Origin: Paraglomus brasilianum
Lineage: Eukaryota
DNA length: 64,000 nt
Assembly (NCBI GenBank): GCA_910592345.1
Contig: CAJVPI010000016.1
Coordinates: forward strand, 1-64,000
Direction: 5' to 3'
Part shown: one piece after another, positions 1-64,000 of the stretch
Layout of the letters: every line of letters starts with the position of its first letter
Numbering within the stretch: the stretch's first letter is position 1
Notes under the pieces: model-generated
Told to the model about the DNA's origin: nothing
Database searches by the model: none
Seen by the model: only the letters and a program-made list of their open reading frames with translations
Program-made: the position numbers and the translations under genes

Positions 1-764
1 ACCACATTGTAATGATTGTGGTTGAGCTATGAGAAATAGAATAGATTGCTTCTGTGATTTAAGGAAAGATGAGCCACTACCACCAGTTAAAACTCCAACC
101 ATAACAGAAATAATGGCTCAAAGTTATGTGGGTAGGTTAGAACAACAAAACAAGGATTTAAAACAACAACTAGCCAGTGCTAAGGAAGAAATCAGTTCTC
201 ACTTGAAAGCCTTAGACATTTCAAAGGATTGACATGATAAACCAAAGCAAGAATTATTCAAAGACTTGAAAGTGAGGTTGAGTTTTTAAGAAAACAGCAG
301 ACTCAACATGTTGCTCAAATTGAAGTTAAAGAAAATAAGAGATAATCTTGACTAAATATAAAGATAAAGAAGTAATTTAAATTTCATAAATAATTTTTTC
401 TTTATCTAGATATTTCTGGAGAGTTTGAGTATCATTCATTTTAAAAACATATGGAACAATTTTTAATGTAAATTAATTTCATATTAATATTTTTTTATAT
501 AGGAATAATCCTATATTACTCCTGTTATGGTTTATATTCACCACATTCTGGTATGATAAAGTGAACGTTAAAATTAACCAGTCCATAATAATAAGTTATG
601 AATGAGCACCATTATTGCTTTTCAAAACATCATCAGTCACCCGGTCAATTTACAGCCACATCATAATCAGCCTCTCATTTATGTCACAAAACAGAATGTT
701 CACTTTGTTGCAGCATGCCCCATATTAAGATTCTGCTGATCAAGATTTGGTTTGATTAATAGTA

Positions 765-932
765 ATAGGGGATAGTATGTAATAGGGGATATAAACGAGG
801 CACGATTATTATAGGGGATGGGAAATCGGGAGGGATAGGGCGGGATACAAATGAGGTAGATTTACAATAAGGGAAATCCGTCCAGCTGAAAAACTGGGAT
901 ATAGCCGGGGGGATACAAATGAGGTACGACTG
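765..932. mobile_element. Right end/TIR region of a Tc1/mariner (pogo-like) DNA transposon relic
   Basis: Repeated GGGGATA/GGGATACAAATGAGGT motifs end in ...GTACGACTG followed by TA (933-934); the reverse complement reads CAGTCGTACCTC..., a CAGT start with a TA target. The left end is not visible in the window. Confidence 0.55.
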
Positions 933-2536
933 TATTGGTATTAGTATGTCAATTTCAAAGATGACGATACTGAATAGAGAAATTATTATATTATTACACT
1001 AGTTTACCAATATCGATTTTATTTGTCTTCTTGTTATTTGATTACTGTTGTTTCTTATAGATTGTCGCGTTTTTAAGAATAGCCGGTCCGATCAACTCGT
1101 ACATGTTAACTAGGATATTACTTTTAAACGAACCACTTTGGTCCGCAATATTGAATATACGTATTGTCTTGTGCTGTTTCGCGTAAACGATTTCAACAAT
1201 AGAAAAATGAACAATTTGCATAGTTGTTGGATGTAACCGTATCGTTCGATATCTTTTGACCGCAGAGTTAGTCTTCCATTAACCACTTAAGGATGTAGAC
1301 ATGGGCAAAGCATCGGTCTTGGTCTTCGGATCAATTCTCTGAACTGATGGTTAAACCAAGGTATATTATTTTTAATTAACATGCTCTTCGGGATTAGAGT
1401 TTAAATTATCCTGCGGGCTGTGCTTGTCGATTTTGACTGGGTTGGAAAAGGGGGACAAGGACACCATTAGCCTATGCAAAGAAGGTGAGCAAATGGAGTT
1501 ATTGAAAATTACTGTTTAAATGTAATTCTCGGTAAAAAGTTTACCTTTCGATTAAAAGGGAAGGAATTGGGAGATTGAATAAGCGGGGTTCAAACTAACC
1601 CCTCATAAAGTCCTTGCCGAACGCCAGGATGGAAAATCTCCGTTTAAAGAATTCTAATGGTGCATAAAACGTAGGTTAAAGGATGAAAACTCTTGTTGAG
1701 GGAAAGTAAATTTACCTTTCTCGGAATGATGTTGATGATGTTATGATGCTTTTGGTAATCGACAATATTAACATTTCAAATAATCCAAGCAAGTCTTATA
1801 AGCACAGCTCTTAATTATTTTTCAGGTTGACATCGTAAAGTATTTTACAAATTTGAATTGCATAAAAAGGGCCAAACCTACTTCCCAAGATTGATCTTCA
1901 AACCTTAAATTTATCGAGACTTTGAAAGTAATTCGAGGAAGCGTAAACAAGAAGTATTGGAAAACACTCGTACCCTAAGCTTGAGTCAACTATTTGAACG
2001 GAATAAAAAAGAACCGAGTTTAATCTAAGATGCTCTTCAAAGATGTCTTTGAATTAATTGTTCGCTCTTCAAGAGCTTTGCTTGCTATATACCATTGGAC
2101 ACTACATCATACGATGCTTATTTTCTGTCACCGTTACTCTTGGTACTTGTGTTGCGCTGACTATGCGTGTTTTGCCGGCTAAATAAAAGTCTGCAGAATT
2201 TAAATAAAAGCGACAGTTAATGTAACGACTGTTTTAAACCATAATATTCAATTTCCTGTTGAAATTCATCCAGCACGTAAAGAGCTTCTTACTGTCATGT
2301 AATACATATGACTTGAATTTATTTTGATAAATCTCAATATGTCTGAACATGTTGCAGAGATGAGACTGGTGCTTAATGTCCTGACCATAACGTTATGTTG
2401 TAAATCGCTCCCTCCAAAAATCACAAAAAGTTATACATTTTATAAGCTTTATGTAAGATATAGCTTTCTGTCAACGATAAGAGATGGAGTTCCGATTTTT
2501 CTTCCTATTGAGATTATGGATTTGTAATATGGCAAG

Positions 2537-2585
2537 TTGGGGGTTGGGGGTTGGGGGTTGGAGTTGGGGGTTGGGGTTGGGGTTG
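2537..2585 (+). repeat. (TTGGGGG/TTGGGG)n G-rich simple repeat
   Basis: About 7 tandem imperfect units read directly. Confidence 0.9.
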
Positions 2586-4462
2586 TGAGTTATTGAATAT
2601 TGAAATTGAGTTGTATAAAGTTTATTGTAAACATATATATTATGCTCGCAGTTAGTACGTTATTTTGTTTGCCATTCTTATTAGTTACGCCATGCACGAC
2701 ATAGTCACAACAAAGCGATCTAGGAAGGATTGTGTACGCCGAATAATTTTTTCTTCACCAACTCATTTTATTATCTCGCAGTAGACTTACAATTGACAGT
2801 AATTAAGTGAAACTATTGTCCTTGGGTTTATATGCGACCGATTTCGGAACACGGGATTTGAATATCAAAAATGGTAATTGTCACACCTATCAATCAATGA
2901 ATTGTTATTCAACAGTACTATCATTAATATTACGTGGCGATTTGTAATTGAGATCAGGTGAATGTAATAAAATAAAATAGAATAATACTTTTCTGTAGCA
3001 TTGGACCGAATATTAACACTTTCGGTGACTTTGTGACGACATGTTATACTGGTTTTGTGTTGCGTTCATCTCGGTGCGAATATGGTTTAGCGTGGTTGAT
3101 GGGATCTGCTTAATACCTCATTACTATTACAGAGAAAGTACCAAAGTAGTTTAAACCACATCGATCGAGCAGTAATCGTCTTTTTTTATTCCTGCCATTG
3201 CGTGTGTCCTCTCTCGAAGTAGTAATTTGTTAAAAGGATATTCTACGGTTGTTGGTGATATTGTCCAGTCGACCACCTAAACGAAAGACAATCGAATCTA
3301 TTTATGTCCTATATGACAGGGAGTAATAATCACTCGCCTCATTGGATTTACTAATAATAGTTAGAAAGTTGAATTTCAATTGTTAATTCATCCAGTGTAA
3401 CTATGAACAAGGACTATTTACATACCCGAACGGCTATATATTAATATCGATCATTTACTAAGTTAACATGTTCATCGAGAATTAGTAGTGAAAAAACGGG
3501 TTAACTATTTATTCATTTAAATTATGTAGAAAGATCGTGATACAGCATCGTCAACCAATCACACACCAATAAATAGCAAGCTATGGTTCGATTAATTTTA
3601 GGACATAATTGCCCACGTTACCTACGTTAAATGTCTCGGAGTAACATCATGCATAAGTACATACTGCCCCCATTCATCACCAAATATATTCGTATTCATT
3701 AAATTACGTCAGATACTTTAAATATAATAACGCAATGAGAACATCTCCGAATATCCCGTCCGTAAATCCAGTACGGTCAGATATGTGCACGTGGACACGG
3801 GAACTATGGTTAATCGTTCACGTGTGCAGTTTTTAGGATACACATCTATTCAGAGTCATTATATTTTATTCATTCGCTTACTTGCTCAGTCTCACTGATC
3901 GACTCTTTCCACTTCTCCTCCATTCACCACCCTGGTACCCGTACAAATTACTGTATACCTTGTTTGCTCGCTCTGTTCATTCATTCTCCACATTTCTCAT
4001 TCAAATGCAATCCATTCATATGCCATATTAGATCAAGTAACACCATAGTCAATGAAATTTGGACAACGAAGACTATATTTATATTAAGATTTAACTTTAA
4101 TTAGTTAATATATATTCATTTGGTCTAATTAACCCATTGTCCAATATATTCTCTCCCCTTGTTTGCCTCATTAGTTTGAATTTTGGGCATTCGTCCCTGT
4201 TCCTCATCATCGCCTTTTTTCGGACATGAGCTCAATACAGAGCAAAACTTAACGATAAACAAGGGGGGGTTGGATTGACAACAGACAATAGAATGCATAA
4301 ATATAAATCGGTATGGAATTACGGATGAAACTTGCAAATTTAATATAAAGATGGGTGTTAAGCTCAATAATCCTTCCCCCTTATGTGATTCATATAACCG
4401 GATCACTCACAACAGATATCCAATTCAATATTAAACTGTCTCTATGTCCCCTCTTTTATTTT

Positions 4463-4465
<3 letters not shown>

Positions 4466-4516
<51 letters not shown>
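4466..4516. repeat. (CT)n microsatellite
   Basis: Uninterrupted CT run. Confidence 0.97.
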
Positions 4517-4520
<4 letters not shown>

Positions 4521-5928
4521 GTGATTGATGCGATGGGGTAAACTCCTTCTTGCTTGGGTTAATAGAACAAAGAATATCATCTATGCAAAATTACGTTATA
4601 TAAAAGTTGTAATACCTGGGACAAAGTACTCGATCGAGCAATTGTATAAAGAGAGCTTACTCTTGTTATACGAAAATATGCATTTGATCTAATTAATATA
4701 CGACCAAAACACATATCTTGTAGTTGTTTGCTGTATAAATTCTCTTTCTTATTTAGCGAGTTATAATTTGTTTGTTGTTTTTTATGTGAGTTGTTTATTA
4801 ATGATGCCATGTGGTGGGGGGTGGGATGATGTATGAAATATATAAACAATGGCGAAGGAGAGTGGCATCGTAAATAAGCATTTTATTATACTCACCATTT
4901 ATCTTCATTAGCAGAGTTGTAGCTTTTCTTTCTGAATTTGGACACACTTTTATTGCTCGCTTGCACTTCATTTGTTGTCTGGGCACGTTGCAATGTCTTG
5001 ATTGAGGATAGCTTTGTGCCTTGTGTTTTACAGATATAAATCCAATACTTGACTTGTAACACTGATATGCTTGATTTGCGGATGAACCGACCAACTAACT
5101 GACAACGCGCGCATCCTGTATTACTGGAATATTTGAATACTCTGTCACATTACGGTCTAAAAAGCACTGGGAATCGACTACTTCCGACAATTGATGGACA
5201 GCCGATTGGATGCTCAATGAGGATGACACTCAATAATTGAGATATATCCGAACTGTACATGACAGCAGATGAGCAAATATAATTGAGACTGACAATTATT
5301 GGTCTTTGGTTAATGAACTAATAACAATGCGTCTTTTACAATAACCGAACAGTTTTCCAGAGTTGTGGTATTATGGTTTGTGTGTGCTAAATATTTGTGA
5401 TATTGTGGGAAAACAGTCTGCACGAACGGCAAAATGGGAATAATGGCAAGCGAGCATAACAGAAAACGGTGTGCCATATATGATGAGCCGCTCATCCGAT
5501 AAACATCATGCAATTTCCATCATCGCAATCCACTTTTCTCTCCCAATTATACCACACATCTTCACACTATTATTAACAATTATTCCCATGTGGGAGCAGC
5601 GACGTATTATACTTTGTACCCACGCATCATGCATGCATAGCATCTGTGCTTGTGGGGGATCAAACGATATAGTTGTCGTAGCGAGATATAAATAATAAAG
5701 TTAATGAGAAACGTAATCTATTGAATAGCCGTTGCGTTGATGGTAATAATAATAAAAAATAGAGTTCAATTTATAGTAGGTCTGTACTAAAAAGAAATTT
5801 AGTTTTTACTGCTACAGTGGCGTTAGTTATAGCAAGTTCTACTTGGTACAACTAAATTTGGTTAGAAATTGATTTACAGGGGCCCAGAGTTAACCTTCAA
5901 CATATAAATAATAGTTATTATATTGGGT

Positions 5929-5963
5929 AATGATGATGATGATGGTGATAATGATGATGATAA

Positions 5964-6012
<49 letters not shown>

Positions 6013-6014
6013 GC

Positions 6015-6052
<38 letters not shown>
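5929..6052. repeat. Compound microsatellite (GAT)n-(AAAT)n-(ATT)n
   Basis: Read directly. Confidence 0.95.
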
Positions 6053-6056
<4 letters not shown>

Positions 6057-6969
6057 AATCCTTATTATCTACTCGTTATATTGTCTGCTTAGTTTTATTG
6101 TCTGTTCGCTATTGGAAATGCATGTCCATCTAAAAATTGCCTTATCTATTTCCAATTTTCTATTGCTTCTTTCCCGTTTTTTTCCAGAAATATACGTAAA
6201 TACTTGTACTAAGTGCATACCATTCCATACAACTCCTTGCCTTAATATTTAATGGTTCGTTATTCTGTTTCTTATTCGGTGTTTCAATCACGCACGTCAG
6301 ATCCTAGTTTACATTCCGAATCAATATTCGATATATGTGATATACTGCATATTCAGATGTGCAACTAAATATATTATTAATTACTGTATATTCTCTCACA
6401 CATCACTTAAATTGAGAGGACTTCGTATATTAATATATTAATTCCAATCTCAAGTTTCCATATAACAAAAATAGACATATTAGTTTCATTTCGTATAGCA
6501 AATAACGCAAATATTGTATACGTACATATTATATATATAAGATAATATAATATAGTATAACTTGTCTATTATTATATTTGACCTTATTATTGTTACTGCA
6601 TTTATTACTTATTACGTACGCAATTATAAATACTCTATATTAAATAAAAAATATAAATACATGTCAACCCTGCTATATCCGACTTATCATTACTGTAAAT
6701 ACTTCAAACATCAGCCGCAGGTAAACCAGAGAGTCTAAGGCAAATACGGAAAATATTCTGAATATATAGCAATTATATATATACAACAAAAAGAAAACTA
6801 CGTAGGAAATACCCAAGGACAAGAAGAAGAATACTCTGGGAAAGAAATACATAACTAGTATACACGACACTCTGTCATATAGTAATTAATACACCGGAAA
6901 TAAACACCCGCCATATTATACTATACCAACCGTCTCCCAATAAACTATTGGAACACCCCCGCTCTCAAG

Positions 6970-9344
6970 ATGATGGGCGCATCCGCAAATATTCCAGACT
7001 TTGTAAAGAAACTGTACAGGTACATAACATCTCTACTAGACGCGTCAGAGTCGATTGGGGTAAAGCAGTTTATATAACAAAAATGAACAGCTCTACGACG
7101 ACTGTCTGAGATAAAAGTAACAGATAAATTAGAAATTAATAATAAATAAATCAAAAAAAAAAAAAAAAGCAAACGAGATCGCAATCGCTGTATCTAGCAC
7201 GCTTTCACCATACTCCTATATATCATATACGCATAAACACATGCACTCATATGCAATGTACGCATACATTTAATGTACAAATATCTGATTACTCACATAT
7301 TCAATGTCCATTAAAAAAATCCCCAATGTACTCTTCTTTCTTTTCCTATACCCCCCCCATTCCCATTCCCATTCCCATTCCCACACGAACCCCCATTCCC
7401 CAATCCCCAGAATGCTCGAAGACAAATCTCACTCCCATGTTGTATCCTGGGGCATATCGGGCGAGACTTTTGTTGTACACGATCCAACAGAATTCGCGCG
7501 AACCATCCTCCCGAGGCATTTTAAACATAGCAATTTTGCCTCATTTGTGCGGCAATTGAACAAATATGATTTCCACAAGATCAAGAGCAACGAGGAGGGA
7601 CGGGCTTATGGAGAGCAGGTGAGTCTTGCGTTTAATGTCGGAATTGGTAAATGTAGATGATCGTTAAAGAACTGTGGATAACGTATCGTGGATTTTGATA
7701 CGAGAGCAAGTGAGAATAGGATCCTCCCGTGAATGCGGGAGAAGAAAAGGTTGATTGACTGAATGGATTAGATAATTACATATTATAGCTTTGTAAATAT
7801 CAAATCCGGTATATTCACTTTCCTATACCTGATTTGGTTACTTTTCATTCTCACTCGTAAATAATTCTTCTCTTTTTGTGCACGTTGATGAGACTCGTAT
7901 TAAGAACATATTGTATAGATGTCTACAAAGGGGTTTTTCCCTCCCTTCCTCCCCATACTCCCCAACCATTCTCGGAAAACCATCTTTCGTTTTCTTTATT
8001 CATTTCAAAATATTTCACCCTTTCCACAGATCCTGCTTATCACTTCTTCTTTCTGCTCTCATTTTCAAGATCACACCGATCAAACATATAACTAAATACT
8101 TGTAAAGGCTGGGCGTGTGTGGAGCAAGAGTCGGGCCTCGGTACAAGTCAGATCGTACCTGAGTAGAGTAGGATGACGAAAGGAAGAGAGCGCAAACTAA
8201 TCGTTGTTCGTTTAGAAAGTAGAGGTTATTCATTACAGAATACATGCACCGTTCGTTACTAACAAAATCTCTTGGCTATCGATAGGCCTGGGAATTCCAA
8301 CATCCAAAGTTTCAGTTCAACAGAAGAGACTTGCTCGAAGAGATAAAGGTAAACCATAAACCCTAACTGATAACACCAAAAGTGTTTATTTAAAAAACTT
8401 AATATTGGGTGAGCATGACTAACCAACATCAAACATACAAATAAAGCGTAAGACACCAGCAAACCCACGACAATCCTCCGCTTCACCCTCTTCCTCTTCT
8501 TCTCACCCTCATCGTTCTTCATCATCTCGAGATGTACAAAACCAACTTCGATCGATAGTCACAATGCAAAACGAGACGATAGATTACATTGAGAATTTGA
8601 AGAACAACTACTTCGCCGTTGTAAATGAAATGGAGAGGTTAAAGAGAATTTTAGCAGCACAGGATGAGGTTGTTATTGGATTACTGCACTATTTGAGATC
8701 TGGTGAGTAATAATAGTTTAATAGTTGTAATAATAAATAATAACAATAAGAATAGTAGAAAAAGAAGAGAGAGGTTTGGGACGGTTTTGATTATTAGTCA
8801 AATATGATAAGTTAAATCGAGTGTGGGAAGTGACGGGGAACGAAATTATAGAAAGTCATAACATTTTGTTTTGTACGTGGGAACTATCGTATGTTTGTTT
8901 CCAAACGCGGATTCCCCGGCCATGCAGGCAATAATTGGAAAATCACGGAACCTACGTACAACACATTCCCAGAACGGAGCGTCCATGCCGCCCATTGATC
9001 GTATTTATGGTTAATCAGTTTTTATTGTGAGAAATAATACTAACATAGTGATTGCAGTATTAATGTGTCCGTGTCTTTCTCTTCTTTCCTTAAACTCTAT
9101 TCCAGACCGTTTTTCCTCTGCCAACACATTATCTCTCTCATCCTCTCCTTCCAACTTGTACGCACCCCAACAAAGCCATACCGATCCACAGCCAGTTCAC
9201 CTGCGGGATGTAGACGTTCAGGCCCAATACATTCCATACTTTAACTTTGATCCATCTGGAATGTCTCATACGACCTCGGAAATTGGGAATGCACCATACA
9301 TGATACCGCAAAAGTTGGTTATGTCGGCTAGGGAGGGGACTTAG
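6970..9344 (+). CDS. HSF-type DNA-binding transcription factor, Skn7/Prr1-like DBD + coiled coil, no receiver domain (~271 aa)
   Basis: Exons 6970-7019, 7411-7618, 8286-8348, 8447-8702 and 9106-9344 join in frame with GT-AG introns. Motifs: [65 protein letters not shown], then a heptad-like segment. Confidence 0.88.
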
Positions 9345-11340
9345 GTGGAGGCGGTTGGGGCGGGAGAGAGAGGGTTCGGGTTTGGGATAAAAAATGTAAT
9401 TGGGGGGGGGGGGTTGGGTTTGCAATGGGAGTTGATCAGTTAAGAGCGTGTATTTAGCATTGGCAAAAAAGCAAAAATTGTATTAACTTTTTTATGAGTG
9501 TTCGTGAAGATCGAACTCCATACCAACAAAAGTAGGACATCTTTTGGATTTAGATATTTGTACATTATAACGTCAGATGTAAAGACACTTTTTAATGAGT
9601 ATTATCATTTTCTATTCTATAGATATACAAAAAACTTTTTCCTATCTATCTACCATCATGTATCTCACCTTTCTCATCCACGATTTTCCAAAGCACGTCC
9701 CTCTGCGTAGCATCCAAATGGCCCATGCGAATCTGCGCTATTTGCCATTACATGTAATAGTGCAGATAGCATAAAGCATGGGACTCGTACAAATAGAGCG
9801 AGTAATAGCAAATAATAGCAATAATAGTAATATAATGACAATGACAATATGACAATCACAATCACAATTACAATAACGACAATAGCGACAATAATGCGAG
9901 CAATACGCCGAATAGGATATGAATCTCTTGATTGCTCCACACGTTTTCACCCCGCGACATTCTCCACGTGTGATCATTCACAAACCCTCATATAATTCGT
10001 CCTTTATTCCACACGATCTCGCCCACATGTGCTTGGATGCATGTGTGACACGGCAATGCATGTAATGGGGGAGAATGCGGTAAGTTATCCTTTGCACAGT
10101 TTATAATAGTCGACATAGTCTACAAACTAACGGTCTTGAGATACCGAGAACATGCGCGCGTGCGGCCTGTGAAGTTGTGTATAAAGCTAACAAGAGCCGA
10201 ATACGTTGATTCTTCTTTTATTCATACAGTGTCTTATCCTCTTCTCTTGACTGGCAACAACGACAATGAAATCATTTGGCAAATAATAACAGATTCGAGC
10301 CACAGAGTCGTGCAGCCCCAAACCATCGTCCTTGTTCCTAACGCTCAATCTCAATCATGTAACATCACTGAATTCCTAGTGTGTGTGAGCGTGTAGATGC
10401 GATTGAACACAAGCTATGGGAATTTCTATTGTATTATGTATTGAAAAAGAATAACTCTGTTGCAAATTTACATATATTAACTACGATATTTAGACTTGTA
10501 AACCTAAAAACCAAAAACTCAGTAAATCACTAAATCCTAGCCATTCCATCCGACTATTCCGGCGATTGCTCCCGATTTATTAGAATTTGTTAGACCAAAT
10601 TCAAAACAAAAAAGTTAAGAAAAACTAAAAGGTTAAAGAATAAGAAGGGGAGGAAAGAGAAAAGACGATGAGTAGCGTCTTGGAGTTACTAAGTACGTGT
10701 AAACAAAAAAAAAGTGGGGATGAAAAGGACTGGGGAAGAAATACAGAAAAAGAGCTTGACGAGGGACGATGAATTGAAGCATCGGTTCTAACAAATTTGA
10801 GAATTAGACCTGAAATAATAACAGGGAGGGAAATGATGGAAAAAAAAAAGATATTAATGGAGAGACAAAATATACAAAAGTGATAGCAACCTAAACATAT
10901 TAACAATAACACAAATGTCGAAAAGAAATTGTCCAGTAGCTGTAAAAATCTATCCCCGAGATAACTCACTAAACCCTAAACTCTCATTATCCCCTTAATA
11001 TAACTCTAATAACAGTAATAGTAAATAATAATAATGGTAACAATCATCATAACACTTCTGCTCTCTCTCTTATTGTACAAGTCTTTTTCTGATGAATCGC
11101 GCATCCATACATCTGAATATTTCCATTCTTACCTGATTCGTATTTTTCTTCACCCCAATCCTAATACTATTTCACATCAAAGTAATTCCATAACAATAGG
11201 TCGTCCACTCACACCACTCGATCAACCTCACCATCTCACTCTCCCCCTTAAATCAACCCCATGTCTCTCAACCATCTCTTTTCGTTACTATCTTGTCGAT
11301 TTTACCCCCCCCCCCCCCCCAAAAAAAAAAATCCTCTCCT

Positions 11341-12350
11341 TTATTGTGTTCTCAAAATCAAATGCACCCCGCTGTCACTCCAAACAGGCTCCGAGAGCTG
11401 ATCAACTTCTAACTTAAACGCCGCTTCCTCAAAACTAGGTTGCATCTGTCCACGGCCGAAAAAGCCGAGATCGCCACCGCGCTTGGAGCTAGAGCAGTCT
11501 GATTCAGTGTTGGCCAATTCAGCAAGAGTGGTTTCGCCTTTCTCAATGCGCTCGCGGTAGGCGAGAATTAGAGCTAAGGCTTGATCTTTTGTACGGGTTA
11601 TCCTTGACTTTTGGTGAAAAAAAAAAAAAAAGAAAATGTGAGAAAGAGAGAAGACGAAGAATGAAAGAAAGACTTTAAGAACTGTGTGATGTGAGAAGAA
11701 ATGTGAAAGTTGCAATATCCCCTTTTACTAATTCACTGGTTATTATTACTTTGACTTTATGATATACAACGTCGCTACGTTTGCTTATTTTTGATTGTCT
11801 ACAGCTCTGTCTTCTGTCCCAATTCATTCCTATCAAATCAAATCAAAACCATACCGCTATTCCACTCCGACAAACATACCTCCTTCCAGGAACTCGGTCG
11901 TCTGCTTTCAATATGTTTGACCAACAAATGACTTGCACGTATTTGCCCAGCCCCACCTTCTTCGGGATTGACGTTTTTCTGCTCTCCATACCCTTTGATC
12001 GTAGTCGGGTCGATGCCTTGGGGGATTTCCCAGGTTGATTCTTTAGTCACACGGTTGTAATAGTAGGCTATCTTGCGCGAGCGAGACATTCGAACTTCCC
12101 AATTTGCAGCAGTATTATCGTGTTGTTGGCGAGGCTCTTGACCTGTGGTAGTTGAACCAGTCAGCGAGGAAGAAACGGACTTGGTTTGTGACTGGTTGGC
12201 GGTTGTGTTGGATTCGGAAGAGTGTTGATTCTCCGACTCTTTTTCTGTATTTTCTGTGTTCTCTTTGGTCTGACTTGGGTCAGAAATAGCCGGGCCGGCG
12301 ACAGTACCTGACTCGGAAGTGTCGGTATTTGCTTCTGCTTCTGTGGCCAT
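11341..12350 (-). CDS. PIN1: Parvulin peptidyl-prolyl isomerase Pin1/Ess1 (WW + PPIase, ~245 aa)
   Basis: Exons 12350-11880 and 11607-11341. WW motif WEVRMSRSRKIAYYYNRVTKESTWEIP; parvulin motifs ASHLLVKH..SRRPSSW and SDCSS.KRGGDLGFFGRGQMQPSFEEAAF. Confidence 0.96.
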
Positions 12351-15106
12351 TCTTTGGTATGTTTTGTTTTATGTTTCGGTCGGCAGGGGATGTATTTTTT
12401 TTCTGTCGAGTGTCTTGTGAAGAGTGCAGCAGTGAAACGTAAGTATTATATGGAATAAACGAATTTGTTTGATTTTATTATGTTCTATACCACAGAATGA
12501 TGCAATTTAAGTCTTGTTACTCCCTGGGTACATACGGTTAAGAGATCTAATTTATATGAAGCGTAAAGATGGGTTTATGGACCAGTCAGAGTTCTCGATT
12601 TTTCCTCCGAACCTTCATTCTAAGCCACTGGTGACGCAATAAAACTTTGACTGGAAACATTTTTGGTAAGAATGCAGAAGATCATGTAAGAAATAATGGC
12701 ATCACTGCATGCATTGAGACGCTGTAATTGTGTATATCTGATACTGACACTCGACAGTTTTCATGTTGGTCTTAACGGAACGCACGTGATACTTCGACCC
12801 GAAACGTTCGGAGTCCGTGCGTAAATTCATATGACGTCACAAAAGTGTCAAACACCTTATTTTCCTAGAATGCAGGTATTTGAACAACACCAAAAGCGTC
12901 GGAATCATTAGTCTTGTACTTTCCCGTTTTATTTTTAACTGTTACGAGAAAGCTCGTTCTATCACAAATCAGGATTTATGTTCCGTAGCTCAAGAAGTTT
13001 GCCAGAGAAGCCATCGTATGTGTTTAGGTCATATTATCTAATATTGACATGACAAAGCGCTACAGTTCAGGGCAAACAAGAAAAAGTGCCGAGGATAATT
13101 GCTTGCGGCACCAGTCAGAGGAATAACTCACTTTATGACTCAAGCGTTGGAAACATAGAGTACAGCTTTTATACAACTTGTTGATGTCGTCGGTCATGCC
13201 GAGTTTACGAGCGAGTATGGAAGTTGAAACAGCCCATAGGGAAAAAAACCAAGCGCGAAGCCGAGAACGTTAACCACTAGAGAAACATAAATGGCCAAAT
13301 CCTCAACCGAGCTTAAATTAGAAGTAATTCCGAAGAGACCAAGCTGCAAACCCTAGAGTTCAGCAACACGCATGACGCGCTCTTATATTGATTTTCTCAT
13401 CAACAACTATTTCTCCAACTACGAGCACCTATTTTGAAGTTCCTAATTAATACTAGAGGTTATAAGTTTATGATACAAAGAAATATTACCATTGCAACTA
13501 AAGAGCTTTGAGAACTTTTTCACAGGTATTTATATTCTTCATAAACGCGCTGAACGGCTTACTTGCATGTTCAAAATTTTCGATATAATACAATTGCATT
13601 GTGCTTCCGACAAATTCGTTGTTTGCGCGATTACTGTATGAAGAATAACTACCCGTTACACGTTTGTCTACTGAAGTTTCATTATCACGTAAACCAACGA
13701 CATCAGAATGCACGTGCATAGCTATATTAACTGGTCGCGTAATAATACGCAGAAATTATTCCCGAATTTGATGATCCCGCACATAACAGAATAACACAGA
13801 GGGCACGTTTACACATAACGGCTTAGTTGATATCGACAAAATATACAGACTGTCATACTATTACTATGGTTAGTACTAATGCGGTTCGTCGCAAAATTTA
13901 AGAGCGGGCGTGCAATTGACCTCACAATTTTTATATAACGAAATTAATTCTAATAGATCAGGAATACAGAATAACACAGAGGTTTGGATGTGTCTCTTGT
14001 ACAGTTAGGTAGTATTAGTGTGCGCACAACATATCCAAGAACGTGATATAATGATAAGACAAGACTGAAGTAAAAATGCCAATTCATAATTCCGATCTGA
14101 CATACACAGCTCTCCGTGTATGTGTTAAATTCTCAAATGGAAATCTCATATGGGTGTGCGATGCAGTGCGAGTTTTCGTTAATGAAAACATAAGGAATAT
14201 CCATCAACATCATATAAGCAACTTTAGAGGTCCACCTTAGTTGCGTCTAACATCATAGAATAAGATGGATGATTTAATTAATATTCTCACCACCTATTAC
14301 TATACTTACTCTGTTGGGGAAAGAACATCGAGACCATATCGATCGCGACATATAGAAACTTCCTATACACCGTCTCATGTTTGAGGTCTATCGCAAATGA
14401 ATCATATTGAAACTTACCAGATTATTGGAGAATACTAATCAGTGCATATATTTGCAGAAAACTGACCTTTGGCCAAGCTTTTCTGCTTTCCAACAAAATG
14501 GGGGTGGAACAATCTACAACACGTCGTGTACTGTAAAGCGCACGGCTCAAAAATACAGTACTTGGTTGTACTTGTGGTTGTTATTAGTGTTAGTACGTCT
14601 GATCATTTCGTATGCAAAAGAAAAAATAAAAAGTAAAGAGATTACGCGTTGTAGTTACAGTGCGGGACAAAAAATTCCGTAATTACTAAATTACATGATA
14701 AAATAAAGTCACTTTAAGATAAAATCACTCTAAGATAAAGAATTTTCCCGCCCCGAATTTTTTATATTAAAAATATCTCCATAATATAAATTTTATTATA
14801 AAACCTCGATAAAACTGTAAGATAAAAAGAATTCTCTCACGCTTATAACAAGCGGACCTGGCTGGATTCCATTTATCGATAGTTGAGTTGTTTTCGAGAT
14901 AAGAGTTAGAAATTTATTTATTTAGTTGTTTTTAAGTCATCAAGACCAGATGCAAAAAGCATGCTGAAAACTGCTCGGGGAGCGGCCGTATTTAAGCGTT
15001 TTGAGAACTAATTTCTATACTCCGCAGCTAATTAATATCCAATAAAATATATTAATATATGATTAAATTTGTGCTACAAGTGTTAGAAATTCCGAAATTC
15101 GAAATA

Positions 15107-15743
15107 CACTCATACCCCGTTTATATCCCCCCTTCCGTTTAGCCCAAAAGTGGGGATATAAGCGGGGGGATATAGGTGATAATGGATCTTTTCTCCTTTT
15201 CTTTATCTTTATCATCATCACTACTTATACTTGGAAGACATTCTAATATCAAAGAATCAATCTCATGTAAATAACTATCGCGAGGGACAACATTCTATGT
15301 AAATGTCAAACAAATAACACTAAATAACGCGAAAATAACTATTACACTGCCTAACGTCCATCGCATTACAAATAACACGTAAATAATTGCATGCAGTCTT
15401 TTTTAGAAATTGGTGTAACTTAGGGTATATAAACGGGTTCGGATTATTATATTCAACTATAGTTATTATATTCGGTTATAAGAATTTTGGGGATAGGGAT
15501 ATATCTGAGATTGGATTTAACTGGCACAAAAAGAGGATGGCTAAAGCAGAGTAGAACGTGACCTGATTCTTGCAATTACATTGGTCAAATTTGTATATCA
15601 ACCAATGAAATTGTAAAAAAACTACTCCGCTTTAGCCTCACCCCCACAAAAAGGAACATTCGTTTTTAGAAAGCCATTTGTTTTTACAAAATTTGGGGAC
15701 ATAACCGGGGGAGGGATATAACCGGGTAGGGATATAAATAGTG
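15107..15743. mobile_element. Degenerate non-autonomous Tc1/mariner-like element
   Basis: TA|CACTCATACCCCGTTTATATCCCCC at the left and GGGATATAAATAGTG|TA at the right (partly deleted TIR). Internal GGGGATATA repeats resemble those at 765-932. Confidence 0.5.
15533..15644. mobile_element. 112-bp MITE nested in the preceding element
   Basis: Imperfect TIRs GGCTAAAGCAGAGTAG / CTACTCCGCTTTAGCC, flanked by an 8-bp direct repeat CACAAAAA (15525-15532, 15645-15652). Confidence 0.6.
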
Positions 15744-15937
15744 TACTCATCCTTTGTGCTATTCTAATTTCGGTAGCGCAAAGTCACATGAACATTTTAG
15801 CGTTTACAAGTAACCCAATATTTCCACCAATAGTAGCAATTTATGTTGACGCCGCAGTATGCCATATAATCCTCGATAAAGTAAAACCTCTATAGCTTAT
15901 TATTATGTAAGTTCAAAAACGCGCATATATTCTCCTA

Positions 15938-16416
15938 TGGACGACAGCACAAACGGGAAAACAGCTATTACAGTTATTTGAACAACTGAAGGAGATCAAG
16001 ACAGTTTTGAAACGTCATATTCGTCTCAGTTTACAGAGCCAGGTCAATGATTCATTCAGGAGGTAAAAAGCTGTCTATTTTAATAGATTGTATTGCTCCT
16101 TTTTAATATCATCTTACATCATTAGCGGACAGAACGGCAAACGAGAGACATTCTTGCCTCCAGCCTGGTGACGAATATTTTGAACAGAGCTATTGATGAT
16201 GTAACTATTCTCTTCATGGAGAGCAATTGATTCAGTGAAATAAAGTGCTGTAATGTTTCTCAGTTGGATTATGGCCATCAGAGGTACAGAGGGACGAAGA
16301 ACCGATTGAGATGGTCAGGCCTAAAGGCGCTGTCTTCTTGGCAAGGTGAGGAAGATTCAATGCCTTATTCATTAACAGAAACAGTCTGCAAAGATCTGCC
16401 TCAGCAACGCCCATAG
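15938..16416 (+). pseudogene. Possible decayed gene fragment of unknown family
   Basis: Coding-like composition (QLLQLFEQLKEIKTVLKRH...; RDILASSLVTNILNRAIDD...) with an apparent GT-AG intron at about 16063-16125 and internal stops. No family recognised. Confidence 0.25.
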
Positions 16417-17245
16417 CGTGTCCCAGTGCCACGGCACACTACCTCCTAATGTCAACTCGAATTCTTAAATTTTATAATAAAGACACAAAGCTACCCATAT
16501 TCGATAAAATAATTTCGCTGCTCAATTTTGAGACATTTTTTATCATGGCTAGTGTGTTAAGAAATATATGGGTATGTGCAAGAAAGTTATACTTATCTAA
16601 TTTACCATCAATTAACCAAGAAACTGATACAAGCTAAAAAAATCAATTACGTTTTAATCGATTACATTTGAATCTATAATACATTCATGAAACGGGAAAT
16701 ATCAGAAATTACGTTTAACATAGCATTATGTAACCTTGTCAAGTCATTTCTAGTGTACATACAAAACTCCAACCGGGCTGCCAACAGCTATAACAAATTA
16801 GAAATTTTCTCTAGCTAAGCGTTTGTCTCTGGCTAAACCGATAATAACCCCTTGGCAAATCAGTAAGTAGTTTTTTGTAATCTTGTGCGACTTTATTGAA
16901 GTAATAGTAATACAGATTTATCAAATTTCCAATTAAGCGCCCTGCCCCCTACGCAAGTTTCCTATTTTTAGGAATGATTGTTCGCGATTCCTGTTACATT
17001 TTAGGCTCGAGCATTTATATTATTATTTCGTCATTTACATAAAATTAACAAAACCGCACAGCAGTTTAACAGCAGTCATCTAAGAAAACAATAATTGCAA
17101 GAGTAAACTGTACAATAAAAAGTATACAGTAACCAAACAGCAAATTCCTCCCAAGACATACAGAAACATTATCATTAAAGAAAAGAAAGAAAGAAAACAA
17201 AACCAACTAATAATTAAATTAATAAATTATTTAAGTAAAATTGTT

Positions 17246-18385
17246 TCAGACGACGCAAGCGTCAACAAATGGTTGTTTGACATAATAATTCGAATATGTC
17301 CAAGCCTTTGCCCTGATCAAAAATGTCCCGTTGTCGATCCTAATCACCGCTTCCTCAAAATACAATGGTTTTCCTCTGGTTGTCACCCCAAAATATGCAG
17401 ACAGATCGTTATAATCATAGTATTCACGACCGTCAATGACGATACACGCATCTTTGAGAAATGGAAGTTTTAATGAAGGCGAGAAGGTAAGTGATGAGTC
17501 CGAAGAACGAAATTGAGATGTCAAATCGCGGAAAGTCGATTCATCAGACGAATCTTTGAAAGTAAAGGATTCGAACTTTATCCCTTTAGTCTGGTTGACA
17601 GTAACCGTGGCCAGGGCGTCGCGGGCATGGATTTCGAGATGATAAGTGTTCGGCGGACAAAGGGCTGATGAAGATGTTACACTTGTAGTAGTAGCAGTTG
17701 TAGTAGTTGTAGCTGTAGTTGTTGGAGTACCAGCAGTAGTAGTTGTTGTGTTTGTCGTGTTACCTGTCACATTAGTTTCATCCTCATCCTCATCCTCGCT
17801 CTCATGGCCGCTATCCGTTCCGCTCTGTTTAGCTTCAATTACCGGGCTAACATTATATACTAACTTCTCCTGATCCCATCGATCAATCTCGATATTTTTT
17901 AAATTAATCGCCACTATTGGCTCGGTCTCCGGTGCGTAGGTTCTAATTTGCCATGGGACCACTCTTTGTGGCCATCGTTCTTCATACGCCTGTTCCAATA
18001 GTCTTAGCAATCGTTCAAAACCATAGTACTTTACATCATCTATCAGATTATTCATTGCTATTTGGTCGTCTAAGGGCCAATTGACGTCATAACGTCGAAG
18101 GTATTGTACAATCATTGCAAAGTTATCAGGATCACGCTCGATGAAGATAGATGTCGTCTCTGATTCAGCAAAGTATCCGAAAAACGCGGCAGTAAAGAAA
18201 TTCGGAGCATCACGACGGAGTGATTCGGGCGAAATACAAAAGGAAGATTCGCCTATTTTAATATCATAGTATTGTGGCTGGTCGGCAAGTTGATGAGCAT
18301 GAGGGGGAGTACGAGGAGGATAATTGCGGGAACGAGATTTTTTTGCTTTCTTTGAATTTGGGTTTTGGTTGTGACGATATGGCAT
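17246..18385 (-). CDS. Intronless BTB/POZ-domain protein (KCTD/fungal BTB-like), 379 aa
   Basis: Long ORF with motif IKIGESSFCISPESL...PNFFT..F........IFIERDP.NF..IVQYLR....DDVKYYGFERL, plus a Thr-rich and acidic insertion. Confidence 0.88.
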   Translation of the reverse strand: MPYRHNQNPNSKKAKKSRSRNYPPRTPPHAHQLADQPQYYDIKIGESSFCISPESLRRDAPNFFTAAFFGYFAESETTSIFIERDPDNFAMIVQYLRRYDVNWPLDDQIAMNNLIDDVKYYGFERLLRLLEQAYEERWPQRVVPWQIRTYAPETEPIVAINLKNIEIDRWDQEKLVYNVSPVIEAKQSGTDSGHESEDEDEDETNVTGNTTNTTTTTAGTPTTTATTTTTATTTSVTSSSALCPPNTYHLEIHARDALATVTVNQTKGIKFESFTFKDSSDESTFRDLTSQFRSSDSSLTFSPSLKLPFLKDACIVIDGREYYDYNDLSAYFGVTTRGKPLYFEEAVIRIDNGTFLIRAKAWTYSNYYVKQPFVDACVV

Positions 18386-21300
18386 TCCGTGGATGAAGAT
18401 ATATTATTAGTGCACGTGGGTTTATTGATGGTATGTGTGTTTCTTGGAGAGGTCTTTGCTGTTATGATTTATTTACCGTAAAAGTGTCATTCGTGTTTAA
18501 GTGATTGCCCTTATTTATATTTGTCTTCTGATGACGAATGTCCGCTCCACGATTCGCAAAATTTAAGTTGCATCAAGGTTAGTGATAATCATAAGACAAT
18601 AATAATAATGCAGGTGTTGATCAAGGCTAAATCGAGACTTCCGAACAGCTAAGTATAAATTTCTTGGAGTAAATGACCAAAAAGAGTTCTTTATTAGCAA
18701 TTTGCCGGCCGAACTGTTCACATGTATTGAGCATTGACATGTATTACACAGCCACAACGATTGTGCTTGCGGGAATTTGTATCAAAAGTATTCCGATTTT
18801 TTTTCGCGACATTTATCCTGGTTAGCTCCAGAAAACAATGCAAGGCGGAACCCTTTTTAGCAATATTAATCCAATTATATTAATAGTAAGACAGAATGCT
18901 TAGAAGCGCAAGCTGAAGAACTGTGATAAGCTGAACAAAAAAACTTACATTATTGTAAACAATTCTACCAACAATCTTGGGCTTTGTCAGTTATACTCTA
19001 AAAAGCGCCCAGCCCAAACAATAATACTTCTCCCCCCGTTTCTAACAAACCGAAGAACTTTTTAATTCCGTTAAATAATTCTTTTTCTAACGTTAGACGA
19101 ATACATAAAATCTGGGAAAAGCCCGTTTTACACTGTCATTAAAAATTTAAATAGTCATCTGAATAATGGAGAATCGAAGAGTTAACGATTCCAGAATATA
19201 CAAACTATTTAAATATTAATATTAATATTATCATCGATTAGATTTGTCTATCTTGTAAAGAAAAATTGTATGGTATGATTAAGAGAAAATTAGTAGGGCG
19301 GGAATAAAATTTCTTAAGCTCGGAGTCAGTGTGATCCTATTTGTTGAAATCGGATATTCTGAATTAAAGATGTTATTCTTCTGCTAACTTGCAACAATTT
19401 TCGCTCCCTATTTCTTTTGACACTTTATTCTTATTAAATGCAGGGGTGTGCTGTGGAACTGGGTCTCAATTGGGGGAATTTCCTTTTTACGCTTTTCTGT
19501 ATAAGGATTATATAATTAGGTGCAAACGAAATTACCTTCAAGCTTCGGCTTCATTAGACCAAATGACAGTTTATAGCACCTTCTGACCGATAACACACGG
19601 GAATAACTATCCATAATCAGAACAGATGCCATTCGGAGTGGTTAGGATATTGTCTATACGCCTTGCCGAACACAATGCATCGAAAATATGAAGAGAAAGT
19701 ATTCATATGATGAATTGAGGAGCTAGTGAGGGTGTTCAGCAAACTGTATCGTTTCCAAACTCGCACGTGTCTATGAGGAATGGCCATGATAGCAAAACAA
19801 GACCTCCACGGAATATATTGATGACATGGAAAATTCTTGGCGCGAATATGGTTATATTAGAGTCATCCGGGATTCGTACTTTTTCACATATAGAATTGGT
19901 TTATAGTTCATATCCTGATTCTCTCCGCACAATTCAAACTTATGGGGCAGATCGTCTCCCGATTATAGCAAGACATTTTACGGAGTCATGGGTAACTTGA
20001 TGCAAATCACACTTCAAGACCTTCTTATTATTATGTGCTAATAGCCGATCCTTCCCAACGTGAAAGTGCGATAACCTTATGTTGTTTGGTTAAACCATTG
20101 TCGGACATTGATGACGTTCTTATTTCCCCGCCTTCTACCAATTTGTTATTATGTATATCATATATAACCCATTTGCTAAAAGTTAATTTCGCCAACTTTG
20201 TAAAAATTATTGGCTGATAATAATAACTCTTTCATGAGCCAAGTGCATGCGATAAAAGCATGACGTTATTGTACCATTTTTATTCTGACTCATCCTTCTT
20301 TTCACATAAAAAAGGTAATATCTATCCTAAACACTTGATGGAAGAGCATCCGTCCTCTGCGATATGGCAATACCACATATGTTCTAATACCACTTGAAGT
20401 ACGCTAAGTCGGGCGAGGTTTCATGGGTTTCTGGTAGTTGCCTTTTTAAAAGGGAGAGCTGGTCAGCTGATAGTTTTTTAACTATGAGAGCTGACTATAT
20501 TTTGATCTGAATAAGGCAGTAATAACTTTTCCGATACCGGCCATTTATCAAGGCTATATTTTTTATTTTGGTGACTGGCGTAAAAGGGATTTTCTTCTTC
20601 CGGTAATAGCCAATTTTATAAACCCGCTTAGCTTAACGTTTGATTGGTCGGTCATTTCGGGATTATTATTATTATTGCAAGTAATACAGATATATGAGGC
20701 AAAGATGTATTCATTAATTTGAGAGCCAAGTGTTAGGAAAAAAGAAGAAGCTCTTTTCATGGAATTCTACGATCAAAGAATAAGTTAAACATGCTCGAGC
20801 TTTTTATTGCTCGTAATACTATCAGGTGACATATTCGGCTTCGTAAATAACCGAATACCCGGACACGTGAGCATGCATGTTTAGCCTGTTAGTATTCGCG
20901 TGTGTATGTTTCAAGTTTATTTCAAGACAGTTAATGTGATAAATACCTCCGATCATCAATTTGATCGGAAGGTATACAATCTGACAGTTAAACGAGACTA
21001 AAACTTTACAATATTTGATCTTTAATAGTGTGATACGAATGCTTTGATACTTGACATCAGTTTCAAATGCTAAATTCAGACATAATTCATATTTCGACAG
21101 TTGAAGACATTTGCCTCTACACTAACGATGACAGAAACATCGAGCCGAGCAAGTTGTCATATGAATAGATTGTCATAATGAAAATGTATGTGGAGGGGAT
21201 AGTGTAAAGAATCATGATGCAATTTAACGATGTAATATGGTATAACCATATTTCTTACAGGTTTGTGAAATGCTAGTTTGTCTTCAGTATTTTAACTATG

Positions 21301-21878
21301 GAACTGTATGAAGTAATTATTTGGTATAGATACTTATTCAAAGTGAGACTTTTGTCTGTTTATAATGAAGAATAAGCGTGAAAAGTCGGTTTGCTTTAAG
21401 CTAAAAAAGGACCTCACCGAACATGTAGACATATGTTGGTAAGAGTGTTTATGAACCTTAATTTCAGACAGCAATGAGAAATTGATGAGTTTAAATAATT
21501 ATTTCTGGAAAACTTACACAACTCTATTTTGTGAATTTCCTTTTGAATAAATTACCTAATTCTGTTGTTTAATTAATATCGATTGGTTGGTATCGAGTCT
21601 ATGGCAAACATTGTGTAGACGATTATAAAGTAGACCAAGACTTGTCTGTAAAAAAATAGGTGTTTTTTAAGCTTGAGAATTACATAGCTTTTCACAGGCT
21701 AATCATTGGAATCGAATAAGGCGTTAAGACTGCCCATAGGTACTATGTAGGCCACAATAATTTAACATTTCACAATTCTACTTGATAATATGTGATGATT
21801 ATTACTGTTGACAATGTCATTCAGAAGTCGTTTATATTAGTATTAGCCCAGCAATTCCGATACCGACTAACTAATGCA

Positions 21879-21941
21879 TCCATATGAGATTACATGTTTC
21901 ATACGCGTAGGCTCCATATAAGATTGCATGTTTTATGTGTG
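21879..21941 (+). repeat. Tandem imperfect 29-bp direct repeats (34-bp period) at the inferred element left end
   Basis: TCCATATGAGATTACATGTTTCATACGCG vs TCCATATAAGATTGCATGTTTTATGTGTG (23/29 identical). Confidence 0.75.
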
Positions 21942-22094
21942 TTTTCGGTTCCGCCATTCAAATACCGACATTATTCCTCAAACTCTTTAACCATTGCAAT
22001 ATTTACTCATTTGAAAATCAAAATCGTAAACACATAATCTCTCCCCTCAATGCTAACACCGCCGCCGCCGCCGCCGCCAAAACCACCACCAAAA

Positions 22095-22378
22095 AGGGTT
22101 CAAACAAAAGGAGGTCCTCAACTCCCCAACTTACGGGACACGAATCGGTTCAGGGCTCAATTGGAAACGCAGGACCCTTTTGGAACGAATATACTCTAAA
22201 GGAGTCGAAGAAGTGGTGTTACCTGAAAAGACCGCTTTGGATCCGAACTTGTAGAGTGGATCTTTAAAAAAAATGGGACACGGCTCGTGGTTCTCAGTTC
22301 AGAAGTTTATGCCAATGGAGAGCTCGCAAAAGACCTACTTGCAATCGTCACAGTGTTTGTGGTGCGACATAATGGACC
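22095..22378 (+). pseudogene. tnpA: IS607-family serine recombinase (TnpA) remnant
   Basis: Across frameshifts reads RV..KQKEVL...GHE..IGSGLNWKRRTLLERIYSKGVEEVV(V)T*KDRFGSELVEWIFKKNGTRLVVLSSEVYANGELAKDLLAIVTVFVVRHNG. This matches the IS607 resolvase motifs DIGSGLN.KR, V...DRL.RFG.EL and EL..DLL.I.TVF.AR..G. Confidence 0.88.
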
Positions 22379-23406
22379 GCAAATCGCAGGAGAAGAGAAG
22401 CCGCCAAAGAGGTTCAAGAAGGAAGCGAAGAAACCTTCAGCAGGCAAGGTACCAGTACAACGTATTTGCATTTATACCAACCAGCAGGAGCGGCTGAAAC
22501 TCAGAGGATGGATGGGAACAGCACGATGGACATACAATCGGTGCCTTACCGCGGTCGAAAAAGAAAGTTTCAAATGAGAAAAGAAGGATCTACGCGCACT
22601 ATGTCTCAACGCCAAAAACTTCAATGATACCAAACTTAAATGGGTCCTTGAAACGCCCTACGACATTCGTGATGAAGCAATGAATGACTTGCTTAAAGGG
22701 TATTCTTCTCGTGGGGAATATGTATTTCTTCCTAAAATCAAGTCAGCAGAACCTCTTCAACTTCCAAATAAGCTTGAATATGATAGCCGCCTTGTTATGA
22801 ATCGACTTGGGGAATATTATCTTTGTATACTCAGACCACTTAAAATACGCTAAAAACCAAGGCCCTATATCTCAAAAGGTATTGATCTAATTTTTTTATT
22901 ATATTATATATCTATTAAATTAAAACCATATACAGTCAAACCTCGATATAGTGAAGTCTTGATACAGTGAATTTCGCGCTATAGTAAAGAATTCCTCTGA
23001 TCCAAAAACAGCATTAGTATAAACTTTACTATATTGAAAATTTTCGATACAGTGAATTTTCGATATAGTGAAGAAAAATGCTCGCCCTGTTGACTTCACT
23101 ATATCAAGGTTTGACTGTATTTAATAATTTAATAGGAGGAATCAGGAGTAATTTCTCTGGATCCAAGTGTACGTACATGGTCACATTATCACTTTCAACA
23201 GCATTTGATCCATAAGGCACGTGAGCATCCGTAGTAATTTGTACAGAAGAATACACAAGTAAAACTTGTGGATCCTGCGGTCATATAAACAGCTTGGTGG
23301 ATCTAAGGTGTTTTGCTGTCCTCAATGTAAACAAAACCTTGATAGAGATATTAATGGTGCCCGCAATATTTTTCTTCGATATCTTACAAAAAAGGAGTCA
23401 GCTTAG
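22175..23406 (+). pseudogene. Fanzor2 (eukaryotic TnpB-like RNA-guided nuclease) pseudogene with one intron (22879-23135)
   Basis: HTH-like RICIYTNQQERLKLRGWMGTARWTYNRCL; WVLETPYDIRDEAMNDL; YDSRLVMNRLGEYYLCI; NQGP; RuvC-I ISLDPSVRT; WSHYHFQQHLIHKA; TEEYTSKTCGSCG...FCCPQC (zinc finger); RuvC-III DRDINGARNIFLR; stop at 23404-23406. Contains internal stops, frameshifts and two large deletions. Confidence 0.92.
22933..23117. mobile_element. 185-bp Tc1/mariner (pogo-like) MITE inside the Fanzor intron
   Basis: 26-bp TIRs CAGTCAAACCTYGATATAGTGAAGTC (1 mismatch), TA target duplication at 22931-2 and 23118-9, internal GATAYAGTGAA repeats. Confidence 0.93.
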
Positions 23407-23482
23407 GCTGACGCGGGGGCCTATTCCCTGACAGGACTTGTTATTCCTAATTTATTAGTAATGATAAGTTTTAATGTAGGCG
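23397..23482 (+). ncRNA. Putative Fanzor omega-RNA scaffold (5' extent uncertain)
   Basis: Hairpins GTCAGC-TTAG-GCTGAC, GGGG-GCCTAT-TCCC and ACTTGTTATT..CTAA-TTTA-TTAG..AATGATAAGT. Loop GCCTA is complementary to TAGGC at 23477-23481 (pseudoknot). Lies at the 3' end of the Fanzor gene. Confidence 0.6.
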
Positions 23483-26206
23483 TTATGTTAGTTACCATAA
23501 TGAAGAAGTATTTATGTTATCATACAATTTCATGCATTTCATATGTTTATTTTTATACATAGTTAATACCTCCAGATTATAACAGTAGGATGAGAAATAA
23601 TATTAACGGAGTTATTGAAGTTTTCGGAAAAAATAAAATAAAGTAAAAACTTTATATGTTTTACTAATACAGCATCATGTCGCTGGCCAAGTTGTTAATT
23701 ATAGTAAAGATACTGTATGTCGTTAAAATCTAAATGTTATTGTTTGATTAAATGGCTTGTGGAACAAAATAATTTGGTATTTTTTGGATAGCTAATAAAG
23801 GTTACCAATTTTAAGATCAAAAAGTTGTGGAATATGATGACGAAAGGATGTGTTTAGTATTTGACGATTATGTAACAAGCTTGAAGATGGTCAATCGGCG
23901 AAATTAGCAAGAACAGCAAATGATAAATGACATAGTAATGTGGCGTTAAAGGCATTTGCATGCTTGCTGTGCTTCCGGATTCAGTTTCTTACGGTGTTTG
24001 TTTAGTATAGCCATAAGTCTTTGTGTTGATGATACACTCTCCTGAGATAAGTAACGGACCCCCCTTTTCTTTTAGTTTGTACAATAGAATCTGTAAAGTA
24101 AAACTAATATTTGATTGGCCATCTGTTATTGGCAATATACATTCTTCAATTCTACTTGCCATGCTCTTAACTAAATCCATATATTAATATGCAATTTTTG
24201 TAATTTTGGTTCATTCCTCCAGTAATAAGTAAAGCAGTTATTATTTTTTTGTAAATTTTTGAACTCTTTCGAGGCCGAAATTCCGACCGTGAATGTTCAA
24301 ATCTCGGATATGACGTAAAAATTCTGGGGTCCATCAGTGCATATTAATATAAAGAGATTAATTTACAAACTAGGCTTTAATAAACACAGTATGTCTATAT
24401 TTACTTAGAGACTTTCTCTGTGCAATTTTGGAATATCAATAACTCAGTCAGTCACCTTACGCGATCATGGAAATGATATATGCTGTAAGCACGACAACGC
24501 TCAAGGGAACCGAAAATTCATCCATAAAGTTCTTATCAATAAACAAGACATCTCTCGTTGCATGTGTTCAGCAGCAACATTATTATTCTTATTGTTACCC
24601 AAATCTCCATGTCCATGACTAGATGTTATGTAATGTATGTATCGACATATCATCGTCAACAACTTTACAATGTCTTTAATCAACTAGTGACTCTTAAATG
24701 ACATCTTCTTTGTTCCTTCGAAAGCTTTGTTTATATATTCAACCTTTAACGATCGCAATCATGTGATTAACTACAGCTTTCGGTTATGAACTAAACTTTT
24801 GCGGATTTATAATGGAACAGACATTCGCAATGATAATACATACAGTACTCTAGACGGAGCATATTTCTCTGCTTAAATATGTGACTGGGTTCTGTTCAAC
24901 ATTGTTAAGAGCTATCAATATACAAAGATCAGAGATGGCGAGTATTTGTAGCCTTTATAATAGACATCCTTTGCTTGTTCTCATCGCATGCATACCGCAT
25001 ATCCATACATGCACATGCTTGCTTAAACTCTTGTTGTCTCCTGTAAACTCCATACTGCATATGAACGGGCTTCATTTATCACGTGAGATATAGCCACGAG
25101 GCAGTAACAATGGCACACACGAAATCACTTAGTGGCGGCGAAATTTTTGGCACAAAAGTGCATATTAATATTGTTATTATTGTTGTTATTATCATTTGTT
25201 AATATTGTCCCTATTTTTATGTTAATTGTATAGTTTTCGTCATAAAGGCCTTTTTAATTCACGCGCATCGAATCCGTTGCTCAGGGACACTCACGATGCT
25301 CATTTTTGGGCTTTCAAAGGCGTTATTATTAATATATCAGTCGCCAAACGATATTTATCGTAAATATGTGGGCGCATGAAACATCTCCTGATCGTCTATC
25401 ATTTCAATCTTTTTTTCCCCCTATGATTACAAGCTTATCCAGTCTCATCCTCCAGTAAAAGCATTCTCTCCACCACAATTAGCTTTTTTAGTCTGTACGG
25501 CGAATGTGCAAATGCATGAGTCAGGTACCTCAATGACATATTTGATGTATGCATATATTGTGCAGCGAGGATGCCATAATCCTTATCGATACCTTTTTTC
25601 AAGAACCCTTTTACGATGGTTGATCAACATGATGCACATATCCAACGAAAATGTCGACTTGAACCTTTTGACCCTTGTCCAGCAAACTTTCATCTCAAAC
25701 AATCTTGGGAAATCCCTACCTTCTAAGGAAGTTTGTATCATTCACGCACGAGGCAAAAAAGAGTATCCTGCTTTACGCCCGTCCGCGATTGTCTCCTATC
25801 TAGCCCCTTTAAAAAACAGTTGTTGCCTTCCCTGGTCGTAAAGTTGCGATAGACTGGACACTTTTCACAGACGAACATACACCAAACAATAAGGAATTAC
25901 AACTGGATAAGCAAAATTTAAAAATAAACAAAGAATTTATTTGGAGAATAACAAATAGTTATCGAGACTTGCTTCCGGAGTGATTAGTTCCTTTCTCAAG
26001 AGGGACGCTTGGTGGTGTTCACATAAAGCGAGATAACGAAAAAGTCAAACTCAGTCGTCGTGAATAGGAGCACATAATATCGTGTAGCAAATTTATTGCA
26101 CTACAACACAAACACTCTGCACAAGAACACTTTTACCCGCATTACCTTCCCAGTTATAGACTTTATTCCCAAGTATTATTATAGACGAACACGCAAAATT
26201 CGAACA

Positions 26207-28358
26207 ATGGATTTCTATAGAAACATGGAAAGAGGGGACACTTCTCCACCAGTTAGCGTGCATTCTATTCCAGGAGTGTTGGCTATGAACGTTGGCAACG
26301 AATTAGATCCTCTTAGAGATCCTCAATGGGATGGTAAGCTTATGCTTAATGAATAAGCAAATACCTACAAATATATACTTATTCTTACATTGTTCTTCTT
26401 TTTGATGATGCTTCGGTTCTTGACTAATATTTATACAGAATAATAGTAACATTCCCATTTCAATTAACACTTCCCCTTCATTTTTTTTTCCTTCTTCATT
26501 ACTCTTTTTTTTCATCCTACTTTTCTGCTTCATACCTTCCCTGACCCTACCTAATCATCTTACAAACATAGCTGAATCACTAATCGCTGGTCGGTTCAGA
26601 GCCTATACGAGATCAAACCTTAGTGCCCCATCTCAAGAATATAATACTGATGCAGACGAAAGTACGCATCTGCTAGGGAAAAAGGTCCCATCACTAAAGA
26701 GGATGGTGTTAGAATGGACGAGTACCTCTTGGAGACGAGCATGGCTGTTGAATATTTTCCCCGTCGCAGTGGTAAGGATGTTCGAACGAATAGGATACAC
26801 ACGAAATGCGAATGCATAACTTGATAGAAAGAGAAACCGCGCTCGGTTTATCCTAACGCAATAACCTTTTACTTCACAACCGCCTTTTTTAACCTGCTCA
26901 AGTCAGCTCATTTTATTTTTCACCTTGCTCACTTATTTAAAGGTTATAATATGGGTTTCGGTTCCACTTCCAAACCGGCCCCCAGCAGATTCGCCCGAAT
27001 TTCAACACGAATCTTACTTTGCCTATTTCTTACGACAACTCATAACTTATTTCAACTCCTACGGCATACAAAATCCACCCGGCTCGTCGCACGAAATTAA
27101 CTTTTGGTTTTTTTTATTCTTCTATTTCGGGTTCTATAATGCAGTTGCATTACTCCTAATCACCAAAATATTCGACCTGTATTCTCTCAACTGGTGGCCA
27201 AAACAGCTAGGCGGAGTGCCTGCGTATACAATGTTCTGGCTTTTATCACTTGCGGTTGGAACTGCCGTGTATCTGTTCACAAATCTCGCTGTGTATAGTC
27301 TGACCTGGGTTTTGCTCACCTTTTTCACAATGTCGATGCCACTATTGGTTGCGTTCATCGTCATTCGATCCCAGAATAGGAACAGATATCGACATTCGTT
27401 GACAGCAGCTCAAAAGATATTCTTGGAAAGACAACTCCAATCTCGTATACCCGAATCATACTTTCGGTTTCTGTGGTTTTGTTGTGTGCTATTCATTGCC
27501 ATTTGCGCGTTGATTGCTGGTGAGGCATACGCTCAAGTGTTTCTCAGGTCATTGCCACATAATGGCTGGGAAGGTTTAGTTTACGTTTATTCTTGGGTCG
27601 CTACTATTTACATATTGGATACTGTTACGGATTGGATTATCGAGAATCGGATTAGATCATACCCTTTGTCATCGGTCTTCAAGTTATATTTCTTTATGAT
27701 CTATTTCATATTTTATCGTAATTTATTTGCGAGGTTGCGATCAGTTCGACAGTTTGCTGCTGTACAGTTAGCAAGTTCGTTATGGGTGTGCTTCTTTTAT
27801 CCATTATGTATGACCCATATTGTATATCGTACTTTGGTGTATTTTGCGGGGGTTACCAAATCTTACGAGCAATATCAAAAGCACCTTGGACGTTCATTCT
27901 TCATACGCAATCTCGCAGAGAATGCGACCATGTTGGGTTTTTTATGCTGGGTGGTCATACTTAATATGGGGCCCAACAAATGGGTGTATCCGTATTTTCA
28001 GTTCAAGGACGGGATGGAATACTCGTTTGATTTAACTGTGAAGGCTAGTTGGGCTGTGTGGGGGAGCGAGTTGGCAAGCAGTTTTGTTACGAGGAAGATA
28101 TTCAAGCATGCGTTTCAGCATGACGTGAGCAAAGAAGCAGCAAAAGATTTTCGTGAATATCCCACTATGGTCATTGCTATGGTGCTTGTCATTATTCATG
28201 TGTTACAGGTGAGAATGCATGATGGGAATGGAATGGATGATATTATGTTACATGTGAGGCGACATCACCTAACTATTCATTTTCTCATTCTTTCTTTGTA
28301 GGACATGTTGCTTGCAACATTGCATGTAATTTTCCAAGGTGGTCATTCATCCAAATAA
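26207..28358 (+). CDS. Multipass membrane protein of unknown function (~549 aa)
   Basis: Exons 26207-26333, 26572-26771, 26943-28208 and 28302-28358 join in frame. Many hydrophobic aromatic-rich segments. Family not recognised. Confidence 0.85.
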
Positions 28359-29103
28359 CAATCTACAATTCATTCACATATCACCATAACATGTTGACAC
28401 ATCAAAGAAACAATAACATTAGAAATAATATGGGTTGGGCGGTTTGGGTTCAATTGAATCGGGGGTTTTTGGATGGAATTTTGAGTAATATTTTTGATCA
28501 GTTAATATTGACGGGATTTTGTTGAGAACACCGTATTAGACACATGAGTGAGAATTGATATCCACCAAGACTACATTTAGAGGATCATTTGTTATGAATC
28601 ATTTTCCGGTTATATATATTATTAATCAAAAAATGACTCAAATTCGCCCCATTTCTTCTCATTTCCTCTTCGTTTGGAATTAGACAAAACGGAGCACCAT
28701 TTTTATTTATCCAACTCACTGCACTTCAAAAGAGTTGACCTTATTTTCTATAAGAAAAACGCGCTGGATTCCGCTTTTCAATTGTTTCACCATTATTATT
28801 CTGTACAGAGATGCATCTATGCATATTACAAATAGAGTGCTTTGTCAATAAAGTAACTAGTTGGTGTAGGTACAAGCAGAGAGTGAAAATTGAGCGGTTG
28901 GGCGGTCTACAAGTTCACGATAAAACAATGATAAGACACACCGTGTTTCTTCTTTTTTTTTTTTAATATTTATTCACGTGTTATAATATTACATTGCGAT
29001 TCTTTTCTTTAATGTATTTATTGCATTATGATAATATAGTGTCCAGATTCATTTACACGGTCGCTCTATAAATTATGAGATAAACAAAAACTGGTACAAT
29101 GGC

Positions 29104-32100
29104 TCAAACAGCAACTGTTGGTGCTTTTGTGCTCTCGATATCTCTTTGCCTTCGCACCAAGTAATTGAGCTTGTCCATTACCTACAATAAAAGGCGAATT
29201 AATAAATATAGGCCACATAACCAGATAAAATATCATTGTTCATCTTGCTGTTAATTAACTACACGATTACACACATCAAATCCCCATAACTTACCTCTCC
29301 CAACTTCCTCTTCCTCTCTTGTAACTCTAAATGCTTCCTGATATATGGATTCTCCTTGGCAAACTGCAATATTTGCTTTCTATCCAAATCGTAAACCAAC
29401 TTATTATCCACCTCCCTCGGGAACTGGAAGAAAAATTCGGTCAACAATTCTACTTGAATAAACATCACAGCCGTGTAAGTTAATTTCTCAGCAACCATGT
29501 TTAAGAATGCCTCTGGACAGTATTGTTTGTTCTCTGGTGATTTGCACTGACGAGACTTCAGAGCAGCAAGCCGGTATTTTAGAATTATCGCCCGGTCGCG
29601 GAGAAATATGGCCTCGTGTGCTTTCTCGATTAGTTTGGGTGAAACATGCAAGCGGACCGTATCGTTGGATTCAACAATGTTGTTTGCTGATATTAGCTGT
29701 GGGGACGTAACGGTGGACGCGCTAGGTAAAGCATCAGGGTGGTCATCGGAAGAATCATCTTTGAGTCGTGCTTGACGACGAACTTCTTCCTTCTCTGCAT
29801 CAAGAACATGTTTAATGGCAGCTCGAAGTTTACGCTGACCAACGGTGGTTTTGAGATGTTGCAGCGCCTTATTGCAATAATCAATTTCCTTCTCGATTAA
29901 GCTTATTGATCTTTTAACCCCTTCGGCCCATTCTTGCTCTGTACATTCAACTTCATACTTGTATGGCTTTACGCAATTTTCTACTTGGTCCGCAGTGGTA
30001 TGAAACTTATTCCTCAATATCTCGTTGGTGAAATTCAGTATTTTTCGACTTGTTTCCGGATGATTGTTCAATGGCTCCATGCTTGCCAGACGTTCCATAT
30101 TCGCTAGTAACACGTCGACTACTAACTGTGTACTTGTTCGACCGATACCGCTTTTTGTCAATGCAGCAGAACACATATCGAGCTTATATTGCCAGTATAG
30201 ATCATCGCGTGACGATTTGGCTAAATCGGTAATTCTTTTGTCGGTCCAATAGAGTTCGGCACAAAGATCTAAAACACGCTGTTCGAGCATTGTACGAACT
30301 TCGTGTCGCACTTGCGGTTTTCCAAAAGAATGTGCAAAGTCTTTGAAATTGTGTTTTATACTGTCGATGGTTTCGGCAACATACGATTCGGCAGTTATGC
30401 GTCTTTAAAGCCAAAGAGTTAAATGAGTATGTGAGATAATATTAACAGACAATTTTCTGATCAATCTTATTTCAACTGTGATGACTATCACTCTGTTCAA
30501 TAACCCCGTAATATGATCAACTCACAAATGTTAGTTCAAATAAAATGACAAACCTATCATTATACTGCACTTTAAATTGATACTTCGCCTCTTCCAATTC
30601 CGCTTGAACGGCGCCAACGATCGAGAACAATGACTTTGCCATGTTCTCTTCTAGAACTTCCATCAGCTTTCTTCTCAGCGTTCCGACACCAACTTGTATC
30701 CCTCTCTGACTATATACATAATTACTTCTAAAAAAACTCTCTTCGTGACGAACTAACGCGGAAGTAATGTTCTTTTGCACGTTAAGATTCTCGGGTGGCT
30801 TGCATACAACGCCGATATATCCGAGGTGAAGGGGATAATCACTATTACGAAGAATTGTTGCACCGACTTCCGGTTCTACCAAATCCATTTTTGTAATCAC
30901 TCCTATTGTTCGGAGACCCAACGGATCAACTTTGCGACTTGCTTTCAGTGCCTCAGAATTAGCCAAGTCTACATCAGCCGCGCAAACGGCTAAAATAATA
31001 TTTGGCTCTTTGATGTACTGTTCACATAGTTCAAAAATCTTCTCCTTCAGCGTCTCCGGTTGGTTCTTGTTATTCACTTGTATATATCCGGGTAAGTCAA
31101 TTAGAGTTAGATCAGGTACATTGGGAGAATAGATCCGAAGTTCAATTGGTTTGTTGGAGACGCATTCCGATTCGGGTACAGCAAGATTCATATCACGAAG
31201 CGTTTGTTGGATGTGTTTAAAGTCATGGATTTTGCCGAGGCCAAGTTGAGGAAATTCTCCGTATTCTTCTTTGGATTTTGGGGTGTGGATCAAAGTCAGC
31301 TCTATTGGACGGCGAGTCACCATATTTGAGCCCCTATTTAATTGAAGAGATTAAAGACGTCATATAAATTATGAGAAAACAAGACGTAACGATGTGATAG
31401 TGATAGGAAAAATAGTGCATAATAATTGACTAATCAACGACCATTCCCCAACGCAATATGATCACACATTTGTCTGCGGCTTTTCAGAATGCCTTCCGTC
31501 ATTACGTACTTGGGCAAGAACTCGTGACCAACAATGGCTTCCAGTACCGAAGTTTTCCCCGAACTTTGACTGCCTATAACCACAATACTAGGCAATCGTA
31601 GTGCCTCGTTATGGTCAATACTCATCAATATATTTCTCACTTCAATTAACTTCTTCGTCAAAATCATAAACTGGTCTTCCTGTACATTCGTTGTTACGTT
31701 CACTTTTGCCTCATTGTTATCCTCTTCTTCGTCTTTTTCACCAGAGACGAACAGGTTCGTTGCTGTTGCCACAGCAACGGCTGCTCCTACAGCCGGTGAA
31801 GAATTATTAGAATCTGAGTCATCATCCTTTTTAATGAAGCGTGGTCGGTCTGATTCGAGTGAATGTTGATTAGAGGATTTTGTAAAAAGGGATTTCAAGG
31901 TGGATGGGATGCCAACGTCGATTGTAGGAAGATCTAAGGCAATGCCTTGACCGAGTGAGGTTACAAAGTCTTTGGCGTCAATAAATATAGATGAGACCCA
32001 TTCATGTGACTTGCTGGCCATATCTTTTTTGAAATGGGAAGAAATTGATATTAAAAAAAAAAGGCTTTCATATGTTATTCATTATTCACACATATCTCGT

Positions 32101-32547
32101 CAATGCATGCCATTGTTGTCACTTGCACCCCCCTCACGACTTCCTTGTACCTTGTATTTTATAATTCGCATATCCGACACCTGCAACTCCAACCGTAACA
32201 CCAGCGACAGGTAATCTAAAGGCAGTCCATAATAGCTTTGGAACTGAAGAGAAACTCAAATGTCTCACTCCTCCAAGTTGGGTACCCTTCAAACCTAAAC
32301 CTATGTTCACATGCCCGAAACCACGAGTTCGAAAGGTAGAGGTAAATGGTGAACTTCCTCGTAGACTGTAAACATTGACAGAAGATCCGATCGGTTTGAA
32401 CGTTGCCTGCACGGTTGAATGTCGTCTGATCTGATGCAAGCGTATTATCGGCGAACGGATAGACCTGAAAGCTGGGGATCTGACCACTGCATCGGTGGCG
32501 AGTCTATAGCCAGTGAATGTGGGATGCTTTAGGATTTGGCCGACCAT
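29104..32547 (-). CDS. MGM1: Mitochondrial dynamin-like GTPase Mgm1/Msp1 (~958 aa)
   Basis: Exons 32547-32151, 32023-31510, 31333-30554, 30402-29295 and 29181-29104. Arg-rich presequence, two N-terminal hydrophobic segments, [35 protein letters not shown], and Mgm1-type LTKSGIGR and CPEAFL. Confidence 0.96.
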
Positions 32548-35500
32548 GAGATTGTGACTTTCTGACTAAAAGCCACGTTCAACTGGTAAATGCACCAAAG
32601 CGCCAATTTTTTTGTGTGACGTCGTTAGTATGGACATGACTTAAACGCATCTAGCAATAATAAACAATTACGGTTTATATATCGATACTGGTTTTTATAA
32701 TGATACAGTTTAAAGTTTCTATAATTTCATGATTTCGGGATGCTCATCTGCTTTCATCCGTAATTAGACGTGACCCGATGATAAATAAAAACGGAATGCC
32801 TTCTTTCAAATGTTTATAATACCGAATCTACTATTTATTAACTATTACGAGATGTGTCTATTGTCATGACTAACCCAATTTACTTTTTGAACTGCTAGCA
32901 GTTGGCGGAGAAGAAGATTACTATTGGAATTAGACAACGAAAAAGTGGACAATAAAGACGTTACTAAAGAGATGTCTTATCCGGATTAGAAAGCTAACTT
33001 CGGGCAATCCATCGAACCCAAGAGTATTGGCTTAATATTAATGACGACAGTAAAGTTCTCGATCATTTGTTCTAAATATAAAACATTGTCGCGCAATACG
33101 CGGAGAGTTCTTATAGTTCACAGCAGTATCTAATATTGAATAACGAAAACCGAAAGAACAACGGTTAACCGAAATTCACGCCGGCAGCAATTACAATAGA
33201 AAAAGAAATAACCACCCCACTTTAAGCCCGGTTAACCATTTATCCCTGGCGAGAAATATCCAGGCGATTAAAGAGACGTCAATATTAATAAAACAAGAAA
33301 ATAACCGGCTGGGAGATACAGTATATCTTTTGTTGCGCACACAAAGAATGCAGTTAAAGAGTTGAATAACAACCTAAATAAGGCTTGTTGATTTGATGGT
33401 CCGTTACTCAACTTGTTGCTGCTTTGCGACAAACCACTGTACTCTAATTATACATTTCTTTCAACAACATTGTCTAGATGAACTAATATCAATAACAATT
33501 CCACAAAAATTCCAGTTATTAATAACTTAGAAGTAGACAAACTTTTGAACAAAAGTAATCAGTTCTATATTAACATGCAATCAAAACCTTGATGAGGTAT
33601 AGTATTATGCATGTTATGGCCACACTGTGTCAAGTCATATGAATAGAGCATCAGGAATTGAGAGCTTAGGGTAATGCTTAATGTAATTGCTCCAGGTAAT
33701 TCAAGTATTGAGTTATGACTAGATTTTTAATTTTATTTATATTCTAAAAATATATTCTTAATATTATTCTCTGTCTAGCTTTTCGTACAGAGCTACGGGT
33801 AACGATTAAGAGTCTTGCAAGGAATGTCTCGCAATATATAGTATTTATTATTAATAATATTTTTCAGTGCAACGTAAGTAATAAGTGTGCCTTCGTCATG
33901 TGATAATGCATCAATTGATGCGGGGTTTATCACGTGGAGAATGCGACTACAAAAACAATTCGGACGTTCCATTTATGTCTACAGTTAACGTACCCGCCGT
34001 AAAAACTCATAAATTCAGTGTGCCCGACAGGATAGTGATAATCGTGCATGGGAGTTGATGCTTGATAGTTTGATACAATATTGGTTGCCGTCAACGTGGA
34101 CATCAACTGGTTTCGTATCCACAGCAAGCAAAATCGACTTATGTAATCGCAATTATTATTTATCTGTCATGAGATTGTGTCTGGGGAATGTACACAGAGT
34201 TTTCGCGTGACTGGAAACGTCATCACATAATATAAAAGAATGGAGTACCGACAAAACTAAACAGTACTCCTCATCTACAAAAGCCATTTAGCGCATATAA
34301 ATAAGATATTTTGTAGTAATAGCAATTGTAATAATGGCCCGAATATCCAATCGTTATACGTGAACACATGATGTCCAAAAAAGAGAGCAATAACTACAAA
34401 ACAAGGCACTCATTCCAAAATGTTTATGCATTGAAAAAAAAAGCTGCAGACGATGTTTACCTCAATGACATATTATCAGTCGTTGAACCAATTGTCTTCG
34501 CATTTCTTACGTGCTTTCCCTTTTCGAGAACGTTAGCAGCTAGCCGAATCACAATACCTCGCTTGTTAGAAAGCTAGTTTGTTCAAAGTAGTAATTAATC
34601 TGTTCCGAATATTAATATTAATATATAACAACAATAGTGGGATCCAATCTCGAGAACGTTCCCGTGAGAAAGCGTTGGGGAATGCTATGTAGTACAGTAA
34701 AAGCGGAGGAGAATGTGGTACTTGTATGTCTGAGAATATAATGAGTATTGATTCACATTGATGCTGATAAGCCACAACTAATCGTTCGTAATTTGGTTCT
34801 ATAGTCACGTGTCAACAACGTGGACATCGATAATCAATCTCCCACATCAAATTTATCTTTGTTTGCATGCCATCATGCATACAAACAGGTGTCTATTACT
34901 CTGAACGGGAGAGCATGTGTCGAAGATTGTATTTCTTAAGGTCATGTAAATTGGAACATCGACAATGCATTTGCGATTTAAAATCTATGTAATAAAGTGA
35001 ATTGTGTAATTTATGTGTATTATTATTCTTTGCAAAGCCCATACCACAAAATGCCGTTATCTCTTCACTCTCCCCCTTCCTGAACAATGGTCAGTATTTA
35101 CCGGCTTTGCTGTAGCAAAAACCAAACCGATAAGTATGTGGACAGTATTACTCACCATAAAACTTGGACTGTAACAAAACCATTCAGATAATACAGTTCT
35201 TTCACATAACATAAAATTAAGTAACGTTAAAATATCGGGATTATCTGGAGAATGCTAGGATCATCGGATATCAAGATATCTATCTGCATGTGAAAAAAAA
35301 AAAGTTCGTAACAATAACATCGCATATGACTATAAAGTCTAGATCCGATTATTTAGCCAGCTAACAGATATAGTAACATAATGTGGCCATGTCGTCTGAT
35401 CACAAATATTTAATAACGGTGGATGATGCCGCCGAGTAATCAAATCGATTTTTTATATAAATCAAGTCTGCGAGACCGAATAAGTCGAACGAGCCGATAG

Positions 35501-37546
35501 GTGCACGATTAATAAGCGCTTCTCGTTTGACATGGTTATATTAATTCGTTGCTATTTATATCATACTCTGTTTCATTTATCTCAATCCACTCCTTTCTGA
35601 CAGGAAATCGTGGGAATGCCGTCGGTATGATCAATTCGATAACAATGCTTGACTGTTCCATTGATGTAATGTTATTTCTACAAGTTAAAGTAATGGGACA
35701 AATGATGCACAAACAACAACGCACATAAACATCACGAAGAGATATCGTCAAAGGAATTGCCTTTGTCATCTCGATGACGATATCGACTTCCCCTAACTAA
35801 GCCTCTTGAAGTATATTTTAGAGGGTAATAGCAATAGCAACGATGTGCGAATGTTTGCTTCCGGCTTGCCTTTTGGCGATTCTAGCAGGTGGAACATTTT
35901 TTGTATCACACGTTGTACAACAAACCATAAGCTTTAGAGTTGAGAGAAGACGATGCTCTGTAAGAGACATGTGAAATATAATGATAGAAGAGAATACGAG
36001 ATTGTTGTTGCTAGAAATTAAAACTGCTTATTAGAAATACATTACTAAGGTATTCTCTTCGTTCTGTGAACTAGAATAGTGTCATACTAAATACGATTCA
36101 ATCTTCTATAAGATAATTACGGCGTATCCCTCTCGGGGCCTACTACGAAACAAACCCCCTTCGACTCCTGAGTAACGAACCCCTGTTATTATTGAGATTC
36201 GTCGTTTTCTTCGTACTCGTCAATAGATGCTCCCAGAATGCTACCGTTTCCCTGCGAGAGAAATACCACACTTGTCATATCTATTTAACTGTGGAATGTA
36301 TGATTGCATTGGTTATTTCAACACCTCTACAAATTATCTCCAGTCATTATAAAACATGATTGTAAAACGTTTGTAGATAAGGAAAAAAAAGATTTTCCCC
36401 CCAGATATCGATCGTACAACGCCTTCTTATTGCATGATCTGCGGGTGATTACATACAATTGAGACTTTTGGCTTGCAAAAAGTAAGCGTCACAAAACGAG
36501 TTAAAAAGTTATATTTTACGCTTGCATAAAAATACAGGTTCAGACTTTTGACAGTATGAATGTATATGGAAATATTACTGCGGAGATACACATATGATTG
36601 CGGGGTATGGACAAACTGGTTGAATACTTGTTGGATACTGGATTTCGTGCTAGTTATTTTCTGGATATGTCAATTTGATGGACAGCAAATTGAAATAGGG
36701 AAGCACAAATCAATAAATAGTAATTAGGTTTATCAAATTGGGATTCGTCCAATGTGTGATTGGATAATAAATATACAATATATAAAAAAAATTTTAATAT
36801 TAGATTTCATTATAATTGTGTAACGACGGTATTTTTACTTGCAGCCAGTCACAAGATTCCTTTCTATTTATTTACCTGAATACCGATTCGATATACTTAA
36901 AAAAATTTTCTTTTCGCATTGGTATTCCCTTGCAACCCAGTACATTTTATTTCAGCCGTGGCATTGCTCCACCCATACTTGCTATGTTATCGCACTCCCG
37001 TCTGTCTTTGATCTCGCCACTTTTCCCTGTCTGGACCCCTGTATTCAAGAAATTTGTCACCGATTCACCGACGATTTGGAATGACGATCAATATGCAAGT
37101 CACTGCATACAGTAAAGTGTCGACAAGCGTCACGTATTCCATTCACAAATTTGGCCACCACCCAAACCACGTTTCACATTCGCAATTTCCCGATCAGGCA
37201 TTCGAAAACGCGGATATTTGGCAGGAGAATGCAATTGTATGTGTCGTGCTATAATGCAAGATATAAAGTTATACGCTATATACACTGCCATAATCTGTGA
37301 ATTGATATTAATTTGTGCTGCTGCGCCCTTCCTTAGGGTTTATATATACCCCATTCTCCCGTCAGACTGTACCGTCATCACAAAAAGCAAAAAGCATCAA
37401 GGAGAAAAAAGAACCATTCAACATCTAACAGACCATTTTCAATTAGCAAAAATCTTCGCTCACGTTCCCTTTGTCCTTCGATAATATTATGCATACTGCC
37501 TAACTGAATAATTCACGAGCAATACATTTCATTGTAAACATATACC

Positions 37547-39906
37547 ATGACTAATACACCATCGTCGCTAAAACAAATATCCAACATTTCAAAGCATTCT
37601 TGTGTAAAGACTGGACGGATAGATAAACATACCCATTCACCAATAAAAGCACGAAAATCTCTACCACTCGAATGGTATAAGAGCGAGACTGCGGTTGAAA
37701 AGGTCACTCGATGGTTAGAGCTCGATGATGAAGAAACATTCGTAAGGTCTCCTAAAAAGTATGCCCCAACAAACTATGGAATGATGGAGATGCCAGTCAG
37801 AACAACTAGAAACGCGAACATGAAAGCAACTGATAATCCTTTTATCTCTTGCAACCAGTCATATTTTTCACAATCTCGTATGATTTCTTCTAAAATTTCA
37901 ATGCAACACAGAGATATCAGGCAGAAACGGTCGCTTCAAAATACTAAAACAGCCAACAACCATTCTCCCCGGTCGCTCTTTCGCACCTCTGAACTCCTAT
38001 TCTCTCGCGCTTTTCCTCGTTTATTCGCCTGGCTCTCTACGGAAAGTGATTCCGAGAGTGAAGATGAAGTAGTATACGCGACAATGGCATCCAAACGCTC
38101 AGTTGCGATATCAGACATTAAGATGCACGCGACAAATTTAATGCTGCCCATACACGACATTAAGAAAAAGCATGGGGGGAAGATTAAACGAGTGCCAGAG
38201 TCCAGTAAGCGTTTGTTTGGTGTTTTCGTGGGGAGTTGGTAGATAATTGGTTTTTTTAGATAAGAAAAATAGATTTTGTTCCTTATGGTGGTTAGAGCGG
38301 GTGAATTATGAAAAAAAAATAATTTTTTTTTAACTCAGAATGGGTGGATCGAAAAAGAAAAAACATAGTGTAAAGGAAGGCCTAAATATAACATGAGCTC
38401 ACTTTATAATATCCGACGCGTATCATATGTGACTGATTCCCATATTACATTTATCAGACAACCAGCAATTGATCTGTCGTGGTTGCGGGAAATACTTCAA
38501 GTCAAAAAGTGGCCTGACCCTGCACAGCTACCGATGTGCGGCTTTGCATGTAATTATCGCGTCACCAAGCAATTTTATATTTCACTCGGTTTATTGTCTT
38601 CATTTTCTTGTTTTTCCGTCCGCGTTCCTCGAATGTCTCGCCTAAATTTCTTACCATATGCTTTTATTCGAATACCTGTTAGTATCTTACAACTCCACAG
38701 ATCGTCTTATTTTTTCGTTTCTTGTCTAATGATTTTCTTATAATCCGGTTGTGTTCAGATCAAAGTCTATTATTAAACCCATCCCTCTTGTTCCAATCAA
38801 TTTTAGCGCGAAGAACATACTTACGATGATGTAATTGACTGTATATGCGGAGACGATTCGGATTTTGGGAAAATGGTACAGTGCGATGGCTGCAGGGGAT
38901 GGCTCCATCTCGCATGTTTAAACTTGACCAAAAAACGGCTCCCCGATCAATATTTTTGCCCACGTTGTATGGAACTAAAGAAGAAGCGCGGAAGTCATAT
39001 CATAAGAAGAGAATTAAATGTAGATATGGATACGGGAAGTGAATCAGACAATGAAATGGATGCCAATAGTGCGGGCATGATGATTTCTGGAGGACGGCGA
39101 TGGAACACATCAAAGGAGACAAAGGATGACAAGACGTTCATGCATCCAGGAAATTGGCTTACTATGATCGAGAAGCGATGTCTGGACGTTAACGGGTCAC
39201 ATAACATGATTAGTGGAGATTATGATGTAAACAGCAATCTTCAGGCTGCTGATAACATGAATTGGATCTCCCTACCGACACCTGGGTTATTCGGACTTGA
39301 CCAGGATCTTGTGTCGCCACTTGATTCAGTGGCACCATCCTTATCGTTTAGCGAGGTAATATAATAGATATCTAACTTTTCGACTTGGTTGTGCTGTTGA
39401 AATCTTTGTTAGCTGATCCTCAATCTGTCTGTCTCCTTTTATAGGATTACAGCACCCCAGGGCCCTCAGAACCACCATTTACACCAGAACAATATACAAT
39501 CCATTCTGTCGATGATGAATCCAATGAACAAGCAACGAACGGTCCATACGTCATTGGCACTGCAACGGATGTAATTACGGAGGCTGCCTTAGAGAGTTTG
39601 ATTCCCTTGGCGGAGTTAATTTGTAACAATTACCCAGGCCAAATATCGTGTGGGGTCGGTAATGAATACGAGGTTCAGGAGATGGATCGTGCGGCGGAAG
39701 GTAAGGCGGCAGAAAACGATAAAACGTATAAAGGGATTTCATTGCCGTTAAAACATAATTCGCGTGACTAAGATAATGACCTTTTATTCTCTAATTTAGA
39801 AATGATGGAATATATCGTAGCAGATGATGACGACGAGGATATCATGAATACCGTGAGCAATAACAACGCCTGGAACAATTTCGTTGATGCTTCGAATACT
39901 TTGTAA
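37547..39906 (+). CDS. Zinc-finger (C2H2/C2HC-like) + PHD-finger protein with acidic C-terminus (~553 aa)
   Basis: Exons 37547-38204, 38458-38549, 38807-39355, 39445-39700 and 39800-39906 are phase-compatible. CRGCGKYFKSKSGLTLHSYRC in exon 2; PHD IDCICG...MVQCDGCRGWLHLACL......DQYFCPRC in exon 3. Confidence 0.82.
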
Positions 39907-42432
39907 ATATCTAATTTTTCATCTAATAATTCATATATATGGACTTTGTTGTTAATGTGTATTTGGAGAGATCCACGAGGTATCTCTCTTTGTAGTATAT
40001 ATATTGCTGTTAGAGAATAACCTGAATCCCAAAAATATCCGTAATGACAAGTTGTCGTTCTGGATTCTGTCTGCTTTTCTCTTATTCTTTTGCTTGTGCT
40101 TGTGCTTTGGCTTTTGCATGTATAGTTCAAACAATAAAAAGTCGTTTTTTATTCTTGTGGCTTGTAAAAATCATCTAGGTGGTCACATGATTAGCATATC
40201 CATAGCCAAAATATCAAATATCATATAAAATGTTGCGCCAAAGACAATGTAATCGTAGGTGTAGACAATAAAAGAACGCAAAACTCCAAAGACAACGTAA
40301 GGTTAAGCGGTCTTTACATCTTCTAATGTTAAAGTGCAGTACTTTTCAGTACTTTGTGACAATGAACAACGGAAATATCACGTGATTATACTATAAACGG
40401 CTCTCGTAATCCGACAAACTATGGATGAATCTATTGATAGTACACATTCTTGGTTAAGTATATTCTCGGTAATATAGGATTTTGTCAGTGAGTCAAGATT
40501 CGGTCCAGACAGTATCTTCCTCCTATTTATCATCCCCAATCACAATTAAGTTATGGTTTCCGAGTTTTTCTTACGCAGTTTTTTAAATATATTTTTGCTA
40601 CCATTCAAAATCCAAAGAATGGCAAAAAAATAAAAATACTTTGAACGCTTATACCTTACCAAATATGTTTCGCGGTTTTTTAGGCTTTAATGTAAACACT
40701 TACGATTGTTTTTAGACTGTCAAAAAAGTTTTAGCCTTTGTTTCCAATACAAAATTCTCGATCAAATTTGAATACACAGTACGAGACCATTAGTGGCTTG
40801 CCAATCAATAGTCCAGCCCTTAAATCCCATAGAAAGTTTATGACATTTGACCAAAACAATGTAGGAAAAGTATGTCTAAAAATTGGGGAAGTTTATAGTC
40901 GAGGAATGGAATTTTACTTCTGATAAAATGTTAATCAATTTAGTGAAATTGATAAAATAAAAGTGTAAGCTAATTATGAGAAGTATTTGTGAAGAGATAC
41001 TCTATCGAATTTATGGCAATAAAACCTCTGCTCATAAACTATTAAATAAGGTATAAAGCTCATTCATTACTCTGACCATTATAACACAACAATCAATGGT
41101 TTTTTGTTGATTTACACACAATAACAGCCTAAAAAGAAAGAAAAAGAGGGGTTCCAAGGCCAATGCTCTATTCCGAATAGTGTATATGTTGGACATCGAA
41201 TAATTCTTTTCGATCTGAAGATGAAAATAATCGTAAAATGCATCAGTCACAGACAACAAGGCACTGTATTTATTGTGGCGAAATTATCCCTAAGACGAAG
41301 AAAAATGCTGAAAGGACAAAGGCCAATTAAACCAGTTTACATACGATAAAGGCCTTGTAAATTATTCGAGAAGCATATTCACAAATCGAGTTTGTGTATA
41401 AGGTACTATCATACACAACGACGCGTCCACGTTCTACAACCAAGTTTTGCCTAATTACAGCATATGATACTATTATCAACAATCGCAAAAGTTAGATAAC
41501 ATTAGGGAATCGTTTTTGCAAATAAAGATCAACCTCCGAAGAGAAGGTAAGGTAACAATCTAGATTTATTGATAATCTGTGCTTACAACTATTGTTGCGC
41601 TACTGGAAATGTGTATTGATTATCAGGGATAAAGTGATCACATACGCCAGTTGTCCAACATGACAAGTACAGACCAAAGTATATCTGTAACTTATTCATA
41701 ATTGAATAAAAGCAGGAAATAAATTATGCAACATTCTATCCGTTCATGAATTGTAAATTTGCATACGTCAAAGATGTCCGACACTTTTGTTTGTGAAGCG
41801 TATAAATCCGAACATGGGATGGAATGATTGAATATAATTGCTTCTATGACATCCTCCTAGTCTACGCCTCTGGGATGTTCCAAAAACTCGGCGAGGAGAA
41901 GTTTGATAGTATTTAAAGCTTTCATATGATGTAGAAACGCAGTAGATAATACAGGAAAGGGTTAAATGCTGCGTAAAGTAAAAGGGAATATTTGAAGAAA
42001 TTGGTTAATTTAATCTTTTATTATTACATGATTATTCACTAGTGTATTGTGGGTTCTTAAATGATAAACAAATATCCCAAACCCCAAAAATTATAATAGA
42101 CAAGTCCATTGTATTAACAAATTAAGACGTAAAATAAATATTTATATAAGGAACAAAGAATAAAATAATACGAGTCCGAGAAAATAACCATATCCTAAAA
42201 CAACGACACAAACTATTTTTAGTTACAGGGCGCTATTTACATACGAGATGGTATAACAAATATCTGTCCTACAAACAGACCAAACTTTGTCATCGCCCAA
42301 CATTTCGCTTGCTGATAGCACACACGACTCACGTAACCCGTGTTTAAGGCTTAATATTGTATAGATCCAAAAATAGTATCTTATCCGTTGCGATGCCAGC
42401 ATTAGCATTAATGACACTAAATAAAATTAGTC

Positions 42433-43488
42433 TCATGCAGAATCAAATTTGATATGGATGTCCGATTTATTATTCCCAACATCAGTTGATCCATAATTCC
42501 GGGTAATAGCAGGTGGTGGCAAATCGGCTGGTCTAGCTAACAGACCTAGATCTTCATCATCGCTAATATCCTCTTCGCTATTCCTCTCCCCTGCGATTCT
42601 CTCTTCAGTGTCTTTTCGTTCTTCCTCAAAATATATATTACTCAGCTTCAACAATCGATCCCGTCGTCTAGTATCCGCCGTTATTATAGCATACGTAATC
42701 CAGTGCAGTTGAGAAAAAACCAATGCGCTAATAAGAATGGCGCACTGCAAGCCATGCGTTCCGCGTTTAGATTGGAGGAGAAGATTGAATTTGAATATCG
42801 CGTATAGAGTAGAGACCTATTAACAGCGTAAGGAAAATGTGTAAGTAACTTAACCATTACGATTCTCGAACTCTGCAAATGAGCGTAAGTAGGCGATTTG
42901 TCTAATAGCTATGTATTATACGGTAGACGGTATTGTGCTTGATCAAAAAAAAAAATTACTAACTCCACATATACCACCAACTATCCATCCAAAATTTCGA
43001 ATCCTAGTTGAAGACGCGACGACAATAACAATCAATGCTCGCAATTCACCCAAAGCAAACAAGTCCCAACTTCCATTTTGCCATTTCCAAGGCTCAGAAG
43101 GATGCGATCTTGCCAACACTAATGCAGCAGTACATGCCGAAATAACAGCCACATCCAAGAATGCTAGCGCGTACAACAAGATAATCCACTTGGGTCTAGG
43201 CAATGCTTGAATGTTGCGAAGAGACACGAGGAGAAAAGGATCTATCTGCTCGATAATGTGAGAATCCACTTTCGACCTGCCGGAGAAGGTATTAGAACGT
43301 CGCCGCTGACGATATGGATGAGCTGGTGGCGAGTTGGGAGTAGAGGAGGAGGCATGCGGGTTCGATCTAAGTGTTAAAGGCGAAAGGCCGTCTGAAGGCG
43401 AGGGAAAGGGGAGTTTTTTCCTAGTGACAGATGCAGGAATCAGTTCAGTGGTTGGCTGTACAGTTGTGGTGGTTGTATCCGTTTGCAT
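42433..43488 (-). CDS. 4-TM membrane protein, MENTAL-domain-like (~302 aa)
   Basis: Exons 43488-42964 and 42816-42433 in frame. Four hydrophobic segments, S/P-rich N-terminus, acidic tail with EDLGLL and NYGST. Confidence 0.75.
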
Positions 43489-44528
43489 CTGTTAAGTCTG
43501 GAGAGTTTGTAGATAGTAATAGTAATAGGGGAAGTTACGGTTTAGCTCGAGTTACATACAAATTTGTACTCAGGGGCGCTAGTGTTAAATGGGTATGTTG
43601 TACACAAATATTATAACCTAATGTAGCTAGACTAATTGCATAGCCGAAACGCTGAAAATTTTGAAAGTTTGTGTTATATCATAGTGGCCAATGAGAAATT
43701 ACCGGTATTTTTATCACAAAAGAACCATCATCGTTAATAGCCCTTTTTAGGCAGCGCTAACGTTGCGGCACCATATACAGAGATAAGTCTTGTTGTATGT
43801 GTTAGTAGCCAAAAATACATTTTCTATTTATTGAATCATTGACGGAGAATAGCCAATTGGAATAAATGGGTATCAGATTGCTAAATTGGGCTGAAGGTAG
43901 ATTTTCGAAATCCTTCCTCTTTGTTCTATCCAAGGATAATTACTTGGCCTTGGACGAACAATTCCTCTTAAACATTGATACCACGCTGGACAAAAGATAA
44001 CAGCGAGGGCGGGTCTCTGTCTTTAAGGCAGACAATATCTACTTAGATAACGGCGAACTCTGATATTATCCAGCAGCTTTTGATTTGAGATAAGATTAAC
44101 TTTAGCTTGGAGAAAGGTCCCCCAAATATAAGGCGAGTTGGCTATACAACTCGGACGGCAGGGAACCGTTTAAGTTGTGAACGACTAAACATATCAACTT
44201 TGGCTAAAGCTGTGGTATTTTAAAACAAGTAAGAACTTAAAATATTGTTTATATCATTGTTGACGAGGCCGTTTGTGTCGAATATGGGTTAAACTGCATT
44301 CTGAATGGGTTCATGTTATGTCCGGCGAGGACAATAACAGAGGAGGCTTTACACTTTATTTCTTTGACAGTTTGGAAAAGCGTAAAATTACTGAACAATG
44401 GAAAAGATAACGGATTGTTGTCTAGGATTCAATTATTAACCTTGTCTATCAATTCGTTCCCTATCAATCCTTCAGAACTGCTTTTTACGACGGAAACCAT
44501 TCAATAATCAAGAAACGATTTGACTAAG

Positions 44529-45029
44529 ATGAAAATTTCTCAACTTTTGCTGGCTCTGCTACTGTCATTATTGTTAATAAGTGAAGATGTCGCGGATGGT
44601 GGAGCAACGATAGTGCCGGATCAAGTTACCCCAATAGCGGTTCCAACGCCTGCAATACAGGCTACGACTATCACTATAGTTTCGAGTTCTTCAATAGTTA
44701 CAGTAACGTCTACTACCACCACCTTTAACCCCTCTCCTACGCTTCTGCCTCCTCCTCCTCCTTCAAATTCTCCAATCAGTAATACTGCTCCGAACGACGC
44801 AAATGGAAGTGGTGATACGCCAAATGGGAACAACGGTTCTGGTAACACCACTAAGACACTTATTATTGCTGGTGCAGTGGTTGCAGGAGTAATCATTATT
44901 GGTGGCGCGTTTATGGCGGTGATTAGATTTCGAAATACGAGAGGGGATTTTGGGGATGACGACGGGGAAATTGATTTGAGTGGCAATGCGTGGGATCATT
45001 CGATAAACCAATATCACCAACGAATATGA
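44529..45029 (+). CDS. Single-pass cell-surface protein (signal peptide, S/T/P-rich stalk, TM, short tail), 166 aa
   Basis: MKISQLLLALLLSLLL signal, T/S/P-rich region, TM LIIAGAVVAGVIIIGGAFMAVI followed by RFR. ATG at 44529. Confidence 0.85.
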   Translation: MKISQLLLALLLSLLLISEDVADGGATIVPDQVTPIAVPTPAIQATTITIVSSSSIVTVTSTTTTFNPSPTLLPPPPPSNSPISNTAPNDANGSGDTPNGNNGSGNTTKTLIIAGAVVAGVIIIGGAFMAVIRFRNTRGDFGDDDGEIDLSGNAWDHSINQYHQRI

Positions 45030-47687
45030 TCTCTTGACTGACTAGTAAGCATCTCTACCGGTTGGATTATGATGTGAACAGATGTATAGACTAGGCAGTT
45101 ACTTCCGAGGCTGATAGTTGCCAGAGTCTCTTGGTGCGCTTGGTTGCAGCTTGTACAATTTTGTATTGGTATTTAATTTATTGACGTTTGTGATGGCTTC
45201 TCTACTGTGTATACTATATCATCAATTTTAGAGATAATATCAAAAACAGGAAAGCTAACATAAATATTTAATCGAATGTGTTATATAATTATAATTGCAT
45301 GACAAAAAAATCTCATCGGGTTATTTCACCATGAAATAATAATAAAAGAGGGGAAATATACATATTTCGTTACTATCATTTACTATTGACAAGATTTTAG
45401 AAGTTCAAATCATCGAAATTCACAAGCTCAAATGTTTTATCAAACCCGAAGAGAGATCGCGTCATATCTTACGTGGTGACGACAATCACCAACTCGAGCT
45501 CCCAGCACTCGTAAACCGTTAAGGCCACAATGACACGCGAAAATTGCATCGGCTGCATCCGAGCTTAGAGCATTTAAATATGAATTATTTGACCGATACC
45601 AACGAGTGATCTTTACTTTCTTTTCATCCCTCTACCAAAACATATAAAAAATCATTTTATTCGAAAATCTTTATATTCTAATAAGGAGCAATGATTTAGG
45701 TATCGTTACGAAACTGATTGCTTGTACTTTTCGCAAAAAAATAATGAATTAAAATGTATTGCCTTTATTTGTGTAATCCACTACACCACTTCACGATAAT
45801 ATGGGTAATCACGATACCTGAACTTGTATAGTATTCAGACTACAAGATGTTGATTTTTTCTAGTGAATTTCAAGGCCGGGTTTGTTTTCAAAAGACGTAA
45901 GAAATATTGCGTATTCAGCCGTTGTGATTATCGTGAATGAGATGTGGCATAATGATGTGGTAAATTTAGAGTATTGGCGCATTTTTTAATTGGCAAATAT
46001 TAATCTTCGTCTAACATCAAAGCTTTTTTTAGCTCCAAACACGAAGCCCTTGTTACACGGATCAGGGGATAAAATTAAAATTAATTTGGATTGTTGTCCC
46101 AAATATGGTAACTGGATTTATAATAAATCCCTCCTGCAGGATAGGAGTTCCATATTAAGAACGCAATGTTCAGGGGAAGTTCCAAACTTTTTCTTGGTCA
46201 TCACGTCATGAGCGATGCATACAACACAAGGCCTAATGAAGTCATCACGTGTATAATCCTAAAATGACGACACTGGATATATTTATTATGGCGCGTAACG
46301 TATTGCTAATTTTCTGATGTAGATAAGTACCTAAGTTGTACACATAAACGGTTGCAACTCCAAATTATACTTATACAATTCAACATAGCCCAAGCATTTT
46401 CCAGAAAGCAAATACAAACCATTTCCCAGAATAAAAATTCTACTGTGTCCCAACGAATGGATCTGATTTGTAGCTTATCGTTATTTAAAAGCCAAAAAAT
46501 TTTATTAATAACAATTAATAAAAATTCTCTGTCCACATTTTTTTTATAACAAGTTCACAACGACGTCTTATTATGCTTACGAAATCTATTACGGAATACT
46601 CCTCCACTCCATTAAATTTTTAGGGCATTCTCATCAAGAAGGCTTTCAGTATTAGCAAAGCAACTTGTATGCTTAGGTTATCGTCTTACTGAAACCTCCA
46701 TTTGATTAATTTCTGCCAAAAATTCACACAAAATTCGGTATTCATAAAACAATGTTTGGTACAATCAAAGGTGACGGCCTAATAATACAGTATTCCTCTT
46801 TTGATGTAAGAACGCAACACGAGGTGTAAAGGTTATAGATTAATGCTTAGTTTTAGTTTATTTAAACAGGCTAACGTAATATTGCAATAAAGAGATTTAC
46901 TTTTCCCCCCGTATGTCTATAGTAATAAATAGCATAATCTTGGAATCGGAAAGTATAAGTACATTGCGAATTTGGATTAAAAAATAATTTATTTGTATTG
47001 CTCTTTGTCTCATATATGCATACAATAAAGCAGTCAACTAATATTTACAGCTGTTTTTTGGATGCAGAAATCATGTTTCTTGCTACAAAATCCTCAGAAC
47101 TGTACATTTATCAGGTACCATGTTTTATTGTAGCGTTGCTCTTTAAATTCTCCAAAGATTAAATTCCTTAAAACTGTACAATAAACTGCTCTTTAGTCTG
47201 TTGAAAAAAAATAATAAATCGTAGCATCAGGTTAGAAAACATATTTTACAAACACTTGGGTGTGCCATATATTAATATGGGGAATCTGGGACTGTTATTC
47301 TTGAAATGGTAAAATTCCATGGTCACTGCAGATTGTGATACTTCTTCGCCGAATAATTAGTTGGATGGTTTTTGCCAAATAAATGGTTAGATTTCTACTT
47401 AATGGCATGCTGCAACAAAACCAGACAAAGTGAATATAAACACAAAGTGGCTGGTGTGGCCAATGTGGCTGATGTTATTTTGAAAAGCTTTGACATAGTA
47501 ATAGTGGAGTACTTGTGGACTTTAAATTTATCTACCAGTTTTTCTATAGTAATAGAGCCTTTTAATTAGTCAAATTATTATCACAATTAAATTTAGTATG
47601 TCCAGATACTAATACCATGAAATTTAGTTCAATACTTTCATAATAACTGCAAGTTACTAATGTTAATATTAGTATAGGTAAATTACT

Positions 47688-49290
47688 GAATTTGGTCATC
47701 CATAAATCGCGTCTTTTACGATGGGTACCAAAAGTATTGCACGGTCGAAATTCAGACAATTTAATAAAATTGTTAATATTAATATGTAACTGCCTACGTA
47801 ATTTTTATATCATGTTTGCCTATATATTAGTCAAACGGATTTACTTTGATTTAATCGGTTACAGATTGTAAAAGCTGGTTTTAAAAATCAACCATTTCGA
47901 TTTTTCGCATGACGAATCTTGCTATTACTACATTCTCTGTGGATAATATTTTACTGTTGATGAAATGCAACATCATGAATTCTTTCCTGACTTTTTTCAC
48001 ATTCTTCCCCAACTTTTGAAACTGAAGCGTAGACCCATCTGTTTAGATTATCTTTTTTTCAGTCTTTCGTCTTCTTTCTATTGCCGGAAATAAAGGCTTT
48101 TTTCGAAGTATGCAGAAATGCAAATTTTTCTTATAAAGTGTTTGGCAAATTGTTTTTGTAGATATTTTTTGTAGAAAACATGTTAGAAAATTTTGTTTAT
48201 TTTGAGAACCATACCATTCAATGTTTGTCTTTTTGGCTGTCATATAGCATAGTCGATTGATTTGTTTTTTGAAAGCCCTAACTCATAAGCGGCTTGTAAT
48301 TGTTGTTCCATGACATCCCGCAGCTTTTGTAATTTCTGCATTATCTGGTGCTTTCTCTTTTGTGGAGAAGTTAATTCTTTAGCAAGACATTATGCGAAAA
48401 ATCGAAATGGTTGAGATTTTTAAAACCAGCTTTTACAATCTGTAACCGATTAAATCAAAGTAATAGACAAAAATCCGTTTGACTAATATATAGGCGAATA
48501 TGATATAAAAATTACGTGGGCAGCTACATATTGTTACGGTCAAATGGTCTGGGGTTTGGGAGAGCGATTAATCTTTCGCGTAGGGGTGTTTTTCCGACCG
48601 GGGATGTTACCAGATTAGCTTCATGCTACCACCCTTAATACGGTAGATGTTCAATTAAGACTGAATTCTAATCTACAAGTGACCTATTTATATAATTAAA
48701 TTAAATGCGCGCTTCTCAACTCCCTATCCGAGCTTCAAATCACTCGTGATTCCAAATAAGGGTTACCCACAATAAAATAACAACAACAATTATTCTACTG
48801 CGGAATCGAAGGGGAATAAATTCTATTTAATATTAAACATCGATTTGGTGTTTCGCCTAGTCGGGTTCCGTCACTTGTCTCAAGTTAATTAAACAATTTC
48901 GTTTCAATAAATAATTATTGGCTCTCGTTCCTCAATAGATCAACGGACAACTTATACAGCTTAAATGAGCCGTTTACAGCTTGAGTGAGCCGTTTATTAG
49001 TGTGTCCGGTCAAATATACCTTTAGCGACCGAAACGGAGTTAACAATCGTAATTTCTATGAAGAATCAATCATATTCTAATTTAGCTAACTGCGTTTGTG
49101 CTGACACGCAAAAATCGAAACATTTTCTGCTTGACACTCAAAATTCGACACGGTGCCGAGGAAGATTTTACCATGTGACTCACTTATCTGATTCATCAGA
49201 TCGGCTTGCCGTAACAATATTAACAATTTGTCTGAATTTCGACTTTTGGTACCCATCGTAAAAGACGCGATTTATGGATGAACCAATTTC
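47688..49290 (-). mobile_element. Internally deleted Tc1-like transposon with ~240-bp TIRs
   Basis: 47688-47924 is the inverted copy of 48380-48531 plus 49217-49290. The spacer encodes, on the minus strand, broken transposase N-terminal pieces AEITKAAGCHGTTITSRL and ISTKTICQTLYKKNLHFCILRKKPL (Tc1 HTH/KKP motif). Confidence 0.8.
48532..49216. mobile_element. 685-bp solo-LTR-like insertion interrupting the TIR
   Basis: Termini TGTTACGG...CCGTAACA, flanked by ATAT on both sides; internal TATA-like and AATAAA motifs; absent from the other TIR arm. Confidence 0.75.
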
Positions 49291-49687
49291 TATTTGAAGA
49301 GAACAGATTTAAAGCTTCCACACGTTCAGTCCTCATTGCTATGTTTCCGGGACAAGTCTCGCGTGTATATGATAGGCTCATAATTAACATCCCATCAACA
49401 ACGAGCCGAGTTAATTTCTTTTTTTTTTAGTCACAAGGTCACCATGTATTCATGTTGATCTTTTTGCTTTTATTTAGTTTGCGACTGAATTTTCAGTGGT
49501 TTCTGTAAATTATGAATTGTTATGATCATAAATGTAAAATTGAGTAACATCATTAATATAGCAGACTTTATTCAAAACTTTACATGCCAACTATATCAGC
49601 ATCCACACATTCTCCCTTTCGTGTATTAAAAATGTCAAGAATGATTGTTTATTCAAATAATATACTAAGCACTTTTGTCATCTCTCA

Positions 49688-51383
49688 CTACCATCCTCCT
49701 CCCGACTCTGTACCAGTATTAGTCTCAGTAGCGCCCCATCCAGCTCCAGCTTCAGGTTCCCCCGGGTTCCACCCCTCTGACTCAGGTACAGTAACTTCAG
49801 CAGTTGGAAAATCTTGTGATATTTCAGGAATACCCGCCACAGGAGGAATGGCTGAAACACTGACTGGAACAGTGACTGGAACACTTTCTGCTGGACGAGT
49901 GAAGTCCTCGGAAGCTGGTTGGAGAATTGGAGCTTCTTCTTTGGGTTCCTGCATTATGGCATATTGGTTGTAAATAAATTCACGTAACAGAAACAATGAG
50001 ATACAAGCAAGAAACTGTATTTACCATGATTGTAACGACATCAGGAAGAGGATCCTTCGGACCCATTTTACCGCTGGGATCTGAATCCTACATTTTCACC
50101 AAATAAAAATCCTTAGTAACTAATTAACCTATTCCAATCCTAGCCCTATGCTGAACCTCAACGTACCAACATAATCTTTACTTTGATCCCTAACACACCC
50201 TGCCTTAACATAACGTGGCGAATGGCTGTATCAACATAGTCGCGAATTGGCTGTCCAGAGTGAATCATGAACCCATCGACAAATTTCATGGATTTAGCAC
50301 GAGCGGCTCGAAGTTTACCGGATACAACAACTTCACAGCCTTTTGCACCTGATTCCATGATAAAACGAAGTACGCCATAGCAAGCCCTATTGAGGTGTAA
50401 TGTAGACAAGGCACAATAGTATTAATTGTGTGCTGAATTGATGTCAATTTTAATGAACAATATAAACAATTTGTAGTCTTAAAGTATCCATCCACAGGTC
50501 ACACATATAGAATTTATTTCCTGATTGTTTCCCACGTGTAGCCCTTTCAATCTCATAGCCTACCTTCTAACGGCCAATCCAGCCAATAATTTGTATCGCA
50601 AACTTTCACATTGTGCAATAGCACACAATCCTCGATTCAATACTTTTTCTGCGTACAATTCAACCATATTCTCAGGGAACTTAAACCTCTTCTGTATCAA
50701 TGCAGTCAACTCTCGGATTCGTCTACCCCTCTCTCCGAGTACTTCCTGAGTGTGCGTGGCGCGGATAATAATCTCTGTACGGGCGGGAGTGACACGTACT
50801 TCAACACCCGAGTAACCTTCCTCGGCTAATTCACGGGTGAAGAACTCGTTTAGTTCAGCGAAGAATACGCCATCCGCTACAAACTTGCGGAGTATGATGG
50901 TAGGTATAGGGAGAGGTGGGTGTAAAAAGATGTACAGAATTGTGAGTTACATAGTTATAAATACCCAATCGTCTTACCCAAGGCTAATCATTTCTATGCA
51001 GATGAGCAGAAAGCGACATGGAATCATCGCATGGATTAAGGATTTGTTCTTCCTAATTAGATGATACATAGATATTCATATTGGTTTGCTCTTCCTCTGT
51101 CGCCCTTGATTCATCATAATTCCACATCCGAAATATAATATCAGACAAATATCGGTGATTCCGTACATTATACCATGTATAACTGTTACATGGCATTCAA
51201 ACAAGAGGTGCCAGATACATGAGTCATCATTTAGAAATACCTCGGGTGTGCACGAATGTTCTCTACGTTATTCTATTAATCTTCATCTATTGATATTTGA
51301 TCGCCTAATTATACTCCAATTAAATAAATAAAACAGATTCTTAACCATACTTTTCTCTTCTTCGAGATCTGTGTTGCAGCCAT
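49688..51383 (-). CDS. RPS3: 40S ribosomal protein S3 (uS3), ~298 aa
   Basis: Exons 51383-51351, 50883-50564, 50386-50167, 50087-50025 and 49948-49688. [37 protein letters not shown]...[27 protein letters not shown]. Confidence 0.98.
51136..51235 (-). ncRNA. Intronic box C/D snoRNA, snR48/SNORD60-like
   Basis: In RPS3 intron 1, same strand. C box AUGAUGA (51230-51224), D' UUGA (51200-51197), D box CUGA (51144-51141). The D' guide UCUGGCACCUCU is complementary to conserved LSU rRNA AGAGGUGCCAGA (target recalled from memory). Confidence 0.82.
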
Positions 51384-51915
51384 ATTCAAGTAATTCTTTT
51401 GCTGTAAAACACCAACGCAACGCACACACTTTGAAGTGAGAGGTCCAGGTGGTGAAAAAGAGGACGAAAAATTTTGTTTGCAAGTGAATTTTTATTGGGT
51501 GATGTCGAATTAACGTGACGATAATGAGCCAATGAGCGTATAAAGGGGGCATAAACGCGAATTGCAGCTAAGCGTATTAGTGATAAATATTCTGATGTAT
51601 TGTTTGATTAGTGTATCCATCCATCCTCATACAAAATTCACTCATAAGAACAAACTATAAACAAATTGTGCAGAACATTGACAAAAATCTCTAATAGTTG
51701 AAAATACAATAAATGCAAATGGTTCATCATCGAGGTAATAGTCTTTTGATAAGATGATAGACATGGATGGGTTTCAAAATACGAGCATATCAAAATTCAC
51801 GATATTTCATCGTGGAGAATTCTCTGTGAATAATGAAGAACGAAAGAAAAGCTATTATAGAGAAACTAAGCAGACATCAATACCAATAAATTCATAATAT
51901 TAATTAAACATCAGC

Positions 51916-54866
51916 CTATGCCAATAATTCACAAGTCTTACGCGCTAACGCTACGATATCTCCTTCATTAGTGTCATCCTCATCAGACAACTGCTCTTCG
52001 CCATCAGAGTTTGACCCGATCTCCGCCAGACGATTTATAGCTGATACTATCTTACTCGAAGACGAAATAATTTTACGAAGCTGTGGATCTAAAAATTTAA
52101 ATCCAACGTGAACGTCCTTTCATATTTTATCATGTGACCTTCTTTTGATGCTCGGCAGAAACTCGTACCTTTTCCTTCTAAGAATTGAACTATCGTCCAA
52201 ATGGCAATATGCTGAAATGTTTTGTCTTCACTATTAAGGAAATCTTCGAGATATCCTTGAAGACCACCATCTGGCTCTGTCCAAACACGTATGAACGGTG
52301 TATAATCATGTACTATAATTATACATTCAAAATGATTAAATAAGATTCTTGGGCAAGAAGATATGTTCTATTTATAGTGCTTATTTATCAACTCACTTTT
52401 AGACGACAAGTTGCCCAAAGCCGCAGCGCTGTTACCTCGAACTTCCGTACTACGAGAACTAGTCAACGGAATCAATACTTGGCATATTCCCATTTGAAGC
52501 AACCGTGGCTTAAGTTCGTCTGGAAGCATCAAAACAGTATTCGTCAAGATATTTCACGCTCGTTCCCATTTAGACCCACTCAAATGAACCATAGTCACCC
52601 CTTATCTATTTGATAAACTTACCACTCAAAGCCAAAACAGCAACACAGGCTGTCATCTCGCTTTGTACGCCCAATGGCACATTCAGTACCAACTCTTTCA
52701 CTCTCTCTACAGCTCCCGCGTCAACAATAGCACGCTTGTTTTTCTCTGAACTTGCGGCAAGATTTCTTAGCGTGCTTATGGCATGACATTGGATTTCTTC
52801 ATTTTCTTCATATGCGAGCAGCTGGATGAGAGGTTGAAGAAATCCTGCGTCGATTATAGGAGATTCGTTCAACGGGTGGATGGAGATATTACGGATACAG
52901 GCTACTGAAGAAAGGATTAGAGGAAGGAAAGAGGATTGAAGAAGACGGAGGAGAGGTGGGAGGCCTTTTGAGCGGACTATTTCGAGTTGGTATTTCTCTA
53001 AATCCAGTAAGGACAGACACATTAGGGGAAGAATTTGGTAATGAAAGTTAAAGCTTTTTCTTCTTCTAATTCTCTTACCATCAGAAGCAAGATTTCTTAA
53101 TGCCAGTGCAGCTTGACATTGTACTTTGAGTGAAGTTGAATCCATTAATCCAATTAACGATTGGACTAACCGAGTCTCTGTTGAAGCCAGTTTCTTACGA
53201 TTGAAACCTACCGAGGTGGGGGAAAAAAGAAGAGCAAAACCAACCGGTTATTACAATAGTTGAATGACAACTAAATAACGATAGCAAAATTTGGAAGACA
53301 AATCAGGCAACATGACGACATTTGAACAGACTTAAGTGTTAACCTTAATTTTAAACGTAATCATAATTAAGTACACAATTAGTCTCTTATTGCCTACATA
53401 TTATCATCTTTCACTCACCGTCAACAGCAATGTTACTGAGAGCAGTTGTACAATAATACTGGACATCTGTATCAGGCGAATTAAGTAGCCCGACTAACAC
53501 CGGAATAGCTCCAGCATTTACGAGCTGTTGCCTGTTTTCATCTTCACGTCGAGCAAGAGATGAGCCATAAAGATTCTAATCCCATGTTCAAATGGACAAT
53601 AATGCAAAAAGCGATTCGAATTATTATGGTACCTGAGTGAGTCATATTCAATAAAGCTCCTGTGGCATTTCTCTGTACTCTCATGTCTTTAGATCGTGCG
53701 AGACGTGTCAGTGGGACAAGAGCTCCTGATCTGGCTATTTTAGACTTGTTTTCATCTATTAAGAAAAATATTTAATATCCACATTTTCTTAAGTTGATGG
53801 ACACATTGCCGATTTAAAATATTACCATGTGTAGCTAAATTTGTTATGCATCCAACAGCATTACACTGAACTTCAACATTAGGTGACAGCATCTGACGTA
53901 TCAAGGGCTCCAATCCTCCCATCTGCACGATGAGGAGTTTGTTCTCAGCTTTGAGGAAAAGAACGTTAGTACGAATATAGACAAGCATTGTCACGTGTTG
54001 CTATTATGCAGCTAATAAATGCAAATAACACCCTCATATTGAATACATTCTAAGCGTCACCGCGCAACATTCCTGATACTCACAGTCCACAGCTAGATTT
54101 CCAAGTGCGGCGGATGCGGCTCTCTGCACCTCAACATCAGGAGATTGAAGGAGGAACATAATTGGTTCCATTGTTTCGCGATCTACTTCTCTAACATCTG
54201 TTCAGGAAAGCAATAAAATCTTATCCATTTTAGTTTTGGTCGTATGGACGAGAATAAAAGAAATAAATCTTCTTCTCTATGTTATATTAATACTGTATGT
54301 GATGTGACTAATAGCTGCTTAATTGCTACTATTTGCAAATAGTTTCATTCTCATCCTCTCAATAATCAGCTCAAGGCAAACCTTTTTCAGTAATTTCAGC
54401 GAACGCCAATGCAGCAGACCGTTGCAACTCAACTTTATCAGAGAACGCCAAAGTAGACAGCGAATGTAATGGTTCGCCCTCGAAGAAGTTTGTTTCGTCT
54501 CGATCTATCGTAGAACAATCAAAACCGGTTTTCAAATCACATTCCAATCAAATAACGATGTACAAGTTGCTTAACATTCACTTACGCTCAAGATATTCCA
54601 ATAACACGGCCACAGCCTCACGTTCACTCTCTTGCAACAGTGGTTCATAAAGTCCGTTTCTTGGTCTCTCTAAACGTTACAGCGCCAAAATACCGTGGTG
54701 TTTAAACTATATTCTAATACGACTCTTCCAAAATATTCCTCGTATTGTTACCCTTCAATAGTCACTGGTTACGCATTATATTATCTTTATTCGTATAAAC
54801 ATATCCCATACGTATGACGGTGATAAGACACGTACTTCTGAAGCAACAAGATACACAGACACCCAT
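51916..54866 (-). CDS. VAC8: Vacuolar armadillo-repeat protein Vac8 (12 exons)
   Basis: MGVCVSCC myristoylation/palmitoylation start, [13 protein letters not shown], and ARM repeats ([66 protein letters not shown]). Stop TAG at 51918-51916. Confidence 0.97.
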
Positions 54867-56059
54867 GGTTGTTTCGATTGGTTTATTGAAGTGAATATGG
54901 GAAAGAGAGGGTTGTGGAGGGAATTTGATCTTGTAAACAAAAGAGAGCAAGTAATCGAAGTGGCTGAAGTGGATTGTGTTTAATATCAAACGTCAAGTAA
55001 GGTTTGAATTCGTAAAAAAAATTTAAGACAACGTAACAACGAGAGCGATAAACACAAAATCAACTGAGGTTCCCCGCTGATAGTATGGTTGTTCGTTGGA
55101 TTAACGAGGCAGAACTTGGACTTCCAGCTCGTCTCTCTCTCTCTCTCTTTGCTTGAAGAAGACTCCACTTAAAGATAAAACCACAAAACCCGCAAGAGCG
55201 AGTAACTTAGCAGGATAAACAACAAATATCAGCAAGTCACAAGAACTGCATTTGGAATAGATGAGAAACGCCACACCACACACAAATCCCCACCAATGAT
55301 CTAAGTGCAGATTGATTTTGAGAACACGAGATCCAGCTTTAAGACACGTCAGTAATGTCCAGAATGACAGAATGACATCATCAACCTCATGTAGCTATGC
55401 GGATTACGCCGTTCACACGGTTTTGTTAATAGATTATCAATTGACATTATGCCAAATAAAGTCAAAAGAACCGCTTTCACGTTCCGTTTACACAACTTGC
55501 AATCCTTACGATTTAGTCACATTCACCAACAAGTCAAACCTCGTTAAAGCGATAATATGAGTGATACGCAAAATATCGACTTATCTGGGTGTTCAATTTT
55601 CAACTTTGTTGTTTACTGTGCAGATAAACTAACAAAATTACGAATAAAACTACCAATGGATAAGACTGAATATGGTGGTGTCTAGATTTATAGTCATCGA
55701 ACCAACCATTGGAAGCACCAAATTTCTCGACCCTTAAGAGTTTTTGCCTTTTGCTTAAGGAGATCGACAGTATGTCATGAACGGCTCGTGTAAATCATAT
55801 TGGCCTCTTCAATCTCAGGGTATTGCGTTTTACATTCTCTTTTCTTTTTGATGAAAATTCATCACCGTTAGTGGCCCATCACTTGTAAAGTACAGATCTC
55901 TTTTTCTGTGTGAGTTAAATATAATTCCTTGTCCTTTCTTTCTTCGTAATTATAGAAAGATCAACCAATTAGAATGTTTGACTCTTCCAAATTTAGTAAG
56001 TGTTACACAAATATCAGGTATGGTGCACCAACTCTATACCCGACAATAAAATCACCTGC

Positions 56060-56197
56060 CTTTTAAATCTTTCAGCTCAATGTAGAGACGTTTTTTAGAA
56101 AATCCGCCAGTAATTATGTTTGTTGTAATATGCTTTATAAAGTTACTGGCTGTTTTGTCGTAAAAATGTCTCTACACTGAGTTGAAAGGTTTTAAAG
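56060..56197. repeat. ~138-bp imperfect inverted repeat (MITE-like foldback)
   Basis: CTTTTAAATCTTTCAGCTCAATGTAGAGACG...GCCAGTAA is mirrored by TTACTGGC...TGTCTCTACACTGAGTTGAAAGGTTTTAAAG, with TTAA near both ends. Confidence 0.75.
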
Positions 56198-59100
56198 TTG
56201 GAATATTTTTTTATAATAATATATAAGGCTCTTCGAAAAATTGAAACATATCTAGTGAAGGCGATCATTTCCAATTGGTGATCTTGTGTAACGTTTGTAC
56301 CGTAGATTTGTTGATTTTGCCGATTAATTTCGTAAATCGAGGCAAAGTTTCAAGCGAAAAAGTTAATATTAAACGATTTGTAGTACTGTATATCATATGA
56401 TATTAAATTCTTGAACTTTATTGGGCGGTTTATTCGTTACACTGCATTGTGAAAGGTAAAAATTCCTATGTAAATAGCGGGCATCAGTACGAGGTTTGAT
56501 TGTACTCTGTATGGCTAACAAATATTTCTTACAACCGGATTATTTGCATTCTTGGAACATAGTGACTCAGTATTCATTTGTAATTCCAAGTAGTAAAGCA
56601 TCGTGTGGCTTTGCAAAGAGTTTCGTATTGTTATATTCATAGCCTATAAAATATACAAGTGCAAATCTGTATTAGGACTAGTTCACTATCGATCTAATTC
56701 TATATTGTAAAAAATTTTGACATAGTATGTAACTTCAATTTCTATATTTTTAGTACATTTAAGCAAATGGTGTGCAAGCATGTAACGTGCTCTCCCGATT
56801 TTATACACTGGTAATGCTATTAAGAACTATATCTTGAGAATTGCCCAAATATTCTTGACAGCCATTACATAAATATGGTAGCTTTAATGTTAATTCGAGA
56901 TCTATCCCTTAAACTGTATTGTCGGCAAATTTGCCTACAATTTGGATTCGCCAACAAAATCGCTTTATATCACCTGATGCTACTAATAAAATACCCCCAA
57001 CATATATAGTTTGCCAAAGACTTGTCATAACTATTAATATGTAAAGTCACATGACTGTAGGTTGCACGAGCTGTCTTGCCGATCATTAACCCTAAGCATG
57101 TATATTTTATCCCCAATACGTTTAACTGTTGGTTATTAAAAAAAGTCTTATCCCACCAACTCTGAAGTCACAATACTTAGATAATTCGTGAGTCGGTACC
57201 ATAAAGAAACAGATTTCGGTGAAAGCAAACAAAGCAGTAGAAGCAATGTAAGAGTTCAAGAAAGAGGAAAAGGTGTGTGGGAGAAGAAGCAGGAGAGGAA
57301 GTAAGCGGGAAAGTATGAGTTTAAGTGGCATAAGTTATAAGTGTCTGTCTTCACTTTTAAATGAATCATCTGTTTACCGAGGTCTGACTATTTAGACTCA
57401 CAACAAAGTAAAGGGAAAATATAGCCCAAGAATATGGTACCCTATCATAGCTCGAATAAAGCAGAATTTGCAAAATAAAAAGTTTGAAAATTTTACCTAA
57501 CCATTTTTTAGAATATTTTTCAACCACACACTCTTTCACTATGTAATCCTGCTCATTTAAATCTCCAGGAGTTGGTGAATTATATTTCTTAATGGTCAAA
57601 GTGCAAATAACATAATATTGTTCTCATAAAAAATTATGTGTCAAAATTGCCAAAATTGGCCTACTACTACAGATTAAGGGATAAACCAACCTTTAATTTT
57701 CGGAGAACCGTATTTACCGAGAAATCTTTTTAAACGTTTTCTGCTATTGCGTTAGCCTGAGTTGTCTTTCTTTGTAGTGAAGAAAGCGCTATGTCTTTAC
57801 AATTGTAGTCTGCTATATATACCTATATTCGGGAAATAAGAAACATAAAAATAATTTTGACTAGCATGTTGCCTCATTGTAAGTTGTCTCGATAATACGG
57901 TGCATCAGTTTCAACGCAACGTGTGTTACGTTTTTTTTTTTTGAAATCTTGATTCTCACCGTATATACGTACGTTCTATTAAAATGTATGTGGAGTGTGT
58001 TTGAAACATCCAATCAAAGCTAAATACCGCATACCATACAGAACATATACACTTTTTCATGCCGAAAGTCTTCGATTGCTATCGTCCATATATACTGTGT
58101 AAGTAACAACGATTATTGTAGCTAAGTGACTGTGCTTTCGAAAACAATGTTGATACGTTGAAATACACTATTTCTATAACGATAAAGTGCAGCAGACATC
58201 TACATATACAGTATAACCATATTTTTCCTACACATCGCAACTTCATCGCACTATGCTGATACATTTAATCGATCATTATCCTGGATGGTTGTGTATCCGA
58301 ACTCGGGAATGGGCGCGCGTTTCTGTACTTATTATAGGACAGTATACCCTTACTATTTTTTGTCTAATATATATGAAATGTAATTTCAAAAGGTTCGGTT
58401 AATCGTTATTCAGTGGCAATATTAATAGCCGACCGGAACCATTTAACAGTCAAACTTTAAACCCCTTATAAATTATTACGGAAGGTTTACATCCCGGTAT
58501 CCCCGTGGAAATTCCATTTGGAGCAATCTTGTTGAAAAGTTACAAAGACTTACATTGTAAAAAGAGTCACGTTTCAAATAATACGTAAATGGGGTATTAG
58601 TATTAGTATGGCATAACAAACTAAAAAAAAATACAGTATTTGTTAACTAAGAATGGTGCTGCCAACTAACATTATATTTCTCAGGATTTGATTTGAATTT
58701 CAGGATGAGCACCATAGATTATTGAACATCGATAAGCCTTATCCATCACTTCTTTGACCGAATCTCTAGCCTCCATTTAACCCGATTTATTGATAAAAAG
58801 TTCTTTTTCGTGTCAGTAAAGTAGTACTGCAATCAGGATAATTTTTGGTTCTGATTCAGTATAAAAGATTCGTTGAACTGCTTGAACCAAACTGTCGCCA
58901 TATTAACTGTCATGTTCGAATGGAGAAAGAAAATATCTCAGCTCCAAAAGCCTTAATTCTGTTGCTTGTTGGTTTCTTGTTTGGGGCGTGCGAATAAACC
59001 GTATGCAACAACAGTAGCCGGTAGCATGTCTTCATTAGAATCTGCGATGACAACATTTTTGGGGCATTCACTCATTCGGCGCAACTGCAAAGTCTATAAT

Positions 59101-62100
59101 AACGGCAGATCCTTTGTAAAAGTCTAGTTTGTTGAAGGGTTATTTACGATTAAATAGTTTCCGTACAATTTATCGGCCTAATACTAATGTGCTGGTAGCT
59201 AATTAACATACTGCATATTTCTCAATGGTCTTTCCTTTATATTTATGCAAGTTCTTTATGTTTTACCTTTCTACGTCGTCATAATAATAAGAGTATTTTC
59301 TTTTGTAACATATTACACTGACCACAATTAGTTACGCAAGTCGGCCTGTATATAAAAATACAGACAGAATTTTAAAACAGGACGATCAGTCGTACAATTC
59401 AAAACGAAACAATTTGACTCTGCAATAGATGAAGTGAACGTAAGGACGATTGACGGCCAATGTAATATTCAGCGAAGGCAGGATAAATAATTTTATGTCT
59501 GCGAAGAAATATATTCATTTTGGTACCAACGCAGCAATCGCCAAGTCGCATTGTTTTAATTAGATATGTAATTATTGAATGCAATAATCGAAAGCTTTGT
59601 TTCTTGCCAATTTGCACTTTCTATCTATCTTGGTCAGCGTACCAATTATGCTTGTCGTGTAAAAGTATAGCGGTAAATTTGACGTTACATTTTACTTCAA
59701 GGCAATATTGACGTGCGCATTGTAACCATTTTGTTGGTTTTTTTTTTTTTTTTTTTTTTGTGAGAAATTCAATAGTTATGATAATAAATATAAAAATTAT
59801 TTGCGGGCAATTGGAAGGAAGGATAATATATTTTATTCAAACACTCCATAAGTTTTGTATTGCAAGACGACAATCGCAATTTAAGATAGCCATTCTACTA
59901 TTGCTATCAGCTATAGTAACTCAATTTCGACAAATCTATCTTAAAGAAAGTCGATTATTTATTTATTTATTTATTTATTATTTTTTTGTTACAGTCTTCA
60001 AATTAGTCCCGATCCACTATTGAGGATGCTGTGTAGTCAACTGGTGGGGGTTTCCCGATATCAAACAAGTCAGATATTTACAGAATGTATAAAAAATGAC
60101 TGTTGTTCAAAGCCTAATAATGCGTTTTTGACAAGTTTTTCCTATCTAAGCTTGTCAGGCATTCTACTTAGAAGACAATTATTTGAATTTGGTCTTCTCA
60201 TCTTTTTTTCCCCTCTCCATACAAACACGCGGAATTTGAAGCCGAAACTTCTTTGGACCATTTAAGAAAGAGTATCAAATCGATTGTTTCACTGTTAATT
60301 AATTTTAATAAATCAAGGGAAGTTTTAATGCTTTGATCAGGAATCACATATTTCCAAGTCTGGATGCAATAGAATTTTTATAATATTTGAGCAATCAACA
60401 TTAAACTGTCATGTGTTAGAGCCATATCTGCAGTGTATAACTCAAATAGGTTTTCGTATGCTTGGCGCAATACAAATAACTGCCTATGTGTGCTTATATT
60501 GATCGTAAGTCGATATTTCTCATTCGGTTTCCAAGTTCTTCAGCGTATCTCCAGAGTTGTCTCAAAACGATTAAACAACTACACAGGGAATATCTTCGGC
60601 TCTTAGACTGTTTACGGCTAGTGAAGATAACTATATTGATCTTGGCTTCTGGTACGCCGATACAATAGGAAAAAAGATAGCACATTGGTGTCTGTATTAT
60701 TGGAGAGATCTCCCATTTTAGTAATTACAATATATGATGTAAGCTTAATCTAGAAACAAGGGCAATCGCTTATCACCTTTTAAAGCAAGATCATGGAGAC
60801 TGATTGCCCAAACGTTATTACTTTAAATAGAATTCTCCGATGATCTGCAATTAACCGTTTTGCTACCTTCCTTTAGTGGTCATTCTGAGAAGATATTAAA
60901 GATTCGTTCCTTCAAAATGCTAACGAATACGCTAACACATGAACGGTATGATATTGATGGTATATGATATGTTAAATAGAGAGTTTCATGTCAGAAGTTT
61001 GAATATCGGTACCATCGACAATATATCGATCAATAAGACATATGACAGCCGTAATACGTTCGAGATTTCGGACATTAGCGTATAGCATAAGTTCAAAGTA
61101 AGTGTCGCCAGTACGAATAAAATTGAGATTTAAGATGCTGGATACGTATTGCTGGTATTACACTACGCCAGCAAAGTTGAGATATCTCGAATTCATACAA
61201 TGCGAGTATGTGTAAAATGTTGCTTTTCTAACGGTTTTAATGTATATCTTGTTAGATCACGAAATATATCGTAAATGCACGCAAGCAAAACGAGGCCACG
61301 TCTGCATTTTCACACATTCTTTCTGCATGCGTCTTAATATTATAGTTCGTTGTCATAACTTTATTATGATTCCTTGTTTGCAAATGACCATTACCGTAAC
61401 ACAAATAGAATCGATGCATTTGATGCATTGCATAGAAAGAGTACTGGTAACACAGGACGGCTCATAATTTGACTAAGTAAAAAACAACTATTTCAAATCC
61501 AGATATTGTACCTCAATTTCCAAAATAGCAAATGACGACGATTCAGGAGACAAGATGGTCAATTCAGGAGAGCATATATTATTGAATGCGTTTTTTAACC
61601 TACTGGAATATATTGAAACTGTAATCCAGTGTGTTGTTGGGCTGTTAGGGCAACTCGACACGAGACCAACCCACGAAAGTTATCTGTGAAATCAGTTAAA
61701 GATCCAGCAGTCTATCTCAAGGAAAAGTATATCGTTAAAATAAACGGTCGAATAGGAATAAAGATTATTATATTCATGGATAAAATGATAAATGTGTTGC
61801 CAATATGTTATTAGTTCCGAGATTGAGTTACATTGTAAACGATACCTGTAAAAGTTAGATATGTATCGTGCACACAGGACAACCGAAATATCGTATATTA
61901 TACTATCCGATTTTAAAACGGATTGTCACATTATAGATCGCGAGACGGAGGTACTATCGAATAGAGAGAGAAAAGCTCTGCTGTAAATAGCAGTCAAAGA
62001 TGACATCGATAGCTAGTATGCCTTGCTTTATTCCCTCTCCCTGCTTAGTCAAGCACAGTATATCTGTCCCATTTATTCCTACGGCAGGTCTGTTCATCAC

Positions 62101-62487
62101 TTTTTTTTTCGGTTGATCGTGAATACGCGATAGAGATTATCATCATAAACGCGAATACTAATCAGTATGTGGTGTTGGTAATTTCTATTCACTGACCACT
62201 CGCTATTACCTTTTCACATGCATTTTCCCTTGAGCGGATTTCATCTTATCGTATTATCTTTCATTGGTGCTTCTCTGTTTATCTTTATACTTGGGGATGT
62301 TCTGATAGGCTCGAAATTTATATGTACAAACCACAATTGGCAATTTGATTTTACGAATGACGAAGCATGTGGTAAACACTGTGCTGCTGCTATTGGCGCG
62401 TTTGTGTTTAATGAGGGATGATATGGAGGGATGGTTAGAATAGGGTAAATTTAAGAGTAAATACGATTCTTACATGTAACAGAGTTG

Positions 62488-62512
62488 TATGTGTATGTGT
62501 ATGTGTATGTGA
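62488..62512. repeat. (TATGTG)n short repeat
   Basis: About 4 tandem units. Confidence 0.8.
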
Positions 62513-64000
62513 ATGATTATCTATATGTTGTCACATCTTACGTCTAATGTTATGATATCTACTCTCGAGACATAACTATTTAAATTGTCTAAATCATTAC
62601 CCATGTCGTCATTCGGTGACGCTTATTCTATGTATGCTTCAATTGTCTTAAACATCCTTTCTTCACCCTTAATTATGATTAATTGACTTTAATTAGCATC
62701 TCGATTGCTGTTGGTCTAGCGTTTTGTTGTGGTATGCGAATTGCCTTGCCTGGATTAATTTCGGCTAACCTTAATAAATTAAATGCAAGCTTCTCTAACT
62801 ATAATTATAAAGACTGAATTAGAAATACATAAATAGTAGTAGTAATATAATAAATGTAAAATTAACTGATGAGAAATTTAGTATTTGTTTTGTATGCTGC
62901 AAATCAACTAACCTGTTTGACTAAAAATAAATATCGCACTTATAATAATGCTGGTTTAATATTGGCTTTGTTGATTCTGTTTTCTCTTCCGATGTATCGT
63001 TGGTTATCAAATATTTATACACACGGTATTTCAGTCTGTCCCATAATCCGATTTAATAGTTTAACCAATCTCCGTATTTAAAGTTACAGTGCTCGTTTGA
63101 TGAGCCGGCTGGCATGTTTCATGCCCTTCTTCTTCCCCTACCGTCGAGACACGAAGATAATAACCAAAACAAATATATAGACAGATGGGTAAGCAAGAAC
63201 GTGTGTCACGGATATGAGTTACGTTCAGGGTGAAAAAGATAATCTACCGAATATTAGTGCATACACATCCGTTCGGTAGGATAGTGTTGTGTCTAATGCT
63301 GTGTCTAGTGTTGTGTAAGTAGTGTATCTCTATTGTATTAGTAATTAATTATTTGGATTATTAAATAAACAGAAGTTTAAATCACACAATCAATTTTCCG
63401 CCACTTATCGATTGGAAGCTTGTTGATATGCGTTGTGTAGATGATAATTTAATTTAACCTGTAAAACTACTCAGACCAAGTGCATTTAACTCAATTGCGG
63501 ATGGTGAAATGATGAATATTAATAAGAGGAGAAATCCGGTAGACCGAGTAATGACCGAAAGGGGTAAATAATGTCGAAGGTAATGATTATATGTACATAA
63601 TTTCCGATTATGCTGAAAGCGTGTTTCCCTTATTGTTATGCTCTGTACCCTTACATTTTTGCATGCCCGCTTACAAACTGTATTTACGGCATTTCATCTG
63701 AATAGCTTCTTGTTCTGCTTCTGTATGTCGACAATTATTAGGCTGACCATATTTGGTGATCACTTATTATTAAACAACGACCTCATTCAATGGATTCATT
63801 CGATACCCTTGGGATGGATGGATGTAATTAATAATAACTTGTGGATTATTGTATTTTACACTAATAGGGTAAATATACAAAATTTCGGTTTCAGATCTTT
63901 TCTTAAAAAAGTGTACAGATCGAATTATCCCACCAATTTTAGTGTGCTGCGGTTGGCTGTCGATTGGACAACGTGACCAGCTCAACGTGGCCAACTAAAC

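What the first reader, a model, noticed from the sequence alone, without database searches (positions are those of the whole stretch)
21860..23482. IS607-type Fanzor2 transposon (serine recombinase + RNA-guided nuclease) resident in a fungal chromosome
Seen: frameshifted remnants of a serine recombinase directly followed by a TnpB-like gene with RuvC-I (LDPSVRT), EEYTSKTC, a CxxC..CxxC finger and RuvC-III (DRDINGARNI), amid ordinary spliced fungal genes. Established: IS607 TnpA-linked Fanzor2 elements are best known from giant viruses and some protists/animals, while well-studied fungal Fanzors are mostly Fanzor1. Inference: a fungal Fanzor2/IS607 family of probable viral or bacterial origin. 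This copy is dead, but intact siblings could supply a new compact RNA-guided nuclease.
Basis: partly seen in the sequence, partly recalled or inferred. Interest (0 to 1): 0.88.

Follow-up and report, generated by a model that had tools for sequence, protein, structure and literature searches.

The report
Dead intron-bearing fungal Fanzor2 transposon
This is a broken copy of a bacterial-style jumping gene (IS607 with a Fanzor2 nuclease) in a mycorrhizal fungus; the family is already catalogued, but its two genes overlap almost completely and it carries likely spliceosomal introns, one of which is predicted to serve both genes at once.

Summary
Window 22144-23482 is a dead IS607/Fanzor2 element in an arbuscular mycorrhizal fungus (a neighbouring Mgm1 exon is 100% identical to a Paraglomus brasilianum protein). 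Corrections: (1) only the C-terminal part of TnpA survives, without the HTH or catalytic serine; (2) TnpA overlaps the Fanzor rather than preceding it; (3) 'LDPS' is a mutated DPG, followed by a 112-codon deletion; (4) the AT-rich middle is a predicted GT-AG intron holding a 185-bp TA-flanked MITE. The Fanzor2 call is supported: the closest structure is mimivirus Fanzor2, and Saito 2023's table labels close Rhizophagus, Ambispora and Diversispora homologues FZ2. So fungal Fanzor2/IS607 is not new, and no viral or bacterial donor is shown. Not found in the papers searched: the nuclease frame runs open in +1 across nearly all of TnpA throughout this clade (53 stops seen, about 376 expected, 29 loci). 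In a soil sibling with both frames open (L001), removing one 73-nt intron opens both frames together. Splicing, ends, TAM and activity are inferred, not tested.

The parts
21857..21859 (+). CCG; candidate left junction (crossover CG and possible TAM). Inferred only
   Evidence: Sequence. L002 also has CCG where GC jumps from 0.13 to 0.48. No GC step in the window and no empty site seen.
21860..22143 (+). 5' region with short repeats (TACCGAC x2, GTAGGC) and a GCC run; replaces the TnpA HTH and catalytic half; multi-copy; left end not fixed
   Evidence: Not alignable to L001-L003 beyond chance. Depth well above the flanks and variant contigs.
22144..22624 (+). Frameshifted C-terminal remnant of IS607 TnpA serine recombinase (IGSGLNWKRR..DRFGSELVEWIF..LAKDLLAIVTVFV), wholly overlapping the Fanzor N-terminal frame
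   Evidence: NCBIfam transpos_IS607 E 1.3e-8; tblastn; 56-70% identity to Rhizophagus clarus, Diversispora and Ambispora IS607 proteins
22148..22878 (+). Fanzor2 5' exon remnant: overprinted N-terminal extension (PFWN, SWFS), HTH/REC/WED; three or more frameshifts, a TGA at 22575 and a 96-99-nt in-frame deletion near 22705
22879..23135 (+). Predicted spliceosomal intron (GT..AG, phase 0, QK|E); about 70 nt without the MITE
   Evidence: Same site is an 86-nt, 95% AT GT-AG segment in L002/L003 and is absent in L001. Metagenome ORFs P0002-P0007 read into it. NCBI gene models of R. clarus join QK|E. No RNA evidence.
22933..23117 (.). 185-bp MITE: 26-bp TIRs (25/26 match), TA duplication (22931-32, 23118-19), internal repeats; Tc1/mariner-pogo-like (label recalled)
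   Evidence: sibling contigs in all 4 runs laid skip it (joint 22926->23118)
23136..23406 (+). Fanzor2 3' exon remnant: RuvC-I mutated DPG->DPS, 336-nt deletion (rest of RuvC-I, bridge helix region), E six residues before the zinc finger, ZnF, RuvC-III; two frameshifts
23396..23482 (+). Predicted omega-RNA scaffold remnant and right end (...TGTAGGCG): three hairpins; the loop of the second is complementary to the terminal GUAGG(C), a predicted pseudoknot
   Evidence: Fold z -2.9, 1 of 200 shuffles as good; L001 z -2.4, 5 of 200. Similarity to L001 stops at this end.

Best explanation
This is an inactivated copy of an IS607-family (IS607EU) DNA transposon of arbuscular mycorrhizal fungi, carrying a broken serine-transposase gene overlapped in the +1 frame by a broken Fanzor2 nuclease gene, a likely spliceosomal intron, and a later MITE insertion. 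Shown: the anatomy, the lesions, the overlap, and relatives with open frames. Inferred from work on bacterial IS607 and tested Fanzor2s: in intact copies TnpA excises and inserts the element by recombination at a dinucleotide, with no TIR or TSD. The Fanzor binds an omega-RNA made from the right end plus about 15 flanking bases, cuts the empty donor site beside a short G/C-rich TAM (possibly CCG), and repair from a sister or other nucleus restores the element. One spliced pol II transcript likely encodes both proteins: TnpA from an upstream start that is unresolved (a conserved CTG in Kozak context, or a small upstream exon) and Fanzor from the next AUG in +1. This copy then decayed by microhomology-type deletions, point changes and the MITE.
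For: Profile and tblastn hits. 77.6% DNA identity (822/1059 aligned sites) to spliced L001. A relative's (P0140) best PDB sequence hit is ApmFz2 9b0l at E 2e-25. Its model (pLDDT 83) matches 9b0l first (E 2e-20, TM 0.61), and Fanzor1 8gkh/9cey only at E ~1e-5 to 4e-6, TM 0.37. DPG is invariant in 48 relatives. The tree puts the relic with L001/P0140/Cetraspora (SH-aLRT 97) inside the DPG clade. Published FZ2 labels sit on P0013- and P0244-identical entries and on an R. clarus protein with the QK|E junction. Removing one 73-nt intron from L001 opens a 288-codon TnpA frame and a 617-codon Fanzor frame together; 0 of 5000 synonymous recodings of that TnpA are stop-free in +1.
Against: No RNA reads, so splicing rests on sequence and automatic gene models. 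No empty site was seen, so the ends, dinucleotide and TAM are unproven. No ATG for TnpA was found in L001 or L002, so L001 may not be autonomous. The tree is a quick one with no Fanzor1 and no ApmFz2 row. Nothing was assayed. Copy number in the host is unknown (no genome).
Confidence: 0.88

Rival explanations
1. The copy belongs to a non-autonomous, Fanzor-only lineage. TnpA lost its active site before the family spread, and the 'recombinase remnant' persists only because it is the other frame of the Fanzor's N-terminal domain; autonomous partners would move it in trans.
For: The HTH and YARVSS motif are absent. At least one other contig in run X1 shares the odd 5' segment (joint 22046->22099 and in-frame insertions at 22135/22142). 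L002/L003 and R. clarus gene models share an in-frame deletion through the TnpA serine motif while keeping the Fanzor frame.
Against: Window-specific changes in the overlap fall most at TnpA third positions (4/14/9 by Fanzor position 1/2/3), so TnpA was constrained along much of this branch. P0284, which has the window's intron pattern, keeps the full N-terminal frame. This rival is compatible with the main explanation and only changes the history.
Confidence: 0.35
2. The AT-rich GT-AG segments are inactivating insertions and not spliced introns.
For: No RNA support was obtained; gene models are predictions; the presence pattern is patchy among subfamilies.
Against: Three independent sites, each 66-86 nt, 80-95% AT and bounded GT..AG, whose exact removal restores the frame seen in uninterrupted relatives. 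For intron 1 it restores two frames at once. Sequence downstream of the segments stays under purifying selection (third-position bias 22 vs 5 and 3 on the L001 branch, 12 vs 6 and 1 on the L002/3 branch).
Confidence: 0.07
3. The segment is a bacterial, endosymbiont or viral contaminant, or an assembly chimera.
For: Run X1 may be the window's own source; no single contig spans the element.
Against: Contigs bridge both flanks. The element carries an intron and a eukaryotic MITE. Homologues are on long contigs of several Glomeromycota assemblies. The best plasmid match is only 35% identical; no IMG/VR stretch matched P0140's patterns and the best profile-found viral locus is 45%.
Confidence: 0.03

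Closest known systems
FZ2-branch proteins of Glomeromycota in Saito et al. 2023 Supplementary Table (PMC10432273) and Yoon et al. 2023 Tables S2/S5 (PMC10711439): R. clarus GET01997.1 and GES91202.1, Ambispora gerdemannii CAG8576195.1 and CAG8682803.1, Diversispora RHZ81291.1
   Same: Same family: same motifs, same QK|E and ER|TD junctions in the gene models, TnpA linkage
   Different: Those rows are raw protein listings; this copy is dead, lacks intron 1 and holds a MITE. The passages read do not describe the introns, the overlap or the ends.
ApmFz2 / ApmFNuc (mimivirus IS607 Fanzor2; PDB 9b0l; PMC10530073, PMC11832414)
   Same: IS607 TnpA linkage, DPG and shifted glutamate, N-terminal extension, best sequence and fold match
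   Different: About 24% identity; viral and intronless; TAM G-rich (here unknown, CCG suspected)
Cyanobacterial pro-Fanzor IS607 (Nostoc PCC 7120 plasmid, L164; ISArma1 type)
   Same: DPG/Ealt nuclease, adjacent TnpA, +1 frame nearly stop-free over TnpA with PYWN and SWFS motifs
   Different: 35% identity; prokaryotic; no introns; outside the 36-row set holding the relic
IS607-like sequences of yeasts, Ustilago, Acanthamoeba, Ectocarpus, oomycetes (PMC3673617, PMC3627910, PMC2715888); 'IS607EU' of PMC13565253
   Same: Eukaryotic nuclear IS607 with serine recombinase, including fungi
   Different: Glomeromycota are not among the taxa named in the passages read; no spliceosomal introns are mentioned there
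Fanzor1 (SpuFz1, PDB 8gkh)
   Same: RuvC fingerprint (DPG, Ealt), fungal host
   Different: No sequence hit at E 10, TM 0.37; Fanzor1s were not found in IS607 elements

Membership tests
Fanzor (1 or 2) | RuvC-I DPG motif | tested here: met
   Invariant D237 P238 G239 in 48 of 48 relatives; DPG in L001-L003. This copy has decayed to DPS.
Fanzor (1 or 2) | Catalytic E six residues before the CxxC zinc finger (Ealt), then RuvC-III D | tested here: met
   EEYTSKTC..C and DRD in the window; E381 and D416 invariant; definition from PMC10711439
Fanzor2 | TnpB-like architecture with HTH_OrfB_IS605; closer to ApmFz2/TnpB than to Fanzor1 | tested here: met
Fanzor2 | Phylogenetic placement in the Fz2 branch | tested here: inconclusive
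   Own tree lacks Fanzor1 references; it places the relic among IS607-linked DPG nucleases. A published tree table labels close homologues FZ2.
Fanzor2 | Right-end omega-RNA with pseudoknot | tested here: inconclusive
   Hairpins and loop-to-3'-end complementarity predicted in 2 of 2 sequences folded; expression not tested
Fanzor2 | RNA-guided, TAM-dependent DNA cleavage | not testable with these tools
   Needs an assay; this copy cannot be active (RuvC deletion)
IS607 / IS607EU | MerR-HTH + serine recombinase TnpA upstream of or overlapping the nuclease | tested here: met
   Family level: P0010 172 bits and P0013 132 bits against a cut-off of 110; L001 has HTH + YARVSS. This copy keeps only the C-terminal part.
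IS607 / IS607EU | No TIRs and no TSD | tested here: inconclusive
   No inverted repeat pairs the two ends among the 25 of 26 pairs shown, but the left end is not fixed and no empty site was seen
IS607 / IS607EU | Insertion at a GG dinucleotide | tested here: inconclusive
   The right end reads GGCG|T in 2 of 2 loci; CG is suspected instead; NlovFz2 has a CCG TAM
Fanzor1 | Large divergent protein in a TIR/Helitron/Crypton host transposon | tested here: not met
   IS607 TnpA linkage; no SpuFz1 sequence hit; low fold score

The most novel reading that the evidence does not exclude
The Fanzor2-specific N-terminal domain (NLS, RuvC-R, thumb) was born by overprinting the +1 frame of the IS607 transposase gene, already in cyanobacterial pro-Fanzors. 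In mycorrhizal fungi the element has naturalised into a single spliced, dual-coding transcript. One spliceosomal intron serves both frames, further introns come and go between subfamilies, and the transposase may use a CUG start with leaky scanning to the nuclease AUG. This would be a bacterial IS solving operon-style co-expression in a nucleus, with naturally intact ~590-aa nucleases (L001 type) ready to test.
Probability: 0.5. Interest if true: 0.62.

Novelty: new variant of a known kind. Interest (0 to 1): 0.4.

Why it matters
The copy itself is a fossil of a family already in published FZ2 tables. The anatomy of the family matters more. If the Fanzor2 N-terminal domain is an overprint of TnpA, that explains where this structurally resolved domain came from and how a two-gene bacterial IS can be expressed from one eukaryotic mRNA. 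An intron shared by two overlapping frames in a serine transposase points to long residence and splicing-dependent activity of IS607 in AM fungi, with testable intron gain and loss. In practice, ORF callers truncate these nucleases (420-457 aa instead of about 590), which may matter for anyone testing them as editors.

Tried and rejected
No host genome was available, so no copy census, consensus or empty-site search was possible. Rfam: 0 hits in the window. No second copy of the element or the MITE in the window. No filled/empty joint among the 15 of 19 joints shown; flank cover in the soil runs was too thin for this to mean anything. P0140 peptide patterns matched no viral contig. The metagenome scan stopped after 20 of 64 parts and gave 4 loci; the viral scan covered 46 of 64 parts and the genome scan 8 of 64. 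The representatives search never ran, so no Fanzor1 rows were obtained; the careful tree did not finish and no one-clade test was run, so no donor is claimed. Aligning 21860-22143 to the relatives' 5' parts gave chance scores. A long-term Fanzor-only history was tested by codon position and not supported. The two canonical IS607 controls also had fewer +1 stops than the null (3 vs 6.8; 4 vs 10.0), so the null may overstate the expected count somewhat. Earlier-findings look-ups returned nothing.

Full report
Host and setting. The window is fungal chromosome (BTB, WW, armadillo and PHD genes). The Mgm1 exon at 29262-30401 is 100% identical over 97% of its length to a protein annotated Paraglomus brasilianum; the next hits are other Glomeromycota at 73-80% (lineage). 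No whole genome was available. Error-free contigs of run X1 cover 20092-21933 and 23437-24057 and so tie both flanks to the element; X1 may be the window's source. In three soil metagenomes depth over the element is roughly 13-155 against 0-5 in most flank bins, which points to a repeated family but gives no copy number.

Observation. Of 7 pieces scanned in Pfam, one hits HTH_OrfB_IS605 (E 3e-5) and one the TnpB zinc-finger model (E 4e-4, below cut-off). Of 4 pieces scanned in NCBIfam, two hit transpos_IS607 (E 1.3e-8; E 0.064). The first homologue search returned 18 proteins, among them IS607 transposases of Rhizophagus clarus, Diversispora and Ambispora. The second returned 117 longer nucleases.

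Anatomy of this copy. A metagenome scan (20 of 64 parts) gave 4 loci; L001-L003 are family members. Against spliced L001 the window is 77.6% identical. TnpA homology starts at about 22144; the HTH and catalytic motif are missing, and 21860-22143 aligns no better than shuffles. The nuclease has frameshifts near 22217, 22387, 22849, 23232 and 23284, a TGA at 22575, a 96-99-nt deletion near 22705, DPG changed to DPS, and a 336-nt deletion right after it. It cannot be active. 22879-23135 is bounded GT..AG at the site where L002/L003 have an 86-nt, 95% AT segment and L001 has none. Inside it lies a 185-bp MITE with 26-bp TIRs and a TA duplication, which sibling contigs lack in all 4 runs laid. Similarity to L001 ends at TGTAGGCG (23482). 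The last ~90-135 nt fold better than shuffles in both sequences (z -2.9, -2.4), and a hairpin loop is complementary to the terminal GUAGG, as in the pseudoknot described for IS607 reRNA. CCG precedes 21860, and CCG also marks a GC step in L002; NlovFz2 has a CCG TAM. The left end and TAM remain guesses.

Family assignment. In 48 full-length relatives DPG, the shifted E, the zinc-finger cysteines and RuvC-III D are invariant, matching the Fanzor fingerprint of Yoon et al.. The best solved relative by sequence and by fold is mimivirus Fanzor2; SpuFz1 gives no sequence hit and TM 0.37. A quick tree had 84 rows: the relic, L001, 32 proteins (31 of 117 plus P0257) and 50 of 153 locus ORFs, with no Fanzor1. 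It puts the relic with L001, P0140, P0257, Cetraspora and two metagenome rows (SH-aLRT 97), inside a 36-row set (97) with Lipomyces, Ectocarpus, a EukProt protist and three viral-contig rows; the Nostoc pro-Fanzor lies outside that set. No donor is inferred.

What is already known. [quoted passage not shown] Yoon 2023 (parts 1-4 of 7, supplement text and rows) lists these genera and one P. brasilianum protein. Bao & Jurka 2013, Rolland 2009 and Gilbert & Cordaux 2013 (passages) report Fanzor2 or IS607 sequences in yeasts and Ustilago. A 2026 review (passages) names the group IS607EU. Jiang 2023 (passages) reports intron gain by Fanzors in general. So a fungal IS607/Fanzor2 is not new.

What I did not find described. 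(a) Overprinting. Of 153 loci with a nuclease ORF, 42 have TnpA beside it; the nuclease is in +1 of TnpA in 38 of 42, and open over at least 400 nt of it in 25 of 42, redundant loci included. In 29 non-redundant clade loci (of 31; two canonical IS607s set aside as controls) the +1 frame over TnpA has 53 stops against 375.5 expected from synonymous recoding, and the +2 frame 507 against 595; 25 of 29 fall below the 1% level. The two controls were also under expectation (3 vs 6.8; 4 vs 10.0). The +1 frame keeps PFWN, WLP, TDC and SWF motifs from AM fungi to viral contigs and Nostoc. The stretch aligning to the ApmFz2 thumb region (domain limits from PMC11832414 passages) is encoded over the TnpA C-terminal helix. 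That IS607 ORFs 'often overlap' is known. A whole-gene overprint as the source of the Fanzor2 N-terminal domain was not found in searches or in the passages read. (b) Introns. Removing one 73-nt GT-AG segment from L001 opens both a 288-codon TnpA frame and a 617-codon nuclease frame. L002/L003 have this intron and two more; the window and P0284 lack it but have the second; P0257 has the first only; P0279 has both. NCBI models of R. clarus and Ambispora join at the same junctions, but these are predictions and no RNA was examined. Searches found no paper describing IS607 or Fanzor in AM fungi, or spliceosomal introns in IS607 (listings seen; of the and 42 hits only two were read, in passages). 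Subscription papers, Repbase entries and unread figures or supplements (one scanned file) could hold this. (c) L001 and L002 have no ATG at the TnpA start but share a CTG with A at -3 and G at +4, and the first downstream ATG is the nuclease's. A CUG start and a small upstream exon are both open.

Mechanism. Shown: anatomy, decay, overlap, open-frame relatives. Inferred from IS607 and tested Fanzor2s: scarless excision and insertion by TnpA, and guided cutting of the empty site by Fanzor with repair restoring the element. Inferred here: one spliced, dual-coding transcript.

Verdict. A real, dead member of a catalogued family. The dual-frame, intron-bearing architecture of the family is the part worth following up.

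Noticed in passing
L001:421-2321: Soil contig with both frames open after removal of one intron: ~592-aa Fanzor2 with DPG, Ealt, zinc finger and right end; a natural candidate for assay. TnpA has no ATG, only a conserved CTG.
   Followed up: partly
L002:770-800 and L003 equivalent: Shared in-frame deletion through the TnpA catalytic-serine motif with the Fanzor frame kept, also seen in R. clarus gene models: a non-autonomous subfamily.
   Followed up: partly
L164:936-2712 (Nostoc PCC 7120 plasmid): Cyanobacterial pro-Fanzor frame is open for 578 codons over an unlisted, broken TnpA; the annotation starts it ~190 codons later.
   Followed up: partly
window:20980-21316: A second dispersed repeat just upstream: depth 32-62 in soil runs against ~3 in flanks, loose ends at 21316; no clear ORF in six frames.
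   Followed up: partly
window:21879-21970: Short tandem units that vary in number among sibling contigs and share GTAGGC with the element's right end; possibly TnpA-binding left-end repeats or another repeat family.
   Followed up: partly
window:22933-23117: MITE family with four internal repeats near the TIRs; loose ends at 22930 show other insertions in the host and in soil runs.
   Followed up: partly
P0155/P0184/P0200 (Lipomyces): Multi-copy Fanzor2 in Lipomyces keeps the PFW..LWLP N-terminal motif in a short N-terminus; whether TnpA is still beside it was not checked.
   Followed up: no
P0271: A fragment of this intron-bearing fungal family is annotated in an archaeal MAG (Nitrosopumilaceae), probably a binning contaminant.
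   Followed up: no
P0235 (Cetraspora pellucida): Gene model fuses a family-B DNA polymerase to an IS607 TnpA/Fanzor: the element may sit in a Polinton- or virus-like insert.
   Followed up: no
window:25141-25407: Depth spike (90) in run X5 only; not examined.
   Followed up: no
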